Shown: positions 1 to 64,000 of the stretch, in pieces | How positions within the stretch are numbered: the first letter of the stretch is position 1 | How the letters are laid out: every line of letters starts with the position of its first letter | Origin: Escherichia coli | Lineage (GTDB): Bacteria; Pseudomonadota; Gammaproteobacteria; Enterobacterales; Enterobacteriaceae | Strand: one strand, 5' to 3' | DNA length: 64,000 bases | Assembly: GCF_003334405.1 (NCBI RefSeq) | Contig: NZ_QOWM01000001.1 | Notes under the pieces: generated by a model | Databases searched by the model: none | Seen by the model: the letters and a program-made list of their open reading frames with translations, nothing else | Told to the model about the DNA's origin: nothing | Position numbers and translations under genes: made by a program

Positions 1-233
1 ATACGCTCCTCACGTGGTAAGTCGATGTAGAGATCATAGCGATCGCCTAGTGCCTGATTAAGCAGGTTGACCACGGCAGAAAGTTTTTTCTCTTTTTCAG
101 ATAAGACTGCTGAACGTCCTTCCGTTTCTACGATATAACCAATAGTAAGCGTTGGGACAATGACCATCAGGATTGCCATCAGGATCATTTGATTGCGTAA
201 GCGGCGTGGATAAATCCACTTCATATAATGCAT
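1..233 (-). CDS. atoS: Sensor histidine kinase AtoS, N-terminal fragment (gene runs off the window start)
   Basis: Reverse strand from ATG at 231-233 translates MHYMKWIYPRRLRNQMILMAILMV..., matching my recollection of the AtoS N-terminus; divergent from rcsC as in K-12. Not in ORF track because it is truncated by the window edge. Confidence 0.85.
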   Translation of the reverse strand, partial: MHYMKWIYPRRLRNQMILMAILMVIVPTLTIGYIVETEGRSAVLSEKEKKLSAVVNLLNQALGDRYDLYIDLPREER

Positions 234-399
234 GCTGAAATCCACTAGTCTTGTCCGGTATATGACGATTATCAGAGGTTAAGGTGATGATTTCTCGGCG
301 GTGTATCATATTCCAGAGAAGAGAGAACATTGCGGTAACACGCTTTTACCGCTACCTTAACCACACTCCATCGGTCACCTGAGGCGGAGCTTCGCCCCT

Positions 400-3249
400 T
401 TGAAATACCTTGCTTCTTTTCGTACAACCCTGAAAGCCTCGCGCTACATGTTCAGAGCATTGGCGTTAGTGCTCTGGCTGTTGATTGCTTTTTCATCCGT
501 TTTTTACATCGTTAATGCGTTACATCAGCGAGAATCGGAAATTCGTCAGGAATTTAATCTGAGTTCCGATCAGGCTCAGCGCTTTATTCAACGCACCTCT
601 GATGTGATGAAAGAGCTGAAGTACATCGCCGAAAATCGCTTATCGGCAGAAAACGGTGTGCTTTCCCCGCGTGGACGAGAAACGCAGGCGGATGTGCCTG
701 CGTTTGAACCGCTGTTTGCCGACTCCGATTGTTCCGCAATGAGTAACACCTGGCGAGGTTCTCTGGAGTCATTGGCGTGGTTTATGCGCTACTGGCGCGA
801 TAATTTTTCTGCGGCTTACGATCTAAACCGGGTATTTTTAATCGGCAGCGATAACCTCTGCATGGCCAATTTCGGTCTGCGTGATATGCCAGTGGAACGC
901 GATACCGCGTTGAAAGCTTTGCATGAACGCATCAATAAATATCGAAATGCACCACAAGATGATAGCGGCAGTAACCTCTACTGGATCAGCGAAGGTCCGC
1001 GCCCTGGCGTCGGGTATTTTTACGCGTTGACGCCAGTTTATCTGGCGAACCGGTTGCAGGCGCTTTTGGGTGTCGAGCAGACCATCCGGATGGAGAACTT
1101 TTTCTTACCGGGTACGTTGCCGATGGGGGTTACCATTCTTGATGAAAATGGTCATACCCTGATTTCGCTTACCGGACCAGAAAGTAAAATTAAGGGCGAT
1201 CCTCGCTGGATGCAGGAACGCTCCTGGTTTGGCTATACGGAAGGGTTCCGGGAGCTGGTGCTGAAGAAAAATCTGCCACCCTCATCGCTAAGCATCGTGT
1301 ATTCGGTGCCGGTTGATAAGGTGCTGGAACGCATTCGCATGTTGATCCTTAACGCAATTTTGCTGAATGTGCTTGCCGGAGCTGCATTGTTTACTCTCGC
1401 ACGGATGTACGAGCGACGTATTTTCATTCCGGCGGAAAGCGACGCCCTGCGACTGGAAGAACATGAGCAGTTCAATCGCAAGATTGTCGCCTCCGCGCCA
1501 GTGGGTATCTGCATTTTGCGTACCGCTGATGGCGTCAATATTTTAAGTAACGAACTGGCGCATACCTATCTCAATATGCTTACGCATGAGGACCGCCAAC
1601 GACTGACGCAAATTATCTGTGGGCAGCAGGTCAATTTTGTTGATGTCCTGACCAGCAACAATACCAATCTGCAAATCAGCTTCGTCCATTCGCGCTATCG
1701 TAATGAAAACGTGGCCATTTGTGTGCTGGTGGATGTTTCTTCGCGCGTGAAGATGGAAGAGTCGTTGCAGGAGATGGCACAAGCAGCGGAACAGGCGAGC
1801 CAGTCAAAATCGATGTTCCTTGCCACCGTCAGTCATGAGCTGCGAACGCCGCTGTATGGCATTATCGGTAACCTGGATCTGTTGCAAACCAAAGAGTTAC
1901 CGAAAGGCGTCGATCGGCTGGTGACGGCAATGAACAACTCTTCCAGCCTGTTGTTGAAAATTATCAGCGATATTCTCGATTTCTCGAAGATTGAATCGGA
2001 ACAGTTGAAGATCGAACCGCGTGAGTTTTCACCGCGTGAAGTGATGAACCACATCACCGCCAACTATTTACCGCTGGTGGTACGCAAGCAGTTAGGCTTG
2101 TACTGCTTTATTGAACCGGATGTGCCAGTGGCCTTAAATGGCGACCCGATGCGTTTACAGCAGGTCATCTCCAACCTGTTGAGTAACGCCATAAAATTCA
2201 CCGATACCGGCTGTATAGTTTTGCATGTTCGCGCGGATGGCGATTATCTCTCTATCCGTGTTCGCGATACCGGCGTGGGGATACCGGCGAAAGAAGTGGT
2301 GCGCTTGTTTGATCCCTTCTTCCAGGTCGGAACGGGCGTACAGCGTAATTTCCAGGGGACCGGTCTGGGTCTGGCGATTTGTGAAAAACTGATCAGCATG
2401 ATGGACGGCGATATCTCGGTAGATTCAGAACCGGGAATGGGCAGCCAGTTTACCGTGCGTATTCCGTTGTACGGCGCTCAGTACCCGCAGAAAAAAGGCG
2501 TGGAAGGGTTGAGTGGTAAACGCTGCTGGCTGGCGGTCCGCAATGCGTCGCTCTGTCAGTTCCTGGAAACCAGTTTGCAGCGCAGCGGCATCGTCGTTAC
2601 AACATACGAAGGGCAGGAACCGACTCCCGAAGATGTGTTGATCACTGACGAGGTAGTGAGTAAAAAATGGCAGGGCAGAGCGGTAGTGACCTTCTGTCGT
2701 CGCCATATTGGTATTCCGCTGGAGAAAGCGCCAGGGGAGTGGGTACACAGTGTGGCTGCTCCGCATGAGCTACCGGCATTGTTGGCGCGTATTTATTTGA
2801 TCGAGATGGAGAGCGACGATCCTGCTAACGCTCTGCCGTCAACGGACAAAGCGGTCAGCGATAATGACGATATGATGATTCTGGTCGTGGATGATCATCC
2901 GATTAACCGGCGTTTGCTGGCAGATCAGTTGGGATCGTTGGGCTATCAATGTAAAACCGCGAATGATGGCGTCGATGCGCTTAATGTACTTAGCAAGAAT
3001 CATATTGATATCGTGCTTAGCGACGTCAACATGCCAAATATGGATGGTTACCGCTTGACGCAACGCATTCGTCAGTTGGGACTGACGTTGCCGGTAATCG
3101 GAGTAACTGCTAATGCGTTGGCTGAAGAGAAGCAGCGGTGTCTGGAGTCCGGTATGGACAGCTGCCTGTCGAAGCCGGTAACGCTGGATGTGATAAAACA
3201 GACGCTGACGTTATATGCCGAGAGGGTCAGGAAATCGCGGGATTCGTAG
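400..3249 (+). CDS. rcsC: Hybrid sensor histidine kinase RcsC (Rcs phosphorelay)
   Basis: ORF 949 aa, N-terminus MKYLASFRTT, H-box SHELRTPL, C-terminal receiver domain (VVDDHPINRRLL...DVNMPNMDG). Length matches K-12 RcsC. First codon is TTG (400-402) with GGCGGAG Shine-Dalgarno-like sequence upstream; no in-frame ATG upstream. Confidence 0.96.
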   Translation: MKYLASFRTTLKASRYMFRALALVLWLLIAFSSVFYIVNALHQRESEIRQEFNLSSDQAQRFIQRTSDVMKELKYIAENRLSAENGVLSPRGRETQADVPAFEPLFADSDCSAMSNTWRGSLESLAWFMRYWRDNFSAAYDLNRVFLIGSDNLCMANFGLRDMPVERDTALKALHERINKYRNAPQDDSGSNLYWISEGPRPGVGYFYALTPVYLANRLQALLGVEQTIRMENFFLPGTLPMGVTILDENGHTLISLTGPESKIKGDPRWMQERSWFGYTEGFRELVLKKNLPPSSLSIVYSVPVDKVLERIRMLILNAILLNVLAGAALFTLARMYERRIFIPAESDALRLEEHEQFNRKIVASAPVGICILRTADGVNILSNELAHTYLNMLTHEDRQRLTQIICGQQVNFVDVLTSNNTNLQISFVHSRYRNENVAICVLVDVSSRVKMEESLQEMAQAAEQASQSKSMFLATVSHELRTPLYGIIGNLDLLQTKELPKGVDRLVTAMNNSSSLLLKIISDILDFSKIESEQLKIEPREFSPREVMNHITANYLPLVVRKQLGLYCFIEPDVPVALNGDPMRLQQVISNLLSNAIKFTDTGCIVLHVRADGDYLSIRVRDTGVGIPAKEVVRLFDPFFQVGTGVQRNFQGTGLGLAICEKLISMMDGDISVDSEPGMGSQFTVRIPLYGAQYPQKKGVEGLSGKRCWLAVRNASLCQFLETSLQRSGIVVTTYEGQEPTPEDVLITDEVVSKKWQGRAVVTFCRRHIGIPLEKAPGEWVHSVAAPHELPALLARIYLIEMESDDPANALPSTDKAVSDNDDMMILVVDDHPINRRLLADQLGSLGYQCKTANDGVDALNVLSKNHIDIVLSDVNMPNMDGYRLTQRIRQLGLTLPVIGVTANALAEEKQRCLESGMDSCLSKPVTLDVIKQTLTLYAERVRKSRDS

Positions 3250-3441
<192 letters not shown>

Positions 3442-3448
3442 CAGGTGA

Positions 3449-4099
3449 TTAGTCTTTATCTGCCGGACTTAAGGTCACTGAAGAGAGATAATTCAGCAGG
3501 GCGATATCGTTCTCGACACCCAGCTTCATCATCGCAGATTTCTTCTGGCTACTGATGGTTTTAATACTGCGGTTCAGCTTTTTAGCGATCTCGGTCACCA
3601 GGAAGCCTTCCGCAAACAGGCGCAGAACTTCACTCTCTTTTGGCGAGAGACGCTTGTCACCGTAACCACCAGCACTGATTTTTTCCAACAGGCGAGAAAC
3701 GCTTTCCGGGGTAAATTTCTTCCCTTTCTGCAGCGCGGCGAGAGCTTTCGGCAGATCGGTCGGTGCACCTTGTTTCAGCACGATCCCTTCGATATCCAGA
3801 TCCAATACCGCACTAAGAATCGCCGGGTTGTTGTTCATAGTCAGAACAATGATCGACAGGCTTGGGAAATGGCGCTTGATGTACTTGATTAAGGTAATGC
3901 CATCGCCGTACTTATCGCCAGGCATGGAGAGATCGGTAATCAACACATGCGCATCCAGTTTCGGCAGGTTGTTGATCAGTGCTGTAGAGTCTTCAAATTC
4001 GCCGACAACATTCACCCACTCAATTTGCTCAAGTGATTTGCGAATACCGAACAAGACTATCGGATGGTCATCGGCAATAATTACGTTCATATTGTTCAT
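3449..4099 (-). CDS. rcsB: Response regulator RcsB (LuxR/FixJ family)
   Basis: ORF track 3449..4144 trimmed to ATG at 4097-4099 giving MNNMNVIIADDHPIVLFGIRKSL..., 216 aa, matching K-12 RcsB; C-terminal HTH (SPKESEVLRLFAEGFLVTEIAKKLNRSIKTISSQK). Confidence 0.96.
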   Translation of the reverse strand: MNNMNVIIADDHPIVLFGIRKSLEQIEWVNVVGEFEDSTALINNLPKLDAHVLITDLSMPGDKYGDGITLIKYIKRHFPSLSIIVLTMNNNPAILSAVLDLDIEGIVLKQGAPTDLPKALAALQKGKKFTPESVSRLLEKISAGGYGDKRLSPKESEVLRLFAEGFLVTEIAKKLNRSIKTISSQKKSAMMKLGVENDIALLNYLSSVTLSPADKD

Positions 4100-4115
4100 G
4101 TAATAGGCTACCTTG

Positions 4116-6788
4116 CTACAGCAAGCTCTTGACATAACTGTCAATGTCGCTGATGTATTTTTCTATTCCTGGAACATCCTTCTCACGAATCAGATGTTCC
4201 AGCGTTTCACATAACTGCTTGCCGGGTACCAGATTTAGCATGGCAAATACGCCTTTAAGACGATGAGCCGTTTGGGCTAACGCAGCAAAGTCACTGGTTG
4301 CTGCTTCAGTATACAGCCTCTTAACATCATCCGGTACTGTGTCTACAAAGAGCGCATAATAGCCGCTGGCATGGAGTTGCGCATTTTCATCTCCGCCCAG
4401 AGGCGATTCTGTCACCTCTTCCTGCGCCAGTTGCACTTCAATTAATTGTAAGACCGCTTCCTGCATAGCGTTGCTCATATTGAAGTTGACGCACAATTGA
4501 CCAGGCCCAATTTCCCGTACGCCAGACTCATCATCGCTTAAAAGCAAGCCAGAGGCAGTAAGATTAGACGGATTATCCGTTAAAAAGATATCATAATCTT
4601 GACTAATTAATCTTTCATCGGGTGTGATACAGGTTGCACCCCAATTTTCTAACTGGCGAGTGACAATATTCCGAATTTCTGCCGAAGTAACATCCACCAT
4701 TACGCAGACATCATCCAGTAAACGCTCTTCTTCCTCTTCAACTTCCGGGTCAGCTGCGAGCATTTTGATATGCACAGAGTAGCGTGTACCAAGCCCATCC
4801 CGCGTTTTGATGTTTAAATGACCGCCCAGTTTACGTGCCAGTTGATCGCTCAGCCAGAATGCCAGCGGGTCCGCCTTGCCATAGCGATCGTTTTGGGTCT
4901 GGTTGATAAACGGGAAGTGCAAATTATCCATTTCATGAATACTTACGCCTTCTCCCGTGTCCAGAATGCGGAACGTCAGGCGGTCTTCGGAGGACTCATC
5001 CTGATCAACCTCAAGGGTGATTTTTCCCAATTGCGTTGAGGTCACGGCATATTGCATCAGTAGCAGCAAAATACGTCGTAAGGCATCGCGATCGCCGCGG
5101 CGCATATCGTGTGCTTTCAGATGATTGTTAATCAGCAGTTGCAGACCTTTACGCTTGATGGCAGGCAACACTGAAGGCACAACTTCATCAATTAAATCCT
5201 GCACGGAGAACAGCACCGTCTCACTTTTCCAGCTATCATCCGCAAGCATGTTCGCTAACTGTATTTCATCAACCAGCCGCACCAGCACATCTGCCTGATT
5301 CGCCAGTTGTTTGCTTTCCGGGGCGTTGAGTTTAGCCGCGCTCTCCGCCAGGGACTGTGCGGGTTCTTTCAGCGCATCGCCAATGTTTTTCATAAAGATC
5401 ATCCGCCCCTGCTGGTTTTTCTCATACAGACGCTGCGCCTGCTTGAGTTTCTTGTTTACCAGCACTTCGCGATCCTGATCGCGAATAATGAAAATTTGTG
5501 TGCGCGGCGCGACCTGGCTGCGGAACATGCGGATCTCATACAGCTCGTTATTGATCGTCGCCTGAATAATCCCCTGATGCTGTTCCGCCATGGTGGTGAT
5601 GTTTTGCAGATTCAAATGCGGCAGCAAATGATCGGCAATTTTGTTACTTATGACAGTGCGGTTCGATTCCTGATCGTGAACCAGCAGGCCGAGCGGCAGC
5701 AGTGAGACTATCTCTTCATTGATTGCCCGTAAAATGCGCAATTCGTTATTGACCGCCGTGCTGGGGACGTTTTCTGTACTGCGGCTGGAGAAATGGCGGA
5801 ATGTGGTATAGCCAAATAACGCCAGCGCCAGCAAACCGATGTTCAGCAGCAGTGGCAGCAGAATGTTTTGCAACGTATCCAGCAATAAGGTGCCATAAGG
5901 AACCTGCCAGACCAGGCGCATATCGGTAGAGTTGAGTGCCGAGGAGATTTCAATCTTCGTACTGTTAAAGTGGATACTGACGCTATCCGTCCCTTCTTTC
6001 TCATTATCATTGTTTCCCGTTGCCGTCGCGTCTGGCTCAAGGCGGAAACTGTCCAGCGGCATACCCGGTGGGATCAAATCATTAATCGGCAGATCAAAAG
6101 CCACGACCGTTGCCAGATGTCCTGGCTGGTTAAAGGTAGTACGCAATGTAAAGTAATGACCGTTCTGCCAGGCCAGGCGGCGCATGTTAGAAAAGCTTTC
6201 GCGTTCATCGAGGGCGTTGGCCTGTTGCAACATCTCTGCACGACGTGAATCAACAATGTCGCTGACGGTCGATTCTTTAAATCCGGAGGTGAGATCTTTA
6301 AGGGGTAGGGTTGAGATCAGCACCAGACTGTTATCCTGACCATTCAGGTAATACATCGACCACGGTACATTTTCTGCGCCCCACAATGTATCCAGATAAG
6401 TGGACATCCGCTGAGTCATCTCAAGCGTTGAGTTGTCGTGAGAGCCAAAGATTAACGCTTCCGTTTTGCGGCGTGGTTTCTCCAGATAGTAGACATCCTG
6501 TTTCAGGCGCGTCTCTTGTAAACCTTCGCCGGAGGAGGGGGAGGTCGTCGCGGCAATGTTGTCGTAGATCTGCCAGGTCACGTAACGCCAGTTATCGACG
6601 CGCTTTTGGATAGCATGGGTAATGTCGACAATCTGGTAACTTTTATCTTTCAGCCAGGCGTTAACGGCGCTTTGTACCATTACACCCATCGTCACCAGTA
6701 ACACAATGATCAACAGTAAAAAGAAGCGGGTAATGCTCCCCGGTAGGAGTGAAAAGCGGGTCGTGGCCGTTGTCTCTTTCTGACGCAT
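4116..6788 (-). CDS. rcsD: Phosphotransfer intermediate protein RcsD (YojN)
   Basis: ORF 890 aa, N-terminus MRQKETTATTRFSLLPGS; C-terminal HPt-like region; immediately upstream of rcsB on same strand (rcsDB operon). Confidence 0.95.
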   Translation of the reverse strand: MRQKETTATTRFSLLPGSITRFFLLLIIVLLVTMGVMVQSAVNAWLKDKSYQIVDITHAIQKRVDNWRYVTWQIYDNIAATTSPSSGEGLQETRLKQDVYYLEKPRRKTEALIFGSHDNSTLEMTQRMSTYLDTLWGAENVPWSMYYLNGQDNSLVLISTLPLKDLTSGFKESTVSDIVDSRRAEMLQQANALDERESFSNMRRLAWQNGHYFTLRTTFNQPGHLATVVAFDLPINDLIPPGMPLDSFRLEPDATATGNNDNEKEGTDSVSIHFNSTKIEISSALNSTDMRLVWQVPYGTLLLDTLQNILLPLLLNIGLLALALFGYTTFRHFSSRSTENVPSTAVNNELRILRAINEEIVSLLPLGLLVHDQESNRTVISNKIADHLLPHLNLQNITTMAEQHQGIIQATINNELYEIRMFRSQVAPRTQIFIIRDQDREVLVNKKLKQAQRLYEKNQQGRMIFMKNIGDALKEPAQSLAESAAKLNAPESKQLANQADVLVRLVDEIQLANMLADDSWKSETVLFSVQDLIDEVVPSVLPAIKRKGLQLLINNHLKAHDMRRGDRDALRRILLLLMQYAVTSTQLGKITLEVDQDESSEDRLTFRILDTGEGVSIHEMDNLHFPFINQTQNDRYGKADPLAFWLSDQLARKLGGHLNIKTRDGLGTRYSVHIKMLAADPEVEEEEERLLDDVCVMVDVTSAEIRNIVTRQLENWGATCITPDERLISQDYDIFLTDNPSNLTASGLLLSDDESGVREIGPGQLCVNFNMSNAMQEAVLQLIEVQLAQEEVTESPLGGDENAQLHASGYYALFVDTVPDDVKRLYTEAATSDFAALAQTAHRLKGVFAMLNLVPGKQLCETLEHLIREKDVPGIEKYISDIDSYVKSLL

Positions 6789-7099
6789 TCGTGTTTATGA
6801 CCTGTTAAAACTTCGCGAAGTGATAGGGCAGTATAAAGGGTACAGTGTGAAATTCCAGACTCTTACCTGATTGATGATTCTCTATTCTCCCGTGATATTT
6901 ATCATCCTGCATTGGGGGAAATAGATGTACAAGCGCCATTTTGCTGTACAAATAACCTACAAAAAGCCCAACAAAAATAATTGCAAATAAACAAAGATTG
7001 CTGGAAATTATGCGGATGTTAATTATTTGTGAAATAGTTAACAAGCGTTATAGTTTTTCTGTGGTAGCACAGAATAATGAAAAGTGTGTAAAGAAGGGT

Positions 7100-7192
7100 A
7101 AAAAAAACCGAATGCGAGGCATCCGGTTGAAATAGGGGTAAACAGACATTCAGAAATGAATGACGGTAATAAATAAAGTTAATGATGATAGC
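7100..7192 (-). ncRNA. micF: MicF antisense sRNA (represses ompF mRNA)
   Basis: Reverse complement of 7100-7192 reads GCTATCATCATTAACTTTATTTATTACCGTCATTCATTTCTGAATGTCTGTTTACCCCTATTTCAACCGGATGCCTCGCATTCGGTTTTTTTT, matching the 93-nt MicF sequence as I recall it, including the terminal hairpin and U-run; divergent from ompC. Confidence 0.93.
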
Positions 7193-7344
7193 GGGAGTTA
7201 TTCTAGTTGCGAGTGAAGGTTTTGTTTTGACATTCAGTGCTGTCAAATACTTAAGAATAAGTTATTGATTTTAACCTTGAATTATTATTGCTTGATGTTA
7301 GGTGCTTATTTCGCCATTCCGCAATAATCTTAAAAAGTTCCCTT

Positions 7345-7410
7345 GCATTTACATTTTGAAACATCTATAGCGATAAATGAAACATCTTAAAAGTTTTAGT
7401 ATCATATTCG
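7345..7410 (+). promoter_or_regulatory. OmpR-binding boxes (C1-C3) of the ompC promoter
   Basis: Sequence TTTACATTTTGAAACATCTATAGCGATAAATGAAACATCTTAAAAGTTTTAGTATCATATTCG contains tandem OmpR-type half sites (GAAACATCT repeated), about 120-180 bp upstream of the ompC ATG. Confidence 0.7.
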
Positions 7411-7511
7411 TGTTGGATTATTCTGCATTTTTGGGGAGAATGGACTTGCCGACTGATTAATGAGGGTTAATCAGTATGCAGTGGCATAAAAAAGCAAATA
7501 AAGGCATATAA

Positions 7512-8630
<1,119 letters not shown>

Positions 8631-8649
8631 TCTCGATTGATATCGAACA

Positions 8650-8672
8650 AAGGGCCTGCGGGCCCTTTTTTC
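8650..8672 (+). terminator. Intrinsic terminator of ompC
   Basis: GC hairpin AGGGCC-TGCG-GGCCCT followed by TTTTTT, 20 bp after the ompC stop. Confidence 0.8.
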
Positions 8673-8741
8673 ATTGTTTTCAGCGTACAAACTCAGTTTT
8701 TTGGTGTACTCTTGCGACCGTTCGCATGAGGATAATCACGT

Positions 8742-9797
8742 ATGGAAATAAGCTTTACCCGCGTGGCACTGCTGGCTGCCGCGCTCTTCTTTGTTGGTTG
8801 CGATCAAAAACCACAACCCGCCAAAACCCACGCTACTGAAGTTACCGTTCTTGAAGGCAAAACTATGGGTACCTTCTGGCGTGCCAGCATCCCGGGCATT
8901 GACGCCAAACGCAGCGCCGAACTTAAAGAAAAGATTCAGACCCAACTGGACGCCGACGATCAGCTGCTTTCGACCTATAAAAAAGATTCCGCGCTGATGC
9001 GCTTTAACGACTCGCAAAGTTTATCGCCGTGGCCGGTAAGTGAAGCGATGGCCGATATCGTCACCACCTCGCTGCGCATTGGCGCGAAGACCGATGGCGC
9101 GATGGATATAACCGTCGGGCCGCTGGTGAATCTGTGGGGCTTTGGCCCGGAACAACAGCCGGTTCAAATTCCGAGCCAGGAACAGATCGATGCGATGAAA
9201 GCCAAAACCGGCTTACAGCACCTGACGGTCATCAATCAGTCGCATCAGCAATATCTGCAAAAAGACCTGCCGGATTTATATGTCGATCTCTCCACCGTCG
9301 GCGAAGGCTATGCGGCCGATCATTTGGCACGCTTGATGGAGCAGGAAGGGATTTCCCGCTATCTGGTGTCGGTGGGCGGCGCGCTGAACAGCCGTGGTAT
9401 GAACGGTGAAGGCCTGCCGTGGCGGGTAGCGATTCAAAAACCAACCGATAAAGAAAACGCGGTTCAGGCTGTGGTGGATATCAACGGTCATGGGATTAGC
9501 ACCTCTGGCAGCTACCGTAACTATTACGAACTGGACGGCAAACGTCTTTCCCATGTTATCGATCCGCAAACCGGGCGTCCCATCGAACACAATCTGGTAT
9601 CCGTGACGGTGATTGCTCCGACGGCGCTGGAAGCCGATGCCTGGGATACTGGCTTGATGGTACTCGGGCCGGAGAAAGCTAAAGAGGTTGTTCGCCGGGA
9701 AGGGCTGGCGGTTTATATGATCACCAAAGAAGGCGATAGCTTTAAAACCTGGATGTCACCACAGTTTAAAAGCTTCCTTGTCAGCGAAAAAAATTAA
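8742..9797 (+). CDS. apbE: FAD:protein FMN transferase ApbE (Ftp) lipoprotein
   Basis: ORF 351 aa, lipoprotein signal (…LFFVGC), matches ApbE. Confidence 0.93.
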   Translation: MEISFTRVALLAAALFFVGCDQKPQPAKTHATEVTVLEGKTMGTFWRASIPGIDAKRSAELKEKIQTQLDADDQLLSTYKKDSALMRFNDSQSLSPWPVSEAMADIVTTSLRIGAKTDGAMDITVGPLVNLWGFGPEQQPVQIPSQEQIDAMKAKTGLQHLTVINQSHQQYLQKDLPDLYVDLSTVGEGYAADHLARLMEQEGISRYLVSVGGALNSRGMNGEGLPWRVAIQKPTDKENAVQAVVDINGHGISTSGSYRNYYELDGKRLSHVIDPQTGRPIEHNLVSVTVIAPTALEADAWDTGLMVLGPEKAKEVVRREGLAVYMITKEGDSFKTWMSPQFKSFLVSEKN

Positions 9798-9803
9798 AGC
9801 GCA
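9796..9803 (+). promoter_or_regulatory. Ada box (AAAGCGCA) of the ada promoter
   Basis: AAAGCGCA motif seen at 9796-9803, about 70 bp upstream of the ada ATG and overlapping the apbE stop codon. Confidence 0.5.
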
Positions 9804-9870
9804 AGATTGTTGGTTTTTGCGTGATGGTGACCGGGCAGCCTAAAGGCTATCCTTAACCAGGGAGCTGATT

Positions 9871-10935
9871 ATGAAAAAAGCCACATGCTTAACTGACGAT
9901 CAACGCTGGCAATCTGTCTTAGCCCGCGACCCGAATGCCGACGGCGAATTCGTTTTCGCCGTGCGTACCACAGGCATCTTTTGCCGTCCGTCTTGCCGCG
10001 CCAGACATGCTTTGCGGGAAAACGTCTCCTTCTACGCAAATGCCAGCGAGGCACTCGCCGCTGGCTTTCGCCCCTGCAAACGTTGTCAGCCAGAAAAAGC
10101 CAATGCCCAGCAACATCGGTTGGATAAAATCACCCACGCGTGTCGACTGCTGGAACAGGAAACGCCTGTAACGCTGGAAGCCTTAGCCGACCAGGTGGCG
10201 ATGAGTCCATTTCATCTACATCGGTTGTTTAAAGCGACTACCGGAATGACGCCTAAAGCCTGGCAACAGGCCTGGCGCGCTCGCCGTTTGCGCGAATCGC
10301 TGGCGAAAGGGGAGAGCGTGACGACGTCTATTCTTAACGCCGGATTCCCCGACAGCAGCAGTTACTATCGCAAAGCTGACGAAACGCTGGGCATGACGGC
10401 TAAACAATTCCGTCACGGTGGCGAAAATCTGGCGGTGCGTTACGCGCTGGCTGATTGTGAGCTGGGTCGTTGCCTGGTGGCAGAAAGCGAGCGGGGGATT
10501 TGCGCGATATTGCTGGGCGATGATGACGCGACACTAATCAGCGAGTTGCAGCAGATGTTTCCCGCTGCCGACAACGCGCCTGCCGATCTGATGTTTCAGC
10601 AACATGTGCGTGAAGTGATCGCCAGCCTCAATCAACGCGATACGCCGCTGACGTTACCGCTGGACATTCGCGGCACTGCTTTTCAGCAACAAGTCTGGCA
10701 GGCACTGCGCACGATACCTTGCGGTGAAACCGTCAGTTATCAGCAACTGGCTAACGCCATCGGCAAACCGAAAGCGGTACGGGCCGTTGCCAGCGCCTGT
10801 GCCGCCAACAAGCTGGCTATCATAATACCCTGTCATCGGGTGGTCCGTGGTGATGGCACACTTTCCGGTTACCGCTGGGGCGTGTCGCGTAAAGCGCAAC
10901 TGCTGCGCCGCGAAGCTGAAAATGAGGAGAGGTAA
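9871..10935 (+). CDS. ada: Bifunctional transcriptional activator / O6-methylguanine-DNA methyltransferase Ada
   Basis: ORF 354 aa; N-terminal Zn Cys cluster (CRPSCRARH...CKRC), C-terminal PCHRV active site. Confidence 0.96.
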   Translation: MKKATCLTDDQRWQSVLARDPNADGEFVFAVRTTGIFCRPSCRARHALRENVSFYANASEALAAGFRPCKRCQPEKANAQQHRLDKITHACRLLEQETPVTLEALADQVAMSPFHLHRLFKATTGMTPKAWQQAWRARRLRESLAKGESVTTSILNAGFPDSSSYYRKADETLGMTAKQFRHGGENLAVRYALADCELGRCLVAESERGICAILLGDDDATLISELQQMFPAADNAPADLMFQQHVREVIASLNQRDTPLTLPLDIRGTAFQQQVWQALRTIPCGETVSYQQLANAIGKPKAVRAVASACAANKLAIIIPCHRVVRGDGTLSGYRWGVSRKAQLLRREAENEER

Positions 10936-11585
10936 TGTTGGATCTGTTTGCCGATGCTGAACCGTGGCAAGAGCCACTGGCGGCTGGTGCGGTAATTTTA
11001 CGGCGTTTTGCTTTTAACGCTGCGGAGCAACTGATCCGCGATATTAATGACGTTGCCAGCCAGTCGCCGTTTCGCCAGATGGTCACCCCCGGGGGATATA
11101 CCATGTCGGTGGCGATGACCAACTGTGGGCATCTGGGCTGGACGACCCATCGGCAAGGTTATCTCTATTCGCCCATTGATCCGCAAACAAATAAACCGTG
11201 GCCCGCCATGCCACAGAGTTTTCATAATTTATGTCAACGTGCGGCTACGGCGGCGGGCTATCCAGATTTCCAGCCAGATGCTTGTCTTATCAACCGCTAC
11301 GCTCCTGGCGCGAAACTGTCGCTGCATCAGGATAAAGACGAACCGGATCTGCGCGCGCCAATTGTTTCTGTTTCTCTGGGCTTACCCGCGATTTTTCAAT
11401 TTGGCGGCCTGAAACGAAATGATCCGCTCAAACGTTTGTTGTTGGAACATGGCGATGTGGTGGTATGGGGCGGTGAATCGCGGCTGTTTTATCACGGTAT
11501 TCAACCGTTGAAAGCGGGGTTTCATCCACTCACCATCGACTGCCGCTACAACCTGACATTCCGTCAGGCAGGTAAAAAAGAATAA
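10935..11585 (+). CDS. alkB: Alpha-ketoglutarate/Fe(II)-dependent DNA dioxygenase AlkB
   Basis: ORF 216 aa (MLDLFADAEPWQEPLAAGAVILRRFA...); start overlaps the ada stop by 1 nt (TAATG), the ada-alkB operon arrangement. Confidence 0.96.
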   Translation: MLDLFADAEPWQEPLAAGAVILRRFAFNAAEQLIRDINDVASQSPFRQMVTPGGYTMSVAMTNCGHLGWTTHRQGYLYSPIDPQTNKPWPAMPQSFHNLCQRAATAAGYPDFQPDACLINRYAPGAKLSLHQDKDEPDLRAPIVSVSLGLPAIFQFGGLKRNDPLKRLLLEHGDVVVWGGESRLFYHGIQPLKAGFHPLTIDCRYNLTFRQAGKKE

Positions 11586-11660
11586 AAATAAGAATTATTA
11601 TTGCTGTGCGCGCGAAGATGTTTAAACTGCGGGCTGTAATTCATTGTCCGGGTTTTCTGC

Positions 11661-35016: not shown

Positions 35017-36024
35017 ATGAGTCTGGATATCAACCAGATTGCTCTGCACCAGCTTATCAAGCGTGATGAGCAGAACCTTGAGCTGGTGTTGCGCGATTCA
35101 TTGCTGGAACCGACAGAAACCGTCGTTGAGATGGTGGCAGAACTGCATCGGGTCTATAGCGCCAAAAATAAAGCTTACGGCTTGTTTAGCGAAGAGAGTG
35201 AACTGGCGCAGACGCTGCGCTTACAGCGTCAGGGCGAAGAGGACTTCCTGGCATTTAGCCGCGCGGCAACCGGCCGCCTGCGTGACGAATTAGCGAAATA
35301 TCCTTTTGCTGACGGTGGATTCGTGCTGTTTTGCCACTATCGCTATCTGGCGGTGGAGTATTTGCTGGTGGCAGTTCTGAGCAACCTGAGCAGTATGCGC
35401 GTTAACGAAAATCTCGACATCAACCCAACCCATTATCTTGATATCAATCATGCGGATATTGTTGCGCGTATCGATTTAACCGAATGGGAAACCAATCCAG
35501 AGTCCACCCGCTATCTCACTTTCCTGAAAGGGCGAGTAGGGCGCAAAGTGGCGGATTTCTTTATGGATTTCCTCGGGGCCAGCGAAGGGTTAAACGCGAA
35601 AGCGCAAAACCGTGGGCTGTTGCAAGCGGTTGATGATTTCACTGCCGAAGCACAACTGGATAAAGCAGAGCGACAGAACGTGCGCCAGCAGGTTTATAGC
35701 TACTGTAATGAGCAGCTGCAGGCAGGCGAAGAGATCGAACTGAAATCGCTGTCGAAAGAGCTGGCAGGCGTAAGCGAAGTGAGCTTCACGGAGTTTGCGG
35801 CTGAAAAAGGCTACGAACTGGAAGAGAGCTTCCCGGCAGACCGTAGCACACTGCGTCAGTTGACGAAGTTTGCCGGTAGCGGCGGTGGCTTGACTATTAA
35901 CTTTGATGCGATGCTGTTAGGTGAACGCATCTTCTGGGATCCAGCAACCGATACCTTGACCATTAAAGGCACGCCGCCGAATTTGCGCGACCAATTGCAG
36001 CGCCGGACGTCTGGCGGCAATTAA
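35017..36024 (+). CDS. yejK: Nucleoid-associated protein YejK (NdpA)
   Basis: ORF 335 aa, ATG preceded by AGGAGAG Shine-Dalgarno sequence; matches YejK. Confidence 0.94.
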
Positions 36025-36042
36025 TCGGTTTTGTGTTCTGAA

Positions 36043-36077
36043 TGCCAGATGCGGCGTGAACGCCTTATCTGGCCTGC
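36043..36077. repeat. REP element
   Basis: GCCAGATGCGGCGTGAACGCCTTATCTGGCCTGC. Confidence 0.8.
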
Positions 36078-36116
36078 AAAAAATAGCAATACCGTAATCA
36101 GGCATAATCTGCAGAT

Positions 36117-36148
36117 ACAAAAAACCCCGCCGGAGCGGGGTTTTTTAC
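36117..36148. terminator. Bidirectional intrinsic terminator between convergent yejK and rplY
   Basis: AAAAAA-CCCCGC-CGGA-GCGGGG-TTTTTT. Confidence 0.8.
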
Positions 36149-36162
36149 AACTTATTCAGCAA

Positions 36163-36555
<393 letters not shown>

Positions 36556-36571
36556 TCAATCAAAACTACCA

Positions 36572-38332
36572 TTAACCGCGTAATTCGTGCGCCAGACGAA
36601 AACGACCTTCGTAATCGAACACTTTTTCACGCACCTGCCAGTACTGGCCTTTCATGCGGGCGACGACAAAATCCGGGTGTCGCAATAAGGCTTGCTGGGC
36701 GAGGATATCGGCGGCGGTGATCCAGCGCAGCGGGATGCCCGGTGTGCGCGTATGCGGGCGGATAAAAAGCTGCTCGAAGGCGGTACGCTGGGCAGGTGTT
36801 TGCAGACGGAAACGCTCACTCACATCCGCGCCGTCTTCATCGTAATAGGTGATTTTCAACCATTCGCCTTTCTCGTCGTGCCCATGTTGCAAAGACATGC
36901 CGCTACAGCGTAATACCAGCGCGTCTTTCAGTCGTAGCGCCGCTTTTAACATATCGTCCGGATCAACCAGTACGGTGTCACATTCGCGGCAGCGGCGGGC
37001 GGCAATATCGTTTTCCGCGTTACATTGCGGGCAATTTTTAAAACGGAAACGGAAGTCACATTGTTCGCGATGACCGTCGTCATCTTCAAACCATCCCTGA
37101 CAGCGACGACCAAAGTGTTCAATCAATGTCCCGTCGGCGGTCGTTTTCCCCCAAAAGGTGTTGGCAAAACCGCAGGCAGGGCAGAAAACCTGTACCGGAA
37201 CGTTGTCACTTTTGCCTTTTGGTGTACCAACTTCCGGCGCGTAGAGATCGTGAGGATTACCCGCATAATCAAGAATTAAGCAATCAGTCTTGCCCGGAGC
37301 GAGACGCAGACCGCGCCCGACAATTTGTTGGTAAAGACTCACTGATTCGGTAGGGCGCAGAATGGCGATAAGATCGACGTGCGGGGCGTCAAATCCGGTG
37401 GTCAGTACCGCGACGTTGACCAGATAGCGAAAACGCTGGGCTTTAAAATTTTCAATTAACACATCGCGCTCAGCGCCGGGGGTGTCGCCAGTAATCAGTG
37501 CTGCATCTTCGGCAGGCAGTAATCCCACAATCTCTTTTGCGTGTTCAACCGTCGCGGCAAAAATCATCACCCCTTTGCGCATTGCAGCAAACTCCATAAT
37601 CTGGCTGATGATGTGCGGGGTAATACGTTGTTGTTTTTTCAGCTCACGGTTGAGATCGGCTTCGCTGAACAGCCCGTTACTCTGTGCCTGCAAGCGGCTG
37701 AAATCGTATTGCACTACTGGCATATCCAGTCGTTCTGGCGGCGTCAGATAGCCGTGTTTAATCATATAACGCAGCGGCAGCTCATAAATGCAGTCACGGA
37801 AAAGGGCTTTCTCATCGCCGCGTACCATGCCGTGATAATGAAACTGGTAGATCCAGCCTTTGCCCAATCGAAAAGGCGTGGCAGTCAGCCCCAGCAGGCG
37901 TAAGTGGGGATTCACTTTTGTCAGGTGAGTGAGGATTTGCTGATACTGGCTCTCTTCATCGTCACCAATACGGTGACATTCATCGACAATCAACAGCGAA
38001 AATTCACCCTGAAAGGCATCAAGATTACGGGCGACAGACTGCACGCTGCCAAATACCACTTTACCGTGGCTCTCTTTGCGCTTTAGCCCGGCGGCAAAAA
38101 TATCGGCTTCCAGCCCCAGCGCCTGATACTTTGCATGGTTTTGCGCCACCAGTTCTTTAACGTGTGCCAGCACCAGCACGCGACCACGAGCCAGCCGTGC
38201 CAGTTCCGCTATCACCAGGCTTTTACCTGCGCCGGTGGGCAGCACGATAACGGCAGGGGTTTTATGACGACGAAAATGGTTGAGCGTGGCATCCACGGCT
38301 TCTTGCTGATATGGGCGAAGTGTAAAAATCAT
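36572..38332 (-). CDS. radD: Superfamily-2 DNA repair helicase RadD (YejH)
   Basis: ORF 586 aa; Walker A PTGAGKS, DECH box, C-terminal Zn-finger-like CxxC pairs. Confidence 0.94.
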
Positions 38333-38480
38333 GGTCTCGCGTAGGTAGATTATTCTGCTAATAGTATGCCATGGATCTTTTTCCCTTGAGGGATGTTATT
38401 AGACCGCTATACTGGGCAGACAACAGTTCAGATTTTCGGGTCAATGCCCGACCTCCGTTTTTACAGGCAAAATCACACAC

Positions 38481-39176
38481 ATGCGACTTGATAAATTTAT
38501 CGCACAGCAACTCGGCGTTAGCCGTGCTATTGCCGGGCGTGAAATCCGCGGCAATCGTGTCACCGTCGATGGCGAAATCGTCCGTAATGCAGCGTTCAAA
38601 CTGCTTCCTGAACATGATGTCGCTTACGATGGCAACCCGCTGGCGCAGCAACACGGTCCACGTTACTTCATGCTCAATAAGCCTCAGGGCTATGTTTGCT
38701 CCACGGACGACCCTGATCACCCAACGGTGCTCTATTTTCTTGATGAACCGGTAGCGTGGAAACTGCATGCGGCGGGGCGGTTGGATATTGATACCACCGG
38801 TCTGGTGCTGATGACTGATGATGGTCAGTGGTCGCACCGCATTACTTCTCCGCGCCATCATTGCGAGAAGACCTATCTGGTGACACTGGAATCACCTGTA
38901 GCTGACGATACGGCAGAGCAATTTGCTAAAGGCGTGCAGCTGCATAACGAAAAAGATCTCACTAAGCCTGCGGTGCTGGAAGTGATTACCCCAACGCAGG
39001 TTCGTCTGACCATCAGCGAAGGGCGTTATCATCAGGTGAAACGCATGTTCGCCGCCGTGGGTAACCACGTGGTTGAGCTGCATCGTGAACGTATTGGCGG
39101 TATTACGCTGGATGCTGATTTAGCCCCCGGTGAATATCGTCCGTTAACTGAAGAAGAAATTGCCAGCGTCGTCTAA
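38481..39176 (+). CDS. rsuA: 16S rRNA pseudouridine(516) synthase RsuA
   Basis: ORF 231 aa, S4 domain N-terminus ([15 protein letters not shown]), catalytic GRLDIDTTG motif. Confidence 0.95.
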
Positions 39177-39203
39177 CTTTTCAATGACTTTCAGGAGCCC
39201 GTT

Positions 39204-40394
39204 GTGACCACCCGACAGCATTCGTCGTTTGCTATTGTTTTTATCCTTGGCCTGCTGGCCATGTTGATGCCGCTGTCGATTGATATGTATCTGCCCGCGC
39301 TACCGGTAATTTCAGCGCAGTTTGGCGTACCGGCGGGCAGTACGCAGATGACCCTCAGTACTTATATTCTGGGCTTTGCGTTGGGGCAGTTAATCTACGG
39401 GCCGATGGCAGACAGCTTCGGGCGTAAGCCGGTGGTGCTCGGCGGTACGCTGGTGTTTGCCGCCGCCGCGGTGGCGTGTGCGTTGGCAAACACCATCGAT
39501 CAGCTGATTGTGATGCGTTTCTTCCACGGGCTGGCTGCGGCTGCGGCCAGCGTGGTCATTAACGCCCTGATGCGCGATATTTACCCGAAAGAAGAGTTCT
39601 CGCGGATGATGTCGTTTGTCATGCTGGTGACAACCATTGCACCGCTGATGGCACCGATAGTTGGCGGCTGGGTGCTGGTGTGGCTGAGCTGGCATTACAT
39701 CTTCTGGATCCTGGCATTAGCGGCGATTCTGGCTTCGGCAATGATTTTCTTCCTGATTAAAGAAACCTTACCACCGGAGCGTCGTCAGCCATTTCACATT
39801 CGTACCACTATTGGTAACTTTGCGGCGCTGTTCCGCCATAAACGTGTCCTGAGCTACATGCTTGCCAGTGGTTTCAGCTTTGCCGGGATGTTCTCATTCT
39901 TAAGCGCCGGACCGTTTGTTTATATTGAAATTAACCACGTCGCGCCGGAAAACTTTGGTTATTACTTTGCGCTAAACATTGTTTTTCTGTTCGTGATGAC
40001 CATCTTTAACAGCCGCTTCGTCCGCCGCATTGGCGCGTTAAATATGTTCCGCTCGGGGTTGTGGATACAATTTATTATGGCAGCGTGGATGGTCATCAGT
40101 GCGCTGCTGGGGCTGGGATTTTGGTCGCTGGTGGTTGGCGTTGCGGCGTTTGTGGGCTGCGTGTCGATGGTGTCATCCAATGCGATGGCGGTCATTCTTG
40201 ATGAGTTTCCCCATATGGCGGGAACGGCATCTTCGCTGGCAGGAACCTTCCGTTTTGGCATAGGGGCAATTGTTGGCGCATTGCTTTCTCTTGCGACCTT
40301 TAACTCTGCATGGCCGATGATTTGGTCAATTGCATTCTGCGCAACCAGCTCCATTCTCTTCTGTCTGTACGCCAGTCGGCCGAAAAAACGGTGA
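39204..40394 (+). CDS. bcr: MFS efflux transporter Bcr (bicyclomycin/multidrug resistance)
   Basis: ORF 396 aa, GTG start, 12-TM MFS topology; matches Bcr. Confidence 0.94.
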
Positions 40395-40726
40395 TCTATT
40401 GCACAACGAGGAAGCTAAAAGGCTTCCTTTGTTGATGCATGTCAACCACAAATCTATCATTCCCCCGATATATGTTTATTTTATGTAAAATCAATTTATG
40501 TAAAAAGTCACATCATTGTAGTTAAAAAGATTGAGTTAGATCGCAGAAACGGGTACATATAGCCCCGCAAACGTGACCACGCCCGCAGATATTACTTAAA
40601 TCAGAGCCATAGAGGCCACGCAGGCGAGGCATCAATCTTTACGATCTGTATAAAGACGGATTGTTGATGATGTGTTAAAATTGATGTAAACAAATTGTGA
40701 AGTGAATGTGCTTCCGGGGAAAATAA

Positions 40727-41071
40727 GTGACTTCATTACAACTCTCAATCGTCCATCGACTGCCGCAGAACTATCGCTGGTCTGCTGGTTTCGCAGGTTC
40801 GAAGGTTGAACCGATTCCGCAAAATGGACCGTGCGGTGACAACAGCCTGGTGGCGCTTAAATTGCTTAGCCCGGATGGTGATAATGCATGGTCGGTGATG
40901 TATAAACTAAGCCAGGCGTTAAGCGACATCGAAGTTCCATGTTCGGTGCTGGAGTGTGAAGGTGAGCCGTGCCTGTTTGTAAATCGCCAGGACGAGTTTG
41001 CTGCAACATGCCGATTGAAAAATTTTGGTGTGGCAATTGCCGAACCCTTTTCAAACTACAATCCTTTTTAA
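40727..41071 (+). CDS. yejG: Uncharacterised protein YejG
   Basis: ORF 114 aa, GTG start ([18 protein letters not shown]...); function unknown to my knowledge. Confidence 0.88.
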
Positions 41072-41074
41072 GCG

Positions 41075-42664
41075 TCAGCTCAACGCCAGTAGCTGACGCG
41101 TATACTCCTGCTGCGGTGTGGCAAACACGCGCGCGCACGGTCCTTGTTCCACTACTTCCCCTTGTCGCAGTATGATAACCTGATGACATAACGCGCGGAC
41201 AACGTGCAAATCGTGGCTGATAAACAAATAGGCCAGTTGATGCTTTTGTTGCAATGATTTCAATAGCGTCAATATTTGCGCCTGTACCGTTTTGTCGAGT
41301 GATGATGTCGGTTCATCAAGTATGATCAGCGAGGGCTTAAGAATTAATGCCCTGGCAATCGCAATACGTTGTCGCTGACCACCAGAGAACTCCGCCGGAT
41401 AACGGTGGCGTGTTTCAGGATCTAATCCCACTTCATGCATCACGGCTATCACTTGTTGTTCGCGTTGTGCGGCAGAAAGCGTCGGCTGGTGAACCCGTAA
41501 GCCTTCCTCAATAATCTGCAAAACGTTGAGTCGTGGGTTGAGCGAGGAGTTTGGATCCTGAAATACCACCTGAATGCGATGACGAATAGGTAACAGCTGG
41601 CGGCGATTTAAATTTTGCAGTGGCTGACCGTCAAAGATGATGCTGCCCTGAGAATTAATCAGTCGCAGCAGCGCCAGTCCCGTCGTACTTTTCCCGGAAC
41701 CGGACTCGCCCACTAAACCCAGTGTTTCACCCGCTCGTAGCGTAAAACTGATGTTTTTCACCACCACATTATGATCCACAATGCGCTTCAAAATCCCTTT
41801 GCGAATGGGGAAGGCAACCTGAAGCTGTTCAACATCCAGCAACGTTGAGGCAGGTTCTGGCAACGGCACTGGATCGCCTGACGGTTCACTGTTGAGTAGC
41901 TTTTGTGTGTAAGGATGAGTGGGTGATGCAAATAGCGTAGCGGCGTAATTTTGCTCGACACAGCGACCGTTTTGCATTACCGCCACGCGGTGGGCCAGTT
42001 TTCTGACAATGCTGAGGTTATGAGTAATAAACAGCATGCCCATATTCAGCTCGCCTTGCAGTTCGCGCAACAGCTGTAAAATCTGCGCCTGGACAGAGAC
42101 GTCCAGTGCGGTGGTCGGTTCATCGGCAATTAATAATTCCGGTCGCGTTAACAGCGCCATCGCAATCATCACCCGCTGCCGTTCGCCGCCGGAGAGCTGA
42201 TGCGGATAATCTGTCAGCCGTTTTGCCGCCTGGCGGATACCAACGCGATCAAGGCAGTTAAGAATTTCGCCACGAGCCGCTTCCCGACGCATCCCGCGGT
42301 GGAGTGAAAGCACTTCATAAAGCTGTTTTTCCAGGGTATGCAATGGATTTAACGACACCATCGGTTCCTGAAAAATCATGGCGATCTTATTACCGCGTAC
42401 ACCGCGCAACGTTTGATCGCTGGCGTGAAGCAGCGATTCGCCATGAAAACGAATATCGCCGGAGAGATATTCAACCGGCGGGGAAGGGAGCAGGCGTAAA
42501 ATTGACAGCGCGGTAACGCTTTTGCCTGAACCTGACTCACCCACCAGCGCCAGCGTTTCGCCAGCCTCAATCTGTAGTGAAACATCATTGACTACTGTAC
42601 GTACGGTTTGCTGATGGCGAAAACCCACCGACAAATTTTCAATCGCTAACAGAGTTTGCGTCAT
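41075..42664 (-). CDS. yejF: ABC transporter ATPase YejF (tandem ATP-binding domains; peptide/microcin C uptake)
   Basis: ORF track 41075..42712 trimmed to MTQTLLAIENLSVGF... (529 aa); two Walker A motifs GESGSGKS. Confidence 0.93.
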   Translation of the reverse strand: MTQTLLAIENLSVGFRHQQTVRTVVNDVSLQIEAGETLALVGESGSGKSVTALSILRLLPSPPVEYLSGDIRFHGESLLHASDQTLRGVRGNKIAMIFQEPMVSLNPLHTLEKQLYEVLSLHRGMRREAARGEILNCLDRVGIRQAAKRLTDYPHQLSGGERQRVMIAMALLTRPELLIADEPTTALDVSVQAQILQLLRELQGELNMGMLFITHNLSIVRKLAHRVAVMQNGRCVEQNYAATLFASPTHPYTQKLLNSEPSGDPVPLPEPASTLLDVEQLQVAFPIRKGILKRIVDHNVVVKNISFTLRAGETLGLVGESGSGKSTTGLALLRLINSQGSIIFDGQPLQNLNRRQLLPIRHRIQVVFQDPNSSLNPRLNVLQIIEEGLRVHQPTLSAAQREQQVIAVMHEVGLDPETRHRYPAEFSGGQRQRIAIARALILKPSLIILDEPTSSLDKTVQAQILTLLKSLQQKHQLAYLFISHDLHVVRALCHQVIILRQGEVVEQGPCARVFATPQQEYTRQLLALS

Positions 42665-42665
42665 G

Positions 42666-43691
42666 CTACACCGCCTTATTAGGATCAAATGCGTCGCGGA
42701 CGGCTTCACCAATAAAGATCAGCAAAGACAATAATATCGCCACCGACAAGAAGGCGGTGATCCCAAGCCACGGGGCCTGAAGGTTATTTTTCCCTTGTAA
42801 CAGCAGTTCACCGAGTGACGGTGAACCGAGCGGTAGACCGAAGCCGAGGAAATCGAGCGAGGTCAGGGTGGTTATCGAACTACATAAAATAAACGGTAAA
42901 AAGGTGAGGGTCGCGACCATGGCATTAGGCAACATATGACGCAGGATGATACTGCGATCGCTGACGCCAAGCGCCTGTGCCGCACGAATGTAGTCGAAAT
43001 TACGAGTACGTAAAAACTCCGCCCGCACCACGCCGACCAGACTCATCCAGCCAAACAAGACAGTAATTGCCAGCAGCCACCAGAAGTTAGGCTGTACGAC
43101 GCTGGAAAGTAAAATAATCAAAAACAGCGTCGGCATCCCCGACCATACTTCAATAAAGCGTTGTCCCCAGAGATCGACTTTACCGCCGTAATAGCCTTGT
43201 AGCGCCCCCGCCAGCACGCCCATCACGCTGGAACAGAGAGTCAGCATCAGGCCAAACAGAACCGAGATCCGCGTGCCATAGAGAATGCGTGCCAGCACAT
43301 CGCCGCCGTTGGCATCCGTTCCCAGCCAGTTTTGCCGGGAGGGTGGAGAAGGGAAGGGCTTATCGGTAGCAAAGTTGATACTGGTAGCACCAAAGCGAAT
43401 CGGTGCCCACAGTACCCAGCCGTTATTTTCCAGCCGTTGTTTCAGCCACGGGTCCTGATAATCAGCCTGACTTGCCAGCGGGCCGCCAAAATCGCTTTCG
43501 CTGTAGTTTTTCAATAACGGGAAATACCAACTGCCGTCATAACGCACCAGCAACGGTTTATCGTTGGCGATAAGTTCAGAACACAAACTCAAACCAAACA
43601 AGACGAGGAAAATCCATAACGACCAGTAGCCGCGACGGTTATGACGAAAACGCGCCCAACGGGCCTGATTGACGGGGCTGAGTCGCGACAT
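42666..43691 (-). CDS. yejE: ABC transporter permease YejE
   Basis: ORF 341 aa, oligopeptide-permease-type membrane subunit. Confidence 0.93.
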   Translation of the reverse strand: MSRLSPVNQARWARFRHNRRGYWSLWIFLVLFGLSLCSELIANDKPLLVRYDGSWYFPLLKNYSESDFGGPLASQADYQDPWLKQRLENNGWVLWAPIRFGATSINFATDKPFPSPPSRQNWLGTDANGGDVLARILYGTRISVLFGLMLTLCSSVMGVLAGALQGYYGGKVDLWGQRFIEVWSGMPTLFLIILLSSVVQPNFWWLLAITVLFGWMSLVGVVRAEFLRTRNFDYIRAAQALGVSDRSIILRHMLPNAMVATLTFLPFILCSSITTLTSLDFLGFGLPLGSPSLGELLLQGKNNLQAPWLGITAFLSVAILLSLLIFIGEAVRDAFDPNKAV

Positions 43692-44785
43692 TAACGTCCC
43701 TCAAAATCAATACGCGGATCAACCAGCGTATAGCTGATATCACTGACAATATTCAGCAGCAGGCCAATCAGGGTGAAAATATACAAGGTACCAAACATTA
43801 CAGGATAATCGCGCGAGACGGTCGCTTCGTAGCCCAGTAAGCCCAGACCATTGAGTGAAAACATCACCTCAATCAGCAGCGAGCCGGTAAAAAACATGCT
43901 GATAAACGTCGCCGGAAAACCGGCAATCACCAGCAGCATGGCGTTGCGGAACACATGTTTCCAGAGAATATTTTTTTCACTTACCCCTTTCGCACGCGCG
44001 GTCACCACGTATTGCTTGCGCACTTCATCAAGGAATGAGTTTTTTGTCAGCATGGTCAGCGCCGCAAAGCCACCAATCACTGTCGCCAGCACCGGCAGCG
44101 TGATATGCCACAGATAATCGGTGATTTTCTGATACCACGGCAGCGAATCAAAGTTAGCGGAAACCAGGCCGCGTAGAGGGAACAGGTCGAAATAGCTGCC
44201 GCCCGCGAAGAAGACAATCAGCAGGATGGCAAACAAAAAGGCCGGAATGGCGTAGCCGATGATGATAAATGCGCTACTCCAGACGTCAAAGCGGCTCCCA
44301 TTATAAACAGCTTTGCGAATGCCTAACGGAATCGACACCAGATAGATAATCAGCGTGCTCCACAATCCGAGGGTGATGGAAACCGGCAGACTGTCTTTAA
44401 TCAGCGTCAGCACCGAGGCGCTGCGAAACAGGCTATCGCCAAAATCAAAGCGGATGTAGTCCCAGAGCATTTTGAAGTAACGTTCGTGGATCGGCTTATC
44501 AAAACCGTAGCGATGAGTGATCTCAGCGATCACTTCTGGATCTAATCCGCGTCCGCCACGGTAATTACTGTCGCTGATATTGCCGACACCCGTTTGCGCA
44601 TGGCTGGCACGAACACCTTCACCGCCTGCGCCGGGTAATACTCCGGCATTACCAAACTCAATGGCGGCGATGGCCTGGTCGACCGGACCGCCAGGCGCAA
44701 TTTGCACGATGAAAAAGTTGATGGTGATAATCGCCCATAATGTTGGGATCACCAGCAACAGACGGCGAATCAGGTAAGCGCCCAT
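43691..44785 (-). CDS. yejB: ABC transporter permease YejB
   Basis: ORF 364 aa; stop overlaps yejE start by 1 nt. Confidence 0.93.
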
Positions 44786-46606
44786 CTACTCTCCCTGTTT
44801 GCTGGCGGACGGCAGTTTGGCCGCTTTATTGACGTCATACCACCAGGTATCGATACCGAGGCTATAGATGGGGCGCACGGCCGGCTGGGAGAATTTATCC
44901 CACCAGGCGAGACGGTCTTCCGCCATGTACCACATTGGCAGCATGTAATAATTCCACGTTAATACGCGATCCAGTGCTCGCCCCAACGGCAGTAATTTTT
45001 CTTTATTTCCCTGCGCGGCAATAATTTGGTTGATCAGCGAGTCGATAACCGGGCTTTGCACGCCGGGGGCATTATAAGTGGAATTGATATATTCCGATGA
45101 CCAGGAAATCTGTAAATCGGAACTGGGCCACGGCATCGCCCGCCATACGCGCGGCATCATGTCATAGTCGCGACTGCGCATGCGGTTAGTGATTTGCGAG
45201 TTATCCACCTTGCGAATGTCCATGTTGATACCCAGCCGTTGCAGGCTGTGCTGGAACGGCAATACCCACTGACTATTGCTGCTTGCGGGAAGCAATAATT
45301 CAAAGCTGAGTGGCTGACCCGTTGTGGCATTAACGCGTTGCTGACCCTTCAGCACCCAGCCCGCTTCGTTGAGAAGTTTGTCGGCTTTTAACAGGTTGTC
45401 ACGATCGTAGCCATCGCCTTTGGATACCGGCGGCTGGTAGATTTGTGTGAAGACTTCTGACGGTAGATCTTTTTTCATTGGTGCCAGAAGCACCAGCTCC
45501 GCGGCGTCGGGGTAATTTCTGGCCGCGTATTCGGTATTCTGAAAATAACTGTTCGTGCGACTCCAGGCATTGTAAAACAACGCCTTGTTCATCCATTCAA
45601 AGTCAAAGGCGAGAGTGATAGCTTCCCGGACCCGGCGATCGCTGAATACCGGACGTTGGATATTAAACGCCAGCCAACGCGTATCCTGGGCTGATTCGTT
45701 CTTTTGCTCATCTTTGATGATGTATTTTTTATCGAAATTTTTACCGGTATAACGCGTGGCCCAGTTTTTGGCGTCGTTTTCCATACGCAAATCAAAGGCA
45801 CCTGCTTTAAACGCTTCAAAGGCGACATTATCATCGAGGTAATAATCGTAGCGAATGGTGTCGAAATTCCAGCGTCCACGGTTTACCGGTAAGTTTGCTG
45901 CCCAGTAATCTTTCACACGGGAATAGACAATATTTTGCCCCATTTTCCAGGACGTAACGCGGTACGGACCACTGGCAAGCGGAGGCGTGGCGAGCGGGTC
46001 GCTAAGTTTGTGATCCTTCCAGTACTTTTCTGGAAATACCGGCAGCGAAAACAGACTCAGCATATCTTCTTTGCCGGGTTTAGCTAACTCAATGCGCACG
46101 GTTAACGGTGCAATGGCTTTGACGGTGGTGCCTTTGTAGACCAGACGAAATTGCGGCACGCCTTCGGTCATAAATTTTTGAAAAGTAAACTCTACATCGC
46201 GGGCAGTAATGGGCGAACCATCATGAAAACGGGCGCGCGGATTAATAGCGACCTCCACCCAGGAATAATCGTCAGCATAGCGTGCGCTTTCAGCAATCAG
46301 CGGGTAATAACTGCCTGGTTCGTCATCGGAAGTCGTAAATAGCGTGTCGTACAGCTGCTCGGTGCGTGCGCCCGGGTTGCCGCGCAGTGCATAGCGGTTG
46401 AAATTATCGAAGGTGCCGAGGGCTGACAACGTTATCTGCCCACCTTTTGGCGCGGCGGGGTTCACATAATCAAAATGGTTGAAATTAAACGCGTACCGGG
46501 GTTCGCCCAGCACGGCAAAGGCATAGCTTTCCTTGATAGCCTGCGCCTGCACACCAAAGGTGAACAGAGCGATAAACAGCAGCAGTATGCGCACAATCAT
46601 CTGCAA
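44786..46606 (-). CDS. yejA: Periplasmic substrate-binding protein YejA (family 5 SBP)
   Basis: ORF 606 aa with signal peptide; annotated start may be the Met two codons downstream. Confidence 0.92.
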
Positions 46607-46681
46607 CGGATTTCCTTTTACTCATCATTAGCCGCAATCCGGCATGCTTTCACTATGAATAATAAGGGACGTAAGCACACC

Positions 46682-48238
46682 TTACCACTGCGGCGTATAC
46701 GGTTTCTTTAGCCAGCGAACAAAATCGTCCAGCGGTAACGGGCGGCTAATCCAGTAGCCTTGCATGAAATTAACGCCGCGTTCGCTTAGCCATCGCGCCT
46801 GTTCCGGCGTTTCGACCCCTTCAGCAACCGTCAGCATATTGAGGCGTTTCGCCAGCGTCAGCACCGCGTCAAGTACGGGGGAAGTGATCGTTTCCGTACC
46901 GATGGCGTTGATAAATCCACGGTCAATTTTCAGATAATCGAGCGTAAAACGCTCAAGATAGATAAGCGCGCTGTGCCCGGTGCCGAAGTCATCAATAGCA
47001 ATTTCTACGCCGACCGAGTGCAGCCAGGCGAAGAGTTGTGTGGCTTCTTGCTCTTTCAACATATCGCGCTCGGTAATTTCCAGCACAATCTGGAAATGGT
47101 GTGCGGGCAGGGAAGTGAGCAGTTTCTGGATATCTGCTTTAAAGCTTTCGCTGTGCAGATGGTCCGGCGCAATGTTAATACCAAATTTGACGCCTACCGG
47201 CAGCACTTTTTCTAATTCTGCGGCATCGCGGGCAATTAACTCAAACAGGTGCTGAGTCAGCGGCACAATCATCTTTTGCGATTCGGCAAAGTTAATGAAG
47301 GCATCCGGGGGAATTTCTCCCGCGACAGGATGCCGCCAGCGTAGCAGTACTTCCAGGCCCGTTACTCGCAAAGCTTGTGTATCCACCACCGGTTGATACG
47401 CCACGTAAAATTGTTCGCGCTTGATGGCGGTCATGATTTCTCTGCCGGGGCGCATACGTACGCTCATCAGGTAATAGCAGAGCAGGCCAACGACAGTTCC
47501 ACTCATGCCGCCCAGTAAAAATGCGTACCACACATCGTTCCATGTCCAGTCATCTGCATAAAGCCGAACGGTCAGAGGAATGCCCGCAATTTTAGTTTCA
47601 CGGACTGGCATGTCGGTTAATTCGTTAACGTTCATCAAACGTGAAGAAAAGGTAGATAGCGCAGTATTGCCAATAATGAGGGCGACGCCATCGTAATCTT
47701 CCTGCCGTGAACTATAAAAGAGTGAAGGCGTCAGGTTGAGATTCAGAGCGGCAAAGACGCCGCTATTTTTCAGCAAAGGGTTGCGATACCAGATGACGAT
47801 TGCGGGTTTGTTCGGCACCATCGGCGTGCCGGGTAAGATCGCCATATCGACGTTTTTATTAATGTCGAGCGCCGGAATCAATTCATTGAGTGGAATGTCC
47901 ATCTCACCGGTCGCAGATGAACAGAATGTTTTTTTATCTTTCACCAGCACAAACGTTCGGACATTCATGCTAAACGCTGCGCGGGCGGTCAGTTCGGGGT
48001 TAGCTTGCTGGCAGGTATCTAAGGTCAGCGGCTGGAGCCGGTCAGTAGTGGATTTCAGGTCGGCAAAATAGGTATCGAGATACTTTTGTACGTCGGTAAT
48101 CAGTGTGTCGTATTTGACTTCGTGCTTATGCCAGGCCACTAAAAACTGAAGGCAACTCACCAGTATCGCAATCATTACGCCTGCAACAATGCAGGTAAGC
48201 AGGAGCTTACGTCCAAAATTGGGAGCGCGTATGAACAT
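46682..48238 (-). CDS. pdeN: c-di-GMP phosphodiesterase PdeN (Rtn), CSS-EAL domain protein
   Basis: ORF 518 aa, N-terminal TM/periplasmic domain, C-terminal EAL domain (EVLLRW..., EITERDML). Confidence 0.93.
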   Translation of the reverse strand: MFIRAPNFGRKLLLTCIVAGVMIAILVSCLQFLVAWHKHEVKYDTLITDVQKYLDTYFADLKSTTDRLQPLTLDTCQQANPELTARAAFSMNVRTFVLVKDKKTFCSSATGEMDIPLNELIPALDINKNVDMAILPGTPMVPNKPAIVIWYRNPLLKNSGVFAALNLNLTPSLFYSSRQEDYDGVALIIGNTALSTFSSRLMNVNELTDMPVRETKIAGIPLTVRLYADDWTWNDVWYAFLLGGMSGTVVGLLCYYLMSVRMRPGREIMTAIKREQFYVAYQPVVDTQALRVTGLEVLLRWRHPVAGEIPPDAFINFAESQKMIVPLTQHLFELIARDAAELEKVLPVGVKFGINIAPDHLHSESFKADIQKLLTSLPAHHFQIVLEITERDMLKEQEATQLFAWLHSVGVEIAIDDFGTGHSALIYLERFTLDYLKIDRGFINAIGTETITSPVLDAVLTLAKRLNMLTVAEGVETPEQARWLSERGVNFMQGYWISRPLPLDDFVRWLKKPYTPQW

Positions 48239-48310
48239 GATTCCGTTAATTTCCTGAAATTACGACAACATTTAAAAGATAACAATGACCGGACTATAGC
48301 CTGGATCAAG

Positions 48311-48345
48311 ACGCGGAAACATCATTTTCTCTGATGAATGAAAAC
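48311..48345 (-). terminator. Intrinsic terminator of mepS
   Basis: On minus strand: AGCACTGC-TTAG-GCAGTGCT followed by TTTTTTGTTTT, about 75 nt after mepS stop. Confidence 0.75.
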
Positions 48346-48418
48346 AAAAAAGCACTGCCTAAGCAGTGCTTTCAGTTAACTCGTCAGGATAGCCAAGGGA
48401 TTGCATCCAAACGGTTTA

Positions 48419-48985
48419 TTAGCTGCGGCTGAGAACCCGGCGTGCTTCGTTGTAACGCTTCTTCCAGTACGGTTCATTCATGCTGGAAATAATAACACCA
48501 CTGCTGGTGGAAGCATGGACAAACTGATTGTTGCCGATATAAATACCGACATGGCGTCCCGTTGAACCGGCACGGAACAGAACTAAATCACCCGTACGCA
48601 AATTACTGCGGGAAACAGATTTACCCATTTCCTGCTGTTCGTAAGTCGAACGCGGAAGTTCTAAGCCAAATTGCTCACGGAATGTACGCTGTACGAAACC
48701 AGAACAATCGATACCTTTTTTAGTGCTGCCGCCCAGACGATAACGTACGCCTTTCCAGTCAGCATACTGATCCATAATTCGCGATTTTACGTCGACATTA
48801 CGAACCAGGTTTTCAAATTCATCCTGAGAAGCTTGCAGTGATGATGTTTCACTACCCACTGCACGTGTCTCAGGATGCATATTCTTTGCGGTGTTATTTG
48901 CACTACATGCAGAAAGCAGAACCGCTACTGCAATCGCGGGAATCCCGCGCAAGATATATCTCAAAATCGGTTGAGATTTGACCAT
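48419..48985 (-). CDS. mepS: Peptidoglycan DD-endopeptidase/LD-carboxypeptidase MepS (Spr), NlpC/P60 lipoprotein
   Basis: ORF 188 aa, lipobox LLSAC, NlpC/P60 catalytic Cys in GIDCSGFV. Confidence 0.95.
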
Positions 48986-49396
48986 GTTGTTTGTTTTCCC
49001 TTGAAGTCCTTAACGACAAATATCGTTATAAAAAAATGCCAAGCGACACGAGACTAATTACCTGGGCATGTTGAAACAATTCCTTAAGGCCAAATCTGTG
49101 GACTAACGCACAAAATTATATGCTGTGAGGATAATCTACCGCCGAGGCAAAACGAGTTCGAGATTACCCGATTGGTGCGGTCTTGGCGAGCGGTTTTACA
49201 TGATTTTTTATAAGAAAAAGTGATACAGAAAGTTAATAAGCGGGGTTGGTCAATTAAAGTACAATTGAGTGAAACGCATGCAATCCATTCATTTACTTAG
49301 AGAATGATTTTTGCGTTCGATAGATGAAAGCACGGTGCGCATCATCAGGATTATCCTCACTATAAAAATAACCCTGATGATGTTAATTACTGTGAG

Positions 49397-50110
49397 TTAT
49401 TTGTTTTGGAAATGTTTGTTTTTTCCTGGTAGTGATTTGTCAAAAAAGGTGATTAATCGATCACTTAATGGCGTCAGCAACACCCAGGGCAAACCGATCA
49501 ATATCACGGTCATCGAACCGACAATGATGTCAGTAAACCAGTGTGCGCCAATCATTACTCTGGGAAATGCAAAAACCACAAAAATAATAAGGGCGATAAG
49601 GCCTGCAACTTTGCCGAAATAACGCCACATGAATGCCGAAAAAATAAGCAGCATCATGCCGTGATCGCCGGGAAAGCTATCTCGTGAGGCATCTTTCGTG
49701 GGAACAGAGAGCAGTTCGCTGACGCGGTTAATATCGGTAAAAGTCAATGTTGGGCTGGCCCGTTTTACAGGAATTAATGCCTGACCCAGCTGGTTTAATA
49801 CCACTGCAGTTAATAGCATGACCAGACCAATAATCACGATACGTCGTCTGCCAGGGGCGTTTTCTTTCAGCCAGAAACTCAGCATCAACATACCCATCGC
49901 CAGCAGTGAACAACCGTCGAAGGCGCGATTGTTGGTCAATGCAACCAGCCACAAAAAGGCCTTACTTTCGACCAGTTTCTGATTAAAGAAATAAAAAATA
50001 TCCGCATCAATCGGCAACCAGAATCCATGATTAACGGGGATATACCAGGAAAGAAACAGCGCGAGGCCGACAATATTCAACAACACTATTTGCGGCAAAT
50101 TTTTAATCAT
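49397..50110 (-). CDS. lpxT: Lipid A 1-diphosphate synthase LpxT (YeiU), PAP2 family
   Basis: ORF track 49397..50146 trimmed to MIKNLPQIVLLNIVGLALFLSWY... (237 aa). Confidence 0.92.
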   Translation of the reverse strand: MIKNLPQIVLLNIVGLALFLSWYIPVNHGFWLPIDADIFYFFNQKLVESKAFLWLVALTNNRAFDGCSLLAMGMLMLSFWLKENAPGRRRIVIIGLVMLLTAVVLNQLGQALIPVKRASPTLTFTDINRVSELLSVPTKDASRDSFPGDHGMMLLIFSAFMWRYFGKVAGLIALIIFVVFAFPRVMIGAHWFTDIIVGSMTVILIGLPWVLLTPLSDRLITFFDKSLPGKNKHFQNK

Positions 50111-50148
50111 ATTTTCTCTAATTATCTTACTGAAAAACGCAGGCAACC

Positions 50149-51135
50149 TTACGCGGTAGTCGCTAAACGAAGCTTCAACAGCGCGCTCTGCAAGGCATTC
50201 CAGTCAGCTTCGCTGCTGGAAATCAGCTCAATACGGCTGTCCGGTGGCGCAACGTTTTGCGTTTCAATGTGCAGGTCATCGCCCTGACGGTTGATTCGCA
50301 CCAGCCCTTCGGGAATACGCAGCACGCCTTTGACGCGTTCCACCGGTGCAAGTCGCGCCCATTCCAGAATGCCAATGGTGTCGAATACCGTATCAGCGTC
50401 GAATATCCAGCCGCAGGCCTGATATCCTTGCCCGCTGTTCAGACTGCGACGCCAGCGTTGATGCTCTGGCAGGCTTAACGCTGCTAACCCTTTTTTCACG
50501 ACATGCTGATGAGAATGCGCGGCGCTGGCGGGCAACTCGGCTAAATTGCGACGCGGCAAATCCAGAAGATGACCGTCAACTTTCCCATGCTCACTGTGAA
50601 TTAATTGTCGATCGCCACCATTTTGCTGCCACCAACGCTGTAGCGCTTGCTCACTTTCGGGCGTCGTACGGTCGGATTTATTGGCGACAATGATGTCTGC
50701 GGCAGCCAGCTGGTCACGGAAGTTTTCATTGCTGGCGCTTTTTTCGTCCAGCAGCAAGCGCGGATCGAGAATGCACAAGGTGGCGCGCAGATCTATCCAC
50801 GGTTCATAGACTGGTGCGGTTAACAGATCGAGGATCTGTTTCGGATGGCCCAGCCCGGTCGGCTCTATCAACAAGCGGTCTGGTTTTCCCTGACGCAGTA
50901 AGGTATTCAACCCTACCTGCATGGGTAAACCATTAACGCAGCACATGCAGCCGCCGGGGATCTCTTTCAGCAATGCGCCGCTATCGGCGAGCAAAGCACC
51001 ATCAATTCCGACTTCCCCAAATTCATTAACCAGTACCGCCCATTTTTCGTTGGGATCTTTATGGGCTAACAGATGAAGAATCGACGTGGTTTTCCCGCTG
51101 CCGAGAAAACCGGTGATGAGGTTGGTCCTGGTCAC
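50149..51135 (-). CDS. yeiR: COG0523-family Zn-binding GTPase YeiR
   Basis: ORF 328 aa, GTG start, Walker A GFLGSGKTT and CxCC motif (GGCMCCV). Confidence 0.92.
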   Translation of the reverse strand: MTRTNLITGFLGSGKTTSILHLLAHKDPNEKWAVLVNEFGEVGIDGALLADSGALLKEIPGGCMCCVNGLPMQVGLNTLLRQGKPDRLLIEPTGLGHPKQILDLLTAPVYEPWIDLRATLCILDPRLLLDEKSASNENFRDQLAAADIIVANKSDRTTPESEQALQRWWQQNGGDRQLIHSEHGKVDGHLLDLPRRNLAELPASAAHSHQHVVKKGLAALSLPEHQRWRRSLNSGQGYQACGWIFDADTVFDTIGILEWARLAPVERVKGVLRIPEGLVRINRQGDDLHIETQNVAPPDSRIELISSSEADWNALQSALLKLRLATTA

Positions 51136-51252
51136 AACGGCTCCGCAATACTCTGGTAAGTTAACTGAGCGTTAATCCTGGCTAAAAAAGGCAGAAAAGA
51201 GAAGGGGAGAGCGGACGAAGGTGAGCTTCATCCGCTTTAACCGCAGAAATCG

Positions 51253-52719
51253 TTAAATTTTGAGGGTGTTTAATAGCGCCTGATGTGCGCCGAATTGTAC
51301 GATTTGTTGCCAGGCTTGTTCGATGGCCTGCACAAAATGCGGGTTATCTGGCAGATCATCACCGAAAACTTCACGCAGGGAAAGCAGGGCGGTTACGCGT
51401 TGTTCACTGCTGCTGCCCGCAACAAGTTCGCGAATTTTATCGCTAAGCGGATCGCGAACATCAATGGCATTTCCGGCATCATCAACGCCGCTGACGTAAC
51501 GCATCCAGCCTGCAACGCCTAATGCCAGCAACGACCAGTCCGTTTCGCGCCCCTGATGTATGCGAATACCTGCCAGCATGCGTTGCGGTAATTTCTGGCT
51601 GCCATCCATCGCGATTTGCCAGGTCTTATGTTTCAGCGCCGGATTAGCAAAACGTGCAATTAACTTATCCGCATATTGTGTTAAATCGACATCTTTAATT
51701 TGCAGTGTCGGCGCTTGCTCATCCAGCATTAATGTTCTGGCGGCATGGCGAAATGCGCGATCCTGCATGCAATCACTGATATGGGCGAATCCTGAGAGGT
51801 AACCCAGATAAGCGAGAAAAGAGTGGCTGCCATTAAGCATCCGCAGTTTCATCTCTTCCCATGGCAGGACATCATTCACCATTTGTACACCTGCGACTTC
51901 CCAGGCAGGACGCCCAGCGACGAAGTTATCTTCCACCACCCACTGGATAAACGGTTCGCAGCTAATCGCGCAGGGATCATTCACCCCCAGATGCTGGCTG
52001 ATTTCCACCAGTGATTCGTCGGTTGCAGCCGGAACAATGCGGTCGACCATGGTTCCCGGAAAACTGACGTGCTCTTTTATCCACCCGGCGAGTTCTGGCG
52101 AACGTTTTTCTGCCATTCCCAGCACCGCGTTTTTCACCACATGACCATTGTCGGGAATATTGTCGCAGGAGAGCACGGTAAACGGTGTAAGGCCGCGCTC
52201 ACGGCGGCGTTTCAGTGCTTCGACGAGAATACCCGGTGCGGAGTGAGGTTCTTCAGGGGTTTGTAGATCGTGAATAATCCGCGGATTACTGGTGTCGAGT
52301 GCACCGGTGGCCGGGTCAATACAATAGCCTTTTTCGGTAATCGTCAGGGAAACAATTGCCACCTGTGGCTCGCAAAATTTCTCAATAATTGCCGCTAAGG
52401 AATCCAGTTTTGCATTAAGGCATTCGTGAACGGCACCGACAATTATCACCTGATTGCCGTCCGCACCTTTCTCCAGCACGGTATATAAATGGTTCTGTGC
52501 GCGGAGCTGGCTCATCAGTTGATCACCGCTGAACAAGCTGATTTCACAGATCCCCCAGTCGCCGCCCTGGGCATTCAGCACACGATCGGTCAGTAACGCC
52601 TGATGAGCGCGGTGAAAGGCTCCAAAGCCAAAATGAACGATACGTGATTGCAACTGCTGGCGATCATAGCGTGGAGCGTGTACATGATGCGGGAGCGTAA
52701 CGGAGGCGATTGTATTCAT
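51253..52719 (-). CDS. yeiQ: Mannitol/mannonate-dehydrogenase-family oxidoreductase YeiQ
   Basis: ORF track 51253..52728 (491 aa, GTG start); I recall the annotated protein as 488 aa starting at the ATG (52717-52719, MNTIASVTLPHH...). Start ambiguous by 3 codons. Confidence 0.9.
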   Translation of the reverse strand: MNTIASVTLPHHVHAPRYDRQQLQSRIVHFGFGAFHRAHQALLTDRVLNAQGGDWGICEISLFSGDQLMSQLRAQNHLYTVLEKGADGNQVIIVGAVHECLNAKLDSLAAIIEKFCEPQVAIVSLTITEKGYCIDPATGALDTSNPRIIHDLQTPEEPHSAPGILVEALKRRRERGLTPFTVLSCDNIPDNGHVVKNAVLGMAEKRSPELAGWIKEHVSFPGTMVDRIVPAATDESLVEISQHLGVNDPCAISCEPFIQWVVEDNFVAGRPAWEVAGVQMVNDVLPWEEMKLRMLNGSHSFLAYLGYLSGFAHISDCMQDRAFRHAARTLMLDEQAPTLQIKDVDLTQYADKLIARFANPALKHKTWQIAMDGSQKLPQRMLAGIRIHQGRETDWSLLALGVAGWMRYVSGVDDAGNAIDVRDPLSDKIRELVAGSSSEQRVTALLSLREVFGDDLPDNPHFVQAIEQAWQQIVQFGAHQALLNTLKI

Positions 52720-52941
52720 AGGAGTCACGTCTTAGTAACGATTAATTAACAACGACAGTGTAAAGTTATATGACAGCAATTGAAATTGGTCTGGATTGTT
52801 AATGCGATGAAGTGTGAGGGCGATCAATCAACGAGTGAAAATTGAGGGCGTAAGGTGTTCAGGAAGCGCAAAATAGAAGATTGGTATAATAAATTAAAAA
52901 AGGGACAGCCTGAGCTATCCCTTTTCTGCATGCGGCTGAAG

Positions 52942-53514
52942 TTAGTCAGCACGCCCCATATAACGGCGTTCTTCGATATGGATACGAATTTTTTCGCCCG
53001 GGCTTAAGTATTCTGGTACCTGAATCACCAGACCAGTGCTCAATGTCGCCGGTTTGTTACGGGCGCTGGCAGATGCCCCTTTGATGCCTGGTGCGGTTTC
53101 AACGATTTCCAGATCAACGGTCTGCGGCAGCTCAAGCGCCAGCAGTTGACCGTCCCAGGTCAGCACCTGCATGTCCGGCATGCCGCCCTCTGGCATAAAC
53201 AGCAACTCTTCTTCAATCTGATCTTTGGTGAAGGTATACGGGGTATAGTCTTCTTTATCCATAAAGACATATTCGTTGCCATCGACATAGGAGAAGTCAA
53301 CGTAACGGCGGGTCAGCGTCACGGTGTCAACGATATCATCACCTTTGAAACGCTCTTCTACTTTCAGCCCGGTACGGACATCAGAAAAACGCATTTTGTA
53401 CAGCGTAGCGGCACCGCGGGCAGTGGGCGACTGAATATCAATATCCTTAACCAGCAGCAGTTTGCCGTTGTAATTCAGTACCATACCTTTTTTAATTTCG
53501 TTCGCTCTTGGCAT
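52942..53514 (-). CDS. efpL: Elongation factor P-like protein EfpL (YeiP)
   Basis: ORF track gives a 275-aa extended ORF; trimmed to ATG 53512-53514 giving [30 protein letters not shown]... (190 aa), EF-P-like. Confidence 0.93.
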
Positions 53515-53668
53515 CGAAAAATTCCTGTAGTCGAAAATGTCAAAAATATCGCGACAAAGTACTCGCGACGGGCCTTTCGGGCAAGTGGTATTCGCACTTT
53601 TGCTGGTGCAAAAAAGGTGGTACTGTGCGCGCTCATCAATCCGGTGGTTAACCTTAAGAGAACAACGT

Positions 53669-53923
53669 ATGGAATGCCGTCCGGGTTGCGGGGCGTGTTG
53701 CACTGCCCCTTCAATTTCCAGCCCTATTCCCGGTATGCCAGATGGCAAGCCCGCCAATACGCCCTGCATTCAGCTTGATGAACAGCAACGCTGTAAAATT
53801 TTCACCTCGCCACTGCGACCGAAAGTCTGTGCAGGCTTACAAGCCAGCGCTGAAATGTGCGGTAACTCGCGTCAGCAGGCCATGACCTGGCTTATCGATC
53901 TGGAAATGCTGACCGCGCCTTAA
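53669..53923 (+). CDS. yeiW: Small cysteine-cluster protein YeiW (UPF0153/YkgJ-like; function unknown)
   Basis: [22 protein letters not shown]... 84 aa, motif C-x3-C-x2-CC plus four further Cys; lies within longer ORF 53537..53923, so the true start is uncertain. 3' end overlaps the setB 3' end by 4 nt (convergent). Confidence 0.8.
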
Positions 53924-55101
53924 ACATCTTTAATCCGCAGTAAGCAAAACAGAGTGGCGATAATCATCACCATCGCAAACCAGAACACAGCGTGATAATT
54001 CCAGATCTCGGCGACGATGCCCGCCACTGATCCTGCGATGATCCAGCCCACGCGCGAAGTGTTGGTATAGAGCGTGGTGGCTGAACCCGCCTGACCGGGC
54101 ATCAGATCCTGAAAATAGAGCATCCCGATGCCGCCCAGAATGCCAATAAAAATAGCATTTAGCAGCTGCAAGCCCAACAGAATGACAGGTGAATGCGCCA
54201 TCAGCATTCCTGCGTAAAAACAGACGCCACCCACGGCAGCAACGCGCATTAAGAAACGCTTACCCAGACGTTTGGCGAAATATCCGGCAATCAACATCGT
54301 CGGGATTTCCAGCCCGGCGGCGGTCCCCATCATCACACCGGCCAGTTTCTCGGGAAGATGCAGTTCGTTGATAATAAATAGCGGCATGTTGATGATGTAC
54401 AGGCTGTTCGAGCCCCACATCAATGTACAAATGACAAACAGCAGCAGCGTATCGCGACGGTTACGGCGCGGCGCTTCGATCGTGCCGGTCGCCAGCGGAA
54501 GCTCTTTTTGCATCGACGGTAAAAACAGCCACACCATCACACCGCAAACAATAAACGCTACCGCTGCGCTCAGATACATTACCGTAAAGCTGAAACCCAT
54601 CGCTAAGGCATAAGCCAGCGGTGGGCCAATGACCCATGCCAGTGAAACCTGAGCGCGTAAAAAAGAGCTGAACATCACCGCCTCACGTCCGGTTTTGTCG
54701 GCATGTTCACGGGCAAGGGCAAACATTTGCGGGTTAGCGGTCGAGCCAAAGCTGCTAAGAAAGACGCCAACGAATAGCAAAACAAAGTAGTTGCGATTCC
54801 AGGCAAAAAGGGTGCAGGCCAGCACGCCTAACAGGCAGCAAAAGACAATCAGCGATTTGCGATCGCCGCGCTTATCAGAGCGCCCGGCGAGAAACTGACT
54901 TACCAGAATCCCAATGACAGCGCTGCCGGTAAAGAAGAATCCCACCATCGCCGGACGGGCATGTACTTCATCGGTAAGAAAAATACTGAGTGTCGGGGTT
55001 TGCAGAGCGCCCGCAATACCGGTGAGAAAGGCAACGATTAAAAACGCCGTCGAGGTCAGGTCAAACGATTTCGCGCTGGAGACTGCGGGGGAGTTATGCA
55101 T
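53920..55101 (-). CDS. setB: MFS sugar efflux transporter SetB
   Basis: ORF 393 aa, 12-TM MFS; matches SetB. Confidence 0.93.
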
Positions 55102-55342
55102 GCTGGTCGATCACTGGAAGAGGAAGACGCGGAGTTTACGCTGCTTGTCAGAAAATAAACAGACAGCGAAATCAAAAGCGCCACGAATAGTCAAAATGCC
55201 ATTTCACTGTTGCTGATTGGCTGCTGACGCTGCTGAAATGAAATTGCTGATAACGGATTTTCCCATCAGCAATTAGGAAAAATGGCAAAAAATTGTGCAG
55301 CACATCAAACTTTTGCTCATAACTTTACGGCTTTCCTTGCGT

Positions 55343-55384
55343 GCTGAAACAGAAGTATTATGCTTTCTTGAAACGTTTCAGCGC
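55343..55384 (+). promoter_or_regulatory. Cra (FruR) operator sites of the fruBKA promoter
   Basis: GCTGAAACAGAAG (55343-55355) and palindromic TGAAACGTTTCA (55369-55380), 85-125 bp upstream of fruB; fits the Cra half site TGAAAC. Confidence 0.6.
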
Positions 55385-55468
55385 GATCTTGTCTTTAACC
55401 CTAAGCCAGGTTGGCGCTTTTTTTCTCATAGAGGCTGAATCGTTTCAATTCAGCAAGAGAGGAGAACT

Positions 55469-56599
55469 ATGTTCCAGTTATCCGTACAGGACATCCATCC
55501 GGGCGAAAAGGCCGGAGACAAAGAAGAGGCGATTCGCCAGGTCGCTGCGGCGCTGGTGCAGGCCGGTAATGTAGCAGAAGGCTACGTCAATGGCATGCTG
55601 GCGCGCGAACAGCAAACCTCAACGTTCCTCGGCAATGGTATTGCTATTCCACACGGCACTACCGACACCCGCGATCAGGTGCTGAAAACCGGCGTTCAGG
55701 TATTTCAGTTCCCGGAAGGCGTCACCTGGGGTGACGGTCAGGTAGCGTACGTGGCAATCGGTATTGCTGCCAGCTCGGATGAACATCTGGGCCTGCTACG
55801 CCAGCTGACCCACGTACTGAGCGATGATTCCGTTGCTGAACAACTGAAGTCAGCAACAACAGCAGAAGAACTTCGCGCATTACTGATGGGCGAAAAGCAG
55901 AGTGAGCAGCTGAAGCTCGACAACGAAATGCTGACACTGGATATCGTCGCCAGCGATCTGCTGACTCTTCAGGCGCTGAACGCTGCGCGTCTGAAAGAGG
56001 CGGGGGCAGTTGACGCCACTTTCGTCACCAAAGCCATCAATGAACAACCGCTGAATCTCGGACAGGGTATCTGGCTGAGCGATAGCGCCGAAGGCAATCT
56101 GCGTAGCGCGATTGCGGTAAGCCGTGCGGCAAATGCTTTTGATGTGGACGGCGAAACGGCAGCCATGCTGGTGAGTGTGGCGATGAATGACGATCAGCCC
56201 ATCGCGGTTCTTAAGCGTCTCGCTGATTTATTGCTCGACAATAAAGCTGACCGCTTGCTGAAAGCGGATGCGGCAACGTTGCTGGCGCTGCTGACCAGCG
56301 ATGATGCGCCGACCGACGACGTGTTAAGCGCGGAGTTTGTGGTGCGCAATGAACACGGCCTGCATGCTCGTCCAGGTACCATGCTGGTCAATACCATTAA
56401 ACAATTTAACAGTGATATTACCGTGACAAACCTTGATGGTACCGGCAAACCGGCAAACGGACGTAGTCTGATGAAAGTTGTGGCACTTGGCGTTAAGAAA
56501 GGTCATCGCCTACGCTTTACCGCCCAGGGTGCAGATGCTGAACAGGCGCTGAAAGCAATCGGCGACGCTATCGCTGCTGGTCTTGGGGAGGGCGCATAA
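55469..56599 (+). CDS. fruB: Fructose PTS fused IIA/FPr (HPr-like) protein FruB
   Basis: ORF 376 aa; N-terminal IIA-Fru domain, C-terminal HPr-like domain (…HGLHARPG…). Confidence 0.95.
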
Positions 56600-57537
56600 T
56601 GAGCAGACGTGTTGCTACTATCACCCTTAATCCGGCTTATGACCTTGTTGGTTTCTGCCCGGAAATTGAACGCGGCGAAGTGAACCTGGTGAAAACCACC
56701 GGTCTGCATGCGGCGGGTAAAGGCATCAACGTGGCCAAAGTATTAAAAGACCTGGGAATTGATGTCACCGTTGGCGGCTTCCTGGGTAAAGACAATCAGG
56801 ATGGTTTTCAGCAACTGTTCAGCGAGCTGGGCATTGCCAACCGTTTCCAGGTTGTACAGGGGCGCACCCGAATTAACGTTAAGCTGACGGAAAAAGACGG
56901 CGAAGTGACCGACTTCAACTTCTCGGGTTTTGAAGTCACCCCCGCCGACTGGGAACGCTTTGTGACTGATTCTCTGAGCTGGCTCGGTCAGTTCGATATG
57001 GTCTGTGTCAGCGGAAGCTTACCGTCAGGCGTCAGCCCGGAAGCGTTCACCGACTGGATGACTCGCCTGCGTAGTCAGTGTCCTTGCATTATCTTTGATA
57101 GTAGCCGTGAAGCGTTAGTAGCAGGTTTGAAAGCGGCACCGTGGCTGGTGAAACCTAACCGCCGCGAGCTGGAAATCTGGGCAGGCCGTAAACTGCCTGA
57201 AATGAAAGATGTGATTGAAGCTGCACATGCGCTACGTGAACAAGGCATCGCGCATGTTGTTATTTCACTGGGTGCCGAAGGCGCGCTTTGGGTTAATGCC
57301 TCCGGCGAATGGATCGCCAAACCACCGTCAGTCGATGTCGTAAGCACCGTTGGCGCAGGGGATTCTATGGTTGGTGGCCTGATTTATGGCTTGCTGATGC
57401 GTGAATCCAGTGAACACACACTGCGTCTGGCGACAGCTGTTGCAGCCCTGGCGGTAAGTCAAAGCAATGTGGGTATTACCGATCGTCCGCAGTTGGCCGC
57501 AATGATGGCGCGCGTCGACTTACAACCTTTTAACTGA
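56599..57537 (+). CDS. fruK: 1-phosphofructokinase FruK
   Basis: ORF 312 aa, PfkB ribokinase family (…VGAGDSMVGG…); start overlaps fruB stop (TAATG). Confidence 0.95.
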   Translation: MSRRVATITLNPAYDLVGFCPEIERGEVNLVKTTGLHAAGKGINVAKVLKDLGIDVTVGGFLGKDNQDGFQQLFSELGIANRFQVVQGRTRINVKLTEKDGEVTDFNFSGFEVTPADWERFVTDSLSWLGQFDMVCVSGSLPSGVSPEAFTDWMTRLRSQCPCIIFDSSREALVAGLKAAPWLVKPNRRELEIWAGRKLPEMKDVIEAAHALREQGIAHVVISLGAEGALWVNASGEWIAKPPSVDVVSTVGAGDSMVGGLIYGLLMRESSEHTLRLATAVAALAVSQSNVGITDRPQLAAMMARVDLQPFN

Positions 57538-57553
57538 CAGCAGGAGAGGCATA

Positions 57554-64000: not shown

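Follow-up and report, generated by a model that had tools for sequence, protein, structure and literature searches.

The bcr-yejG intergenic region

The window, a stretch of 64,000 nucleotides of Escherichia coli DNA, carries the genes rsuA, bcr and yejG in this order, followed by the convergent yejF, and bcr is separated from the GTG start codon of yejG by a spacer of 332 bp (40395-40726; Table 1). The locus is E. coli K-12 DNA whose sole difference from MG1655 over about 5 kb lies at position 40530. All 5426 complete genomes of E. coli contain both the spacer and yejG, and no feature is annotated in the spacer. Our comparison set consists of 80 loci encoding relatives of YejG, a protein of solved structure (PDB 6BI6), with subsets of 20 genera for identity, 27 genera for the terminator and 47 aligned sequences. 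Throughout the Enterobacteriaceae in this set, bcr precedes yejG and the two are separated by about 330-340 bp.

Table 1. Features of the bcr-yejG region, in window coordinates; negative numbers refer to the P2 start site.
Feature	Position	Strand	Description
bcr	39204-40394		preceded by rsuA
bcr intrinsic terminator	40400-40437	+	stem-loop GGAAGC-TAAAAG-GCTTCC (40410-40427) with A-rich/U-rich flanks
FNR-type palindrome TTGATGCATGTCAA	40432-40445	.	9/10 match to TTGAT-N4-ATCAA; centre 40438.5
Linker	40446-40471	.	sequence variable, length fixed; contains TATCAT (40455-60)
Nearly invariant 95-bp block	40472-40566	+	repeat, upstream regulatory sites and P2 core promoter
Direct repeat TGTTTA-N5-TGTAAA	40473-40489	+	11-bp phasing; -94 to -78; includes first motif copy (40480-90)
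Second motif copy and CRP-like 16-mer TATGTAAAAAGTCACA	40495-40512	+	copy 40495-505; 16-mer 40497-512
A-tract GTTAAAAAG	40521-40529	+	-46 to -38
Private G-to-A substitution	40530	+	-37, directly 5' of the -35 hexamer; G in MG1655
Promoter P2	40531-40567	+	-35 TTGAGT (40531-36), 17-bp spacer, -10 TACATA (40554-59), start G 40567
P2 leader	40567-40661	+	identity 0.50, length variable
Same-strand hexamer array over P1	40662-40701	+	TGTTGA 40662, TGTTAA 40673, TGTAAA 40685, TGTGAA 40696; spacing 11, 12 and 11 bp
P1 5' UTR	40699-40726	+	hairpin GAAGT-GAATGT-GCTTC (40699-40715), Shine-Dalgarno GGGG(A)
yejG	40727-41071		GTG start; followed by convergent yejF

The hairpin behind bcr, which an earlier note on this DNA had called terminator-like, is borne out by folding and by comparison. 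Its 7-bp core stem is GC-rich and directly follows the bcr stop codon, and the hairpin including its flanks has a folding energy of -22.3 kcal/mol (z = -4.6), which none of 200 shuffles equals. In nearly all of the 27 genera a GC-rich hairpin with a T-run is found just 3' of the bcr stop, with stems that differ from one another (GGAAGC, GGGGGC, GGGGCC and others). Since the structure is kept across genera while the stem sequence changes, we regard it as a genuine intrinsic terminator, even though a scan for strict consensus terminators made no call; its tail TTTGTTG (UUUGUUG in the RNA) holds five U in seven positions.

The same note described the spacer as unusually AT-rich and envisaged a curved, H-NS-like or factor-bound promoter upstream of yejG. 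With 38% GC against 51% for the window, the spacer belongs to the lowest 2% of 332-bp windows and is AT-rich relative to genes. However, it ranks only ninth lowest in GC among the 23 intergenic spacers of the same 64 kb, and its composition is thus ordinary for a spacer. It seems highly improbable that curved, H-NS-bound DNA silences yejG as it does the proU and bgl promoters, with which the locus shares AT-rich DNA upstream of a stress-responsive gene and to which one may add the published down-regulation of yejG in a ydgT mutant. Unlike those promoters, the spacer shows no phased A-tracts: AA/TT helical periodicity within it does not exceed that of shuffles, 23-58% of which reach the observed power. 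Nor does it carry an HNS flag in SELEX-based tables that flag many other spacers (PMC3946193). Moreover, gene and spacer belong to the core genome (5426 of 5426 genomes) rather than to horizontally acquired DNA, and the base-specific conservation described below is not something that H-NS binding requires.

Two yejG promoters and a nearly invariant block

The suggestion that this spacer would offer the first handle on the regulation of yejG no longer holds, because start sites, an effect of phoPQ, acid induction and an Hfq-bound 5' UTR RNA have already been published, as have sigma-70 occupancy and hits for RNA polymerase, sigma-32 and CRP. Two starts were mapped by primer extension, P1 at 2,276,299 and P2 at 2,276,419 (U00096.2), with support from sigma-70 ChIP-seq, which places a ChIP event at 2,276,432 in the same coordinates (Chung et al., 2013; PMC3798280). 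Converted to the window through the position of yejG in U00096.3 (2,277,893-2,278,237), the starts lie at about 40687 (P1) and at 40567 (P2). For this conversion the offset between U00096.2 and U00096.3 is taken to be 1,978 bp at this locus, in agreement with the difference in total length. The primers of Chung et al. correspond to 40734-54 and 40597-617, which puts them just downstream of the converted P1 and P2 starts, respectively, as expected.

P2 matches the sigma-70 consensus at only 7 of 12 positions and its -10 element lacks the final T, which is why our promoter scan did not call it; across the alignment, the TTG of its -35 element (40531-33) and TACATATA at its -10 (40554-61) are invariant. 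Upstream of the -35 element the A-tract contains an AAAAA run (40524-28, -43 to -39) that is almost invariant (1.5-2.0 bits), and this tract is possibly a proximal UP-element subsite of P2, judging by its sequence and position. Between the two lies the substitution by which the window differs from MG1655. Relatives have G at this position, with the exception of one Pluralibacter locus that has A, and no complete E. coli genome among the 5426 matches the window exactly over the 100-nt block that contains it. P1 has an extended -10 element (TGtTAAAAT) without a good -35. Its surroundings (40662-40705) are conserved, as are the stem arms of the 5' UTR hairpin, CCGGGGAA and the ribosome-binding site, while the hairpin loop varies. 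Depending on the genus, 66 to 127 bp separate the P2 and P1 -10 elements, and the P2 leader folds no better than its shuffles (z = 0.09). Published sigma-32 ChIP-chip and SELEX signals fall at about 40520-40534. Despite these binding signals, inspection of P2 by eye for a sigma-32 consensus gave only a partial CATAT with an overlong spacer, and we did not retain it as a sigma-32 promoter.

Conservation alternates along the spacer, from the terminator, kept in structure only, through the palindrome arms, a variable linker, the block, the variable leader and the P1 block to the ribosome-binding site. The 95-bp block, which hardly varies within the Enterobacteriaceae, stands out with a mean identity of 0.89 to the 20 genera, compared to 0.79-0.80 for the coding sequences of bcr and yejG and to the value for the P2 leader given in Table 1, and its conservation stops at the P2 start site. 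A mobile or repeated element was considered and rejected, the block being single-copy in each of the 5426 complete E. coli genomes. The arrangement of block, palindrome and hexamers is not described in the literature searched.

Within the block lies the duplicated motif that had drawn attention to the spacer. There is indeed an exact direct repeat, TTTATGTAAAA, of 11 nt at 40480-40490 and 40495-40505, 15 bp from start to start with 4 nt between the copies; the 12-mer originally given, ATTTATGTAAAA, is exact in the second copy only, since the first reads TTTTATGTAAAA. A third copy, 92% identical, occupies 40679-40690, so that the members of the family lie at 40478-89, 40493-504 and 40679-90, and each unit is a near-palindrome of the form TTTA-TG-TAAA. 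The earlier note had let its proposal depend on conservation of the repeats in close relatives, and conserved they are: two TGTAAA hexamers at a period of 15 occur in 70 of the 80 loci, and none of the 47 aligned sequences, those of Serratia and Erwinia included, departs from T-G-T-A-A in the first core. In many genera the second copy retains only TGTAAAAAGTCAC, and conservation is lowest in the ATCA between the copies. It is scarcely credible that the repeat is a product of chance or slippage without function. It is short and AT-rich, to be sure, and the exact 11-mer duplication is found in only 29 of the 80 relatives, but when the spacer was dinucleotide-shuffled 5000 times, a close direct repeat of at least 11 nt appeared in just 21 cases (about 0.4%), and 5000 shuffles of the 25%-GC core gave 14; the cores, moreover, are conserved across families.

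Perhaps the repeat binds no specific protein and serves P2 through its A/T tracts, as a distal UP-like or architectural (Fis/IHF-type) element. The poor consensus match of P2, the conserved A5 tract at -43 to -39 and the 25% GC of the block would suit such a role, which we nevertheless consider quite unlikely. UP elements occupy about -40 to -60, a range outside which the repeat falls with its position at -62 to -87, and the spacer contains no match to the IHF core; patterns for IHF, TyrR and CpxR gave no convincing match or the wrong spacing. Moreover, it is the ATCA between the copies that drifts and the G and the T-G-T core that are invariant, which points to base-specific recognition rather than to a requirement for AT-rich composition.

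Alternatively, the block could be transcribed and act as RNA, be it as a small RNA, through a leader open reading frame (MFILCKINLCKKSHHCS, 40472-40525) or through the ATG-TAA start-stop pairs within the repeats. RNA-seq studies report a novel sRNA in the yejG-bcr spacer, and an Hfq-enriched RNA has been reported as "5' UTR-yejG". A SELEX peak of RNA polymerase also falls in the spacer, where the predicted promoter TTGATG-17-TATCAT (40432-60) would start transcription at about 40467, and in E. coli the start of the reading frame coincides with the start of conservation. However, the -10 element of this promoter, TATCAT, is confined to the three genera Escherichia, Citrobacter and Salmonella, RNAalifold finds no consensus pairs in the block, and no terminator follows the block. 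There is likewise no Rfam match, a scan of 39900-41300 with E up to 10 returning spurious matches only (a human lncRNA and a CRISPR repeat). As coding sequence, the 17-codon frame and the ATG-TAA pairs had to be discarded, given premature stops, a frameshift and loss of the ATG (to TTG) in many genera; differences are spread evenly over the codon positions (109/75/74). Conservation that ends exactly at the P2 start site is what is expected of a DNA element, and an RNA function of the block is in our view very unlikely.

Candidate regulators of yejG

These observations lend support to the remaining idea of the earlier note, a factor-bound promoter. Both motif copies fall between -87 and -62 of a mapped sigma-70 promoter and inside a nearly invariant block, and because this block is so deeply conserved upstream of a mapped yejG promoter, the copies are likely sites for regulatory proteins rather than curved or H-NS-bound DNA. 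From the sequence features and their conservation, together with start sites taken from the literature, we infer that proteins bind at the hexamers and which proteins these may be. We think it probable that yejG is controlled from this spacer, with the hexamers as candidate sites for response regulators of the PhoP or ArcA type and with a possible class-I CRP site. The most economical reading is that of a multi-input cis-regulatory module.

The repeat cores, TGTAAA(A), are members of a TGTNAA hexamer family, all oriented as yejG. There are six TGTNAA hexamers on the plus strand of the spacer and none on the minus strand, against an expectation of 0.61, and none of 2000 shuffles reaches six; TGTAAA itself occurs three times on the plus strand versus 0.2 expected. 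The first motif copy would pair with TGTTTA 11 bp upstream, in the geometry of the OmpR/PhoB family and of PhoP or ArcA type. This pair (TGTTT[AC]-N5-TGTAAA) is present in 75 of the 80 relatives, and the Serratia sequence, which differs, again shows TGTAAA-N5-TGTTTA. The array further downstream covers the extended -10 element of P1 (40673-81) and its start site. Counting position 40662, where most genera have TGTCAA in place of TGTTGA, four hexamers with the 11-12-11 spacing are found in 49 of the 80 relatives, and three hexamers in 57. A regulator bound to this array would be expected to repress P1. Such repression fits the behaviour of yejG in Shigella flexneri, where loss of phoPQ raises its expression 2.7-fold on arrays and 3.9-fold by qRT-PCR.

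How closely do these sites resemble known operators? ArcA reportedly uses TGTTA repeats that are 11 bp apart and overlap sigma-70 promoters. Operators of the OmpR/PhoB family share with the yejG region the same-strand TGT hexamers with a centre spacing of 11 bp (40473/40484 and 40662/40673/40685/40696), a position over the P1 -10 element and start that is usual for repression, and the rise of yejG without phoPQ in Shigella. The PhoP box is (T/G)GTTTA-N5-(T/G)GTTTA (PMC5775216), against which the upstream pair scores 10 of 12, as it does against the ArcA-type pattern, and the P1 array scores 10 of 12 for the PhoP box and 11 of 12 for the ArcA-type pattern. Thus no pair is perfect, and the invariant hexamer is TGTAAA, which never drifts to TGTTTA or TGTTAA; this speaks against either PhoP or ArcA being the cognate protein. 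Counting against a single response-regulator array, the two TTTATGTAAAA copies are 15 rather than 11 bp apart and hence do not form one regular array. Since yejG is absent from both the 38 predicted PhoP boxes and the 11 EMSA-positive operons of PMC5775216, the effect of phoPQ on yejG may also be indirect.

The second motif copy would, with the adjacent TCACA, form a CRP-like site at class-I distance from the weak P2. At lac P1, a class I CRP-dependent promoter, CRP is centred at -61.5. The yejG 16-mer resembles that system in its TGTGA-N6-TCACA-like form with a perfect TCACA half-site, in its centre (40504.5) at -62.5 of a weak promoter, which is the class-I distance within the uncertainty of primer extension (±1), and in the CRP SELEX signal of the spacer. 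It is the only match to the CRP consensus of at least 8/10 in the spacer, and among the 80 relatives 47 have a score of 8/10 at this site and 9 reach 9/10. In contrast to lac P1, the left half-site is weak (TATGT, the A of TGTGA always being T), the centre is one base off, and the site has a conserved AAAAAG centre for which CRP has no need. Genomic SELEX with CRP lists the yejG-bcr spacer at the level of the spacer, and Shimada et al. proposed other boxes within it. Our reading of the spacer as a multi-input control region also gives no account of the conserved sequence between the -35 and -10 elements of P2, TAGATCnCAGAAACGGG.

Upstream of the block lies the FNR-type palindrome, with its centre at -128.5 of P2 and -248.5 of P1. 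Taken by itself, the E. coli match lacks significance, as the 64 kb contain six such matches versus 2.5 expected. Across the relatives, a perfect 10/10 match occurs in 44 of 80, the arms are conserved with a variable central 4 bp in about 68 of 81 loci, and a constant 41-42 bp separates the palindrome from the TGTTT at 40473 even though the intervening sequence varies; judged by this pattern, the palindrome is clearly under selection. It does not occupy a standard FNR position, be it -41.5 for activation or promoter overlap for repression, and a class II FNR promoter driven from it was rejected, no conserved -10 element being located 30 bp downstream on either strand. Our literature search found no paper linking FNR with yejG. 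There is a likeness to complex upstream regions such as that of acs P2, a promoter with tandem CRP/FNR-family sites at -69.5 and -122.5. In the yejG region, too, a palindrome lies far upstream (-128.5) and a second site closer to the start (near -62), with a further conserved element in between, and the spacing of palindrome and block is fixed across genera. It differs from acs P2 in that the distal site is of FNR rather than CRP type and in that both sites are predicted.

It is conceivable, if unlikely, that block and palindrome form one composite switch in which a factor on ATGTAAA at three conserved sites and a CRP/FNR-family protein on the palindrome, FNR or YeiL, jointly control both yejG promoters. 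YeiL is a poorly understood member of that family and is encoded in the same window. A related scenario invokes a single dedicated transcription factor that recognises ATGTAAA at the two upstream copies and at a third at the P1 start (40683-89), perhaps with the intervening DNA of about 190 bp looped out, with the resemblances to PhoP, ArcA and CRP sites being accidental. The three copies do make up one repeat family, with TGTAAA enriched on the plus strand, each unit is near-palindromic, and it is TGTAAA, not a known consensus hexamer, that is invariant. However, no regulator gene adjoins yejG, the distance between the two modules varies over 66-127 bp without clear helical phasing (we looked for such phasing between P2 and P1 and found distances that span nearly a full turn), and many second copies keep only TGTAAAAAGTCAC. 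We therefore hold the dedicated factor, too, to be a doubtful candidate.

Outlook for yejG regulation

In kind, the element upstream of yejG is an ordinary bacterial promoter control region whose architecture is unusually well conserved, and it changes no general principle. It belongs to a gene that is conserved across the Enterobacteriaceae and has no known function, and published work ties this gene to stress: in addition to the effect of phoPQ, yejG shows acid-specific induction, and its overexpression leads to antibiotic tolerance. Conservation is higher in the control region than in the gene itself, and the palindrome, the hexamers, the TCACA half-site and the promoters are located to the base and hence directly testable. 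Should the composite switch described above prove true, it would open a direct experimental route to the signal to which yejG responds, and hence to the function of yejG.

Substitutions in the window and the -37 position of P2

The window is MG1655-like without being identical to it, and differs from MG1655 by ten substitutions, every one of them a transition. Since this spectrum consists of transitions throughout, it suggests that the DNA derives from a mutagenised or mutator K-12 derivative. The window also lacks, in yejO, the IS5 element that is present in MG1655 yejO, and its GC-rich eco-mqo spacer carries one additional 113-bp tandem unit relative to MG1655. Within the yejG control region, the substitution at 40530 (A in the window, G in MG1655) lies at -37 of promoter P2, immediately 5' of the -35 hexamer; of the CRP boxes that Shimada et al. 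put forward, one has its final base altered by this substitution. None of 5426 complete E. coli genomes matches the window over the 100-nt block that includes this position, all of them differing from it, and the relatives carry G here, with one Pluralibacter locus as the sole exception.

Positions of features in window coordinates
Feature	Position	Detail
Substitutions relative to MG1655	8068, 12695, 15173, 29569, 29649, 37581, 40530, 43364, 54509, 61255	
eco-mqo spacer	15211-15773	
yejO junction	near 30046	IS5 in MG1655
Klebsiella palindrome equivalent	40508-40521	TCACA-TCAT-TGTAG in E. coli
P1 5' UTR hairpin	40699-40715	GAAGT-GAATGT-GCTTC
LacI-family operator-like sequence	40805-40820	GTTGAACCGATTCCGC
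yejG/yejF stop codons	41071-41075	3 bp apart
yeiL	about 62950-63609	minus strand

The yejG transcript and its coding region

The 5' UTR of the P1 transcript contains a small hairpin directly upstream of the Shine-Dalgarno sequence. Across genera its arms are conserved while its loop varies, and it resembles the bcr terminator stem, both belonging to repeat family D4. At the other end, yejG and yejF are convergent, and their stop codons lie so close together that transcription of the two genes must overlap at the 3' ends; PMC12288877 lists the pair among its excludon candidates. An operator-like sequence of the LacI family within yejG coincides with a predicted GalR site, given at 2,278,144-59 in PMC5110547. 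A Cra ChIP-exo site has also been reported somewhere within yejG.

Candidate regulator sites

Among the fetched YejG-relative loci, those of Klebsiella designated L031, L043, L044 and L048 carry a perfect palindrome, TCGCA-N4-TGCGA, in which both arms have changed jointly with respect to E. coli (A to G and T to C). This joint change of the arms is a hint that the stretch separating the UP-like A-tract from the CRP-like half-site holds a symmetric site. Further upstream, the orphan FNR-type palindrome TTGAT-N4-ATCAA could conceivably have a partner in YeiL, which is itself encoded in the window and is the third, little characterised member of the CRP/FNR family in E. coli.

Follow-up and report, generated by a model that had tools for sequence, protein, structure and literature searches.

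A conserved hairpin at the 3-bp junction between the convergent genes yejG and yejF in Enterobacteriaceae

The convergent genes yejG and yejF of Escherichia coli end 3 bp apart, and a 9-bp hairpin lies across the boundary. We found that this hairpin is a conserved element; an earlier reading made from the sequence alone (the sequence-only reading) had taken it as a curiosity only. The explanation that we favour, with a probability of roughly 0.55 for the whole of it, is that the junction is a convergent excludon boundary with yejG read-through, at which a selected hairpin acts as a protective boundary stem-loop. The hairpin is most likely a shared RNA 3′-end protection or collision-positioning element, a function that we infer. 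The abutting stop codons, the lack of a terminator and the overlapping antisense transcripts at yejG/yejF are already known from the literature. The addition made here, a conserved and covarying junction hairpin with exact 3-bp spacing, is a modest new detail.

The junction and its hairpin

The window is the whole stretch of 64,000 nucleotides of E. coli DNA that was analysed (contig NZ_QOWM01000001.1), and its features are collected in Table 1. The open reading frame list gives yejF as 545 aa from an upstream TTG; with the annotated start the protein has 529 aa. The RefSeq K-12 annotation has the same two coding sequences, yejG and yejF, 3 bp apart, and together with the open reading frames it confirms the positions of the TAA and TGA stop codons and the 3-bp spacing given by the sequence-only reading. 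A 1.3-kb query around the junction found a match in 5426 of 5426 complete E. coli genomes, with RefSeq naming yejG and yejF there. The two genes are tail-to-tail neighbours on opposite strands, which is the gene order of a convergent excludon.

Table 1. Features of the yejG/yejF junction (window positions)
Feature	Position	Strand	Description and basis
yejG CDS	40727-41071	+	114 aa, YejG family; open reading frame list, RefSeq K-12, Pfam PF13989 on homologue
yejG stop TAA	41069-41071	+	end of open reading frame
Spacer GCG	41072-41074	.	3 bp between both stops; outer 3 pairs of the hairpin
Junction hairpin	41072-41099	.	9-bp stem, 10-nt loop 41081-41090; either transcript can form the stem
yejG 3′ UTR	41072-41279	+	208 nt, wholly antisense to last ~69 yejF codons; Term-seq end mapped
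yejF stop TGA	41075-41077	−	tca on plus strand
yejF CDS	41075-42664	−	529 aa, ATPase of YejABEF microcin C/peptide importer; open reading frame list, RefSeq
Stem-loop 6 nt upstream of yejG-strand 3′ end	41236-41273	+	fold ΔG −11.7 kcal/mol, z −2.55
Rho termination region, yejG strand, inside yejF	~41689	+	MG1655 2277275; PMC7815308 Supplementary file 2

The two arms of the hairpin, GCGTCAGCT (41072-41080) and AGCTGACGC (41091-41099), pair perfectly over 9 bp. The first arm runs from the spacer through the yejF stop to the final codon of yejF, AGC (Ser), and the second covers the yejF codons Thr (third base), Arg, Gln and Leu (first and second bases). In the yejF RNA, the Thr-Arg-Gln-Leu codons supply the 5′ arm, and Ser-UGA and the spacer the 3′ arm. 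In the yejG RNA, the stem starts at the first base 3′ of the stop codon. The 9-bp stem was thus present as the sequence-only reading had claimed, and its start was correctly placed, whereas its end had been set one base too far (41100, not 41099). The same reading had put the hairpin inside the 3′ coding sequence of yejF, which is true of part of it; the spacer and the yejF stop are included too.

The stem is G+C-rich, with six G-C pairs among its 9 bp and a ΔG of about −16 kcal/mol on both strands. A 37-nt fold gave −16.6 kcal/mol (z −5.1) for the plus-strand RNA and −16.2 kcal/mol (z −3.8) for the minus-strand RNA, and none of 200 shuffles was equally stable. Across the window there were 32 nested matches (~16 loci) to a perfect stem of 9 bp or more with a 3-12-nt loop, compared to 3.1 ± 2.3 in Markov-1 simulations. 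This approximately 10-fold excess reflects real terminators and similar elements. A stem that lies exactly at the junction and is conserved across the family is not due to chance.

A scan for terminators over 40300-41600 gave no terminator-like site on either strand. Directly 3′ of the junction stem, the plus-strand RNA reads GUAUACUCC and the minus-strand RNA reads UUAAAAAGG, with no U-tract directly after the stem on either strand. Therefore, although the stem is G+C-rich, the hairpin was rejected as an intrinsic (Rho-independent) terminator. The suggestion that the junction leaves no room for terminators holds in both respects, the spacer being 3 bp and the scan having found no intrinsic terminator.

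REP elements at convergent junctions are similar in that they are palindromic and can be carried by both transcripts. The yejG/yejF hairpin differs from them in being single-copy, in having neither an Rfam match nor a REP consensus, and in overlapping coding sequence. A REP or other dispersed repeat was rejected, since the junction occurs at one place per genome in all 5426 E. coli genomes. With a permissive threshold, Rfam gave no match at the junction; the sole match in the region searched (40300-41700) was a spurious eukaryotic lncRNA (E 0.11) in the bcr-yejG spacer.

Conservation of the spacing and the pairing

We compared one genome per species with YejG, giving 80 loci from Enterobacteriaceae and a few relatives; the locus L084, where yejF is fragmented, was left out. 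The exact 3-bp spacing between the stops was found at 68 of the 80 species loci, as well as in the window itself. These loci include Escherichia, Salmonella, Citrobacter, Kluyvera, Klebsiella, Kosakonia, Enterobacter, Leclercia and others. At the other loci, the gap was 0, 1, 2, 5, 9, 22 or 23 bp, or the genes overlapped by 12 or 21 bp.

To analyse pairing, we aligned without gaps the 68 sequences that have the 3-bp spacing, 64 of them distinct. Over the nine pairs of the stem, standard pairs made up 93.1% of cells on the plus strand and 90.5% on the minus strand among the 64 distinct sequences, and sliding the partner by 1-3 columns reduced pairing to 13-57%. RNAalifold predicted the identical helix from the alignment. 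Pair 1, which joins spacer base 1 to the third base of the yejF Thr codon, occurred as GC (34), CG (7) and AU (6). Pair 4, between the first base of the stop triplet and the third position of the Arg codon, occurred as UA (45), UG (11) and CG (7), the CG form being seen only in Enterobacter/Pseudescherichia-like loci. Double changes occurred in 22 cells, whereas the shuffles gave 6.4 ± 2.1 (22 reached in 0 of 500); this control overstates significance, as the aligned sequences are phylogenetically related. The double changes were confined to these two of the nine pairs.

The non-coding bases of the spacer are also conserved. The major-allele frequency was 0.90 at spacer base 2 and 0.93 at base 3, while 56 four-fold sites in the same genes and species averaged 0.59. 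The yejF stop was TGA in 59 of the 68 sequences and the last codon AGC in 56, and the final Ser was always encoded by AGC or AGT and never by TCN. Within E. coli, the 55-nt junction was identical in 5385 of 5426 genomes, and the surrounding 1.3 kb fell below 99% identity in 1932 genomes. Where the spacing has diverged, a stem of different sequence still lies over the yejF stop and the spacer, as at loci with gaps of 5 bp (L051), 9 bp (L083), 22 bp (L080) and 23 bp (L048); the stem of L083, for example, is CCGCCGCU/AGCGGCGG. The retention of the 3-bp spacing, the pairing with compensatory changes and the conserved spacer bases argue together that the junction hairpin is under selection across the Enterobacteriaceae.

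Part of the conservation comes from coding, as one arm of the hairpin is fixed by the conserved YTRQL peptide. The hairpin could accordingly be functionless, a by-product of the YejF C-terminal peptide YTRQLLALS, of codon preferences and of template-switch correction of the quasi-palindrome, with the 3-bp spacing persisting where nearly nothing can be deleted. Quasi-palindromes are known to mutate by template-switch repair, and such a reading would also fit the restriction of double changes to two pairs in related sequences and the weakened stems (ΔG −2.7 to −12 kcal/mol) of three Citrobacter loci (L010, L011, L015). We nevertheless consider it decidedly unlikely. Neither the conservation of the spacer bases beyond that of the four-fold sites nor the preference for TGA and the avoidance of TCN is expected from it, and there has been no insertion at the junction in most genera, though nearby convergent gaps measure 102-210 bp. 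The stems of different sequence at the same position in divergent relatives also speak against it. So does an internal control within yejF, the stem-loop at 41236-41273, where the protein sequence is equally conserved yet the pairs are not kept outside Escherichia. Coding constraint by itself does not explain the conservation of the hairpin. Where a YejF homologue occurs but yejG does not (L085 and the Vibrio locus L086), there was no significant stop-codon hairpin, but two loci are too few to conclude from.

The inverted repeat might instead act as DNA, either as a palindromic protein-binding site or as a cruciform. It is perfect over 9 bp with a 10-bp spacer, and compensatory changes in the outermost pair, being symmetric, would keep a palindrome just as they keep a helix. 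However, several positions of the stem accept G-T ‘pairs’ (32 plus-strand cells), which fits RNA pairing but not symmetry of the DNA. For a regulator, half-sites within coding sequence and 10 variable bases apart would be unusual, and no binding site is reported here in the literature consulted for the locus. A DNA-level site is therefore the least credible of the explanations considered, and we regard it as extremely unlikely. Wobble cells in the stem numbered 32 on the plus strand and 17 on the minus strand, and the junction stems of Mangrovibacter are much stronger on the plus strand (−29 to −31 against −16 to −23 kcal/mol). The asymmetry in pairing (93.1 versus 90.5%) and in wobble leans towards the plus strand as the functional one, but is too weak to conclude from.

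Transcript ends beyond the junction

ExcludonFinder (NAR 2025, PMC12288877 Table 1) lists 165 convergent excludons for E. coli MG1655, with yejF-yejG as one of them; a listed pair has transcript boundaries that overlap in half or more of 58 RNA-seq samples. On the yejG strand, a Term-seq 3′ end of the class ‘antisense yejF’ lies at MG1655 2277685(−) (Adams et al. 2021, PMC7815308 Supplementary file 1). This end is present in all three growth conditions, with one entry each, and in two of its three entries it has scores of 212,916 and 168,450, compared to 10^3 to 10^4 for neighbouring ends (PMC7815308). In the 61-mers of that study the 3′ end is base 51, as checked on the CCA end of proL. The 61-mer of the 2277685 end maps to window positions 41229-41289, which puts the 3′ end at 41279, 208 nt past the yejG stop. 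The stem-loop upstream of this end is followed by AUUUGC; it either terminates transcription weakly or stops an exonuclease. The Rho termination region downstream has a Rho score of 3.76 and a significance of 2e-10 (PMC7815308); its approximate window position was converted from two mapped 61-mers.

With a Term-seq end 208 nt inside yejF and a Rho region further downstream, yejG transcription therefore passes through the junction hairpin, running antisense over at least the last 69 yejF codons. As the dominant yejG-strand end lies 208 nt beyond it, the hairpin does not mark the principal steady-state 3′ end of the yejG RNA in E. coli. The antisense overlap of the yejG and yejABEF transcripts, which had been deduced from the stop codons, is borne out by the published excludon list and by the end at 41279. 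Term-seq at the junction had been proposed as the check, and in the published lists the yejG-strand end falls 208 nt inside yejF and not at the stop codon. On published data, the transcripts of the pair overlap as those of a convergent excludon do.

The pair is like the other convergent excludons of PMC12288877 in its convergent arrangement, its very short intergenic distance and its overlapping transcripts; we place it there by gene order and overlap, whereas the excludon takes its name from mutually exclusive expression and RNase III processing. The conserved hairpin at the yejG/yejF junction is not described in PMC12288877.

The curated Term-seq lists (PMC7815308) contain no 3′ end at the junction hairpin on either strand, and no yejF-strand 3′ end near the junction. 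The SMRT-Cappable-seq supplement has no entry for yejF or yejG. A search for the yejG 3′ UTR as an Hfq-bound sRNA in the RIL-seq-based and CLASH supplements found the yejG 5′ UTR only.

The published end at +208 was itself considered as a conserved element and rejected, the pairs of the stem-loop at 41236-41273 being lost outside Escherichia; together with that stem-loop, it is probably a species-level end. Four-fold sites in yejF codons −1 to −69 were no more conserved than those further upstream, giving no sign of extra constraint along the 208-nt overlap. Within this overlap, the hairpin alone stands out in conservation.

A structure in this register could also act in translation, by sequestering the yejF UGA and last codons, by affecting termination or recycling on yejG, or by hindering Rho loading behind the last ribosome. 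The yejF stop lies within the 3′ arm on the minus strand, the plus-strand hairpin begins right after the yejG stop, and precisely this register is conserved; in addition, the yejG-strand RNA escapes Rho over at least 208 nt that are untranslated. However, ribosomes normally unwind such stems, and ordinary 3′ ends often carry a stem over the stop codon. We consider a role in translation very unlikely.

Candidate roles of the hairpin

Overlapping bidirectional terminators between convergent genes were reportedly found by Ju, Li and Liu in 2019 using SEnd-seq. Such a terminator is a stem-loop between convergent genes that does not look like an intrinsic terminator and is usable from both strands, and the junction hairpin could be one: polymerases from yejG and yejABEF would collide and both transcripts would end on either side. 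The class is described as Rho-independent and needs the stem-loop, which is required to position RNA polymerase collisions between convergent genes (Wang et al., bioRxiv 10.1101/2022.10.23.513370). At yejG/yejF there is a convergent pair without an intrinsic terminator and a stable stem-loop exactly between the genes, and the conservation of both hairpin and spacing would fit an element needed by both.

However, the yejG-strand RNA ends 208 nt past the hairpin in three conditions, with no curated Term-seq end at the hairpin, and the Rho region further along the yejG strand implies that termination there is at least partly Rho-dependent. Moreover, yejABEF seems weakly expressed in the Term-seq conditions, because no yejF-strand end is listed, and collisions would then be rare. 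The yejG/yejF stem also differs from bidirectional terminators in that coding sequence and a stop codon supply part of it. Positioning of polymerase collisions is thus the main rival to the protective boundary that we favour; weakened by the +208 end and the Rho region, it is in our judgement unlikely.

Rho-terminated mRNAs are shielded from PNPase and RNase II by stable stem-loops that lack a U-tract (Dar & Sorek 2018, PMC6061677). The junction hairpin resembles these protective stem-loops in being a stable, U-less stem at the end of a reading frame with Rho acting downstream on the yejG strand. It differs in that no curated Term-seq end lies just after the junction stem, the listed end following the stem-loop at 41236-41273 instead. 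That stem-loop with its end at 41279 fits the protective class better than the junction hairpin does.

The favoured reading, a convergent excludon boundary with a protective stem-loop, is as follows. Neither yejG nor yejF has an intrinsic terminator, and RNA polymerase coming from yejG runs past the stop codon, through the junction hairpin and on antisense into yejF. The dominant yejG-strand 3′ end is left at 41279, 208 nt downstream, behind a modest stem-loop, and transcription beyond this point is stopped by Rho ~620 nt in. The hairpin is a selected RNA structure, formable in the yejG or the yejF transcript. It would stop 3′-to-5′ exonucleases precisely where each reading frame ends. Alternatively, it would halt RNase III-initiated decay of the sense/antisense duplex at the reading-frame ends, and it may also help to position converging polymerases. 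We propose that the register relative to both stops would be conserved because decay is halted right at the ends of the reading frames.

In a more tentative extension, which we think possible but doubtful, the hairpin would be a selected two-way ‘insulator’ at a 3-bp boundary, with decay ended at each stop, and the abundant 208-nt yejG 3′ UTR would serve as an antisense brake on YejABEF; the design might recur, for example at yeiW/setB. Overexpression of YejG, a small protein without an assigned function, reportedly increases resistance to aminoglycosides (cited in PMC12924614). If yejG read-through controls yejF, expression of YejG would be coupled to the peptide/microcin importer.

E. coli has about 165 pairs of this kind, yejG/yejF included, and none of the findings on it changes a major concept. 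The junction does offer a clean and mutable test case, with 28 nt, a free 3-nt spacer and synonymous sites, which could show whether stem-loops at convergent junctions have a role in 3′-end protection, in positioning polymerase collisions, or none at all.

Tight convergent junctions are not rare. Five convergent pairs occur in 41 kb, three with gaps of 210, 102 and 138 bp, the yejG/yejF pair with its 3 bp, and yeiW/setB with a 4-bp overlap. The yeiW/setB pair, 13 kb from yejG/yejF, is in the excludon list too (PMC12288877) and has a modest stem over its junction.

Antisense RNAs at yejG and yejF

Published Term-seq data place a very abundant 3′ end inside yejF on the antisense strand, with a score of ∼2 × 10^5 and in all three growth conditions (PMC7815308), and a stem-loop lies 6 nt before this end. 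The 208-nt 3′ UTR of yejG is thus a stable RNA antisense to yejF. When the RIL-seq and CLASH supplementary tables were searched, the yejG 3′ UTR was not among the Hfq-bound RNAs. Chimeras of the yejG 5′ UTR are contained in the Hfq CLASH and RIL-seq tables; an Hfq-bound small RNA, ‘5′ UTR-yejG’, has been reported from the bcr-yejG spacer (PMC4152368), within which two yejG promoters were mapped experimentally (PMC3798280).

On the yejF-sense strand there is a weaker Term-seq 3′ end (scores 1,086 and 3,147; PMC7815308), 12 nt beyond the bcr terminator hairpin as read from its reverse side. It marks the end of some RNA that is antisense to the yejG promoter region and perhaps to all of yejG. This RNA could arise by read-through from yejABEF or from an antisense promoter; a promoter-like site is found on the minus strand.

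Coordinates of features in the window (perfect stems: selected loci, not exhaustive)
Feature	Position	Strand	Length
bcr-yejG spacer	40395-40726		332 bp
3′ end, yejF-sense	40397	-	
bcr terminator hairpin	40409-40428		
Promoter-like site	40748-40720	-	
Stem-loop and yejF-antisense 3′ end after it	41236-41279	+	
yejF upstream start/yejE end, region	42665-42712		
yeiW	53669-53923	+	
setB	53920-55101	-	
yeiW/setB overlap	53920-53923		4 bp
Perfect stem	680-705		
Perfect stem	3408-3437		
Perfect stem	15176-15204		
Perfect stem	20013-20039		
Perfect stem	32637-32665		
Perfect stem	32808-32836		
Perfect stem	36119-36146		
Perfect stem, at 3′ end downstream of mepS	48349-48372		

Junctions of convergent genes

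In three Mangrovibacter loci (L070, L072 and L076; about 2825-2890 of each) the yejG and yejF stops adjoin with gap 0 or the two genes share 12 nt, and a long G-U-rich stem (ΔG −29 to −31 kcal/mol) lies just within yejF, on the yejG-sense strand only. Among the loci compared, only that of Intestinirhabdus alba (L035, 2843-3100) has yejG without a convergent yejF after it; the G+C-rich sequence following its yejG stop gave no significant fold (z −0.6).

The convergent yeiW and setB, 13 kb from yejG/yejF, overlap such that TTAA is common to both stop codons, and this pair is also included in the published list of excludons (PMC12288877). Folding predicts a modest stem-loop (minus strand, ΔG −27.8 kcal/mol, z −2.25) whose centre falls where the stop codons overlap. 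Stems may therefore be common to junctions at which convergent genes abut.

Perfect stems and packing of the yej operon

At ∼16 loci the window has perfect stems, 9 bp or longer, with short loops, where the expectation was ∼3 nested hits. Several of these loci resemble ordinary terminators; one such terminator-like locus coincides with a published 3′ end downstream of mepS.

The yej operon is tightly packed. From its annotated start yejF encodes 529 aa, and yejE ends 1 nt before this start; the mechanically called ORF begins at an upstream TTG, giving 545 aa and overlapping the end of yejE. The yejB/yejE and yejA/yejB pairs likewise abut or overlap.
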